From: Alteromonas sp.
GTDB taxonomy: Bacteria; Margulisbacteria; Marinamargulisbacteria; UBA6595
Direction: 5' to 3'
Length of the DNA stretch: 64,000 bases
NCBI GenBank assembly: GCA_964220215.1
Contig: CAXPTH010000003.1
Span: forward strand, 70,216 to 134,215
Positions 1-64,000 of this stretch are shown here, in pieces. Position 1 is the first letter of the stretch, and the number at the start of each line of letters is the position of its first letter. Position numbers and translations under genes: made by a program. Below the pieces are notes generated by a model. That model was given only the letters and a program-made list of their open reading frames with translations. It had not been told where the DNA came from and did no database searches.

Positions 1-562
1 TAACAATGCACTGGGGTAGGGGCGTTGAAATGGTCACAGTATCATCAATAACAATTTCTCTGGCCTGGTATCGAGCCACTAAATTAGGGATCTGAGCTTC
101 ATCATTTAAAAACCCACAATAACAACTTCCTCCGGTACCAACATCCGCTAAGCTATAGCTTATTTTTTTATTAAATTGGCAGAAACTAATTAAAAAATTA
201 TGCTGATTACTGCTATCTTCAAAGACCGTGCCTGGCGTAATAATTTGAACCACCCCTCGTTCGGTCAACCCCGGCTTTTCATCCGCCGCCTCGGTTTGCT
301 CACATAGAGCGACTTTGTACCCATGATCCACCAATTGTTTAATGTATTTGTCCGCAGCATGATACGGCATACCACACATATCCACGCGATTGGGGGCTTT
401 CCCACGTCCGGTTAATGTCAGGGACAATAAGGCCGAAACAGTGCGCGCATCGGCGTCAAACAGTTCGTAAAAGTCCCCCAAGCGAAACAACAACACCGTA
501 TCCGGATGCTGGTCCTTAATGGCTTTATATTGACGCAACATGGGGGTGTTAAATGCGCTCAT
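1..562 (-). CDS. mutS: DNA mismatch repair protein MutS, N-terminal part (gene runs off the window at base 1)
   Basis: Absent from the ORF track because there is no stop in the window. My translation of the minus strand from ATG 562-560 reads MSAFNTPMLRQYKAIKDQHPDTVLLFRLGDFYELFDADARTVSALLSLTLTGRG...MCGMPYHAADKYIKQLVDHGYKVALCEQ, the MutS domain I signature. The ATG overlaps the pheT TGA stop (ATGA). Confidence 0.85.
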   Translation of the reverse strand, partial: MSAFNTPMLRQYKAIKDQHPDTVLLFRLGDFYELFDADARTVSALLSLTLTGRGKAPNRVDMCGMPYHAADKYIKQLVDHGYKVALCEQTEAADEKPGLTERGVVQIITPGTVFEDSSNQHNFLISFCQFNKKISYSLADVGTGGSCYCGFLNDEAQIPNLVARYQAREIVIDDTVTISTPLPQCIV

Positions 563-2871
563 TCTCGAATACGGGCATCCGGAAACTGGGCCAATAAATG
601 CTGAACAACACGATCATGCATGCGATTGACTCGATTATCTTCCAATGTCTTTTTATGCGATTGATAGGTTAGTGATAATCCCAAACTCTTAACACCGGCA
701 CCCAATTTTTCGGTAGATTCAAAATAATCAAACAGCGATACCGACGCCAAATCCGATAAACGCATGCTCTGAATGCTGCTGAGCAAATCCGCATATTGGG
801 TTGCCTTAGGCAACACCAACGCAATATCCCGGGTCACACTTGGATACCGTGAAAACGCCTGATACTCTGGCGTTGATTGCGCGATGGGCAAGTGGAATGC
901 CCAATACGCTACATTGGGCAAATCATACGCCTGTGCAACACGCGGATGCACCATCCCGCATTCGCCATGGGTTGGCCCCGTTAGACAAGCGGATTGTCCA
1001 GGGTGCCAATACTCAGGGGTGTCTACAAACGCCTGATAGACTAAACTAGGGCATACGGATGCAAGCACACGCTTAAGTTCAAAAAAATCAACATCACCAA
1101 CCATAATGCCATGACAGATGGGCGTTTCTTGATAGCCAGTTTCGGTGCGTGTAAATAGGGTGGTGCATTCAAACAACCGAATGCACTGGTGTTGATGATG
1201 CCAATTGTGCCTGGCCACCCGCAGCAAAGCTGGCAAACCGTGCGGTTGCATGATAGACTCTTCGCTTGAAATGGGATTTTGAATTGCCACCCGAACTCCA
1301 GACTCAAGCCCCAAATGATCGCAATCTGATTCGGCAATCATGGGCATACAAACTGCTTCACTAAAGCCCATACTTGACCACTGATTTTTTAAGGCATCTA
1401 CGCAACGCTGAGGGCTCTCACTCATGGGTCCAACCAGTCGCAAGGGGGCATTGTCAATGTGATCAATGCCATAGCAGCGAATAATTTCTTCAGCTAAATC
1501 TGGCAGCCCCATCACATCCGCATGGCGCCAACTGGGCACAGTGGCTGTCGTTTCAGTGACAGCAAAGCCTAGGGATTCCAAACACTGCATCATAATTGAT
1601 TGGGACAAATGAGTACCCAACAGGTCATTAATCGCATCACCGGACCAATTAATTGTGCGTGGGGTATAGTCTGATACCGCCTGAGTCACTGTACAACCAA
1701 AGACAGCCGATGCGTGCTGAATTAACAACCCAATGGCACGATCCGTCGCACGCGTGTAGGCACACGGGTCAATGGACTTTTCAAACCGAATGGCACTGTC
1801 GGTTCGGCAATTGTATCGCTTGGCGGTTCGACGAATGGGGGTCGGCTGGAACTGGGCGGATTCTAAGACAATCGCCGTTGTGTCTGCCTGGATACTGCTG
1901 GTTAAACCACCCATGACACCGGCTAAAGCTACCGGATTTGTATCCGTTGCAATGACCATGTCATCCGGGGTTAAGGCAACCGATTGGCCGTCCAGCAAGT
2001 CAATCGTATCCGTTTCCGTGGCTTGCCGAATGCATAGTGTGTCCGCATTCAGGCGTTGGTGATCAAACGCATGCATGGGCTGACCCATTTCCAATAAGAC
2101 ATAATTGGTAATATCCACAACGTTATTAATGGGCTTAACATCGCATAACGCTAACCGGCGTTGCATCCAAATGGGCGATGGCCGAACGGATACCGCCAAG
2201 GTACTGGCTTGATAACCCATGCAGTGGGGGGATTCAATGCGAATATTAAACGGGGTTTCTGGTTTGGCTGGTTTGGATTGAACGGGGGAGTTGAGTGTGG
2301 GATACCGAACGGTTTCATGCGTTATGGTGGCAATTTCACGGGCCAACCCAATCATAGACAAGGCATCGCCACGGTTGGGCAAAATGCTAATGTCCAATAG
2401 GGTATCCGTTAGGCTGGCATAAGCAATAAAATCACAGCCAATGGGGGTGTCTTCAGGCAAAATCCAAATACCCGATGCTTCAGTGCTCACACCCAGTTCC
2501 AACTCTGAACACAACATCCCATACGAATCAATGCCACGCAACGGTTGGGCGTGAATCTCGGTCCCATTAGCCAAAACAGCCCCGGGCAAACTAACCGGAA
2601 CACGATCACCAACGGCAATATTGGTCGCTCCGGTTACAATTTGATGCGTGGCATCACCGGTTGAAATTTGGGTAATCACCAATCGATCCGCTTGTGGATG
2701 CGGCTGAATATCCATAATTTTTCCGGTGGTAATGCCGCGAAGCGATTCACCAATCGTAATCAAATCCTCAACTTCAAACCCAGCCATGCACAACCGATCT
2801 GCCAATTCATTGGGTGGTATTGGTATGGAAACATACTCAGATAACCAGGAAATCGGATATTTCATTGCCAA
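559..2871 (-). CDS. pheT: phenylalanine--tRNA ligase beta subunit
   Basis: 770 aa. It has an N-terminal tRNA-binding OB domain (GKIMDIQPHPQADRLVITQISTG), a B3/B4-B5 core and a C-terminal FDX-ACB-like domain. Length and domain order are typical of bacterial PheT. Confidence 0.9.
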   Translation of the reverse strand: MAMKYPISWLSEYVSIPIPPNELADRLCMAGFEVEDLITIGESLRGITTGKIMDIQPHPQADRLVITQISTGDATHQIVTGATNIAVGDRVPVSLPGAVLANGTEIHAQPLRGIDSYGMLCSELELGVSTEASGIWILPEDTPIGCDFIAYASLTDTLLDISILPNRGDALSMIGLAREIATITHETVRYPTLNSPVQSKPAKPETPFNIRIESPHCMGYQASTLAVSVRPSPIWMQRRLALCDVKPINNVVDITNYVLLEMGQPMHAFDHQRLNADTLCIRQATETDTIDLLDGQSVALTPDDMVIATDTNPVALAGVMGGLTSSIQADTTAIVLESAQFQPTPIRRTAKRYNCRTDSAIRFEKSIDPCAYTRATDRAIGLLIQHASAVFGCTVTQAVSDYTPRTINWSGDAINDLLGTHLSQSIMMQCLESLGFAVTETTATVPSWRHADVMGLPDLAEEIIRCYGIDHIDNAPLRLVGPMSESPQRCVDALKNQWSSMGFSEAVCMPMIAESDCDHLGLESGVRVAIQNPISSEESIMQPHGLPALLRVARHNWHHQHQCIRLFECTTLFTRTETGYQETPICHGIMVGDVDFFELKRVLASVCPSLVYQAFVDTPEYWHPGQSACLTGPTHGECGMVHPRVAQAYDLPNVAYWAFHLPIAQSTPEYQAFSRYPSVTRDIALVLPKATQYADLLSSIQSMRLSDLASVSLFDYFESTEKLGAGVKSLGLSLTYQSHKKTLEDNRVNRMHDRVVQHLLAQFPDARIRE

Positions 2872-2981
2872 AACAAAAACTCTATCACAATACCCACTAT
2901 TATAAACTAAACCCCCTCGTTTGGACTACTTTTTTCTATCTATTTTTTACATAATATATATTATGCGACATTAATTTTAGG

Positions 2982-3737
2982 CTATACATGCCGAACAGGG
3001 AGTCCAGCTGCGTCCACCGTTTGTTTAATCTCTTGAACGGTCAAAATTTGATCATGCAGAAGTGATGCTAACAAAGCGGCATCGCAATGCGGCAACACAT
3101 CCGCCACATGTTGCGCCGTTCCCGCTCCGCCCGAAGCAATAATGGGCACACGGACTCGGGATCGAATCTGCGCCATTAAATCCGACGCATACCCTGATTT
3201 CGTTCCATCATGATCCATCGACGTAATTAACAATTCACCCGCACCGCGCGCCACCGCTTCGACGGCCCAATCCAAGGCATTCAATGCCGTTGCTCGCCGC
3301 CCCCCATGGGTGTACACAATCCACTCCCCCGCATCATTTTGCTTCACATCAATGGCAACCACCATGCACTGAGCCCCAAATTGATTGGCACCAGCCGTAA
3401 TTAACTCCGGCGTGTGGATCGCCGCTGAATTAATCACTACTTTATCCGCACCCGCACACAACACCGCCCGCACATCCGCCACAGTGCGAATCCCACCCCC
3501 AACGGTTAATGGAATAAACACACACGCCGCCACTTGCGATACACAGTCAATTAAAACCGCTCGGTCATCCGAACTTGCTGTAATATCCAAAAAAACCAAT
3601 TCATCCACACCCTGTGCATCATAACGCTGGGCCAACTCAACCGGATCTCCCGCATCGCGAATCCCCACAAAATTGACCCCTTTCACCACCCGGCCATTGT
3701 CAATGTCTAAACAAGCAATAATGCGTTTGGTTAACAT
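2982..3737 (-). CDS. hisF: imidazole glycerol phosphate synthase cyclase subunit HisF
   Basis: 251 aa TIM barrel. Motifs: MLTKRIIACLDIDNGRVVKGVNF, DELVFLDITAS, TVGGGIR, ADKVVINSAA, ASGGAG. Confidence 0.9.
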   Translation of the reverse strand: MLTKRIIACLDIDNGRVVKGVNFVGIRDAGDPVELAQRYDAQGVDELVFLDITASSDDRAVLIDCVSQVAACVFIPLTVGGGIRTVADVRAVLCAGADKVVINSAAIHTPELITAGANQFGAQCMVVAIDVKQNDAGEWIVYTHGGRRATALNALDWAVEAVARGAGELLITSMDHDGTKSGYASDLMAQIRSRVRVPIIASGGAGTAQHVADVLPHCDAALLASLLHDQILTVQEIKQTVDAAGLPVRHV

Positions 3738-3739
3738 GG

Positions 3740-4651
3740 CTAAATCACAAGTGGCGGATTGCCAGCCAAATAATTTGAATACGCCATTCTCGGCTTGCCC
3801 TCAACTTGAATCTCCAACGGCTCTAAACAACCATCCGCTATCTGAGCCCGAAAAATTTTAATGCGTTTATTGTTCTGAAGAATATACGCCCCCGGCTTCG
3901 GTGAAAATGCCTGAATTCGAGCCAGCTTTTCTGCCGCATCATACTCAGGTAGCAAGCACGCATCGGCGGATTGAATTTTTTTGCAATACGTCGCCAGAGT
4001 ATCGTCTTGGGCTGTTGGGGTAATCGAAGTGTGATCATACAAATAACGCAAGCACAATTCGGCCCCCACTCCCGCATAAATCGCATGCAAATCCCCGGCT
4101 GTGCTGGCCATCGGAATGGGCATGGATTGTGTCAATAAAATATCCCCAGCATCCATATATTCATTCATGCGAATCAAACTAACCCCGGACACCGTGTCTT
4201 GATTTAATAATGCGGCTTGAATCGGCGTTGCGCCTCGGTATTTGGGCAACAATGACGGATGCACATTGATGCAACAATACGCATCTACAATATGTTTGGG
4301 AATGATCATGCCATAAGCCACGACAACAATCACATCCGGGTTTAATTGGTGTATCGCATCGGCAAATGCCTCCGGCGTTGTGGGATGAAACAGCGGGACG
4401 GATGCTGATCGGCTTTGTACATAAGCCTGAACCGCCGTTGGTGATAGCTTTTTCCCCCGCCCCGTTGGCTTTTCAGGCTGTGTAAACACCCCTACACAGT
4501 GTGTCTCATGGTTATCCAGAAGGACTGAAAGCGTCGGAACAGCAAAATCAGGTGAACCGGCAAAGACGTAACGCCCCTTAAACTGTTTTGGGTTTAAGTC
4601 CAATGTCCTTCCGATAATACATTCCCTGGTAGTGAATATGGCCAATGGCAT
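3740..4651 (-). CDS. fmt: methionyl-tRNA formyltransferase
   Basis: Motifs VFAGSPDFAVPTL and HPSLLPKYRGATPIQAALLN, plus a C-terminal Fmt domain. The ORF-track N-terminus overlaps purD. I chose the ATG at 4651, but an internal TTG start is equally possible. Confidence 0.8.
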   Translation of the reverse strand: MPLAIFTTRECIIGRTLDLNPKQFKGRYVFAGSPDFAVPTLSVLLDNHETHCVGVFTQPEKPTGRGKKLSPTAVQAYVQSRSASVPLFHPTTPEAFADAIHQLNPDVIVVVAYGMIIPKHIVDAYCCINVHPSLLPKYRGATPIQAALLNQDTVSGVSLIRMNEYMDAGDILLTQSMPIPMASTAGDLHAIYAGVGAELCLRYLYDHTSITPTAQDDTLATYCKKIQSADACLLPEYDAAEKLARIQAFSPKPGAYILQNNKRIKIFRAQIADGCLEPLEIQVEGKPRMAYSNYLAGNPPLVI

Positions 4652-5867
4652 TGTACGCCAACTCAGCAGCCGATGGAATGTCCCAAGATTTAGCCAAAAC
4701 ACCCAACACACGCCCCCCATTGGTTAACAATTGCTCCCCTTCTAGACGTGTTCCCGCATGAATGAGGGTATAGGAATCTGTTGTTTCGAAAATTTCAGTT
4801 CCATGAATGGGGACCCCCACATCATAATGATTGGGGTAGCCCCCTGACGTTAAGACTACGCATACTGCCTGCTTAACATCCCAATCAATCGTCAAGGTAT
4901 CCAATGTTCGATTATGAATGGCTTCACAAATAGTAATTAAATCCGTATCCAGTCGGTTCAGCACAACCTGAGCTTCTGGATCCCCAAATCGTGTATTATA
5001 CTCCACTACACTGGCTCGATTATTGGTATGTATCATTAAGCCAAAATATAAAATTCCCCGAAAGTCCATGCCTTCCGATTGAATGCCGTACAGCGTGGGA
5101 TTTACAATTGACTCTAAAACATACGACTCAACCAACGGATTTAAAGCCATAGACGGCGAGAAACACCCCATCCCACCAGTGTTTGGCCCTTTATCGCCAT
5201 CGTAAATAGGCTTGTGATCTTGAGCCGATACCATATGGACAATGTGATTACCGTCCACAAATGCCATTAACGATGCTTCAACGCCCTCTAAAAATGATTC
5301 AATGACCACACGGTTGGATGAAAATTTATGGTGCACAAATACCGATTCTAAAGCGTCAATGGCGGTATGTTCATCATGGGCAACCACAACCCCTTTTCCA
5401 GACGCTAACCCATCGGCTTTAATCACAATGGGACATCCGTGGGTTTTTACATAATCTTTGGCACTATCGTAGTCATCAAACACGGCATACTCTGCAGTCG
5501 GTATATTGTATTTTTTCATAAATGATTTGGCAAAGGCCTTAGAGCCTTCCAACTGGGCCGCATCTTTAGACGGGCCAATGATCACCAAATCTTCAGCCAA
5601 AAATCGATCTGCAATGCCATCGACCAATGGCTGTTCCGGACCCACAATCGTAATATCAATATTATTTTGCTTCACAAACTCGATGACCGCATCAAAATTA
5701 TTATCCATCGATAAATGAATGGATTCCCCAATAGCCTGAGTCCCTGGATTGCCCGGGGATACATACAGCTTGGCCAATCGTGGAGATCGGGATAATGCCA
5801 AGGCAATGGCATGCTCTCGACCACCCGATCCAATCAATAAAATGCGTTTCGTATCTGTGTGTGTCAT
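4578..5867 (-). CDS. purD: phosphoribosylamine--glycine ligase
   Basis: RILLIGSGGREHAIALAL and an ATP-grasp body with full-length PurD-like sequence. Start moved to MTHTDTKR (ATG 5867-5865); the longer track ORF overlaps the upstream gene. Confidence 0.9.
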   Translation of the reverse strand: MTHTDTKRILLIGSGGREHAIALALSRSPRLAKLYVSPGNPGTQAIGESIHLSMDNNFDAVIEFVKQNNIDITIVGPEQPLVDGIADRFLAEDLVIIGPSKDAAQLEGSKAFAKSFMKKYNIPTAEYAVFDDYDSAKDYVKTHGCPIVIKADGLASGKGVVVAHDEHTAIDALESVFVHHKFSSNRVVIESFLEGVEASLMAFVDGNHIVHMVSAQDHKPIYDGDKGPNTGGMGCFSPSMALNPLVESYVLESIVNPTLYGIQSEGMDFRGILYFGLMIHTNNRASVVEYNTRFGDPEAQVVLNRLDTDLITICEAIHNRTLDTLTIDWDVKQAVCVVLTSGGYPNHYDVGVPIHGTEIFETTDSYTLIHAGTRLEGEQLLTNGGRVLGVLAKSWDIPSAAELAYNAIGHIHYQGMYYRKDIGLKPKTV

Positions 5868-5907
5868 GTGGTTATCATCATAACAAACTTTATGCGCTTG
5901 GGCTAGG

Positions 5908-6900
5908 TTATTGAGTCGCGGGTTCTTCTGGATAAAGAAAACAACCAACGGCGTGATCAACCATACTGTTCAGGCCGGGACGACTCGTTTGACACACTGG
6001 CATAGCCTGGGGACAACGGGTATGAAAGGCACACCCGGCTGGACGCTTATACAAGCTGGGAAGCTCGCCACTTAATCGCTGCGGTTTGGGCGCTTTAGGA
6101 TCTGGAATTGGAATCGACGCTAGCAACGCCTGAGTATACGGGTGTTTGGGATTTGAAAACAGTGTCTCTGCGGGTGCCCATTCAACCAATTCACCCAAAT
6201 ACATAACGGCCACACGATCGCATTGCTGCGCAATAACGCCTAGATCATGGGAAATTAATAAGACCGACATGCCCAATTCGGCGCGCAAATCTTGCAACAA
6301 CTCTAAAATTTGAACCTGAATTGTCACATCCAGAGATGCCGTTGGTTCATCGGCAATTAATAATTTAGGCTTCATGGCCAACGTTAGCGCAATCATAATA
6401 CGCTGACACATACCCCATGAAAACTGATGCGGATAATCACACAAGCGTTTATGGGCATCGGGAATACCGACACGATTCAGCCAATATTCGGCTTCTTGAA
6501 TGGCTTGTTTTCGGGTGTGGCCAAAATGCAAGCGCAACGTTTCAACAAAATGATCCTGAATGCTAAACACCGGGTTTAAGGATGCCAGTGGGTTTTGAAA
6601 TACCAGCCCAATATCCCGCCCCCGAATGGTGCGATAATCCGCATCTGAAAACCCCTGTATTTCAGTGCCATTCCAGATAATTTTACCAGACTCAATATGG
6701 CCATTTGGGGGCAAAAGACCCAACACAGACAAGGCCGTTACACTTTTTCCTGACCCCGATTCCCCAACCAATCCCATGACCGTATTGTCTGGAATTGACA
6801 ATGACAAATCACGAATAACGGTTAACTGTGTTTGATTAACGTGAAATTGGACTGAAAGCTGCTTAATCTCGAGCACACAAGTACCGCAATGCTGCCGCAT
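5908..6900 (-). CDS. ABC transporter ATP-binding protein, oligopeptide/dipeptide (OppD/DppD) type
   Basis: Walker A GESGSGKS, Walker B LLIADEPTASLD, H-loop ISHDLG, and a C-terminal oligopeptide-type extension (HPYTQALLASIP, Cys cluster). The start is uncertain (ATG 6900 or GTG 6876). The track N-terminus overlaps aroQ. Confidence 0.8.
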   Translation of the reverse strand: MRQHCGTCVLEIKQLSVQFHVNQTQLTVIRDLSLSIPDNTVMGLVGESGSGKSVTALSVLGLLPPNGHIESGKIIWNGTEIQGFSDADYRTIRGRDIGLVFQNPLASLNPVFSIQDHFVETLRLHFGHTRKQAIQEAEYWLNRVGIPDAHKRLCDYPHQFSWGMCQRIMIALTLAMKPKLLIADEPTASLDVTIQVQILELLQDLRAELGMSVLLISHDLGVIAQQCDRVAVMYLGELVEWAPAETLFSNPKHPYTQALLASIPIPDPKAPKPQRLSGELPSLYKRPAGCAFHTRCPQAMPVCQTSRPGLNSMVDHAVGCFLYPEEPATQ

Positions 6901-7294
6901 ACCCGTAGGCCCCCAATCCCGATATCTGACCCACACACACTGAACTAATATAAGAATGATGCCGAAACGCTTCGCGTTGATAAATATTAGACAGATGCAC
7001 TTCAACGGTTGGTATAGACGCTGACGCTAATGCATCGCGAATGGCAATGCTTGTGTGGGTAAACGCAGCCGGGTTGATAACCAAACCGGCATGATCCTGT
7101 GCATGAAGGTGAATAGCATCCACAATATCGCCTTCGTGGTTGGACTGCAAAATAGTCAAAGAAACCGATTCCGCTTGCGCAATCGCTTGCAACTGTTGAT
7201 TGATATCATCTAAGGTATCCGTTCCGTAAATATCCGGCTCACGTTTACCGAGTTGATTTAAATTGGGACCATGAATAATTAAAATCTTTTTCAT
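6863..7294 (-). CDS. aroQ: 3-dehydroquinate dehydratase, type II
   Basis: 143 aa. Motifs MKKILIIHGPNLNQLGKREPDIYG and VEVHLSNIYQREAFRHHS. Confidence 0.9.
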   Translation of the reverse strand: MKKILIIHGPNLNQLGKREPDIYGTDTLDDINQQLQAIAQAESVSLTILQSNHEGDIVDAIHLHAQDHAGLVINPAAFTHTSIAIRDALASASIPTVEVHLSNIYQREAFRHHSYISSVCVGQISGLGAYGYAAALRYLCARD

Positions 7295-7299
7295 ACGTT

Positions 7300-8394
7300 T
7301 TAAAGGGTATCCAAAACCGCTTGAATATCGGATTCAGCAACAGAAACAATTGTAACATCCCCTATTTTTGTGGGCAATACAAACCGCAATTGATCCCGAA
7401 TGGCTTTTTTATCCAAACGCATGGTATCCATAAGCCCTGATTTTGGGTCCGATTTCGGAATGTCTAGCTGTGTTGGCAACCCAATGCCCTGAATCAAAGA
7501 AAACAAGGCCTCATACACAGATTCTTGGCATAGCCCCAAGTGAATTGCAAGCCGTGTCTCAGCCAGCATGCCCAAGGCAATGGCTTCTCCGTGAAAATAA
7601 TGCTGATAATCCCCAGCTACTTCAATGGCATGCCCAATGGTATGCCCAAAATTTAAAATCATGCGTCGATTGGCTTCTTTTTCATCGTCATTAACCACCT
7701 GAACTTTATGCTGAGCCGACTGCTGCACAATTTGCATCCAGGGTTCGGGCCCAGACACAGCGCTGAGTGCCGATGTTTGGGTCAATAGTTGATTAAAGAA
7801 ATGAGCATCCATGATCATGCCATATTTAATGACTTCCGCTAAGCCCGATTGGATATGACGCTTGGGCAAGCTGCACAAGGTTTGCACATCACAATAGGTG
7901 ATTAACGGTTGATGAAAGGAACCAATTAAGTTTTTTCCCAAGGGATGATTAACCCCCGTTTTTCCACCAATTGCCGCATCCACTTGAGCCAGCAACGTGG
8001 TGGGAACTTGAATAACCGCAATACCACGCAAATAAATGGCCGCTACAAAGCCGGTTAAATCCCCAACAACACCCCCGCCCAAGGCAATGAGGGCATCGTG
8101 CCGATCCAATCGCCAGGTTAGTAACTGGGTGATTATTGCAGACACCTGATCCATTGATTTCGATGTTTCACCATCGGGAATACCAATGGTTTGCACATTA
8201 AACCCAACCGATTCACAGGATTTTGTAATGGCTTGACAATAGGAATCTGGAATCGTTGATTGTGTCACAATAACCAGACGACGACCTGAAATTTGATCTC
8301 GAATAACCGAACCAAGCTGAGACAAACACCCCCACCCTACATCCACACGGCTGTTGACTTGCTTCAATCGAATTGATGTTGTTTTAGTCATCAC
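7300..8394 (-). CDS. aroB: 3-dehydroquinate synthase
   Basis: 364 aa. Motifs GGGVVGDLTGFVAA, KTGVNHPLGKNLIG and NFGHTIGHAIE (metal ligands). Confidence 0.9.
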   Translation of the reverse strand: MMTKTTSIRLKQVNSRVDVGWGCLSQLGSVIRDQISGRRLVIVTQSTIPDSYCQAITKSCESVGFNVQTIGIPDGETSKSMDQVSAIITQLLTWRLDRHDALIALGGGVVGDLTGFVAAIYLRGIAVIQVPTTLLAQVDAAIGGKTGVNHPLGKNLIGSFHQPLITYCDVQTLCSLPKRHIQSGLAEVIKYGMIMDAHFFNQLLTQTSALSAVSGPEPWMQIVQQSAQHKVQVVNDDEKEANRRMILNFGHTIGHAIEVAGDYQHYFHGEAIALGMLAETRLAIHLGLCQESVYEALFSLIQGIGLPTQLDIPKSDPKSGLMDTMRLDKKAIRDQLRFVLPTKIGDVTIVSVAESDIQAVLDTL

Positions 8395-8436
8395 TACTGT
8401 TTAATCATAGCACAAACTGGTACACTGGTAGTTAGT

Positions 8437-9618
8437 ATGCTTCGAGTTTTTATTGGTTTAATCATTAGCACCGTTGCTTTTGGGGCGATTCATGTTCAAA
8501 CCGTATCGGTCAATGCGACTGAAAGCGTGTTTTTAGATTACAACAAAACCCAGATCTTGCAATCCAATTTATCCCTAATTTTTGAAAACGGCTTGGGCAA
8601 AGTCTCTGATGCATTCGAACCAACAGACAATGTCTCAGCTGTACAAAAATCAACATTTAACATCGCGATGGATGCCGCAAGAGGGGGCGCTGCCGAAGCG
8701 ACCACCAACCTTAAGGCTTATCCGTCAACGGCCAGTTACTACCCCACATATTCCAACTGCGATTATAAATGTTTAATCACTCGTTATTTTTATTTAGGGC
8801 TTTTGTCTGTTACTGGCTATAACGCAAATCGACAAGCAAAAACGATCGGTGAGTGGGAACCCCACACCCCTCAATTAATGCTGGCCATTGACCCCGATGC
8901 TACAGAATTATTAACAGGAACAGTCGATAATATTGTGATGCCTAAACAAGTGCCCAACGGTCTTTATATGCCCAAAGAAATCACGGCAAATACTCCAACC
9001 TTTAATGTTGCCCCAACACTGAATGCAACGGTGAGTCAAAATTTAGCCAGTCTAGGAACCATTAACGTGCCCTCATTCAATAAATACACAGCGGTATTTG
9101 ATGTTCATGTTATTGGGCATGAATTGGTTCCTACGAATCATGTGCTTTACGCCGCAAACACCCTGGCTCAGTGGTTGGATAATCAACGTGTCGGGACGCC
9201 CAATACATGGAAAACCGTTGTGAATCAACTCACTGCAGTCAGCGGCAGCGCCTTAATACTCGTGCCAAACGCCAGCACACAATCCCTTGCGACAATCAGT
9301 CTATATGCACCAAGGGTCTTGAACGGACCCAATCCATTTAACCCAGGCATCGGCCAAATAACCCGATTTCAATACACACTGAACAATGACTCCGATGTTG
9401 AGATGCATATTTACTCCTTATCCGGTACCAAAGTCTATGAGGCCCATCGTCAACGGGGTAACCGTGGCGGGGCTAAAGGATTTAATGGCGACATTACTTG
9501 GGATGGACGAAACAAAGACGGAAATACGGTGGCCAACGGCGTCTATGTGGCGTATTTTAAGTTTGCCAGCATTGATGGCACCGTGTTTAGTAAATGCAAA
9601 GTAGTGGTGTATAAATGA
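8437..9618 (+). CDS. secreted protein with C-terminal FlgD-Ig / T9SS-type sorting beta-sandwich domain; N-terminal domain unknown
   Basis: It has an N-terminal signal-like hydrophobic segment. The C-terminal ~90 aa (GPNPFNPGIGQITRFQYTLNNDSDVEMHIYSLSGTKVYE...ITWDGRNKDGNTVANGVYVAYFKF...KVVVYK) match, from memory, the NPFNP...IYD..G..V...WDG.n..G..v.sGvY pattern. Confidence 0.5.
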   Translation: MLRVFIGLIISTVAFGAIHVQTVSVNATESVFLDYNKTQILQSNLSLIFENGLGKVSDAFEPTDNVSAVQKSTFNIAMDAARGGAAEATTNLKAYPSTASYYPTYSNCDYKCLITRYFYLGLLSVTGYNANRQAKTIGEWEPHTPQLMLAIDPDATELLTGTVDNIVMPKQVPNGLYMPKEITANTPTFNVAPTLNATVSQNLASLGTINVPSFNKYTAVFDVHVIGHELVPTNHVLYAANTLAQWLDNQRVGTPNTWKTVVNQLTAVSGSALILVPNASTQSLATISLYAPRVLNGPNPFNPGIGQITRFQYTLNNDSDVEMHIYSLSGTKVYEAHRQRGNRGGAKGFNGDITWDGRNKDGNTVANGVYVAYFKFASIDGTVFSKCKVVVYK

Positions 9619-10508
9619 TTCGCCTCTGTCTCTTGCTGTGCATTGGTTTATCTGTGTGGGGCACCAATCAGGCCGCCGATTATTTGCGCAATCAATTTAA
9701 TGTTCGCTCATCGGGGATGAGTGGCGCTTCAGTGGCTATTCCCAATGATCACCGGTTTGTGTACAACAACCCAGCCGCCGTTATACAAGGCAGAAATGGG
9801 GTTTCTTTTGCTAATTTTGGAAAAATTGAAACGCAATATTATGCATTAAACTACAACAAAGTATATGAAAAATTTGGATTTAACCTAGGCTTTCGAAATG
9901 CCCATTTAGATGACATTATTTTAACGGAAACCAGTCAGAATCCAGATATCAGCAATACCCCCCTAGCGGATTACACCCCCCACACCGTATTGGGTAGCAG
10001 CAGTTGGGATGCCTTTGTCTATCATGGGGCAACTGCTTACTCAATGCCGTGGGCGGATGTGGGCATTAGTATGCACTATATTCATGAAAACTTAGTGGGC
10101 TATACGGGCCATGCCATCGGGTTTAATGCTGGAATGCTAACCCGCTATCAAGACTATACGTTTGGGGCTAGCGTTTTAAATGCGGGCACATCGGCCATGC
10201 GTTGGGAAAATGGCACTGTAGAATTTATTGAGCCTATCTATGCCATCGGGGCCTCAACCCGTATTTTAGAAGACAAGTTATTAGTCACATCCGAGATTCA
10301 AACCCAATACGATACCAATTGGATTTTAGGGGCTGAATTGCAACTAAACTCTGCGGTTGCCTTGCGGGTTGGCAATAGCAATACGAATCTAAGCTTTGGG
10401 GTTGGTATTGCGTTACAGTCTTATGAAGTATCGGTATCGTATCAGCATGAAAATCGATTGTATAACAATGATATATTTAAACTGGAGGTTAGCTTGTTAT
10501 GGGATTAA
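9615..10508 (+). CDS. PorV/PorQ-like outer-membrane beta-barrel protein
   Basis: It has a signal peptide, then SSGMSGASVAIPNDHRFVYNNPAAV, which resembles the GMGGA.vA..dd....NPAgl opening of PorV-family barrels. The rest is an alternating beta-strand pattern, ending in an aromatic-rich strand. Its ATG overlaps the upstream stop (ATGA). Confidence 0.5.
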   Translation: MIRLCLLLCIGLSVWGTNQAADYLRNQFNVRSSGMSGASVAIPNDHRFVYNNPAAVIQGRNGVSFANFGKIETQYYALNYNKVYEKFGFNLGFRNAHLDDIILTETSQNPDISNTPLADYTPHTVLGSSSWDAFVYHGATAYSMPWADVGISMHYIHENLVGYTGHAIGFNAGMLTRYQDYTFGASVLNAGTSAMRWENGTVEFIEPIYAIGASTRILEDKLLVTSEIQTQYDTNWILGAELQLNSAVALRVGNSNTNLSFGVGIALQSYEVSVSYQHENRLYNNDIFKLEVSLLWD

Positions 10509-11080
10509 GATCACGTCGCCGTCGGAAGGAATCTTGGGTTAAAAAATTGGTAGTCATGGGATTATGTCTAAGCGTGGGCTTTCTTGTATTTCAATTTGTT
10601 CAAACGGCGTCGGATCAAGCCTTCAAGCCGTTAACTAAAGGGGATAAAATTCCAGAAACTTTACAGTATACACGCGTCAATAATCAACCATTCAATTTAC
10701 TCAATGCTACCCAAGAAAAACCAGTGGTATTGGTCTATTATCAAGGCAGTTTTTGTACCTACTGCGTTACCCATTTAAATGAATTGAACCAAATTGAATC
10801 GGCGATTCAAACAGCGGGATATCAATTAATTGCCGTTAGCCCAGATTCCCCAAGCGTATTGGCCAAGACACAAAAAGAAAATAACCTAACCTATTCATTG
10901 GTATCAGACACCCACATGGAAGGGGCTAAACACTTTGGCATTGTGGATCAAGACACCGATAGAAAACTACCAAAACCCAGCGTGTTTGTGATTAATAATC
11001 GCGGGACTATCGTATTTTCGCATACCGATACCGACTATAAAAAACGATTGTCGACAGACGCAATTCTTGGGGTGCTATAA
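10499..11080 (+). CDS. thioredoxin-fold redoxin (AhpC/TSA family) with N-terminal membrane anchor
   Basis: N-terminal TM segment (LVVMGLCLSVGFLVF) and the active-site region VVLVYYQGSFCTYCVTHLNEL (CxxC). It overlaps the upstream gene by 10 nt. Confidence 0.65.
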   Translation: MGLRSRRRRKESWVKKLVVMGLCLSVGFLVFQFVQTASDQAFKPLTKGDKIPETLQYTRVNNQPFNLLNATQEKPVVLVYYQGSFCTYCVTHLNELNQIESAIQTAGYQLIAVSPDSPSVLAKTQKENNLTYSLVSDTHMEGAKHFGIVDQDTDRKLPKPSVFVINNRGTIVFSHTDTDYKKRLSTDAILGVL

Positions 11081-11085
11081 CCGCA

Positions 11086-12204
11086 TCACCCCAATCGTCG
11101 GACAAAATCCGTATAGTCAAAGGTTCGCATAACCGACAACGTTTTCTCCCGAGAATAATTGTAAATATCCGGCAAGGCAATCCCATTAAAGGTTGTGTTT
11201 TTAACCATCGTATACGGAGCAACGTCTTCAAATACCACCCGATCCCCAATTGCTAAGGGTCGATCAAACCCATAATCCCCAATAATATCCCCAGATAAAC
11301 ACGTAATACCTGTTAGCTGATAGGTATATTTTCCATAGGATTGACCCAAAATACGCGGTTGATACGGCATCTCTAAAATATCCGGCACGTGTGCCGTCGC
11401 TGAGGTGTCTAAAATTGCAATTAACCCATCCCGTTCAATAATATCAACCACGGAAGCCACCAAGTACCCCACATCCACAACCACGCCCGTGCCAGGCTCT
11501 AAAATAACCCGAAGGTTATACGTGTCCTGAACCGTATTAATAAAATCAACCAACCGATCAATATTGTACGTTGGATCCGTTAATAAATGCCCCCCACCTA
11601 AATTAATCCAGTCTAACTGCGGCAACCACTCTCCAAATTGATCCTCAATATGTCCCCACAAGCGTTCTAAAACATCCACATGCTGCTCACACAACGCATG
11701 AACATGAAATCCGGACAACCCATCCAAGCTCTGAATCACTTCCGGATGCACCCCAAACCGCGACCGGGGTCGACACGGATCGTACAACGGCTGATCAATT
11801 TCAGAATAGGCGGGATTAATGCGAAGGCCACACGACACATTCGATGGGACTGTATCCCGATACCGCATCCACTGTGGCCATGAATTAAATATAATATGAT
11901 TGGCCATGGATTGAATCTGTGCCAATTCCTCAGCCTTAAATGCTGGGGAATACACATGAATATCGTTGGTAATCACCGAGTGCGCCAATTGGGTCTCATG
12001 CAATGAGCTCGCTGAAATTCCGGAGATATAATCATTGCTCAATGCCAAATAATGCGGATTCCCAAAGGCTTTAATGGCCAATAAAATTTGGCAGCCCGTG
12101 CGATCCTCAATGGACTTTAATAGCGTTAAGTTTTTAATATACTGCGTTTCATCTAAAACATACGCGGGTGTTTTTACCGATTCGAAATCAATTACTTTTA
12201 ACAT
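11086..12204 (-). CDS. nspC: carboxynorspermidine decarboxylase
   Basis: Reading from MLKVIDFESVKTPAYVLDE (ATG 12204-12202), it resembles NspC over its full length (IIFNSWPQW, NLGGGH, CLSGD). The longer track ORF overlaps slt. Confidence 0.75.
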   Translation of the reverse strand: MLKVIDFESVKTPAYVLDETQYIKNLTLLKSIEDRTGCQILLAIKAFGNPHYLALSNDYISGISASSLHETQLAHSVITNDIHVYSPAFKAEELAQIQSMANHIIFNSWPQWMRYRDTVPSNVSCGLRINPAYSEIDQPLYDPCRPRSRFGVHPEVIQSLDGLSGFHVHALCEQHVDVLERLWGHIEDQFGEWLPQLDWINLGGGHLLTDPTYNIDRLVDFINTVQDTYNLRVILEPGTGVVVDVGYLVASVVDIIERDGLIAILDTSATAHVPDILEMPYQPRILGQSYGKYTYQLTGITCLSGDIIGDYGFDRPLAIGDRVVFEDVAPYTMVKNTTFNGIALPDIYNYSREKTLSVMRTFDYTDFVRRLG

Positions 12205-14242
12205 GAGATAAACCTGCCTTTTGATACATAAAATACGACTGAAGCACATGCTTCACATAGTGTTTGGTTTCATCATAGGGAACCATTAAAACAAACCAAT
12301 CCATGTCATCCGTTGGATACTCTTTTTGCCATTGTTTAACACGATTCGGACCCGCATTGTACGCCATTAAGGCATGCTCCCAATTGCCGAACTGCTTGTA
12401 TAAACGGGACAAATAATAGCACCCAAATTGAATGTTAGTTTTCGGATCTTGCAAACTGGATACCCCAGCCCAAGCTACCCCCAACTGCTTGGCTAGCTCC
12501 TGACCCGTTTGAGGCATAATTTGCATAAGTCCAACGGCACGGGCTCGCGATACACTGCGTGTTTTAAACAAGCTTTCTTCTCGCATCACCGCCATCACAA
12601 TGGATGCCGGAATCGAATAGTGTTTGGCGTAATAGTGCACCCATTCAAGGTACGGAGTTGGATACAACAATGGCTGCAATTGAGCCGACAACTCAGCATC
12701 TTTTTGCGGATACAACTCCCGACCATACTGCCGTCGAATGGTCTGAATTGATTCATAATAATCCCCCATGAGTTGATACACATAACTGAGTTGATGGGTT
12801 AATTTTTCTTTGTCATTCGTGTTGTCTTCATGCGCTTTTAATAAAGCCTGGCTCAACCGTTGTCGCACCAAGTCTGCTAACCCAATATTAACCAACAAAT
12901 AATCTTTATGGGATAAAATCGTGGTTTGATTAACATGATGATAATTTAAAAAATTAACATTGGATTCATCTAAATTTTGACTGGATCGATAGGCATAATA
13001 CGTATACGGAAACTGATTCAGTACACGATTATAAATCACGGAAGACTCTTTAAATTCACCAAAATATTGCTTTGTTTTAGCCGTCCAATACGATAAACGT
13101 GCCTGCAACTCGGTATCGCTAGAAATTAACGATGTATTCATGAGCTGATTGTGTGCCTCAATCCAATCTTTATTTTCCAAATGCGTTTCAACTTCTGTCC
13201 AAATCAATTTGTTAACCAATGATGAATTGGGATGCTTTTTATACAAACGCTCTTTATATTTTGCTTTATCCGACTGATTATCACTTAAATAATACAAATA
13301 ATATAAGGCATTGGGCCGGTGAACCGATTTTGTTTTTAATACATATTCAAATGCACGAATAGCCTCCCGATCTTTACCCAACCGTTGATAACTGCGCGCA
13401 ATATAAATTAAGGCATTGTGGTCCAATAAGATTGAATCCGGTATGGGCTTAAGCACATAAATTGCATTGCCAAAATCGTAATTAAAGTAGTATGACAGCC
13501 CCAAATACACCCGGGCTTTTCCATAGGGTTTCGTATTGCGCTGGACTTGGCTTAAAGACTCAATCGCATCTTGATATTGGCGTTGTTTATAGTACGAATA
13601 CCCAATGGCATAGGCCATGGCATTGGAATCATACCGATCGGACCAATACTTTAACCGATACTCATGATCCACGGCATCCGGATATTGCGCCAACCACTCC
13701 ACAACAATACTATTGGCTTTATCAAATTGTTTGGTCATATTATACAACCCCCACAACGCTCGGTATGTGGACGCTAAAACCCGTGAGTCCTGGGTTTCTT
13801 GGCGCACCAATTCATAATAGTGAATGGCACGTTTTGGCCGTGCATCATGCTCTGCAATCGCCAATTGGGTCCACGTGTAGACTTTTAACTCGGGGTCATT
13901 GTACATCATGGCCAATAATCGCTCGGCTTCATCAATGTTGTTGTCTAACAATGCAATTTGAATGTTTAGATAAACAACATAATTATCAATGCCCGGACTG
14001 GACGGAATATCATGGAGTACTTTAGAGGCTTTTCGAGTTTTGCCCAATTTAATTAAGGCATGCGCTTTTAATAATTGATCCACATCGGAATCCGGTTTTT
14101 TCTGAAACTGATCCGGATTTAACGCCACCCAGTATTGCTCAGAATAAAATGCCTGCACCGGCGTTAGAATGCTGCTCGCAAATAGACTCGTATGAATCGC
14201 GATAATACAAACCAAAAACAGGCGGCATCGGTGCATCATCAT
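12188..14242 (-). CDS. slt: soluble lytic murein transglycosylase
   Basis: Signal peptide, a long superhelical repeat N-domain, and a C-terminal SLT catalytic domain (VMREESLFKTRSVSRARAVGLMQIMP...AYNAGPNRV). Confidence 0.85.
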   Translation of the reverse strand: MMMHRCRLFLVCIIAIHTSLFASSILTPVQAFYSEQYWVALNPDQFQKKPDSDVDQLLKAHALIKLGKTRKASKVLHDIPSSPGIDNYVVYLNIQIALLDNNIDEAERLLAMMYNDPELKVYTWTQLAIAEHDARPKRAIHYYELVRQETQDSRVLASTYRALWGLYNMTKQFDKANSIVVEWLAQYPDAVDHEYRLKYWSDRYDSNAMAYAIGYSYYKQRQYQDAIESLSQVQRNTKPYGKARVYLGLSYYFNYDFGNAIYVLKPIPDSILLDHNALIYIARSYQRLGKDREAIRAFEYVLKTKSVHRPNALYYLYYLSDNQSDKAKYKERLYKKHPNSSLVNKLIWTEVETHLENKDWIEAHNQLMNTSLISSDTELQARLSYWTAKTKQYFGEFKESSVIYNRVLNQFPYTYYAYRSSQNLDESNVNFLNYHHVNQTTILSHKDYLLVNIGLADLVRQRLSQALLKAHEDNTNDKEKLTHQLSYVYQLMGDYYESIQTIRRQYGRELYPQKDAELSAQLQPLLYPTPYLEWVHYYAKHYSIPASIVMAVMREESLFKTRSVSRARAVGLMQIMPQTGQELAKQLGVAWAGVSSLQDPKTNIQFGCYYLSRLYKQFGNWEHALMAYNAGPNRVKQWQKEYPTDDMDWFVLMVPYDETKHYVKHVLQSYFMYQKAGLSHVKSN

Positions 14243-15787
14243 TTAGTGCTTAAAGTGTCGAATCCCCGTCATTACCATACCCATGCCATGCTTTTCACAT
14301 TCTGCAATAACCGCATCATCTTTTTTAGACCCGCCTGGCTGCACAATGGCTGAAATGCCTGCCTGACCCAAATGCGTAATCGAATCGGGAAATGGAAAAA
14401 AGGCATCCGAAGCCGCTACACAGCCCGTTGTTTGTTGATTATTATCATTATTTTGAACCCGCATTAACGCCAACTTAGCCGCCTCAACCCGACTCATCTG
14501 ACCCGCTCCCACACCAATAACGACCCCGTGTTTAGCCAATACGATTGCATTGGACTTGACGGATTTAACCACCGTAAAGGCTAATTTTAAATCGGCCCAC
14601 TGTTCCGCTGCAATATGACCGGTAACTGTGGATAATTGGGCATCATCCCAAATAATGCCATCCGACTCTTGATACAAAACCCCACCCATAATCACTTTTT
14701 GTGTAAACGGCTCGGAAAAACTAAAAAAGTCCGGCAATTCCAACAATCGCACAGACGGTTTTTGCATTAAAATTGCCAAGGCTTCTGGCGTATAGCCTGG
14801 GGCCACAATCGCCTCGACAAACACTGCTTGCATCGCCGATGCTGTAGCCGCATCAACCGGTTGGTTACCCCCAATAATGGAACCAAACGCCGATACTGGA
14901 TCCGCCGCATATGCTGCCGAATAGGCGTCCACAAGTGTCGATTTTACGGCAACCCCACACGGATTGGTATGCTTAATAATCACAACCGCAGATTGACTGG
15001 GCTCAAATGCACGCGCCAATTCCCAGGCTGCCTCAGCATCCACCAAATTGTTATACGACAACGCTTTGCCGTGATGTTGAATCAATCCAGACAACCCCGA
15101 TAACGGCGTTGGCTTATAAAACGCAGCCTTTTGATGGGGGTTTTCACCATACCGCAAGTCACTATGCTTTTCATACTGCAAGGTTAAGCGATTGGGCGGT
15201 GTGCCCCCACCCGATACACGACCCAAGTACTGCGCAATCGCAGCATCGTACTGAGCGGTGTGCTCAAACGCTTCTATCGCTAAAGAGCGACGAAATTCTG
15301 CGGATAACCCGTGCGGAGTTTGCAGGGCTTGAATCACGTCTGAATACCGGTCGGGATTGGTAATTACTGCCACAAATTCATGGTTTTTAGCCGCCGAGCG
15401 AACCATGGACGGTCCACCAATATCAATATTTTCAATGGCATCCGCCAGCGCAACATTGGGTTGGCTGACCGTAGCCTGAAATGGATACAAGTTAACCACC
15501 ACCACATCAATCAGCCCAATCCCATGCGTATCGCAGGCTTGCCGATGGGTATCCACATCACGGCGTGCCAAAATACCCCCGTGAATCAAGGGATGCAAGG
15601 TCTTAACCCGACCATTCATAATTTCCGGAAACTGCGTAACATCCGAAACCGCCGTGACCGGCAATCCACACTCCACCAAATACCGCAATGTACCTCCCGT
15701 TGATACAATCTCATATCCCTGCGATACCAACGCTTGTGCCAATACATCCAAACCGGTTTTATCCGATACACTAATTAATGCTCTCAT
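14243..15787 (-). CDS. purH: bifunctional AICAR formyltransferase / IMP cyclohydrolase
   Basis: 514 aa. It has an MGS-like N-domain (RALISVSDKTGL) and an AICARFT C-domain ending MTGIRHFKH. Confidence 0.92.
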   Translation of the reverse strand: MRALISVSDKTGLDVLAQALVSQGYEIVSTGGTLRYLVECGLPVTAVSDVTQFPEIMNGRVKTLHPLIHGGILARRDVDTHRQACDTHGIGLIDVVVVNLYPFQATVSQPNVALADAIENIDIGGPSMVRSAAKNHEFVAVITNPDRYSDVIQALQTPHGLSAEFRRSLAIEAFEHTAQYDAAIAQYLGRVSGGGTPPNRLTLQYEKHSDLRYGENPHQKAAFYKPTPLSGLSGLIQHHGKALSYNNLVDAEAAWELARAFEPSQSAVVIIKHTNPCGVAVKSTLVDAYSAAYAADPVSAFGSIIGGNQPVDAATASAMQAVFVEAIVAPGYTPEALAILMQKPSVRLLELPDFFSFSEPFTQKVIMGGVLYQESDGIIWDDAQLSTVTGHIAAEQWADLKLAFTVVKSVKSNAIVLAKHGVVIGVGAGQMSRVEAAKLALMRVQNNDNNQQTTGCVAASDAFFPFPDSITHLGQAGISAIVQPGGSKKDDAVIAECEKHGMGMVMTGIRHFKH

Positions 15788-16380
15788 TCATCGTCTCCCA
15801 ATACTATTTTCAATGCTGCGACATACGCCTTGTGTTCTTCCTCTAAAATACGGGCGCTTAGCTGTGCTTCCGTGTCCCCATCGTAAATGGGCACCCGATG
15901 TTGTAAAATGATGGGCCCACTGTCCACCTCGGGTATAACGTAATGCACGGTACATCCCGATTCAGATTCACCGGCAGCCAAGGCTTGTCGCTGCGGGTGA
16001 AGCCCTTTAAATTTGGGCAATAGTGACGGATGAATATTTAAGACTTTATCCGGGTAGTTAGCCAAAAACCCTGCGGATAAAATTCGCATATACCCGGCTA
16101 AAACAATCCAATTCACCTGAGCGCGTTGACACTGCTCAAGCATGGCCGCATCGTGGTCCGCTTGCGTAGAAAAATCACTCCGAGGGCACACCACACACGG
16201 CAAATTATTCGCATTTGCATAAACAAGCCCATCGGCATCTCGATCAGAAATAACCAACCCAATTCGAGCCGACAACACGCCCGACTGAATCGCCCGATGA
16301 ATCGCTTGAAAATTAGACCCTCGGCCTGAAATAAAAACCCCTAACACCGGTACTGAAACCGTATCGCTCAGGGTGCCCAT
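15784..16380 (-). CDS. purN: phosphoribosylglycinamide formyltransferase
   Basis: Motifs GVFISGRGSNFQAI and NIHPSLLPKFKGLHP. It overlaps both purH and purM by a few nt. Confidence 0.88.
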   Translation of the reverse strand: MGTLSDTVSVPVLGVFISGRGSNFQAIHRAIQSGVLSARIGLVISDRDADGLVYANANNLPCVVCPRSDFSTQADHDAAMLEQCQRAQVNWIVLAGYMRILSAGFLANYPDKVLNIHPSLLPKFKGLHPQRQALAAGESESGCTVHYVIPEVDSGPIILQHRVPIYDGDTEAQLSARILEEEHKAYVAALKIVLGDDE

Positions 16381-17339
16381 TCCACGGTTCCATTGCCATC
16401 AACAATATAGCCAAGCTCACTGTAATTGGGATCTGAAATTGGGGTCGGCGTAATAACAACCATGCCAATTCCCATATTAAACGTTCGAAGCATGTCGGAA
16501 TCGGACACTTGGCCCGCCAATTGAATATGTTCAAAAATACTGGGAACCGTCCAGGCTGATTTTTTTAAAATCGCCGATACATGCTTGGGCAAAATACGAG
16601 CGATATTCTCGGCTAATCCCCCCCCCGTAATATGGGCAATGCCCGTGACGGTTTGTGCCGCCATAAGGGCTTGTATTGGCTGAACATACAAAGCCGTTGG
16701 GGCCAATAAATCAGCCGGGTCAATGCCACGCTCTTGGCAGACCGACTCTGTCAAGACACGCCGAACCAGCGAAAAGCCATTCGCATGAAGCCCATTGGAC
16801 TTCAGCCCGTAAACATACTGTCCAGAGGCAATCGATTGCCCGGTAATCATCGCGGATTTTTCAACAACTCCCACACAAAAGCCCGCCAAATCAAATTCGT
16901 TATTGCGATAACAATCCCCCATCTCCGCAATCTCCCCCCCGACCAACGATAGCCCTGTATCTTGACACGCTGAAATCATGCCATCCATTAAGGCATTTAA
17001 CTGCATTTTATTGAGCTTGCAACAGGCATAATAATCCAAAAAAAACAACGGCTTTGCCCCTGAGCAAATCAGATCATTCACGCACATAGCAACCAAATCA
17101 ATCCCAATGGATTGGTATTGATTGTGCGCAATCGCCAATTTTAGCTTTGTACCGACCCCATCGGTACAGGATACTAAAACGGGTTCTTTGTATCCGGTTG
17201 GCAATGCATAAAATGCCCCAAAATGACCCAAACCCCCCATAACATTGGGGCTATAGGTCTGCCGAACACGCTGGGTCAAATCACCCACCACCTGATTGGC
17301 TAAATCAATATCCACCCCACTGTCTTTATAACTACTCAT
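16368..17339 (-). CDS. purM: phosphoribosylformylglycinamidine cyclo-ligase (AIR synthetase)
   Basis: 323 aa. Motifs SYKDSGVDI, CTDGVGTKLK and DYYACCKL. Confidence 0.9.
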   Translation of the reverse strand: MSSYKDSGVDIDLANQVVGDLTQRVRQTYSPNVMGGLGHFGAFYALPTGYKEPVLVSCTDGVGTKLKLAIAHNQYQSIGIDLVAMCVNDLICSGAKPLFFLDYYACCKLNKMQLNALMDGMISACQDTGLSLVGGEIAEMGDCYRNNEFDLAGFCVGVVEKSAMITGQSIASGQYVYGLKSNGLHANGFSLVRRVLTESVCQERGIDPADLLAPTALYVQPIQALMAAQTVTGIAHITGGGLAENIARILPKHVSAILKKSAWTVPSIFEHIQLAGQVSDSDMLRTFNMGIGMVVITPTPISDPNYSELGYIVDGNGTVEWAP

Positions 17340-17758
17340 GCTTTCACCTGTTTTTGTTGATTGTTCATATAATCTAAATATCCTTGCAAAATAAATACGG
17401 CCGCTTGCTGGTCTTTAAACTGCTTGCGCTTTTGACGTTTTACATTAGCAGATAATAACACATATTCCGCTGCTTTTGTGGAATAGGCTTCATTCCAATA
17501 ATGCCAGTTAACCGTCAGCATCGGGGTCGTTTTTTTGACCCACGCTTCGATCCATTCGGTTTGTTGGGTGGGTTGGCCCAATCGGTTTTTAGGTAAGCCC
17601 ACAACAACATCCGTAATGTTGTAGGCATTCGCCCAATCCCGCAATTGATTTGTATGTTTGGGATCCAATACCCCCAGCGGTTGGGCAATCATACCCAGCG
17701 CATCCGATAGTGCCACCCCCACTCGCTTGTGCCCCACGTCTAATCCAAGATAGCGCAC
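17336..17758 (-). CDS. ruvX: Holliday junction resolvase-like YqgF/RuvX
   Basis: 140 aa. Motifs MRYLGLDVGHKRVGVALSD and VVGLPKN. Confidence 0.85.
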   Translation of the reverse strand: MRYLGLDVGHKRVGVALSDALGMIAQPLGVLDPKHTNQLRDWANAYNITDVVVGLPKNRLGQPTQQTEWIEAWVKKTTPMLTVNWHYWNEAYSTKAAEYVLLSANVKRQKRKQFKDQQAAVFILQGYLDYMNNQQKQVKA

Positions 17759-20190
17759 AAGACATCCTGAACGATTGGGGCCAAAGCATCGGAATGCTCA
17801 AGGTGCACCCCACCCGCTTGGGCCATATCCGGGCGGCCACCCCCTTTACCCCCAAACTGCTGAGTAATAGCCTGTAAAATTGCCAAGGCGGCCCCCGGTG
17901 CTTTGCACGACTTCCCTTGCTTAACCACCACCTGATTGGGCGTTTGAGCACTGCATACAATGGCAATTCCAGTGGCATGCTGATTACTCAATGTATCACT
18001 GGTCCATTTTAGTGTTTTCATATCACCCGAAACGGTTGCCATCGCAACAGGAATACCACGAATCATAGTGGGTTCAACTTGGCACGCATTAGCCGCTGCC
18101 GCTTGCTCGTCTTTGGCCACTTGCTTGTGATGCTCATTGGCCCGATGGGTGATGTGGTCCAACTGACGCTCAAGCATGCCATACTCCCACTGCAGCCAAT
18201 CGGCTGGATCCTTGGGAACGGGTTGCCCATCCAGGACGGGCAATGCATGCGCGGCATCCTTGAATCGATCCCATTGCCGATAAATCCCATCAATCAACCG
18301 TTGTTTTTTCTGGGTATCATACGCCAAACATGCGGCATCGCCAACAATCGCTTCAATGCGTCGAACACCCGCCGAAATACCCGATTCTGACACCCATTCG
18401 ATGCGCTCCAGCAAACCCGTATGGGTCACATGATGCCCCCCACACAATTCACTGGATTCATTGGCAATGCGAATCACCCGAACCTCGTCGGGATACTGTT
18501 GGCCAAACAATGCCATAGCACCCATGGCTTTTGCATCGTCTAAGGGCATATACAAGACCTCTACAGGCACATCGGCATCAATCACCCGTTGAACATCGGC
18601 CAACACCGTGGCTTTATCGTCAGCGGTGAGGGCTTGAAAATGGGTAAAATCAAACCGCAACCGGTCCGCCGATACCAGCGAACCCGCCTGTGCCACATGA
18701 TCCCCCACAATGCGTTGCAAACTGGCTTGAAGCAAGTGCGTAGCGGTATGATGCCGAGCCAATGCCAATCGCTCAGCGTCTGTTTGTGGCAACGCCAATT
18801 CACCGCCCCGCCCCCCATCGGGATGGGTGCAGTAAATAACCGTATCCGTCTGAATCCGTTGTTCATGCGTGGCATCAAACTCGGTATTGGCCTGAGTCTG
18901 TTTTCGATTGGCACGCGCACGTTCCTGCTGCAACTCTTTCTCAGCATAAAAACCGGCTTCATCAACCACAATACCCCGTTCTGCAGCCAATGACTGCGTT
19001 AAATCCAAGGGAAAGCCGTACGTGTCATACAATTTAAATGCATCTGAACCCGACAATACGGTTGTATTCGCCGTTGTACTATCAAAAATAGCCAGGCCAG
19101 TCTCTAAGGTTTTGATAAACGACTGCTCTTCTTGATGAATCACTTGTTCCATTAAGGTCTGTTTTTCCACCATATGTGGATAGCGATCCCGCCAAGACTC
19201 AACAACGGCAGGAACCAGGGTGTGCACCATGGGGGTTGTACACCCCGCTTGTCGGGAATACCGCATGGCCCGTCGTAACAATCGCCGCAATACATAGCCA
19301 CGCCCATCATTGCTGGGCAATACCCCATCAGCAATGCCCAAGCATAGCGTACGAACATGGTCCGCAATTACCCGCTTGGCAACGGCATGACTCGGATCGA
19401 TATGCGTATCAATCGTTGCATTAATTGTCGAAAATCCATCGGTGTCATAGACATACAACTGCTGTTGCATGTATGCGGCGAGTCGCTCCAAACCCGCACC
19501 GGTATCAACCGATAACTGAGACAACGGCTGTAAGGTCCCATCGGGCAATCGGTTGGATTGAATAAAGACCAAATTCCACAATTCAATGTAACGGGCACAG
19601 CACCCATTGACTTCACAAACATGGGGCTCATCGTGCTTATCGCAAGCCTCAGGGCCACGATCAATGTGCAACTCTGAACACGGTCCGCATGGCCCGGTTT
19701 CTCCCATTTCCCAAAAATTATCTTTTTTACCAAACCGTACAATATGCGTGGGTGCAATATCCGTCTGAGTTTGCCATAACGATTCACTCTCGTCATCGGT
19801 TTCATACACGGTGGCGTAGAGCTTTTCTTTTGGCAGCTTTAATTCCTGAGTCAACCATTCCCAGGCCCACACGATGGCTTCTTTTTTTCCGTAATCCCCA
19901 AAGGACCAGTTTCCCAGCATTTCAAACGCTGTTAAATGGTACCCATCATGCCCCACTGTTTCTAAGTCATTGTGCTTACCCGAAACCCGAATACACGGCT
20001 GGCTATTCACCGCACGGGTGTACTCTCTGGATCCCGTTCCTAAAAAGACATCTTTGAACTGATTCATGCCCGCATTGACAAAAAACAAGGTGGGATCATT
20101 GGGCAACACAACCGGGCTGGCCCCAACCCGATGGTGTCCCCGTTGCTCAAAAAACGATCGAAACGACTCGTATAAAGCCTGTGTGTTCAA
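17740..20190 (-). CDS. alaS: alanine--tRNA ligase
   Basis: 816 aa. It has the class II core (FFVNAGMNQFK, WNLVFIQ), the editing-domain metal site (HHTATHLL, CGGHH) and a C-terminal GGKGGGRPDMAQAGG. Confidence 0.92.
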   Translation of the reverse strand: MNTQALYESFRSFFEQRGHHRVGASPVVLPNDPTLFFVNAGMNQFKDVFLGTGSREYTRAVNSQPCIRVSGKHNDLETVGHDGYHLTAFEMLGNWSFGDYGKKEAIVWAWEWLTQELKLPKEKLYATVYETDDESESLWQTQTDIAPTHIVRFGKKDNFWEMGETGPCGPCSELHIDRGPEACDKHDEPHVCEVNGCCARYIELWNLVFIQSNRLPDGTLQPLSQLSVDTGAGLERLAAYMQQQLYVYDTDGFSTINATIDTHIDPSHAVAKRVIADHVRTLCLGIADGVLPSNDGRGYVLRRLLRRAMRYSRQAGCTTPMVHTLVPAVVESWRDRYPHMVEKQTLMEQVIHQEEQSFIKTLETGLAIFDSTTANTTVLSGSDAFKLYDTYGFPLDLTQSLAAERGIVVDEAGFYAEKELQQERARANRKQTQANTEFDATHEQRIQTDTVIYCTHPDGGRGGELALPQTDAERLALARHHTATHLLQASLQRIVGDHVAQAGSLVSADRLRFDFTHFQALTADDKATVLADVQRVIDADVPVEVLYMPLDDAKAMGAMALFGQQYPDEVRVIRIANESSELCGGHHVTHTGLLERIEWVSESGISAGVRRIEAIVGDAACLAYDTQKKQRLIDGIYRQWDRFKDAAHALPVLDGQPVPKDPADWLQWEYGMLERQLDHITHRANEHHKQVAKDEQAAAANACQVEPTMIRGIPVAMATVSGDMKTLKWTSDTLSNQHATGIAIVCSAQTPNQVVVKQGKSCKAPGAALAILQAITQQFGGKGGGRPDMAQAGGVHLEHSDALAPIVQDVLCAILD

Positions 20191-20393
20191 GGTTTGCGTT
20201 TAAACAGCTGCTTGATTGAATTCAAAACAAATCGAATATCCGTGACCGTTTCCAAACGCTGCGATACTCGCTGCGTTCGCGTTAAAATCAATGCAATTTG
20301 AATTAAGCAATACAGACCCACCAATAAAACTAAAACAAGTAAGGCATCGATGGTTATATCCATCCATACAACTGGTTTGCAGTATTTCATCAT
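20187..20393 (-). CDS. small single-pass membrane protein (possibly DUF948-like partner of YtxH)
   Basis: 68 aa with one TM segment (ALLVLVLLVGLYCLIQIALIL) and a charged helical tail. It is packed tightly between the ytxH-like gene and alaS. Confidence 0.4.
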   Translation of the reverse strand: MMKYCKPVVWMDITIDALLVLVLLVGLYCLIQIALILTRTQRVSQRLETVTDIRFVLNSIKQLFKRKP

Positions 20394-20395
20394 TG

Positions 20396-20662
20396 TTATT
20401 TTTGCCGTTGTTGTTTCAAGGCATCAACTTGAGCCTTCAGTGATGAAATACCCGTTTCAACAGCATCTTTTGTTTTGGTTAACAATTTTTTAATTTCATC
20501 TTGACTCAATGTATCCGGTGAACCATTCAACCCCTCATTGAGCTTTGTTTGCAACGCCTCTCGCGTTTTAGAGCCTGGGCTGGGTGCGTACAACAAGCCG
20601 ACAGCAGCGCCGATTAAACCACCGATAATAAATCCTTCAAAAAAACAACTTTGTTTACTCAT
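20396..20662 (-). CDS. YtxH-domain protein
   Basis: 88 aa. GFIIGGLIGAAVGLLYAPSPGSKTREAL followed by a coiled-coil tail is the typical YtxH opening. Confidence 0.7.
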   Translation of the reverse strand: MSKQSCFFEGFIIGGLIGAAVGLLYAPSPGSKTREALQTKLNEGLNGSPDTLSQDEIKKLLTKTKDAVETGISSLKAQVDALKQQRQK

Positions 20663-20697
20663 AACTGATTACCATCCTTTTATATTTTTATTCTATG

Positions 20698-21567
20698 TTA
20701 TAGTTTCGCATAAATTCGAAGTTGAGCGCAAGACGATCGCGAGTTTTTTCGTCGTTCCGCGTACGTTGGCTTAATCACTTTTTTTTGCACCGGAGATAAA
20801 CCGGTCGGCAGGGCACGTTTTAGCGTTTTACTTTCGCCCGAATGAAAGCATATAACGGCCAATATAGCCCCACTGGGCATATGGCTTGGAATGCTGTGTA
20901 AAAAATCGTGTATAGCGCCCAATTCATCATTCACTGCCATGCGAACAGCCTGAAACACGCGTTGAACCATGGCAATATACTGTCGGCGCGAATTGTTAAA
21001 ATAAAACGACTGTTTGACGACGCTCACTAAATCATGCGTCGTTTCAAATGGCCGAGTCGCTCGAAAGGCATCAATTTTTTGAATTAGTTTGGGGGCATCC
21101 AAGTCTGCATTTTGCCTAAACATATCCGAAAGCGCCCCAACGGTTGCCGTATTTAACAGCACCGAAGCCGGCTGGCCATGCGTGGGGTCCATGCGCATAT
21201 CCAACGCGGCATCCGGGTGTTGAAAACTAAATCCTCGCGTCTGGTGATCCAGCTGATACGAGGATACCCCCAAGTCAATCAATACTTTGTGTACGGGCTG
21301 ATTGTCTGTTAATACTGTATTTACATCCCGAAAATTGCACTGATGTAGGGAGACTCGAGTATCCGATTCAAACAGGGATTCGCAATGGGCAATGGCTGCC
21401 GGGTCTTGATCCAAACCAATGTAGCGCCCATGGGGACCTAGGTGCTGAATCAAGGCTTGCGCATGCCCACCAAACCCCAACGTGCCATCCACAATACAGT
21501 CGTTGGGCTGAATATCTAAAGCCGCCACAACGGCATCCAGTAATACGGGTATATGGGGTGAGTGCAT
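20698..21567 (-). CDS. rsmH: 16S rRNA (cytosine1402-N4)-methyltransferase
   Basis: Motifs HIPVLLDAVV, DGTLGFGGHA and DLGVSSYQLD. Confidence 0.9.
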   Translation of the reverse strand: MHSPHIPVLLDAVVAALDIQPNDCIVDGTLGFGGHAQALIQHLGPHGRYIGLDQDPAAIAHCESLFESDTRVSLHQCNFRDVNTVLTDNQPVHKVLIDLGVSSYQLDHQTRGFSFQHPDAALDMRMDPTHGQPASVLLNTATVGALSDMFRQNADLDAPKLIQKIDAFRATRPFETTHDLVSVVKQSFYFNNSRRQYIAMVQRVFQAVRMAVNDELGAIHDFLHSIPSHMPSGAILAVICFHSGESKTLKRALPTGLSPVQKKVIKPTYAERRKNSRSSCAQLRIYAKL

Positions 21568-21568
21568 G

Positions 21569-22183
21569 CTAAGTCACCACTTGAGCCGTCATACACCAGG
21601 TTTTTCGCCCCGTCTCTTTGCTAAATTGATGCCAGTGTGATGCATATTGAGTCTCCCAAAACGGATCATGATCCACTTGGGACAACCAAGGCACAGCGTG
21701 AATGGTCTCGTCCATAGCAGCATGCAGTTCACCCACATCGGTTGAAATATGAATGCGAGCCGTATCGGACAAATACGGCCGAACATCGTCCAAAAAGCGT
21801 TCATGAATCACGCGCCGTTTATGGTGTCGCTTTTTTAGCCATGGGTCTGGGTGAAACACGCACAATGTTTGAATTTGCTTGAGTCTGAGCAATTGGGTAA
21901 TCACTTGGCGCCCCTCACCATAGATCACACTGGCATTGCTTAAACCCAGTTGATGCAATCGTTGATTCAACAGAGTTACCAAGGGCTTTCGAATCTCAAT
22001 GCCGAGACTGTATTGCTCAGGATTGTTTTTAGCATAGTGCCGCAAAAACACCCCGCGCCCACAGCCAATTTCAACCATGATTTGATCCGGCAAGTGAGCC
22101 AGTTGATCCGCATAGTCTTCGGGGTTTAACTCAAAATGAAAATTAAATGGATTGGTATGAGTTCGAACACGCATTAGGGCCAC
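21569..22183 (-). CDS. trmB: tRNA (guanine46-N7)-methyltransferase
   Basis: Motifs VEIGCGRG and FHPDPWLKKRHHKRR. Confidence 0.85.
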   Translation of the reverse strand: MALMRVRTHTNPFNFHFELNPEDYADQLAHLPDQIMVEIGCGRGVFLRHYAKNNPEQYSLGIEIRKPLVTLLNQRLHQLGLSNASVIYGEGRQVITQLLRLKQIQTLCVFHPDPWLKKRHHKRRVIHERFLDDVRPYLSDTARIHISTDVGELHAAMDETIHAVPWLSQVDHDPFWETQYASHWHQFSKETGRKTWCMTAQVVT

Positions 22184-23109
22184 CGTGTGTAATAGATTGG
22201 GGGATTTTTGGATTCACAACACTCACTAACAGTATACATCCCCTGAGTGGTTAAAGCGAGTGATTCTCCTTGGGGTTCAATGGCATAGTCAAAACTGTGA
22301 GGGGGTTCATTAAGCAGGGCTTCTCGATTTGGCCACACCAACACCCGACTGGCAGACCGCAAGACAATTCGATCCCCTTGGGCATCCCCAGCAACAATGC
22401 GGTCCGTTCCGGTATGCACGTGATAGGCTACCGTGCCCAACGCTGTTGCCACATGTGAATCGTTTGAATGATTTGAAAAATTTAGGGGCAATTGATAAAC
22501 ACGGGGGATGGCATCGCGTTTGCTAATCACAATTAAATCACCATCATGGATCAATAGCGCTTCCGCATCGCGTCGGCCATCCGGATATTCAAAGCTTAGG
22601 GTATCCACGGTATCAACTGTCACTTGACGGGGTGTTTGCGAGTGGATGAGCGGCTCTTTGAATCGATAAATTTGTTTTGTATTGCGAACTGAAAAATTAT
22701 CCCCAATATCGCCAATATAAATGTAACCCGTGGCACGATCCAAGGCGATGTCTTCCCAATCAACAGCCCGAATCGTTGGAAAAGACAATTCAACAACAAG
22801 ATCCCCGTTGGATTGAATACCAAATAAGCGTGCCGAATCCCCACTGTCATTATGCACCCATAACAACCCTGGATTTTGCACACTCGCAATCAGTCCCGAT
22901 GCTTCATTAATAGCCGATGGCAGCCGTCCCAACACCTGAGTGTTTGATTTAGGGGGTTGAACGGGCAGGCAGGCACTCTCTAGGACCACTAGATAGCTCG
23001 CACCAGCAACACAAAAAACAGCACCCAGAATAAGCAAGCTATGTCGAACTTTATTCATTCCCTTAAGTATATAATCAAATGATAGCTGCTGAACAGTTGT
23101 ATTTTTCAA
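22174..23109 (-). CDS. secreted beta-propeller protein, SdiA-regulated/YjiK-like
   Basis: Signal/TM segment, then INEASGLIASVQNPGLLWVHNDSGD and repeated D/G-rich blades. The family is assigned from memory only. Confidence 0.4.
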   Translation of the reverse strand: MKNTTVQQLSFDYILKGMNKVRHSLLILGAVFCVAGASYLVVLESACLPVQPPKSNTQVLGRLPSAINEASGLIASVQNPGLLWVHNDSGDSARLFGIQSNGDLVVELSFPTIRAVDWEDIALDRATGYIYIGDIGDNFSVRNTKQIYRFKEPLIHSQTPRQVTVDTVDTLSFEYPDGRRDAEALLIHDGDLIVISKRDAIPRVYQLPLNFSNHSNDSHVATALGTVAYHVHTGTDRIVAGDAQGDRIVLRSASRVLVWPNREALLNEPPHSFDYAIEPQGESLALTTQGMYTVSECCESKNPPIYYTRWP

Positions 23110-23172
23110 ACCCTGGTTGCAAATTGCGCTTTACATTTCTGCCTAATTCGTGTTAATCTACCACCCAACTTT

Positions 23173-24465
23173 ATGATTAAGCGATACACAAGAAAAGAAA
23201 TGGAATTTGTTTGGTCCGACCAGTCCAAATTTGAGAAGTGGTTGGCTGTTGAAATTGCAGCTTGTGATGCGCATGTTGAGTTGGGAAATATTCAAAAAGA
23301 GGCTGTGGATGTTATTAAAGCCAAGGCTGCGTTTGATGTGGAACGCATCAAAGAGATCGAATCGGAAATTCATCATGATGTCATTGCTTTTTTGACCAAT
23401 TTAGCTGAAAATATTGGACCTGAATCCCGATTTGTCCACATGGGCCTCACCAGTACGGATGTTGTGGACACCGCATTTTGTTTGCAAATTCAAGCGGCTG
23501 GAAAAATTCTCATGACCGGTCTGGAACATGTGATGGAAAAATTAAAAATTCAAGCAGAAGCGCACAAAACAACCCTGCAAATGGGCCGAACGCATGGGGT
23601 TCATGCTGAGCCGCTCAGCTTTGGCTTAAAATTAACCGTCTGGTACAGTGAAATGCAACGCAATTATGAGCGCTTGCGCATTGCCCTTCAAGGGCTCGCC
23701 GTTGGCAAGCTATCCGGTGCTGTGGGCAACTATGCCAATTTAGATCCCAAGATCGAAGCCATTGTTTGTAAAAAACTCAACTTAGTACCCGCCTCGGCAT
23801 CCACGCAGACCCTACAACGGGATCGGCATGCGCATTTTATGACAACATTGGCTATTATTGCGGGTAGTTTGGAAAAAATGGCCACTGAATTCCGAGCCCT
23901 TCAAAAAACCGAGTTTGGTGAAGTCTACGAACCGTTTGATGCCCTACAAAAAGGATCATCGGCCATGCCGCATAAGAAAAACCCTATTTTAGGGGAACGC
24001 ATTACCGGGTTGTCGCGCTTAATTCGGTCCTACGCATTGACCGCTTTAGAAAACCAAGCCTTGTGGCACGAGCGCGATATTTCCCATTCATCGGCTGAAC
24101 GGGTTATTTTTCCCGATGCGACGATTGCTTTGGATTATGCCATGAGTTTAATGATTCGCATTTTAGACGGCTTAGTTGTTCGCAATGATCGCATGATGGC
24201 CAATATCAATGGATCCAATCGCATTTTCTTTTCACAGCCATTGTTGCTCGTATTGGTGAATGCAGGCATTACACGAGAAGATGCCTACCGATTGGTTCAA
24301 AACCAAGCCATGCGAGCGCATCAAGAAAACATTGATTTTAAAGCGGCTATTTTGTCAGACGAAACAATTATGCAGCATATAACCCACGATCAAATTGACG
24401 ATGTGTTTTCATTTGAGCGATACACTAAAAATATTGACACGATTTATCAGCAAATTTACAAATAG
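23173..24465 (+). CDS. purB: adenylosuccinate lyase
   Basis: 430 aa. It has the fumarate-lyase signature GSSAMPHKKNP and an N-terminal MIKRYTRKEM...W typical of PurB. Confidence 0.92.
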   Translation: MIKRYTRKEMEFVWSDQSKFEKWLAVEIAACDAHVELGNIQKEAVDVIKAKAAFDVERIKEIESEIHHDVIAFLTNLAENIGPESRFVHMGLTSTDVVDTAFCLQIQAAGKILMTGLEHVMEKLKIQAEAHKTTLQMGRTHGVHAEPLSFGLKLTVWYSEMQRNYERLRIALQGLAVGKLSGAVGNYANLDPKIEAIVCKKLNLVPASASTQTLQRDRHAHFMTTLAIIAGSLEKMATEFRALQKTEFGEVYEPFDALQKGSSAMPHKKNPILGERITGLSRLIRSYALTALENQALWHERDISHSSAERVIFPDATIALDYAMSLMIRILDGLVVRNDRMMANINGSNRIFFSQPLLLVLVNAGITREDAYRLVQNQAMRAHQENIDFKAAILSDETIMQHITHDQIDDVFSFERYTKNIDTIYQQIYK

Positions 24466-24481
24466 GAATAGGAACTAAATT

Positions 24482-25627
24482 ATGACATTTCATAGAGCTT
24501 ACGGATTTGACGAAATTGCACTCGCAACCTCAGACATTACCGTCGATGAAGCCGATGTAAATATCGGTGTTAGCATCGCCGATATCAAACTCAATATTCC
24601 CATTATTGCGTCTGCGATGGATTCTGTATGCAGCCCAAGCATGGCCATTGAACTGGGCAAGCTCGGGGCCACAGGGGTATTAAATTTGGAAGGGGTTCAT
24701 ACCCGATACGAAGACCCGGCGTCGATTTTAAAGCAAATTGCCAGCGTCTCAAATACGGAATACGTCACGACCATGCAAACGGCCTATCAAAAAGAGAGTA
24801 TTAAAGACCAGTTGGTAGAGCGTTGCATTAAAACCATTAAAGCCGGTGGCGTCCCAGCGATTGTGTCATCCACGCCACAACGTGCATCGCATTTGGGCCC
24901 ATTGGCAGCCGCAGCGGGCGCTGACGCATTTGTCATTCAATCCACGGTCATTTCCAAGCACTTTTACAGTAGCAATGAAAGCAAAAAATTGGATTTAGAA
25001 GCGTTCTGTGCGTCTATGCCCATTCCAGTGTTAATTGGCAACACGGCAACGTACGATGCAACCAAGTCTTTATTGTCAACGGGTGTTCGGGGCATTTTTG
25101 TGGGTATTGGTCCTGGTGCAGCGTGTACCACACGGGGCGTTCTGGGTATTGGGGTTCCAATGGCAACTTGTATTGCAGACACAGCCAAAGCCCGCGACGA
25201 CTACTTTGCAGAAACGGGGACCTATGTGTCAATTATTGCGGATGGCGGCATTATTAATTCAGGCGATATTTGTAAAGCCATTGCGTGTGGCGCCGATGCC
25301 GTCATGATTGGCTCTCCCCTAGCCCGTGCCAATGAAGCCCCTGGCTTGGGCTTTCACTGGGGCATGGCAACCCCCAATGCACTTCTCCCTCGAGGTGCCC
25401 GTGTTGAAGTGGGATCCATTGCTGATTTGAAAACAATTTTGTTAGGGCCATCGTCATCCGACGACGGGTCATTGAATTTAGCGGGTGCCTTATCCACGGG
25501 AATGGCAACCCTAGGTGCCAAGACTATTTCTGAAATGCAACGCGTCAAAAAGCTAATTGCGCCGTCGTTGCAAACAGAAGGCAAACTCTACCAAAAAACA
25601 CAAAAGCTGGGTATGGGTAAGCACTAA
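24482..25627 (+). CDS. IMP dehydrogenase-family protein lacking the CBS (Bateman) insert
   Basis: 381 aa. It has the IMPDH/GMPR barrel with catalytic-loop-like [11 protein letters not shown] and [19 protein letters not shown]. It is about 100 aa shorter than canonical GuaB, and I could find no CBS pair. Confidence 0.75.
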
Positions 25628-25632
25628 ATCGC

Positions 25633-27165
25633 ATGATCGCCGTTCTTGATTTTGGGTCCCAATACACTGAACTCATTGCAAGACGGCTCCGTGAGCACGG
25701 TGTTTTAGCCAAATTATTTCCGATCACGGTATCTTATCAAACCTTACAGGATGAATCGGTTCGTGGCATTATTTTATCTGGAGGCCCCAATTCCGTCACA
25801 GAATCGAATCGACTCACCTGCGATGCGGCTATCTTAAATGCCAACATTCCCATTTTAGGTATTTGCTACGGGCTGCAATTAATGATCCATCACCACGGTG
25901 GGCACGTGGCGGCATCGCATAGTCGCGAATACGGAGAAAGCCAAATTACACATTCTGGCCATCCCCTATTTAATCAAATTCCAACAGAAAGTACGGCTTG
26001 GATGAGTCATGGCGATAGCGTTCACAGCATTCCAGCTGATTTTGATGCGATTGGACGCACAGCAACCTGTGAATTTGCTGCGATTGCACATACCCAAAAG
26101 CCATGGTATGGCCTGCAATTTCATCCAGAAGTGGTGCACACCACACAGGGTGCGCAGCTACTGAAAAACTTTGCGATTGACATTTGTCAGTGCTCAGCAG
26201 ACTGGACCCCAGATGCGTTCATTCAAACAAGCATTGCCGATATTCAAACAACCGTTGGGGATGCGCATGTCTTGTGTGCATTATCCGGAGGTGTGGATTC
26301 GGCTGTTGCCGCTGTGTTAATTCATAAGGCCATTGGGGATCAACTAACGTGTATGTTTATTGATCATGGGTTCATGCGAAAAAATGAAGCCAAAATGGTT
26401 CAAAAACTGTTTCAAGAACTGACGATTAAGATTCATTACATTGATGCTAGCACCATCTTTTTAAACGCCTTGGGCGATACCACAGATCCTGAAAAAAAAC
26501 GAAAAATTATTGGCGAAACCTTTATTCGTGTTTTTGAAGCAGAATCCAAAAAACTACCCCAAAACCATGCGTTTTTAGCGCAAGGCACCCTGTATTCAGA
26601 TGTCATCGAGTCCGCCCCCAAGTCAGCCTCAGCAACGGCTCAAACAATCAAGTCTCACCATAATGTATCGGGCCTTCCCAAAGACTTTGACTTCAAATTG
26701 CTCGAGCCCCTGAGAAAACTATTTAAAGATGAAGTTCGGCGCATTGGTCGGCACATGGGCATGCCGGATAGCATGATCAATCGGCAACCCTTTCCAGGCC
26801 CTGGCTTAGCCATTCGAATTATCAACCAGGCCATTACCATGGAAAAAATTGCCTGTTTGCAAGACGCCGATGCCATTGTTTTAGAAGAAGTCAAAAAAGC
26901 CGGCTTATATGAGCAACTTTGGCAATCATTTGCCATTTTAACACCCATTAAAACCGTCGGCGTTCAAGGGGATCAGCGCACGTATCAACATGTCTTGGCC
27001 TTGCGGTTTGTTAACTCCGAAGATGCCATGACCGCGCATTGGGCCGATGTTCCTTACAGCTTACTTAAAACAATTTCCACACGTATTTGCAATGAGCTCA
27101 CGGCCATTAATCGGGTGGTGTACGATATTTCATCCAAGCCACCCGCAACCATTGAGTGGGAATAA
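25633..27165 (+). CDS. guaA: GMP synthase (glutamine-hydrolysing)
   Basis: 510 aa. It has a GATase domain (GICYGLQ, HPE), the PP-loop SGGVDS and the C-terminal PPATIEWE. Confidence 0.93.
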   Translation: MIAVLDFGSQYTELIARRLREHGVLAKLFPITVSYQTLQDESVRGIILSGGPNSVTESNRLTCDAAILNANIPILGICYGLQLMIHHHGGHVAASHSREYGESQITHSGHPLFNQIPTESTAWMSHGDSVHSIPADFDAIGRTATCEFAAIAHTQKPWYGLQFHPEVVHTTQGAQLLKNFAIDICQCSADWTPDAFIQTSIADIQTTVGDAHVLCALSGGVDSAVAAVLIHKAIGDQLTCMFIDHGFMRKNEAKMVQKLFQELTIKIHYIDASTIFLNALGDTTDPEKKRKIIGETFIRVFEAESKKLPQNHAFLAQGTLYSDVIESAPKSASATAQTIKSHHNVSGLPKDFDFKLLEPLRKLFKDEVRRIGRHMGMPDSMINRQPFPGPGLAIRIINQAITMEKIACLQDADAIVLEEVKKAGLYEQLWQSFAILTPIKTVGVQGDQRTYQHVLALRFVNSEDAMTAHWADVPYSLLKTISTRICNELTAINRVVYDISSKPPATIEWE

Positions 27166-28523
27166 TGCAAGAAGCCATCCAAGCATTATTGGATGATTCG
27201 TCCTTAATTTCAGGTTTTTTTGATAAGTATCACAGCGCCGATATCGCAGAAACATTAGAAATGGTGGGCATGGACCAACAAGTGGGATTTTTTATGCTAG
27301 TCCCTCCCAAACTCAATGCTAGCGTATTTGAGCACTTAGACCTTCACTATCAAATTGAATTGGCTAAATGCCTATCCACCAGCACCATGAGCGCAATTTT
27401 AACGCATATGTCTCGCGACAATGCCGTTGATTTGTTGGATGAATTAAATAAATCCAACGCTGATATTAGTGAGCAATTGTTGATTCGATTGCCCAAATCA
27501 TTATCTGGGCATTTTCAAGAATTGTTAACCTATCCAGACAATTCTGCGGGTGCCATTATGGATTCCCGCATGGTAATTATTCCGGAAAACCTGCTGATTA
27601 AAGATGCCATCGCATCGGTTCGATTACAAGCAGATTTGCTTGATAAAGAACATGGGTTTCACATTTTTATTACGGATCATAAAAAACGGTTGGTCGGCTT
27701 TACAACGCTCGCCGATATTTTATTAGCCAATGATTCTGCAACCATTAAAAGCATTCGGTCAGACAACCCGATTGCGGTTCCGGTGACCATGAGCCGCCAT
27801 GACGTTGTTATGGTCTGTCAAAAATACGATTTAAGCATTATCCCCGTGATTGATGATCAGGATGTCTTAATTGGCGTCATTACGAGTGATGACATTATGG
27901 ATGTGGTTATTGAAGAAGCCACCGAAGACTTGTATAAATTATCTGGAACCCATGATATTTCCGAAGCCCAGCTTCTGGGGGGGAGTATATGGCGCGCGAT
28001 TCGATCCCGAATGCCTTGGTTGTTGCTGACAATTTTCGGTGGCATTGCCTCCGCCAGCTTAATTCATACCTATGCCAATCGCTTTCAATTTGCTGAATTT
28101 TCATTGGCCCTCTCCCTTAGCTTTGTTCCCTTGCTCATGGGCTTGGGGGGCAATATTGGCAATCAAAGCGCCACCATTTTTGTACGCAGTCTATCTACCG
28201 GCTTTATTAAATTGGGGCAAGCCAAAGGCTATATTGGCCGAGAATGCTTTGTGGGATGGCTCATGGGGGGTCTATTGGCGATTGTTTTATTCGGATTAAC
28301 AATGCTTATGAATAACAGCCTCTTATTTAGTGCCGTTGTGTCATTGGCTTTATGGCTCAACATGAGCCTAGCCAGCTTAATTGGCGCCAGTTTGCCCGTT
28401 ATGTTTAATCGATTATCCATTGACCCAGCCGTGGCATCCGCTCCGTTTATTTCCATGAGCTTGGATATTATTAGCCAATTGGTTTACTTTAGCCTGACTT
28501 TGTTCATTCTAGGACTTTTGTGA
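27165..28523 (+). CDS. mgtE: magnesium transporter MgtE
   Basis: MgtE N-domain, a tandem CBS region and a C-terminal 5-TM domain (GNIGNQSATI). I chose the ATG at 27165; the track start at 27156 is GTG. Confidence 0.85.
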   Translation: MQEAIQALLDDSSLISGFFDKYHSADIAETLEMVGMDQQVGFFMLVPPKLNASVFEHLDLHYQIELAKCLSTSTMSAILTHMSRDNAVDLLDELNKSNADISEQLLIRLPKSLSGHFQELLTYPDNSAGAIMDSRMVIIPENLLIKDAIASVRLQADLLDKEHGFHIFITDHKKRLVGFTTLADILLANDSATIKSIRSDNPIAVPVTMSRHDVVMVCQKYDLSIIPVIDDQDVLIGVITSDDIMDVVIEEATEDLYKLSGTHDISEAQLLGGSIWRAIRSRMPWLLLTIFGGIASASLIHTYANRFQFAEFSLALSLSFVPLLMGLGGNIGNQSATIFVRSLSTGFIKLGQAKGYIGRECFVGWLMGGLLAIVLFGLTMLMNNSLLFSAVVSLALWLNMSLASLIGASLPVMFNRLSIDPAVASAPFISMSLDIISQLVYFSLTLFILGLL

Positions 28524-29008
28524 ACCAAACACTCACGGGCATTGTTTTACGGCATAAACCGTTATTTGAATCCAAATGGCAAGTCATGCTATTCACAGAA
28601 TCCTTTGGCCGCATGTATGTCCTATCTCGAACACCCAGTAAAAAAAATCCCTTCCACGGTCACCTAGAACCCGGAAACCGAGTGGAGTTATCCGTATTTC
28701 AGGGAAAAACATTTACCTATATTAACCATGCCCAAGCCGTTGAAACCTTCCCTAGCTTGCGCACGGATTATAGCCATTTTGAATGTGGCATGCATATGTT
28801 TAACTTAATTATCCGCTCAACAATGATTCAGCAACCCAGCCCGGAACTCTATCGATTAACACTGACAACATTGCGTAACCTTCAACAGTCACCCGATATA
28901 ACCGCGCTTCGCCAAACGATAGAACGTGATATTTTATCCTGCGAAGGACTCGGCGGTAATGAAGCCGAGTCCTATGCAGACCAACTGCAAAATTATAGCA
29001 ACGCTTAA
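28520..29008 (+). CDS. recO: RecO-like DNA repair protein (short form)
   Basis: The N-terminal OB-fold pattern (TGIVLRHKPLFESKWQVMLFTESFGRMYVLSR) resembles RecO. At 162 aa it is about 80 aa shorter than typical RecO and has no zinc-finger Cys pairs. GTG start. Confidence 0.5.
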   Translation: MNQTLTGIVLRHKPLFESKWQVMLFTESFGRMYVLSRTPSKKNPFHGHLEPGNRVELSVFQGKTFTYINHAQAVETFPSLRTDYSHFECGMHMFNLIIRSTMIQQPSPELYRLTLTTLRNLQQSPDITALRQTIERDILSCEGLGGNEAESYADQLQNYSNA

Positions 29009-29083
29009 TTCATAATGCTACTACTGGTGCTTCATCCTTCAACAGATTCCCAACCATTCTGTTTGGTTATAAACAATAAACCC

Positions 29084-29539
29084 CTAAAATCCAAATAACT
29101 TCACTTGGACCATTGGGCTAAACGAATCCAAAATCGAAAAACTGGAAACGCTGCGCCCCGACTCTCGGCGTACCGATTGCCGCATAATTGAAACATTAAT
29201 CCCAATATAAATATTCCGAGCCACACGGTACAAGGCATGTTTTTCAATCACAAACCCATTTTCGCAATACGCATCGGTATCATAATAATAACCACTAATT
29301 GCCGTGTCACCTAAAAATGGAATGGGAAACCCATCAACCCCTAAACTATGATTAATTTTTCGAGTTGATTGAGTTGTGTAAGACATATTGGCCATCAATG
29401 CAAGTTTATCAATGCCTAGCGGTACCTTTATGCCCGCTCGTTCACTATTTACATCGCTATACACGGACGTTTGCGCAAGGTCAAAGGCATGAACAGACAA
29501 AACAGAATAGACTAAAATAAATAGGATTCGAATAAGCAT
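29084..29539 (-). CDS. small outer-membrane beta-barrel-like protein
   Basis: 151 aa with a signal peptide (ILFILVYSVLSVHAF), an alternating amphipathic pattern and a C-terminal ...VKLFGF (terminal Phe). Confidence 0.4.
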   Translation of the reverse strand: MLIRILFILVYSVLSVHAFDLAQTSVYSDVNSERAGIKVPLGIDKLALMANMSYTTQSTRKINHSLGVDGFPIPFLGDTAISGYYYDTDAYCENGFVIEKHALYRVARNIYIGINVSIMRQSVRRESGRSVSSFSILDSFSPMVQVKLFGF

Positions 29540-29639
29540 ATTATAATTCTAAACTATATATAACTACGGCTGCAAGTAACGCCTGCTATGCTAAGTCAAT
29601 AATGGTTTATAAGAACAGCTAGTAATTAAATAATTAAAA

Positions 29640-29864
29640 TCAAGACGGGGATGCAACATATAATTCCAACAAACAATGTGGAATTGTGTTTTCATTCGTA
29701 TAAAAAAACGCAAGCCCACTCTGCTCCACCGCTGCCCGCACCACCTCACGATCACCACGCAATTCCGCACTCGCATACATCAACGCCAGTCAATTCTGCC
29801 GCACCGCTTCCATCACCACCTTACGATCACCCTTCAATATTTCCACCAATTCTATTTGGTACAT
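29640..29864 (-). pseudogene. decayed gene made of DUF4116-like repeats, interrupted by an in-frame TGA
   Basis: My minus-strand translation from ATG 29864 reads MYQIELVEILKGDRKVVMEAVRQN*LALMYASAELRGDREVVRAAVEQSGLAFFYTNE... The in-frame TGA (29792-29790) sits where the repeat consensus has Gly (AV.QnG.AL.YAS.EL..DrEVV). Confidence 0.6.
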
Positions 29865-29992
29865 GTTGAATATGATCGGGAGTTGATAATTTGGGAGGGG
29901 GGTCACGATTGGCCCATAATATAGTTTGGGTACGATTTTTCAAGCATTAAATCCCTAATTAGCCCCTAATTAGAAGCAGTGGGCAACTATTT

Positions 29993-38843: not shown

Positions 38844-39260
38844 CTACGTACTAAACGAGCTTCCGCACGAGCAACTGCGTTTCACGTTGGGGTTGTATAA
38901 GCTAAACCCAGAGCCAGTCAGGGCCTCTTTGTAATCTAAAATAGACCCCACAACAAACAAATAGCTGCCTTTATCCACAAATACGTTAGCACCATCGGAT
39001 TGAAATACTCGATCCCCATCGGATTGCGCATCGGCCAATGCCTTTAGATCCATCACATACGATTTACCCGAACAGCCGTCGTTTACTACTTTAACGTATA
39101 ACCCGTGCGTCTCTGGATCTTTGTTGTCTTGTGACAAAAATGCTTTGATTTTCTCAGCGGCCACCGGTTCAATCTGAATGCCTTTAATGACACCCGCATC
39201 TGGCTTCACTGGCTCATCCGGCTTCACAAAAACTTTTTTAACATCACCACAATCGGACAT
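38844..39260 (-). CDS. iron-sulfur cluster insertion protein, IscA/ErpA/HesB family
   Basis: 138 aa. Motifs GCSGKSY and a C-terminal CSCGSSF. It carries a ~30-aa N-terminal extension. Confidence 0.8.
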   Translation of the reverse strand: MSDCGDVKKVFVKPDEPVKPDAGVIKGIQIEPVAAEKIKAFLSQDNKDPETHGLYVKVVNDGCSGKSYVMDLKALADAQSDGDRVFQSDGANVFVDKGSYLFVVGSILDYKEALTGSGFSLYNPNVKRSCSCGSSFST

Positions 39261-39277
39261 AGTCTTAGTGTATCAGG

Positions 39278-40534
39278 TTATCGAAACAATGGCGAGTTAA
39301 AAAACCCATCATTGGATTCACTTTGCTTCAATAATTTAATTAACTCTTCGATGGAATCTTCTCGAAGGTTTTTGCGCAACACTTGAATTTTATTAATTAA
39401 ATCCGGAGCCAATAACAACTCGGACTTTCGTGTACTCGACTGCAAAATATCAATCGCTGGGAAAATTAACCGATTGGCTAAATTCCGATCCAAATGCAAT
39501 TCCATGTTCCCCGTGCCTTTAAATTCTTCATAAATAATGTCATCCATGCGTGAGCCTGTATTGACCAAAGCCGTTGCAATAATCGTCAAACTACCCCCCG
39601 ATTCAATCTGACGAGCCCCCCCAAAAAACCGTTTGGGCTTATGCAGCGAATTGGGGTCCAGCCCCCCCGATAACGTTCGGCCCGATGGCGACACCACCAA
39701 GTTATACGCTCGCGCAAGCCGTGTGATACTATCCAACAGAATAACCACATCCTTGCCGGACTCCACCAAACGCTTGGCATTTTCAAACAACAACTCCGCA
39801 ATGCGTACATGCCGATGAGGCGCCTCATCGAACGTAGAATACACCACAGATCCCCGAACCGAGCGTTTCATATCCGTCACTTCTTCCGGACGCTCATCAA
39901 TTAATAAAACTTTAATAATGCTTTCTGGGTGATTCGCGGCAATACTATTGGCAATCCCTTTCATAATGCTGGTTTTTCCTGCTTTGGGTGGCGAAACAAT
40001 TAAGGCCCGCTGCCCATACCCAATGGGGGCAAAAATATCCAACATTCGACCGCTCAAATTTTCTTCATCGGTCTCCAACTTCAACTGCTTGTTGGGGTAT
40101 ACCGGCGTTAAATCTGAGAATTGAGGTCTGTCCTTAATTTGGTTGGGCAACAATTCATTGACTGAGTGAATAATATCAACCGTTCGCGCATACTCTTTAT
40201 TTTTTTTCTCCGTATAACTAAAACACAAACCATCTCCATGCAATAAACCGTACTTTTTAATCACACTGTTTGGAACAAAACAATCGTGGGCACTGGGAAA
40301 GCAATTGTGAACCCGAATAACCCCATCGCCCTCATCCGATTCTTCAACCTCCAAGACCCCACTCGAAAATAGGGCATCGTCGGATACCACATAACTTTCA
40401 ATAATTTTTTCAATCAATTGGTTTCGGTCCAGATTAACACCAAAGGCGATAGCTCGCTCCTGAGCAATCGATTCCAGGCCAGCCAAGGACAGTGATGGCA
40501 ATGATTTCATAAATTTCTTTGTTTTTGCAGACAT
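39278..40534 (-). CDS. rho: transcription termination factor Rho
   Basis: 418 aa. Motifs: Walker A PPKAGKT, LLIDERPEEVT and LDSITRLARAYN. Confidence 0.93.
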   Translation of the reverse strand: MSAKTKKFMKSLPSLSLAGLESIAQERAIAFGVNLDRNQLIEKIIESYVVSDDALFSSGVLEVEESDEGDGVIRVHNCFPSAHDCFVPNSVIKKYGLLHGDGLCFSYTEKKNKEYARTVDIIHSVNELLPNQIKDRPQFSDLTPVYPNKQLKLETDEENLSGRMLDIFAPIGYGQRALIVSPPKAGKTSIMKGIANSIAANHPESIIKVLLIDERPEEVTDMKRSVRGSVVYSTFDEAPHRHVRIAELLFENAKRLVESGKDVVILLDSITRLARAYNLVVSPSGRTLSGGLDPNSLHKPKRFFGGARQIESGGSLTIIATALVNTGSRMDDIIYEEFKGTGNMELHLDRNLANRLIFPAIDILQSSTRKSELLLAPDLINKIQVLRKNLREDSIEELIKLLKQSESNDGFFNSPLFR

Positions 40535-40669
40535 ATTAACCCCGGTTCATTCATCGATTACAACAATACGGACTAAAAAATTTTTTTGATTTTATTTTGT
40601 TTGAACTTAATATAAATATAAACGATAACTTTAAAAATGTCAAATTAAAATTATACTATTTGTATTTAA

Positions 40670-41614
40670 TTAAATTATTTTAGGTGTTATTACAAACACA
40701 ATATCGGTTTGATTGTTTCTACTTACTTTATGCCGAAACAATCGACCCAGTATCGGAATTCGGCCTAAAAACGGGACTCGCTTGGTAACCACTTGCTGAG
40801 CATTATCCAATAATCCAGCCATAATCAATGTTTCGTCGGGCTGCATCACAACCTGAGTATGCGCTTGTCGTTTCGCAATAATGGGCACTCGGCCACTTTG
40901 CATCGACTGCCAAAGTTTAACACTGGACATGCTTAAATCAATCGTTAGCATCAACGGATTGTTCTCTGAAATTAGGGGGTGAATTGAAAACTCAAGACCC
41001 GTCTGAACATAGTCAATGTGATTGATGGGTGTTTGCCCATTGTATTGGACAGTTTCATAGGGAATGCGATCCCCGACATGAAACTCAGCGGTTTGATTGT
41101 GCACACCCACAATGCTGGGATTGGCAACTAGGGTCGCTGTCCCATTTTGAATGCTCGCTTGAATCAGCCCAGCAATCGCATCCGCAGGTACGATTTGATT
41201 GTCCGTATAATTATAGTTGACCTGAATGCCATCCATTAGTGATGAAAAAATCGATTGATAGGTTTCAATATGTTGGGTGTTAATCTCAACAATCATCACA
41301 TGAAACACAACCTGTTTGGGGGGCTGATCAATTTGATTAATTAACGCTTGGATACGATCGTGTTCATCCGGGTTTGCTTGATACACAATCATCGTTTGAC
41401 TCGGGTCAATCGACAGCGGTACGTTCATCACCGAATCAATGGCTCGCTGAACCACCCCCACATTGGCATAGGCAATATCCACGCGATAAGTCTGTTTGCG
41501 TTGACTGGGCAGAGGCTCCACAAACAATTCATGAAAATAGGTTGTGTTTGCGTACCCAACACAGCCCAATATTAGCCACAGAATGCCACTGTATCGGACT
41601 ACACGGGTTCGCAT
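40670..41614 (-). CDS. short secretin-family outer-membrane channel protein
   Basis: 314 aa. It has a signal peptide, one secretin-N-like domain (ending IQALINQIDQPPKQVVFHVMIVEI) and a secretin core ending VTKRVPFLGRIPILGRLFRHKVSRNNQTDIVFVITPKII. Confidence 0.8.
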   Translation of the reverse strand: MRTRVVRYSGILWLILGCVGYANTTYFHELFVEPLPSQRKQTYRVDIAYANVGVVQRAIDSVMNVPLSIDPSQTMIVYQANPDEHDRIQALINQIDQPPKQVVFHVMIVEINTQHIETYQSIFSSLMDGIQVNYNYTDNQIVPADAIAGLIQASIQNGTATLVANPSIVGVHNQTAEFHVGDRIPYETVQYNGQTPINHIDYVQTGLEFSIHPLISENNPLMLTIDLSMSSVKLWQSMQSGRVPIIAKRQAHTQVVMQPDETLIMAGLLDNAQQVVTKRVPFLGRIPILGRLFRHKVSRNNQTDIVFVITPKII

Positions 41615-41877
41615 GTTACGGTTGCCTCATAGCCGGATTGCGTTAACTCAATGCGAATCGCTGGCTCAGGACATTGACTGTGAATCTGGTTGAGCTGCTG
41701 GTGGATCCCTTCCCATGTTTGAGCGCGCAGAAAAACAGACGGGTTTGTCTCGGACGATGCGAGTGATTGCAGCGCATTCAAAGAATTTTCCATACGCAGT
41801 ATTGAATCCCAAAGGCCCCACTTAACCACCGCTAAAATCAAGCATCCCCACCGAATATATCGAATTGCCGCCGTCAT
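41599..41877 (-). CDS. single-pass membrane protein, secretin-operon partner
   Basis: I chose the start at M9 of the track ORF because its ATG overlaps the upstream TGA (ATGA at 41877-41874). It has a TM segment (WGCLILAVVKWGLW) and a ~60-aa periplasmic tail, and overlaps the secretin start by 16 nt. Confidence 0.45.
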   Translation of the reverse strand: MTAAIRYIRWGCLILAVVKWGLWDSILRMENSLNALQSLASSETNPSVFLRAQTWEGIHQQLNQIHSQCPEPAIRIELTQSGYEATVTCEPV

Positions 41878-42491
41878 AAACGACCCGATACTTTTGCCCA
41901 TTTTTTACCCTGCCGAGTCGCATACTGGACATGGTCCGCATCGGATACAGTCAGCATTGCGTCGGAGTGGGTTAACACGCCAATGATACTATAGCTGGCA
42001 TCTGAATCAATGGCTAGGTAGGTGATATCAATGGGTTCTGCATTCCAACGATCCACCCAGTTTTGATACGCAATCGGATAGGAATAGCCCCGCTGAATCT
42101 GCGACTCGGATACACCCCTCGTTGTGTACACAAGCCACTGAGACCATCCCGTAAACAATGCGATACCCAGTACAGCTATACTGACTAAGATCCGCTTTAA
42201 TTTTGGCCGAACCCACTGTTGGCTGGGTGAAAAAAAACACCAGCCCAAGGGTGTCCAGACAAACCACTGTTCGCATTTAAAAAAATGAGAGATCGCGCGC
42301 ATTTTATGCGTGTTAAATTGGATTAAGCCACCCACCCGTTTGGCATAATCGCTGCCCACAAACACAAGGCCATTGGATTGTGTCCCGCTATTGTCTGTCG
42401 TTGAATCCAATTGATTTAAATAGGCATATAAAGACTGCTTGCTGGCATTTTTACCGTGGGACACCCATTTATTATGAATTAAACTACCCAT
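41874..42491 (-). CDS. bitopic membrane protein, first gene of the secretin operon
   Basis: 205 aa: a ~100-aa cytoplasmic part, one TM segment (ILVSIAVLGIALFTGWSQWLVY) and a ~80-aa periplasmic domain. I recognised no motif and saw no clear SD. Confidence 0.4.
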   Translation of the reverse strand: MGSLIHNKWVSHGKNASKQSLYAYLNQLDSTTDNSGTQSNGLVFVGSDYAKRVGGLIQFNTHKMRAISHFFKCEQWFVWTPLGWCFFSPSQQWVRPKLKRILVSIAVLGIALFTGWSQWLVYTTRGVSESQIQRGYSYPIAYQNWVDRWNAEPIDITYLAIDSDASYSIIGVLTHSDAMLTVSDADHVQYATRQGKKWAKVSGRL

Positions 42492-42609
42492 TTGAGATAT
42501 TTACTTAACCACAAAAAATAATTAACGTCAATATAATTATTAAAATTATTTAATTTAAATTTTTTGGGCTTATTAAAAATTACGCAGGCATGGTATTATT
42601 TTTAATATT

Positions 42610-44028
42610 ATGAATTTCCGATTCAGTTTGTGTATTCTTGGATTCAGCGTCTCTGTATGGGGTCAATCCCTATCCTTGGATGCGTATTTGGCGCACGTTG
42701 ATCAGCATAGCGCTTATTTAAAAAGCACCCAGCAATCGGTCGAACAACAGCGCGATCACGTAGAAACAGAACGCCGAAAAGCAGGCTGGGTTGTATCGGG
42801 TAAGTCGTACTGGGATCAGCAAGACCCCAACCCACCCAATCGCTTATTTATGTCCCAATCCAGAACCACGTACACCGGTATAGCCACCCAGTTACATAAA
42901 CCCATTTGGCAAACGGGCGGACAGATTGCCCTATCCCATGAATTGCGACGGATGGATCAATCCCAACCCCTCGTTTCTCTAGGCGGCTCCCAACAGCCCC
43001 TTCAACCCAATCCGTTGTACACCCGTTCGGCGGGTGTATCGTATCGGCAACCCCTATTGCAAAATCGATGGGGCACGCAATCTGAAATCCACTATAAATT
43101 GGCGAAAAATAACCAGCGCTATCAGGCCATTATCCAGGCTGAATCCGATGAATCCTTTCGATTGGAATACGTTTTACAGTATTTAACATGGGCCCATTAC
43201 TATACGATGACAACGATTATGCGTGATCGGCTCGCTGTTGCCGTTGCCCTGTATACTGAAAATCAGGCCAAATATACCAACAACTTAATTGAAACCTTAG
43301 ACATCTTGCAATCCCAGCACTATTTAAATCAGCAACAAACCCACGACAGTCAGGCAAAATTGTTGCTTGAAACGCATCAAAACAAGCTCAGTGCCGGACT
43401 CAATTACCCAGCGATACGGGTGAGCACACCAACCTTAAACTTATATCAAATTCCCAATTTAAATACAGAACCGATGCCCCCGTCGCTTCGAATTGTGGAT
43501 GCCCTCAAAACCCAACAAGCCGGCAATCACTTGATGTATGCGAGTATCATGGATCAAAAAAAGCCCCAGCTTGATCTTGTTGTGCAAGCCCAGTGGCATG
43601 ACCGTATTAATGAACACAATCGCATAACCGACTATGGACTCATGGACAAACAAGTGGTTGTGCAATTTTCAACGCCATTGGGCCTGAAACCCGTTGCTGC
43701 TGAGCTGGATGCCCTCAAGCATGACACGCAACGCATTCAACACACCATTGATCATGAATTGAATCAACTCATGGCGCACAAAGCGTTTTTGGAATCTGAG
43801 TACCAGCGCTTGCGTGTTCACTATGACTACCAAACAACGGCTGTTGCTTTACACACCCAAACCGTTAAAGAAGAAAATCGCTTGTATGAACAAGGCCGTC
43901 GCAACCTTACCTTTGTGTTGCAATCCCAAGATGCTGAGCATGCCGCTAAATTGGCCATGCTGGATACCGCCTATCAATTGCATTGCATTGTTGCTCAACA
44001 CAATGCCCTACTGGATCGATTGCAATGA
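42610..44028 (+). CDS. TolC-family outer-membrane efflux protein
   Basis: 472 aa with a signal peptide and two OEP-type repeat halves carrying long coiled-coil segments. Its stop overlaps the RND start (ATGA). Confidence 0.7.
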   Translation: MNFRFSLCILGFSVSVWGQSLSLDAYLAHVDQHSAYLKSTQQSVEQQRDHVETERRKAGWVVSGKSYWDQQDPNPPNRLFMSQSRTTYTGIATQLHKPIWQTGGQIALSHELRRMDQSQPLVSLGGSQQPLQPNPLYTRSAGVSYRQPLLQNRWGTQSEIHYKLAKNNQRYQAIIQAESDESFRLEYVLQYLTWAHYYTMTTIMRDRLAVAVALYTENQAKYTNNLIETLDILQSQHYLNQQQTHDSQAKLLLETHQNKLSAGLNYPAIRVSTPTLNLYQIPNLNTEPMPPSLRIVDALKTQQAGNHLMYASIMDQKKPQLDLVVQAQWHDRINEHNRITDYGLMDKQVVVQFSTPLGLKPVAAELDALKHDTQRIQHTIDHELNQLMAHKAFLESEYQRLRVHYDYQTTAVALHTQTVKEENRLYEQGRRNLTFVLQSQDAEHAAKLAMLDTAYQLHCIVAQHNALLDRLQ

Positions 44029-47000
44029 ACCGGTTTTTTAATTATTTTATCCAGGACCCACTCATTGGCAAAGTGATTACGGGGTCATTACTATTGCTGG
44101 GTATTTACGGGTTTAATACCGTCCCCATTAACATTCGGCCAAGCGTCGCATTTGATGAATTGGTGATTAATACCTACCATCCAGGGTATTCGGCTAAAGA
44201 TATCGAATTGCGCATTACCAATAAAATTGAAGATAAACTGGCGACTATTTCGGGCATTCAATACTATGAGTCTAGCAGTTCTGAAGGACGGTCCATGATT
44301 AAAGTGGTCTTGGAAGAAAAACTAAAAAACCCAAAAGAAGTCAAAGACAAATTGTATCGAGCCGTTGATAATGCCGAATTGCCTACAGAGCTTGAAAATC
44401 GACCCAGCATTCAAGATATCAATAGTGATGAAATTCCCGTTTATACCCTTGGCATTATTGGCGGCACAACCTATGCCGATCAGTTTTATTATGCCAAGCA
44501 CTTAAAAGACCAGCTGGAATCGCTGCCCGGCATTAGCCAAGCCGTTGCGGTGGGTTATTTCGAGGAAGAAGCCCAAGTTTTATTGGATTTAGAAGCGATG
44601 CGTACGTATCAATTATCCATGCACGATATTGAAGCAGCCTTTAAACGTCGGCACATTCGTGTATCCAGCGGCCCCATTGAGCGTCCGGATACCCAACAAG
44701 TTGTTTTAAATGCTGAGTTTGCCAATACATCAGCCCTAAACAACTTAATTATACGGTCCAATTTTAACCAAAAAACCGTTTATTTGCGGGATGTTGCCAC
44801 CGTGCGCATGGACTTTGAAAAACCAATTAGCTACACCCATATTAATGGCCAGCCCGGTATCTTATTGGATATCATAAAAAAAGAATCGGCTGAAATTTTA
44901 CCGACGGTTAAAGCCTTGCAGGCCTTTTTAGACCAACAAATTTTACCCAATAACTTATCCATTGTCTTGGTCAATGATATGTCGTACTTTTTAACGCGTC
45001 GGTTGTCTGTTTTGGTATCCAATGGCCTGATTGGCATGGCCTTTGTTTTTGTTGTTCTGAGTATTTTTTTGCGTGCCAATATTGCCGTATGGGTAGCAGC
45101 TGGGCTTCCGGTTGCTGTGTCGGGCATTTTATTTTTGCTGCCAATCGCGGGGCAAAGCATTAATGTTGTATCGTTAATTGGCATTATTTTAGTCATTGGG
45201 ATTATTGTGGATGATGGGATTATTGATGCCGATAGCGTTGTTCAGCAATTAGAAGCCGGTCATGATAAAAAAACGGCCGCACTTTTGGGTATTCAAACTG
45301 TTTTTGCGCCAGTCATTACCACGTTGATCACTACATTTTTAGCCTTTCTGCCCATGCTGTTTATGAGTGGAATCATGGGCAAATTTGTTTTTTGTATTCC
45401 ATTGGTTATTAGTTTTGCCTTGTTATTTAGCTTGGTTGAACTGTCAACAGCCCTGCCCACACATTTGGCCAATACCAGTGATCGATTTAAAAAGCCGATA
45501 CTCAGTATGGATCGTGCCCGAATGGCCTATCAACGTGCCCTGCATGCCTGCTTAAACCGGTATAAACTCATGAGTGTTGTATTTTTAATCAGCATTTTGG
45601 GCTTGGGTATTCTTTCAATACGCTATATAACATTTGAGCTGTTTCCAAAAGCATCCGCTGAATCCTTTATTGTTAATATTAAATACCCAAAAGGCACATC
45701 TCTAAAAAACAATCGAGACCAAGTGCGTGCTGTTGAATCGGTGTTGGCCACCATGCCCAAGCATGAATGGATTAGCTTTAAAACCTTTGTGGGCATGACC
45801 AATACCAATTCATACGATTTTGCCAATAAAGAAAATGAAACGGAAATCACGGTGTTTTTAACGCCAATTGCCCAGCGCACACGCAGCGCTGAAGCCATTA
45901 TTCAAGACTTAAAACCACAGGTACCCGATACGGTGTTTTTCCGTGTTGAATCGGGTGGCCCGCCGGTTGGCCGAGCCATTAGCGTTGAAATCATTCACCC
46001 AAATACATCCATTCGGACCGATATTACAAATTACGTCTACCAACTACTGGCCAATACACCAGGAGTTCGTGACTTATCACGGACGGATGATGGTTTGCGA
46101 AAAACCATTCAAATAACACCCAATATTGCGAAAGCCGCCCAGCTGGGGGTTTCTTTGGCAACCATTGCCCAAACGATCAATATGGCCTACACCGGTCAAA
46201 TTATTGGTGAGTTCAATCAAAACAACGATACCATCCCCATTCGATTGCAATTGGCCCCCAACGATCAAACCATTAGCGGCATTCAAGCGCTTGTTGTACC
46301 CAATGCCATGGGCAAACTAATCCCCCTAGCCCAACTGGTTTCGGTTGACAATGGGCCCATCACACCCAGTTATTATCACTACAATGGCGACCCAAAAACC
46401 AGTATTTATGGTGAAATCAATGAATCAGAAACAACCATTCAATCTGTTGTCAAACGCGTTGAAAACCAAATCGATACCACGCAGTGGCCCGGGGCCCAAG
46501 TGCTATTTACTGGCCAAAATGAAGATACCAATCGATCCATGAATGACTTATTCAACGTTTTTCTACTTACACTGGTTGGCATGTTTATTTTGTTAATTGT
46601 TTTATTGCGATCGATTCCCCAAACCCTCTTAGTTTTGACCTGTATTCCGTTTGGTCTTTTAAGTGCGTCTTTGGCATTTATTGCCCATGGTCAAGTGCTC
46701 AGTTTTATTGGGGTTATTGGCATGATTGGACTGTCTGGGGTCGTGGTGAATGATGCCTTGGTGATGATGCATCATTTAAACAAAACCAAGCCGTCGGGCT
46801 TGCCCCTCTCTGAGACAATTGCGCATGTGGCTAGCGGCTGCGCCACCCGGTTCCGACCGGTGTTATTAACATCCATGACCACCGTGTTTGGCCTATTGCC
46901 CTTGGCGTATGGCTTTGCCGGCAACGACCCGTATTTAGCCCCAATGGCACTAGCGATGGGTTGGGGGCTATTGGTTGCAACCCCCTTAATTTTGTTTGTA

Positions 47001-47039
47001 TTTCCGTGTTGGTACATGGTGGTGTGTGGCAGACGCTAA
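44025..47039 (+). CDS. RND efflux transporter, AcrB/AcrD/AcrF family
   Basis: About 1004 aa from MNRFFNYFIQDPLIG (ATG 44025). It has a 12-TM architecture with two large periplasmic loops and typical AcrB-family sequence throughout. Confidence 0.88.
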   Translation: MNRFFNYFIQDPLIGKVITGSLLLLGIYGFNTVPINIRPSVAFDELVINTYHPGYSAKDIELRITNKIEDKLATISGIQYYESSSSEGRSMIKVVLEEKLKNPKEVKDKLYRAVDNAELPTELENRPSIQDINSDEIPVYTLGIIGGTTYADQFYYAKHLKDQLESLPGISQAVAVGYFEEEAQVLLDLEAMRTYQLSMHDIEAAFKRRHIRVSSGPIERPDTQQVVLNAEFANTSALNNLIIRSNFNQKTVYLRDVATVRMDFEKPISYTHINGQPGILLDIIKKESAEILPTVKALQAFLDQQILPNNLSIVLVNDMSYFLTRRLSVLVSNGLIGMAFVFVVLSIFLRANIAVWVAAGLPVAVSGILFLLPIAGQSINVVSLIGIILVIGIIVDDGIIDADSVVQQLEAGHDKKTAALLGIQTVFAPVITTLITTFLAFLPMLFMSGIMGKFVFCIPLVISFALLFSLVELSTALPTHLANTSDRFKKPILSMDRARMAYQRALHACLNRYKLMSVVFLISILGLGILSIRYITFELFPKASAESFIVNIKYPKGTSLKNNRDQVRAVESVLATMPKHEWISFKTFVGMTNTNSYDFANKENETEITVFLTPIAQRTRSAEAIIQDLKPQVPDTVFFRVESGGPPVGRAISVEIIHPNTSIRTDITNYVYQLLANTPGVRDLSRTDDGLRKTIQITPNIAKAAQLGVSLATIAQTINMAYTGQIIGEFNQNNDTIPIRLQLAPNDQTISGIQALVVPNAMGKLIPLAQLVSVDNGPITPSYYHYNGDPKTSIYGEINESETTIQSVVKRVENQIDTTQWPGAQVLFTGQNEDTNRSMNDLFNVFLLTLVGMFILLIVLLRSIPQTLLVLTCIPFGLLSASLAFIAHGQVLSFIGVIGMIGLSGVVVNDALVMMHHLNKTKPSGLPLSETIAHVASGCATRFRPVLLTSMTTVFGLLPLAYGFAGNDPYLAPMALAMGWGLLVATPLILFVFPCWYMVVCGRR

Positions 47040-47853
47040 GTCAACCCCCGACCTTTGGCTCGGCACATGGGCCCTGGGTGGCAAAGGAGTTTCCGGTATT
47101 GTAAAACACTCAAAGGCCCTCATTGATGCAGCGTATCAGCACGGTATCCGGCATATTGATACGGCTTTTTTTTACGGCAACGGGCAAGCACACGACACCA
47201 TCGCCAATGCCATCAAAAATCAGCGATCCCACTGGCATATTTGCGAAAAAGTGGGGTTGCGCTGGGCCAGTCGAAACCGGGTCATTCATTCAGGAACTTC
47301 AGATGCAATTATTCACGATTGCCAAGTGGCACTGCGCCGGTTACGAACGGATTATATTGATACACTCATGCTTCACTGGCCGGACCCCCACTGCCACTTA
47401 GCCACCAGTATTGACGGCTTACAAGCCTGTGTGGATCGCGGCTATGCCCGACACTGGGGATTGGGTAATTTAGCCGATACTCAACTTCATCATTTAGTAA
47501 ACTATCCCAATACCGTGTATCAGTTGGAACACAATTGCATCATCGACAACAGCGTCCAATTGCACAAAACCCATCAACACGCCTATAACTTGGTGTTTTC
47601 GCCGTTGGCCAACGGCTGGCTGGCCAATCCCAACTACCTGCATCAAACCATACCCAAATCCGATCGCCGGGCCCGACATCCCATTTATACACACGCATCC
47701 TATCGAGCGGCTTGCCAAGATTTTCATGCCAACACAACAACGCCTATTGAAGATGCCTTGCGCTGGGTGATTCAAACCCCCACCGTTCATGGCCTTATTC
47801 TGGGGCCACGCTCCCCGGAACACCTCCATCAACTGATAGTAGCTACGCATTAA
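47026..47853 (+). CDS. aldo/keto reductase
   Basis: Motifs LWLGTWALGG and IDAAYQHGIRHIDTAFFYGNGQAHD. The start is ambiguous (GTG 47026 or TTG 46996), and either overlaps the end of the RND gene. Confidence 0.65.
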   Translation: MADAKSTPDLWLGTWALGGKGVSGIVKHSKALIDAAYQHGIRHIDTAFFYGNGQAHDTIANAIKNQRSHWHICEKVGLRWASRNRVIHSGTSDAIIHDCQVALRRLRTDYIDTLMLHWPDPHCHLATSIDGLQACVDRGYARHWGLGNLADTQLHHLVNYPNTVYQLEHNCIIDNSVQLHKTHQHAYNLVFSPLANGWLANPNYLHQTIPKSDRRARHPIYTHASYRAACQDFHANTTTPIEDALRWVIQTPTVHGLILGPRSPEHLHQLIVATH

Positions 47854-47874
47854 CCGGTTTATAAAACGCTTACA

Positions 47875-47929
47875 AGTATGCTAAACTCTGAATAGTCTAT
47901 GTTAGCTTTAGGCTAATATTCAGCATACT
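47875..47929. promoter_or_regulatory. imperfect inverted repeat upstream of fba
   Basis: AGTATGCT(aaactc)TGAATA ... TATTCAGCATACT, with a nested ttagc/gctaa stem. It lies 24 nt upstream of the fba ATG. Confidence 0.25.
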
Positions 47930-47952
47930 AAAAAATAGTGAGGTTACAAATA

Positions 47953-48960
47953 ATGAGCACAACACAACAAGCCGTTTACAAACAATTTGGGTTGGTCAAC
48001 ACCCAAGCTATGTTTAAAAAAGCCGTTACCGGTGGTTATGCCGTTGGCGCATACAACATTAATAATTTAGAGCAATTACAGGCTATTTTATTGGGCTGCA
48101 TTGAAACCAATGCCCCGGTTATTTTACAAATATCCAAAGGCGCACGCAGCTATGCCCATCCCACGTTGTTGCGCGCGATGGCCAGCGGGGCCATGGACTT
48201 TGTTCGGGATCACGGATCAAACATTCCTGTTGCCTTGCATTTGGATCACGGGGACTCGTTTGAGTTGTGCAAATGGTGTGTGGATAACGGGTTTTCGTCT
48301 GTTATGATTGATGCGTCGCATTTGCCCTATGAAGACAATATTGCCTTATCCAAGCAAGTGGCCGACTATGCCCATCAGTTTGGGGTATCCGTAGAAGCAG
48401 AACTGGGTGTTCTGGCCGGTATTGAAGAGGATGTGGTAGCGGCTGAATCCGTTTATACACAACCCGAAGAAGTCATTGACTTTGTTGGGCGTACTGGGGT
48501 GGATTCCTTGGCCATTTCAATTGGAACCAGTCACGGAGCGAACAAATTTACCCCTGAGCAATGCACCCGCAATGCGGAAGGCATCTTGGTGGGGCCACCG
48601 TTGCGATTTGATATTTTACATGAAATTGAGCAAAAGTTACCCGGATTCCCCATTGTGTTGCACGGATCTTCATCTGTAATGCCCGATTATATTCGGGATA
48701 TTTTAGCCTTTGGCGGGCACATTGAAAACCCGGTGGGTGTTGCGGAAACGCAATTGCGTGAAGCGGCCAAATCTGCCGTATGCAAGATGAATATTGACAG
48801 CGACGGTCGCTTAGCAATGACGGCTGCTGTTCGGAAGTTTTTAGCTGAAAACACGGAAAGCTTTGACCCTCGGCACTATTTTGGAGCAGCACGAGACCGA
48901 TTAAAAGACTTGGTTAAATATAAAAATACCCACGTATTAGGCTCCACGAACCAAGCCTAG
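47953..48960 (+). CDS. fba: fructose-bisphosphate aldolase, class II
   Basis: Motifs GAYNINNLEQ, LHLDHG and LHGSSS. A GAGGT SD precedes the ATG at 47953. Confidence 0.88.
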   Translation: MSTTQQAVYKQFGLVNTQAMFKKAVTGGYAVGAYNINNLEQLQAILLGCIETNAPVILQISKGARSYAHPTLLRAMASGAMDFVRDHGSNIPVALHLDHGDSFELCKWCVDNGFSSVMIDASHLPYEDNIALSKQVADYAHQFGVSVEAELGVLAGIEEDVVAAESVYTQPEEVIDFVGRTGVDSLAISIGTSHGANKFTPEQCTRNAEGILVGPPLRFDILHEIEQKLPGFPIVLHGSSSVMPDYIRDILAFGGHIENPVGVAETQLREAAKSAVCKMNIDSDGRLAMTAAVRKFLAENTESFDPRHYFGAARDRLKDLVKYKNTHVLGSTNQA

Positions 48961-48968
48961 TTCAGCCC

Positions 48969-49466
48969 ATGTTGCTGGATACTTTTCATGACCTGTCTGC
49001 CCTATGCCAGCATTGCGATGCGTGGCGACAGGCTGGCGAAACCCTCGTGTTTACCAACGGCTGCTTTGATGTGTTCCATGCCGGACATGCTGTTTATTTA
49101 GACGAGGCTCGGGCCTTGGGGGATCGGTTAATTGTGGGCATTAACTCCGATGCTAGCGTGCGTCGGCTTAAAGGCAATACGCGCCCCATCGTACCATTAA
49201 CCGGGCGCGGCCTGGTGCTCAACGCGCTTCAGTCTGTGGATGCGGTAATTGCCTTTGAATCCGATACCCCGATTCCCATTATTCAAGCCCTAAAACCCGA
49301 TATTCATGTCAAAGGCGGTGATTATTCAGACCCGACCGCCTTACCCGAGTACCCGATTGTCTCAGCCTATGGGGGGCGCGTTGTGCTGCTGTCATTTTTG
49401 GATGGGTTTTCAACCTCTTCCATCATTCAGACCATTCAACATGGACCAAATCACCGGGGTCATTGA
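48969..49466 (+). CDS. D-glycero-beta-D-manno-heptose 1-phosphate adenylyltransferase (stand-alone RfaE/HldE domain II)
   Basis: 165 aa cytidylyltransferase fold with FTNGCFDVFHAGHAVYLDEAR. Confidence 0.75.
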   Translation: MLLDTFHDLSALCQHCDAWRQAGETLVFTNGCFDVFHAGHAVYLDEARALGDRLIVGINSDASVRRLKGNTRPIVPLTGRGLVLNALQSVDAVIAFESDTPIPIIQALKPDIHVKGGDYSDPTALPEYPIVSAYGGRVVLLSFLDGFSTSSIIQTIQHGPNHRGH

Positions 49467-51597
49467 ACGCATTACCTATCAGCACGACAACGGGTTTACC
49501 GTTGCTAAAATCCAAACCAACACGCACGCTAAGCCCATTGCCATAACCGGTCATCTGGGCGATATTCATGTGGGCCAATCCATCACCTGTACGGGTCATT
49601 GGGAAACCAATGCCAATTATGGCCAGCAGTTTAGTGTTCAGACTCACACCATTCAGCCGCCAACGACCGCTAGCGGCATTGAGCGATATTTGCGTTCCGG
49701 CGCAATTAAAGGCATTGGGCCGGTGTATGCCAAAAAAATTGTGGATCACTTTGGAGAGGAAACCCTTCGTATATTAGATACCGACAGTACCCAACTGCAT
49801 GCCGTTCCCGGTTTGGGCAAAAAACGCATCGCGCTCATTCAGGCCTCCCTGCGCAACAGCCAAGCCAATCGGGACTTATTGCTATTTTTGTCTGACCACC
49901 AGTTATCGCATACCTGGGCCACTAAAATTCAAGAACAATACGGCAGCAATAGCCTATCGGTCATTCAAAACAACCCGTACATATTGGCGAAAGACATCTC
50001 GGGTATTGGCTTTAAAACCGCGGATCAATTGGCCCATCGACTGGGCATTCGCCACGATGACCCCAATCGCATTGATGTGGGTATTTTACATTGTTTAGAG
50101 ACCCTCAATGGGCATACCTGCTGCCCCGTAGACACCCTTGTGAAAAATACCGCCACCGTGCTGGATTTGGCCGACTATGCGGTGATTCAGCATCGCATAC
50201 ACGCCCTAATTGACCAAGAGACCCTGTATGCATCCAGCATCGAGGGAACCCCCATGATATGGACCCGACCATTGGCCATGGCTGAATGGGGCATCGCCAA
50301 TGAATTGCGTCGGATTCAACACACCCAAGTCCGGGCCCCATTAACTGACATTATTGAAAACCTAGCCCAATTGGAACGTCGGGTTGGCCTAACCTTGGAC
50401 CCGGCTCAAAAACAAGCCATTTGCCAAGCAGTTACCCAGCCCTTCCACGCCATTACTGGCGGACCAGGCACCGGGAAAAGCACCCTAACTCGCATGATCA
50501 CGGGTCTGTTTTATAATCAAAAATCGTTGCTTCTTTTGGCCCCAACGGGGCGCGCCGCCAAGCGACTATCCCAAGCCACGCAACTGGTGGCTAAAACCAT
50601 TCACAGTGCCTTAAGCTACGATTTTGCTACGGGTGAGTTTAGTTACAACAAAAAACGGCCATTGACGCATGATGTTGTTGTGGTGGATGAAGCCAGCATG
50701 ATTGACACCCGACTGTTTCATCAGCTCCTGATGGCCATCCCCAGTCACGCTCAGCTGATTCTGATTGGCGATGTGGATCAACTACCCAGCATCGGCCCAG
50801 GAACCGTACTGCGGGATATTCTAAATAGCCCAGGCCTGTCCAAAACATACTTAACCCATATTTTTCGACAAGCGCAAGGCTCCCATATTATTCGGCATGC
50901 CCACAGTATTCAGCGAGGCGACATCCCCCAGTTTGTGCATGGCCCTGAATCCGACTGTTTTTTTATGGAGGCCGATGATCCGGATACAATTTTACAGGAT
51001 ATTGCCCACATCATGACCCATCGACTCCCTAAAAAATACGGCATTCACCCACAAACAGATTGCCAAATATTATCCCCCATGAACACGGGTCCCCTGGGTG
51101 TGCACGCATTTAATACGGAGCTGCAACAGCGACTCAATCACCACAACCCCATTCTACTAACCGCACCCGATGGAACTGAATACCGCAAAGATGACAAAAT
51201 CATCCAATTGCGAAACAATTATGATTCAGGCGTATTTAACGGCGATATTGGCACCGTCGATGCCTACTATGCAGATCGAAAAACCCTCTTTATTCGGTTT
51301 GATGAACGCGATGTTGAATACAAACTACCGGATTTAATTGATATTCGACTGGCCTATGCCGTGTCCATTCACAAATACCAAGGCAGTGAATGCCCCTATG
51401 TTATCATTCCCATCCATCGCATGCATCAGCACATGCTAAATCGAAATTTACTCTATACAGCGCTGACTCGTGGGAAACGCATGGTTATCTTAATGGGGCA
51501 ACCCACGGCATTGCACACGGCCATTCACAATACGTCTGCCATCCATCGACATACGGGATTAGGCTATTTTTTAACGGCATCAAATTCAACCAAATAA
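49441..51597 (+). CDS. recD2: RecD2-type SF1 DNA helicase
   Basis: Motifs GGPGTGKST, VVVDEASMID and SIHKYQGSE, plus an N-terminal OB/HhH region. Start moved to MDQITGVIERITYQ (ATG 49441); the track extension overlaps the upstream gene. Confidence 0.85.
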   Translation: MDQITGVIERITYQHDNGFTVAKIQTNTHAKPIAITGHLGDIHVGQSITCTGHWETNANYGQQFSVQTHTIQPPTTASGIERYLRSGAIKGIGPVYAKKIVDHFGEETLRILDTDSTQLHAVPGLGKKRIALIQASLRNSQANRDLLLFLSDHQLSHTWATKIQEQYGSNSLSVIQNNPYILAKDISGIGFKTADQLAHRLGIRHDDPNRIDVGILHCLETLNGHTCCPVDTLVKNTATVLDLADYAVIQHRIHALIDQETLYASSIEGTPMIWTRPLAMAEWGIANELRRIQHTQVRAPLTDIIENLAQLERRVGLTLDPAQKQAICQAVTQPFHAITGGPGTGKSTLTRMITGLFYNQKSLLLLAPTGRAAKRLSQATQLVAKTIHSALSYDFATGEFSYNKKRPLTHDVVVVDEASMIDTRLFHQLLMAIPSHAQLILIGDVDQLPSIGPGTVLRDILNSPGLSKTYLTHIFRQAQGSHIIRHAHSIQRGDIPQFVHGPESDCFFMEADDPDTILQDIAHIMTHRLPKKYGIHPQTDCQILSPMNTGPLGVHAFNTELQQRLNHHNPILLTAPDGTEYRKDDKIIQLRNNYDSGVFNGDIGTVDAYYADRKTLFIRFDERDVEYKLPDLIDIRLAYAVSIHKYQGSECPYVIIPIHRMHQHMLNRNLLYTALTRGKRMVILMGQPTALHTAIHNTSAIHRHTGLGYFLTASNSTK

Positions 51598-51721
51598 TAC
51601 ACCAGAAAATTTCAATAGCACATTATTAAAAACTGTTTTTACTTATTATTTTAAAAAAAATTAACAATTATTCTACTTGACCCTGATTGCATACAGTCTG
51701 GTATTCTAATTCTCACATCGT

Positions 51722-51758
51722 GTATTGCCGTGCACAGCAATACCTTTTGAGTTTATTT
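51722..51758 (+). terminator. hairpin plus T-rich tract in the recD2-nrdA spacer (recD2 terminator or nrdA leader attenuator)
   Basis: GTATTGC-cgtgcaca-GCAATAC (51722-51743) is followed by CTTTTGAGTTTATTT. A possible promoter, TTGACC (51677) -19 nt- TATTCT (51702), lies just upstream. Confidence 0.3.
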
Positions 51759-51844
51759 AAGTTTTTTAGATTTTAGTTTTTAAGTTCTTTAGATTTACAT
51801 AAGCATTCACAATAACTTTAACTTCATAACCTGTAGGAGGAAAC

Positions 51845-54523
51845 ATGAGCAGTACCATTGAGTATATTATAAAGCGCACCGGTGAATCGGTTCCCTTTGA
51901 CCAAGCTCGAATTTTTCGAGCCATTGAAAAAGCCTTTTTGTCTACCAATGTCTCAGACCCGTCCGCTGTTTCAGAATTAACCGACGCCGTTTTAGAACGC
52001 ATTGACACCAGCACTGGCATTGCCCATGTGGAAGATGTTCAAGATACCGTCGAATTGGTACTCATGGACAATGGCTATACGACTATTGCGAAAAACTTTA
52101 TTTTATATCGTGAGCAGCACAAACGAGCCCGTGAAGAAAAGATTTTAAAAGCCATTGCAGATAAGCAGTTAACCGTTACGCATCCAGATGGTACTACGTC
52201 CATATACAACCCTCATGATACGAAGGCCTTGTTGAATCAAATTGGGATGAATTTAAATCACATTGATACGCATTTGCTCTTGGATACTGTGAACCGCAAT
52301 GTCTACCCACGCATTCCGGCGCGTGAAGTTGAAATTTTGATTTTGAATGCCGCACGCGACAACATTGAACGGCACTATGATTACGATACATTATCGGCTC
52401 GCATTGCGTTGAATCGATTGTATGAGCAATGTTTAGGCGATGGGTTTAACACGCCCAATTTAGCTCAGCTTTACCAAGAAAAGTTTGCCAATTATGTTCA
52501 ACAAGGCATCCAAGAAACCATGCTGGATCCACGATTGGCTGACTTCAACCTAGACACGTTGGGTGCCGCCATTCAAGCCGATAATGACAAACTATTTCAG
52601 TACTTGGGCATTCAAATTTTAAGCGACCGCTATTTATTGCGAGACCGAACAAAAAGCAAAGTCATTTATGAGCTTCCCCAGTGGTTCTGGATGCGGGTGG
52701 CCATGGGCTTGGCCTTGCAAGAAGCCGATCGAGAGGCTCGAGCCATTGAATTTTATACAGTATTGTCCAACATGGATTTGGTCTCATCAACGCCGACACT
52801 ATTTAATAGTGGGACATTGCACAGTCAAATGAGCTCCTGTTATCTCAATACAGTCGATGATTCCTTGACCCATATTTTCAAAGTCTATTCAGACAATGCA
52901 CAGTTGAGCAAATGGGCCGGCGGGATTGGGACGGATTGGTCCAATATTCGAGCGACCGGATCCAACATTCGAGGCACCAATGGCGAAAGCCAGGGCGTCA
53001 TTCCCTTTATTAAAATTTTTAATGACATTGCCTTGGCAGTTAACCAAGGTGGGAAGCGAAAAGGCGCCATGTGTGCGTACATGGAAGTTTGGCATGCCGA
53101 TTTTGAGCAATTCTTAGAGCTTAAGAAAAACACCGGGGATGAGCGTCGGCGTGCCCACGATATTAATACCGCCGCTTGGATTCCGGACTTGTTTATGAAA
53201 CGGGTTCAAAACAACGAGCCCTGGACCTTCTTTTGTCCATCGGATGTTCCGGATTTGCATGATCTATATGGGCAAGCATTTGAACAACGCTACGTTGAGT
53301 ATGAAGGCCAAAATTTACCGAGTGCTCGCCAAATTGGGGCGGTTGATTTGTGGCGAAAAATTATCACAATGCTTTATGAAACTGGGCATCCTTGGATTAC
53401 CTTTAAAGACCCGATTAATGTCCGAAGCCCTCAAGATCATGTAGGCGTGGTTCATTCATCCAACTTGTGTACCGAAATTACGCTCAATACCTCCACGGAA
53501 GAAACCGCGGTGTGTAACTTGGCCAGTTTAAATTTAGCCAAGTTTATTACTGAAACCGGTGAGCTGAACCACACAAAACTACGCCGTGTCATTCAAACCG
53601 GGATTCGTATGTTGGATAATGTCATTGACAACAACTACTACCCCACCGAAGAAGCCAAAACGGCCAATTTGCGACACCGGGCCATTGGTTTGGGGATGAT
53701 GGGATATCAAGATGCCTTGTATCAGCTCAATATTGCATTTGATTCTCAAGCTGCGGTTGACTTTGCGGATCAATCCATGGAAAGCATTGCCTACTATGCC
53801 ATTTTATCCAGCTCCCTGTTAGCCAAAGAACGCGGCAGCTACAGCTCTTATGCGGGGAGTAAATGGGATCGAAATTTATTTCCCCAAGACACCTTGCAGC
53901 TATTGGAAAAGGAGCGTGGTGAAGCCCTCGTATTGGATCAGTCATCCCATTTGGACTGGACGGAGGTTCGAGACCACGTGAAACAGTATGGCATGCGAAA
54001 CAGCAACGTGATGGCGATTGCCCCCACGGCAACCATTGCCAATATTAGCGGCGTGTATCCATGTACCGAGCCAGCCTACAAAAACATGTACATGAAAGAA
54101 AACTTATCCGGTAGTTTTGTAATCATTAATCAATACTTAATTGATCGCTTACAAGCGTTGGGTCTATGGAACACGGGCTTGCTCAATAAATTAAAGTTGC
54201 ATAACGGATCCATTCAAGCGATTGATGACATTCCCAATGAAATCAAAGCAGTCTTTAAGGAAGTATTTGAAGTTGATGCCCGCTTTATTCTAGAGGCGGC
54301 CGCTCGCCGAGCCAAGTGGATTGATCAGTCTGCATCAACCAATGTCTTTACACGAACAACCAGTGGTCGGGTCTTAGGAGATATTTATCAAACGGCTTGG
54401 AAAATGGGTTTAAAAACAACCTATTATTTACGAACATTAGCGGCATCACAAGTAGAAAAAGCTGGGGTTGAAACAGCCGTCGCCTGTTCAATTACAGACC
54501 CCAACTGCGAAGCATGTCAATAA
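51845..54523 (+). CDS. nrdA: ribonucleoside-diphosphate reductase alpha subunit (class I)
   Basis: 892 aa. It has an N-terminal ATP-cone (IIKRTGESVPFDQARIFRAIEKAF), the active site SNLCTEI and a C-terminal Cys pair, CEAC. An SD (aggagg) precedes the ATG. Confidence 0.93.
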   Translation: MSSTIEYIIKRTGESVPFDQARIFRAIEKAFLSTNVSDPSAVSELTDAVLERIDTSTGIAHVEDVQDTVELVLMDNGYTTIAKNFILYREQHKRAREEKILKAIADKQLTVTHPDGTTSIYNPHDTKALLNQIGMNLNHIDTHLLLDTVNRNVYPRIPAREVEILILNAARDNIERHYDYDTLSARIALNRLYEQCLGDGFNTPNLAQLYQEKFANYVQQGIQETMLDPRLADFNLDTLGAAIQADNDKLFQYLGIQILSDRYLLRDRTKSKVIYELPQWFWMRVAMGLALQEADREARAIEFYTVLSNMDLVSSTPTLFNSGTLHSQMSSCYLNTVDDSLTHIFKVYSDNAQLSKWAGGIGTDWSNIRATGSNIRGTNGESQGVIPFIKIFNDIALAVNQGGKRKGAMCAYMEVWHADFEQFLELKKNTGDERRRAHDINTAAWIPDLFMKRVQNNEPWTFFCPSDVPDLHDLYGQAFEQRYVEYEGQNLPSARQIGAVDLWRKIITMLYETGHPWITFKDPINVRSPQDHVGVVHSSNLCTEITLNTSTEETAVCNLASLNLAKFITETGELNHTKLRRVIQTGIRMLDNVIDNNYYPTEEAKTANLRHRAIGLGMMGYQDALYQLNIAFDSQAAVDFADQSMESIAYYAILSSSLLAKERGSYSSYAGSKWDRNLFPQDTLQLLEKERGEALVLDQSSHLDWTEVRDHVKQYGMRNSNVMAIAPTATIANISGVYPCTEPAYKNMYMKENLSGSFVIINQYLIDRLQALGLWNTGLLNKLKLHNGSIQAIDDIPNEIKAVFKEVFEVDARFILEAAARRAKWIDQSASTNVFTRTTSGRVLGDIYQTAWKMGLKTTYYLRTLAASQVEKAGVETAVACSITDPNCEACQ

Positions 54524-54539
54524 AATAGGAGAATATACT

Positions 54540-55631
54540 ATGACCAGTCAAAATCAAACCGATAACCAAACAGCATCCCGCCGATCCTTGTTTCAAGCCG
54601 AGTTTAATAACGAAAGTTTGAGCAATGCTGAAATTATTAATAAACGCCGGGTCATCAATGGGTATGATGATGGCCTCATGCAGGTGTCGCCGCTCAAGCA
54701 CCCGTGGGCGCGTGAAATTTTTAAAAATATGCAACGCAACAACTGGGTTGCAGAAGAAGTTCCCTTTCAAAAAGATAAAGAACAATGGGAAAGCGGGGCC
54801 CTAACCGATCAAGAAAAAGATACGTTTTTGCGTGCTTTAGCCTTTGCCTCTAACTTGGATGGCTTATTGGTTCACTCACTCAGTGAAATTATCAAGCCCA
54901 GCATTACGAGTCCGGAAGTATCCCTTGCAATAGCTCGCCAAATTTATGAAGAGTGTTTGCATGTCGATAGCTACTCCGTCATGATTGAAGCGGTTGGCCT
55001 TAATCCAGAAGATGTGTATGGTTTATATCGCCGAGACAAATCGTTGTACTACAAAAACAAACGCGTTTGGGAATCGATGTTTAAAATCAAGCGCCCCGAT
55101 TTTGATACTAAAAATACCGAAGATGCCAAATTGTTTTTAGAAGCGTGTACAACCAATTTGATTTTTGAAGGCATTTTCTTTTTTAGCGCATTTTTAGTCT
55201 TTTACAATTTTGGTCGGCACAAAAAAATGCCCGGCTCCAAAGAAATGATCCAATTCATTAATCGGGATGAAGATTTACATGTGCAGTTGTTCGTTAATAT
55301 TATTAATGAAATTAAACGCGAACAGCCTGAATTATGGACCCAAGCGGTTCAAGATAAAATGGTGAAAAATATCGTTGATGCCGTTCAAATGGAATATGAA
55401 TGGGGATGCTCTTGCATAGGGGATGGAATCTTGGGCATCACACCCGATACATTAAAAGAATACATTCAATTTATTGGTGATTTGCGTCTAACAGCTATTG
55501 GGTTGCCCAAAGCCTTCAATACGAAGAACCCATTTCCTTGGATTGATGAGTTTACCCAAGGCAATATGATAGAAGTGAACTTTTTTGAAGGCACCGTACG
55601 CGAATACCAGACCGGTAGTTTGGAGTGGTAA
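54540..55631 (+). CDS. nrdB: ribonucleoside-diphosphate reductase beta subunit
   Basis: It has the di-iron ligands and radical Tyr in EECLHVDSY, and also EGIFFFSAF and RDEDLHV. Start at ATG 54540, behind an aggag SD. Confidence 0.9.
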   Translation: MTSQNQTDNQTASRRSLFQAEFNNESLSNAEIINKRRVINGYDDGLMQVSPLKHPWAREIFKNMQRNNWVAEEVPFQKDKEQWESGALTDQEKDTFLRALAFASNLDGLLVHSLSEIIKPSITSPEVSLAIARQIYEECLHVDSYSVMIEAVGLNPEDVYGLYRRDKSLYYKNKRVWESMFKIKRPDFDTKNTEDAKLFLEACTTNLIFEGIFFFSAFLVFYNFGRHKKMPGSKEMIQFINRDEDLHVQLFVNIINEIKREQPELWTQAVQDKMVKNIVDAVQMEYEWGCSCIGDGILGITPDTLKEYIQFIGDLRLTAIGLPKAFNTKNPFPWIDEFTQGNMIEVNFFEGTVREYQTGSLEW

Positions 55632-55640
55632 TCCTAATTT

Positions 55641-56969
55641 ATGATTGAATCCGTATTATTCAAACACATGCCATTGGTTCTTCCCAATGGCATTTTTGAG
55701 GGGGACTTACTGATTAGAAACGGTAAAATTGACGCAATTGGCCCCTCGTTGTCTGTGCATGCCGAACGGGTGATTCACGAGCCCGGCCTAACAGTATGCC
55801 CCGGATTTATTGATGCCCATGTGCATTTTCGAGAACCGGGTCCAACTCACAAAGAAACCATCCAAACAGGCAGTCAAGCCGCTGCGGCTGGTGGCATTAC
55901 TACCTTTTTTGAAATGCCCAACACCAATCCCATGACCGTGGATCAAGCGACTTTAGATCAAAAAAAACAAATTGCGGCAGATACATCTCTGGTAAACTAT
56001 GCCTTTTTCATAGGAGCAACGCGCCAAAACTTGCACATGTTGGATGCCATTACCGGCATTCCCGGGATTAAATTATTTGCTGGCTCATCCACAGGCGATT
56101 TATTGCTTAGTGAGCCCGAGCAATGGGAAACTCTATTCTCTCGCACACACCATCGAATTAGTGTACATTCGGAAGATGAAAGCATGATTCGAGCCAAGCA
56201 TGCCAATCGAACCGGGCATGAAACCGCTGCCGAGCATCCGCACATGCGTCCGAGTGAAGCGGCCATCCGGTGTACAGAAGCCCTCACCCAATTGGCAATA
56301 CGCCATCAAAAACACCTGCATATTTGTCATTTAACCACCGCAGAAGAATGTGCCTATTTACACCAACTGAATTCGCCCTATGTAACCTGTGAGGTAACAC
56401 CCCAGCATTTGTTTTGCAATGCGGATGATTATGCTGAATGGGGAACGTATTTGCAAATTAACCCACCCATACGGGATGCCCGGCACCAAGCGGCATTATG
56501 GAGCGCCCTACTATCGGGAACCATTCCCATGATTGCCAGTGACCATGCCCCGCATCAACGCCATGAAAAAGACCAGCCCTATGGACAAGCCCCATCGGGA
56601 ATGCCCATTGTCCAGCTCACGATTCCATTGGTGTTAAATGCGATGCATGAGGGGCGATTTAAATTGGGTGATGTTGTCCGATGGTGTGCGCAAAACCCCA
56701 GTGATATTTATGGCATTGCCAATAAAGGTCGGCTTGCGGTTGGGTATGATGCTGATATTACCTTGGTAGACTTGAAACGCACTCAAACCGTTCAATCCAA
56801 GCACTTATTATCCAAATCCAATTGGTCTGTGTTTGAAGGGAAAAAACTTACAGGCTGGCCCATTATAACCATCGTTAATGGGCAATTGGTCTATGAAGAC
56901 GGGGCCTGCTATCCCAACCCACACAGTGCTCAACCGGTGGCGTTTCATGCGGTTGAATCAATAGCCTAG
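55641..56969 (+). CDS. pyrC: dihydroorotase (class I amidohydrolase)
   Basis: Motifs FIDAHVHFREPG, FEMPNT, EVTPQHL, INPPIRD and ASDHAPH..EK. Confidence 0.8.
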   Translation: MIESVLFKHMPLVLPNGIFEGDLLIRNGKIDAIGPSLSVHAERVIHEPGLTVCPGFIDAHVHFREPGPTHKETIQTGSQAAAAGGITTFFEMPNTNPMTVDQATLDQKKQIAADTSLVNYAFFIGATRQNLHMLDAITGIPGIKLFAGSSTGDLLLSEPEQWETLFSRTHHRISVHSEDESMIRAKHANRTGHETAAEHPHMRPSEAAIRCTEALTQLAIRHQKHLHICHLTTAEECAYLHQLNSPYVTCEVTPQHLFCNADDYAEWGTYLQINPPIRDARHQAALWSALLSGTIPMIASDHAPHQRHEKDQPYGQAPSGMPIVQLTIPLVLNAMHEGRFKLGDVVRWCAQNPSDIYGIANKGRLAVGYDADITLVDLKRTQTVQSKHLLSKSNWSVFEGKKLTGWPIITIVNGQLVYEDGACYPNPHSAQPVAFHAVESIA

Positions 56970-57581
56970 ATGCAAACTTGTGTGAGTTATGCGTGTTTGC
57001 TCGATTGTCCGGGCTGCCCGCTCAAAACGCCTGCAAACCGCCCAGCCCTCCCGCACTCAGAGACTTCGCCTTGGTTTCCCATGACCAAGCGATGGTTCTT
57101 TCATCACATTGTGGGGGGGGAGCCGTTATTGGCCAACCCAACGGAATGGCTGGCTTTGACTCAAGGGCATCGCGTGCATCTATGGACCACGGGCATTGGC
57201 AAGCCGTATTTGGATCCGCTATTGCCGTACATTCACCGCATTACAGTATTTGTTCCGGCGTATGGCCAAGCGGAATATTTAGACCATACGGGGTATGATG
57301 GTTGGGATCAACTCAACACAACGATTCAATGGATTCAGGATGCCCAAATTCCCCTACGGATCACGACCCTGGTTCGCCCCAGCACGATTCAGACATTGCC
57401 AGACTTTTATACCTGGACGCAGGATATTGCTAAAGCGCCGTTCATTCTTCAATATATTCCCACCGATGCATGGTCATCCCCATTATCGATTGAATACATT
57501 CAGCATATGCGCAAAAAAAAGAATTGTCGTGTTATTAGAAAAAAACCCGGTAGTGGGTATTGCTTAGGAGTTATACAATGA
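56970..57581 (+). CDS. small radical-SAM-like protein
   Basis: 203 aa with CxxxCxxC at residues 9-16 (ACLLDCPGC), then IVGGEPLL and a half-barrel-like pattern. Its ATG directly abuts the pyrC TAG, and its TGA overlaps the next ATG. Confidence 0.55.
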   Translation: MQTCVSYACLLDCPGCPLKTPANRPALPHSETSPWFPMTKRWFFHHIVGGEPLLANPTEWLALTQGHRVHLWTTGIGKPYLDPLLPYIHRITVFVPAYGQAEYLDHTGYDGWDQLNTTIQWIQDAQIPLRITTLVRPSTIQTLPDFYTWTQDIAKAPFILQYIPTDAWSSPLSIEYIQHMRKKKNCRVIRKKPGSGYCLGVIQ

Positions 57582-58135
57582 AAAAAACAGATTTGCCGGA
57601 TGGTGTTTTGCGTCAATCCCCACGGATTCATGAATCGGCCTGGGTGGCGCCCAGTGCGGATATTATTGGGGATGTGGTGTTGCATGAATCGGCATCGGTG
57701 TGGTTTTCCGCTGTGTTGCGGGGGGATATTCAATCAATTTTGGTGGGTGCCCGTAGCAATATTCAGGATGGTGTTGTGGTGCATGTTGAAAATGATCGGG
57801 GCGTGGTCATTGGGGATTCGGTCACGATTGGCCATCGGGCGGTGATTCATGGATGCACGATTGAATCGGGGGTGTTGATTGGCATGGGGGCCATTATTTT
57901 AAATGGGGCGGTCATTCAATCCGGCGCAGCGATTGGCGCCGGAACTGTGATCAAAGAAAACACCCGAGTCGGCCCCAATGAATTGTGGGTGGGCGTTCCC
58001 GGACGCTATGTCAAAACAGTCCAGGGGAACTATGATACCCATTTGCAATGGGCTGAAAAATACGTCCAACTAGCGCACTGCTATCGAGGGCGCTTAGCTG
58101 CCGCCAGCACATCAGGATCACGCTGCAATTCCTGA
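57578..58135 (+). CDS. gamma-carbonic-anhydrase-like hexapeptide-repeat (LbH) protein
   Basis: Motifs VWFSAVLRGD, NIQDGVVVH and IGHRAVIHGC. An aggag SD precedes the ATG at 57578. The last ~15 codons lie antisense to the DUF4116-like fragment. Confidence 0.8.
   Translation: MKKTDLPDGVLRQSPRIHESAWVAPSADIIGDVVLHESASVWFSAVLRGDIQSILVGARSNIQDGVVVHVENDRGVVIGDSVTIGHRAVIHGCTIESGVLIGMGAIILNGAVIQSGAAIGAGTVIKENTRVGPNELWVGVPGRYVKTVQGNYDTHLQWAEKYVQLAHCYRGRLAAASTSGSRCNS

Positions 58136-64000: not shown

Follow-up and report, generated by a model that had tools for sequence, protein, structure and literature searches.

A window of 64,000 nucleotides (the whole stretch of DNA analysed here) from the small genome of a marine bacterium contains a three-gene operon that encodes a very short secretin. 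The source lineage, the Marinamargulisbacteria, is a sister of Cyanobacteria and has no cultured members. As the original prediction from the bare sequence had stated, the window encodes neither a secretion ATPase nor a platform protein nor a pilin, and the operon was regarded there as a possible stripped-down or novel secretin module for export or uptake. The question that this locus raises is whether such a secretin works by itself with its two partners or belongs to a machine whose other genes lie elsewhere in the genome.

Architecture of the operon and its three proteins

All three genes lie on the minus strand and are translationally coupled, as first proposed. Gene A (41874-42491) encodes a protein of 205 residues. 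Gene B (41599-41877) starts with an ATG at 41877 that overlaps the TGA stop of A as ATGA, and gene C (40670-41614), encoding the minimal secretin of 314 residues, overlaps B by 16 nt (41599-41614). Use of the first ATG would extend B from 92 to 100 residues (41599-41901); the 92-residue form is favoured because in the same-genus genome G001 the ortholog starts at the corresponding site, where it overlaps the preceding gene by 4 nt. The AT-rich spacers noticed originally on both sides of the operon were borne out by measurement. The spacer between the secretin stop and rho (40535-40669, GC 20%, 0.200) and the divergent promoter region common to the operon and a TolC-like gene (42492-42609, GC 17.8%, 0.178) have the lowest GC among the 21 intergenic gaps of at least 40 nt in the window, whose median is 0.385. 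The latter region is a probable promoter of the operon and contains a minus-strand promoter-like site (TTTAAA-18-TATATT, 42559-42530), which matches the consensus at only 9 of 12 positions. In the former, a near-consensus sigma-70 promoter facing rho is predicted on the minus strand (TTGACA-17-TATATT, 40643-40615, 11/12), and a simple scan found no terminator-like hairpin.

In protein C a Sec signal peptide is followed by a single domain of N3 type (residues ~45-101) and by the secretin core (155-314), with which the protein ends, so that the shortness remarked on at the outset is that of a secretin made of N3 and core only. The core matches Pfam Secretin (PF00263) at 2.2e-38 (132 bits vs a cut-off of 27.5) over profile positions 3-168 of 169. 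Secretin_N scores 27.0 bits on residues 45-101, which is 1.2 under its cut-off of 28.2, and PF03958 is listed in the precomputed Pfam annotation of the protein cluster to which C belongs. Pfam finds no N0, N1-N2, STN, AMIN, BON or S domain in C (N0, STN and AMIN: none at E<1), whereas STN/N0 does show in the long secretins of relatives. The hydrophobic N-terminus reads ...GYA|N and the signal peptide is probably cleaved after ...GYA. We also considered a lipoprotein secretin and rejected it, as the Cys lies within the central hydrophobic stretch of the signal peptide and the aligned relatives do not share it.

Among NCBIfam models C scores best against GspD (152 bits), followed by PilQ (120) and MshL (93). 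All are well under their cut-offs, and the matches to TIGR02515 (PilQ, 120/284 bits) and TIGR02517 (GspD, 152/351 bits) are confined to the C-terminal third. Of the solved structures, P. aeruginosa PilQ is closest (79 bits), then GspD (76 bits), both over core and N3 only, and phage pIV (40 bits); PDB secretins align to residues 151-313 of C and the N3 domain of PilQ to residues 70-115. The 1.19-Mb genome encodes no secretin other than C.

Proteins A and B are single-pass, as expected from the first reading, with one hydrophobic helix each, and they belong to no catalogued family: neither they nor any member of their alignments has a meaningful match in Pfam or NCBIfam. Their profiles find nothing meaningful among PDB sequences, and word-based homolog searches return near-identical proteins only for A and 9 hypothetical proteins only for B. 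Foldseek searches of their AlphaFold2 models against the PDB, which the original prediction had suggested as a check for PilN/PilO/GspL/GspM-like folds, give no such match and none at E<0.1 for either protein, the long helices in the full-length models probably hampering the matching. It was profile comparison that linked A to PilN.

Protein A has an N-terminal cytoplasmic domain of ~90 residues, one transmembrane helix and a C-terminal periplasmic domain of ~70 residues. In the AlphaFold2 model (mean pLDDT 73) the transmembrane segment corresponds to the hydrophobic helix at ~94-125, followed by a helix at 129-151 and four strands at 154-204 with pLDDT 85-95. The family is small, with 51 representatives among 1.84 billion proteins. 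An hhalign comparison of 47 aligned A sequences (~200-280 residues) with the PilN domain of the PilM-PilN fusions of relatives aligns residues 141-193 at E=0.0016 with a probability of 16%, and the comparison with PilO gives no signal. The A-position protein of a cassette from another class of the phylum (locus L073, genome G075) is found by the A profile at 1.7e-6 and passes the gathering cut-off of Pfam PilN (PF05137; 23.9 vs 22.8 bits), a model to which the A of the window itself has no match. No PilM is present in the genome, and where PilN proteins have a short conserved N-terminal peptide for binding a separate or fused PilM, A has the ~90-residue domain, which has no PilM_2 match. Judged from these profiles, A is probably a very divergent, remote PilN-family assembly protein of GspL-like topology, and through this remote membership it would count as a known kind of assembly protein.

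Protein B is bitopic, with an N-terminal transmembrane segment continuing into a long helix and a small periplasmic beta-alpha-beta-beta domain. Its AlphaFold2 model (mean pLDDT 85) comprises a helix at 2-44, a strand at 47-52, a helix at 55-66 and strands at 72-79 and 82-89. The agreement with PilO (PF04350) or GspM (PF04612) is limited to position, size class and topology, with no match in sequence or fold; hhalign gives a probability of 0.9% against PilO and no signal against PilMN.

Conservation of the cassette in Margulisbacteria

The co-occurrence of the three genes in other genomes, which the original prediction had left to be checked, is extensive. An A-like gene, a B-like gene and a short secretin stand together in 13 of the 14 loci of relatives that were examined, with flanking genes that are unrelated between loci, and the same cassette is also present in a second class of the phylum; the arrangement is not due to chance. 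Position and topology of B are likewise kept in 13/14 loci of the class and in 5 loci of the other class, and in locus L033 no B ORF was found. Counting matches in open frames of about 370 residues or less, a short secretin is present in roughly 33 of the 41 genomes of the class, and 36 have some secretin match. A locus search with C itself as the query returned only two MAGs of the same genus. Relatives carry canonical clusters in the order PilMN-PilO-(small protein)-PilQ, and the cassette follows a parallel gene order.

In a secretin tree a branch with support 93/97 separates the short secretins from the long PilQ-type secretins and from CpaC, and the class split is recovered. On this tree the cassette is inherited vertically along the phylum. 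This bears on a mobile origin, under which the operon would encode an export pore like pIV of filamentous phages or would be an island of Tad/CpaC type with AT-rich borders. The low GC of the flanking spacers would suit such an origin, and so would the best database matches of C outside the lineage, which after its own family are CpaC-type secretins. Yet we give it hardly any credence: the GC of the operon equals that of the window (0.457 vs 0.463), the neighbours are housekeeping genes, and no Zot/pI, TadA, TadB or integrase gene is found near the cassette. CpaC moreover forms a separate clade (100/97) and carries BON and T2SS-T3SS_pil_N domains, while pIV keeps N0 and is distant from C, at half the bit score of PilQ. 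RcpA/CpaC of Tad systems (~430-460 residues) and pIV (~410-430) do resemble C in having an N-terminal region that is reduced relative to GspD and PilQ, but the short-secretin family (307-353 residues) is shorter than both and consists of N3 and core alone.

Purifying selection acts on all three genes. Compared with G002, a second genome of the same genus, omega is 0.23, 0.23 and 0.13 for A, B and C, and across the assembly studied here (G000), G001 and G002 all three ORFs are intact, with omega of 0.06-0.25 even where dS is >2.

In four genomes of the other class (G058, G059, G063 and G068) comM/yifB lies directly upstream of the cassette on the same strand, and in at least the first three of these it overlaps A; comM was not seen beside the cassette in this genome or its class. 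[quoted passage not shown] Within the class of our genome the cassette never adjoins its own ATPase, platform or pilin genes, and G027 alone has canonical pilB/pilC, four genes downstream.

Dispersed filament-machine genes in the same genome

The genome-wide search for ATPases and pilins that had been proposed from the window turned up a set of filament-machine genes on other contigs, unlinked to the cassette. A GspE/PilB/ComGA-like assembly ATPase of 433 residues (C12:18032-19333, T2SSE 4.5e-88) lies directly after mreB, which this type of ATPase always adjoins, and has a C-terminal tetracysteine motif. An internal TAG in its match was examined and proved to be the natural stop codon at the end of the ORF. 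Its NCBIfam scores are 288 bits for GspE, 267 for PilB and 257 for ComGA, all under equivalog cut-offs; the ComGA model is spanned completely (257 bits vs a cut-off of 300). No second T2SSE ATPase exists in the genome, and hence no PilT. Some T2SSE match exists in every one of the 41 genomes of the class, among which the divergent ATPase class recurs.

A putative platform protein (C7:14983-15873, 297 residues) was found through its ortholog in G001, to which it is 66% identical. Its profile matches are weak, with T2SSF at 18 bits (below cut-off), GspF at 29 bits and a weak ComGB match, and in tblastn it is only weakly similar to the ~330-residue platform proteins of relatives (E 3e-9 and 5e-4, ~20% identity). 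The latter recur across the class, with a pilin gene following the platform gene, and match ComGB best, over positions 5-331 of 332; that of G015 scores 93 bits for T2SSF and 89 bits for ComGB. Further genes encode a major pilin (C28:6920-7330) with a class III signal (KKG|FTLIEL), N_methyl at 33 bits vs a cut-off of 21.2 and GspG at 44.7 bits, under the equivalog cut-off, and four minor-pilin-like proteins (C16:18425-19908). Pilin and minor-pilin genes are intact and keep canonical G|F..LE processing motifs, and the ATPase and platform genes are intact as well. ComEC (5e-47) and ComEA (TIGR00426, 65 bits vs 53.1) are also encoded; both are widespread genes. Canonical PilM/N/O, PilP and a GspC-like protein were not found in this genome.

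The idea of a self-standing or novel secretin module without machinery finds no support in these genes. The original prediction had named two findings that would reduce the operon to an unlinked part of a known system: a complete machine elsewhere in the genome lacking its own secretin, or partners that match known pilotin or assembly proteins. For the most part this is what we see, with C as the only secretin, the machinery on other contigs and A probably a remote PilN relative; what departs from it is that the machine genes are dispersed and do not form one complete cluster, and that no prepilin peptidase was found.

Pilus maturation needs a prepilin peptidase. Neither Pfam nor a custom HMM nor tblastn detects a Peptidase_A24 gene in G000 or G002, while G001 carries one, and the syntenic site in the other two genomes is without the gene. 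The assembly is 82% complete, leaving ~18% unassembled, so the gene may lie in the missing part and its absence is not proven. Two further explanations have to be weighed at this point. The first is that the secretin is an autonomous, pilus-independent conduit operating without pilin processing here; it would be a gated pore of the outer membrane served by two dedicated partners, or else an entirely new kind of system. This would account for purifying selection persisting in G000 and G002, where the peptidase is undetected, for the lack of linkage between cassette and machine genes in the class (G027 excepted) and for the absence of the A and B families from curated libraries. We nevertheless regard it as very unlikely, since the presence of the short secretin tracks that of the divergent ATPase and platform classes across the 41 genomes, A is probably related to PilN, whose family are filament-machine parts, and the pilin genes retain their processing motifs; the peptidase itself may simply be unassembled.

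The second explanation is that the cassette is a functionless leftover of a canonical type IVa pilus (PilB/PilC/PilMNOPQ/PilT) that was lost together with the peptidase. A small genome of 1.19 Mb, a genus without the canonical PilB/PilC/long-secretin set found in many relatives and the missing peptidase at the syntenic site could all be read in this way. Decay is highly improbable, however, given that the three ORFs are intact and constrained in all three genomes of the genus at large synonymous divergence, and that the genes for ATPase, platform, pilin and minor pilins are likewise undamaged.

A proposed miniaturised type IV filament machine and its probable function

It is likely, in our view, that A, B and the short secretin belong to a type IV filament (TFF) machine of reduced size with dispersed genes, in which they constitute the module that crosses the periplasm and the outer membrane. 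In such a machine the single GspE/PilB/ComGA-like ATPase would power the ComGB/GspF-like platform protein, and the two would polymerise a short pilus or pseudopilus of the one major pilin, primed by the four minor pilins. The ~90-residue cytoplasmic domain of A may replace PilM or the cytoplasmic domain of GspL. With B as the partner in the PilO/GspM position, A would form an inner-membrane stator that spans the periplasm as far as the N3 ring of the secretin, its only N-terminal ring, and thereby aligns the filament with the outer-membrane pore. We infer the contacts among A, B and the secretin and between A and the ATPase, as well as the formation of a filament and the nature of its substrate.

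The cassette resembles the PilM-PilN-PilO-PilP-PilQ module of type IVa pili (including competence HofMNOPQ/ComABCDE) in its order of a bitopic PilN-type protein, a second small bitopic protein and a secretin, in the alignment of the periplasmic domain of A to the PilN domain and in the closeness of core and N3 to P. aeruginosa PilQ. It differs in having a fused domain in A instead of PilM, no PilP and a B protein that is not recognisably PilO. The secretin without AMIN/N0 is less than half as long as PilQ (314 residues vs 481-731 in most relatives), and the short secretins group apart from the PilQ-type secretins of the phylum. The machine as a whole has no PilT, and its ATPase, platform and pilin genes are unlinked.

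The most likely job of this machine is the uptake of external DNA through the secretin, to which we assign a chance only slightly short of even; incoming DNA would then be passed on to ComEA and ComEC. In their profile scores, ATPase, pilin and secretin are no closer to competence models than to those of T2SS (GspE, GspG, GspD). The main grounds for DNA uptake are therefore comM next to the cassette in the other class, the ComGB-like platform and ComEA/ComEC. The same dispersed machine could instead be a minimal T2SS for the export of folded proteins. A would then be a reduced GspL and B its GspM; the pilins would correspond to GspG and GspH-K, and the short secretin to a GspD that lacks N0-N2. 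This alternative is the main rival, though unlikely. GspD, GspE and GspG are the top NCBIfam models of secretin, ATPase and pilin; the only ATPase has no retraction counterpart, the major pilin has an N-terminus resembling GspG, and the minor pilins number four, as GspH-K do. A has the GspL-like succession of cytoplasmic domain, transmembrane helix and periplasmic domain, B is GspM-like in topology, and the PilO-position protein of one relative has a weak T2SSM match. On the other side, every one of these scores is well under the equivalog cut-off. No GspC was seen, and C is devoid of N0, the usual GspC docking domain, and of the remaining N-terminal rings and the S domain. The genes are scattered and not united in one gsp operon, and the platform of relatives resembles ComGB in length and scores best against that model (89 vs 58 bits for GspF). 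The linkage to comM in four genomes and the presence of ComEA/ComEC also favour DNA over protein as the substrate.

The system shares several features with the Com pseudopilus of monoderms (ComGA, ComGB, ComGC-GG and ComC): ComGB is matched over its full length by the ~330-residue platform of relatives and ComGA over its full length by the ATPase, there is a single ATPase, ComEA and ComEC are present, and the cassette is linked to comM in other Margulisbacteria. Scores here fall under the equivalog cut-offs, and in contrast to Com, which has neither a secretin nor PilN/PilO-type proteins, the present host has an outer membrane (TolC, secretin) and keeps both. Denise et al. infer that the Com clade of monoderms lost the secretin when it arose (bioRxiv 10.1101/576694). 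It is conceivable, though we think it rather unlikely, that the present system belongs to the Com lineage or is its sister, is diderm and has kept its secretin, the state that these authors infer to have preceded the loss. The smallest secretin family yet seen (N3 and core, ~310-350 residues) would then be coupled to the inner membrane by a PilN derivative that works without PilM and by a small partner of a new kind, and in G000 and G002 the system might even run without a dedicated prepilin peptidase.

The short secretin is a phylum-wide, vertically inherited minimal form of ~290 mature residues, with one N3 ring and a pore, that has two dedicated partners. It sets a lower bound for a working secretin and alignment complex and offers a compact structural target. 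What appears as an orphan secretin in a reduced genome is, on the preferred reading, part of a fully dispersed type IV filament machine, one that standard profile searches miss here since Pfam detects neither the platform protein nor A or B. For the Marinamargulisbacteria the analysis describes, for the first time at the level of genes, what is probably an apparatus for DNA uptake or secretion, and if the ATPase and platform are of Com type, the system would bear on the loss of the Com secretin in the transition from diderms to monoderms.

Organization of the cassette and its short secretin

The three genes of the cassette are co-directional on the minus strand: gene A (41874-42491, 205 aa), gene B (41599-41901) and gene C, the secretin (40670-41614, 314 aa). 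Counted from its first ATG, gene B encodes 100 aa; a start at the ATG of position 41877, which forms an ATGA overlap with the stop codon of A, gives 92 aa. Because its orthologue in the same-genus relative G001 (MAG UBP8_UBA6595, placed in Marinamargulisbacteria; PMC6349859) starts at the second-ATG position with a 4-nt overlap, 92 aa is the better call. ORF coordinates thus bear out the ATGA overlap and the 16-nt overlap of B and C that had been predicted, and the A/T-rich spacers described on both sides of the operon are also present: their GC contents of 20.0% and 17.8% are the two lowest of the 21 intergenic gaps in the window (median 38.5%), with the operon itself at 45.7% as compared to 46.3% for the window. 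A near-consensus sigma-70 promoter (TTGACA-17-TATATT, 11/12; 40615-40643, minus strand) lies in the downstream spacer, facing rho and just upstream of it, and therefore this spacer is probably the rho promoter region rather than a foreign-DNA boundary. On the divergent side lie overlapping ORFs (42610-47039, plus strand) for a TolC-like outer-membrane factor and an RND pump, with no adaptor gene visible.

The secretin was expected to consist of a single N-type domain and the C-terminal core, and the Pfam run agrees: a full Secretin domain covers residues 155-314 (2.2e-38), one N3-type Secretin_N domain lies at residues 45-101, 1.2 bits below the cut-off, and there is no other Pfam match. NCBIfam models for GspD, PilQ, MshL, SctC and HofQ match the C-terminal part alone, far below their cut-offs, and the protein does not score as a member of PilQ or GspD. 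It is the only secretin in its genome (G000) and belongs to a family of 307-353 aa proteins with N3 and pore only, shorter than the Tad and phage secretins (~410-460 aa). A tree of secretin cores places every short secretin on one side of a branch (support 93/97) and the phylum's long PilQ-type secretins, along with the CpaC outgroup, on the other; the two-class split of the phylum is largely recovered, the class clade being weakly supported (64/17). The family is rare outside the lineage: ~14 clusters score far above the next-best matches, CpaC at ~1e-20.

Conservation of the cassette and relationships of its partner proteins

Among the 41 genomes of the class, 36 contain some secretin match and roughly 33 a short secretin (open frame of about 370 aa or less). 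Co-occurrence of the three genes, proposed as a check, is widespread: the secretin is preceded by A-like (198-278 aa, TM near residue 100) and B-like (95-146 aa, N-terminal TM) genes in 13 of the 14 relatives' loci examined, with varying flanking genes, and the cassette was also recovered from a second class when the phylum was scanned with the A profile (A-like 196-308 aa, B-like 97-142 aa, short secretin 307-323 aa). The exception, L033:7844-9494 (G006), has a 176-aa A-like gene and no B-like ORF found before the secretin; in G029 (C26:2414-3081) stop codons lie within the A-like frame. Parts of the cassette may have been lost or degraded in such lineages. Against G002, another same-genus genome, the pairwise dN/dS values of A, B and the secretin are 0.23, 0.23 and 0.13; against G001, where dS is saturated, they are 0.25, 0.19 and 0.06. 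These low values in all three genes therefore indicate that the cassette is functional. A and B evolve fast, with ~41-42% identity within the genus as compared to 72% for the secretin.

The original prediction could assign the two partners to no family. This holds for Pfam and NCBIfam, where neither has a match, while sequence profiles link A to PilN. AlphaFold2 models were made with family alignments. That of A (mean pLDDT 73) begins with a cytoplasmic domain rich in beta structure and modelled at low confidence (residues 1-90), followed by a TM helix (94-125), a second helix (129-151) and a confident four-stranded sheet (154-204); that of B (mean pLDDT 85) has an N-terminal TM and stalk helix (2-44) followed by a small beta-alpha-beta-beta domain. 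The suggested Foldseek test for PilN/PilO/GspL/GspM-like folds was negative or uninformative as run, neither model having a match in the PDB at E<0.1.

Gene order A-B-secretin is the same as in the relatives' canonical clusters, namely PilM-PilN fusion, PilO, small protein and long secretin. When the A alignment is compared by hhalign with the relatives' PilMN fusions, its periplasmic domain falls exactly on the Pfam-PilN segment, with E 0.02 for 15 sequences and E=0.0016 (probability 16%) for 47. The A profile matches a canonical PilMN fusion across the TM and PilN part (8.7e-4) and finds the A-position protein of the G075 cassette (1.7e-6), which itself scores above the Pfam PilN gathering cut-off (23.9 vs 22.8 bits). 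On these profile links, A is therefore treated as a putative, highly divergent and remote member of the PilN family, and its N-terminal ~90-aa domain as standing in PilM's place, so that the topology resembles that of GspL. For B, no homology to PilO or GspM could be detected, and it does not score as a member of either; its position, size and topology alone suggest a PilO/GspM-like role.

Dispersed assembly machinery

The G000 assembly comprises 1.19 Mb in 29 contigs (82% complete), with the window at C3:70216-134215. Standard Pfam searches of it find one GspE/PilB-type ATPase and neither a platform protein nor a prepilin peptidase. The ATPase (433 aa, C12:18032-19333) directly follows mreB, and this same-strand pair (G000:C12:16982-19333; relatives' loci L046-L050) is kept in 6/6 genomes examined, from five families; at several of these loci the next gene was read by eye as sua5/yrdC-like. 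The ATPase is the single strong T2SSE-family match, a second one, in an 899-aa ORF, being below the cut-off; hence there is no PilT in G000. The platform protein (297 aa, C7:14983-15873, after tatD) was found through its G001 orthologue (66% identity) and by itself gives weak GspF, ComGB and T2SSF matches. A major pilin (136 aa, C28:6920-7330; motif KKG|FTLIELILTLTIIG), four minor-pilin-like genes (C16:18425-19908), ComEC and ComEA are also present, and a relatives-based profile finds no canonical PilM-PilN/PilO in G000. The proposed genome-wide search for ATPases and pilins has thus recovered machinery that has no other secretin and is spread over at least five loci. This is largely the outcome that the original prediction had named as its refutation, and it explains the 'orphan' aspect of the secretin.

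A T2SSE-family ATPase occurs in 41/41 class genomes and a T2SSF match in 37/41; divergent classes of about 420-520 aa and ~315-360 aa, respectively, recur. Many class genomes also carry canonical PilB (~570 aa), PilC (~410 aa) and a long secretin (most 480-1000 aa), a set that is lost in the genus of G000. In the relatives (L038-L045, e.g. L040:8067-12582), the short platform gene has a conserved context: it is preceded by genes for a ~320-aa TM protein and a small bactofilin-like one, rsmI and tatD, all named by eye, and is followed by a pilin. In the genus of G000, the platform is followed by gyrB and gyrA instead, the pilin gene having relocated to a different contig (C28).

No prepilin peptidase could be identified in the 82%-complete G000 assembly by custom HMM or tblastn either, nor in the near-identical G002 by a Pfam genome scan. 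In G001, a 147-aa A24 peptidase gene (L057:6691-7134) stands directly upstream of the minor-pilin cluster, with a thioredoxin-like lipoprotein gene on its other side; at the syntenic site of G000 (C16:19896-19994) and G002 there are only some 85-100 bp of intergenic sequence. Processing motifs of the canonical type are retained in the pilins, every machine gene is intact, and selection acts on all of them. The peptidase gene may be located in the ~18% of the genome missing from the assembly; otherwise, this species has a different way of processing its pilins.

DNA uptake or secretion

With one assembly ATPase and none for retraction, a short platform, a major pilin, four minor ones, a stator resembling PilN and the secretin, the parts match a non-retractile pseudopilus of the competence or T2SS type. 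DNA uptake is our tentative assignment, at close to an even chance. In four second-class genomes from two families (L070:5143-8464; L071:4954-8269; L074:6509-9822; L072:49-2504), comM/yifB (ChlI + Mg_chelatase + Mg_chelatase_C) lies directly before A on the same strand and overlaps it in at least three. This arrangement suggests a single operon, which would tie the pore module to transformation-specific recombination, ComM being a transformation-specific branch-migration helicase of Gram-negative bacteria (PMC6158740; PMC12012524). Also counted for uptake are the retention of ComEA and ComEC in a 1.2-Mb genome and the ComGB-like platform, for which ComGB is the best model in the relatives (89 bits, positions 5-331 of 332), ahead of HofC (68 bits) and GspF (58 bits). 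T2SS-like protein secretion seems unlikely to us; the GspL-like topology of A and GspM-like topology of B speak for it, as do the top NCBIfam models, GspD for the secretin, GspE for the ATPase and GspG for the pilin. None of these scores reaches a family cut-off. Adhesion or other roles take up what remains after uptake and secretion.

Our literature search found no description of pili, secretins or competence in this lineage. We conclude that the module is a real, conserved and miniaturised version of a known kind of machine, which may work like the PilN/PilO-PilQ and GspL/GspM-GspD assemblies. Monoderm Com systems have been inferred to have lost an ancestral secretin (Denise et al., 10.1101/576694), and it is possible that the system of G000 is a diderm relative of this monoderm Com clade.
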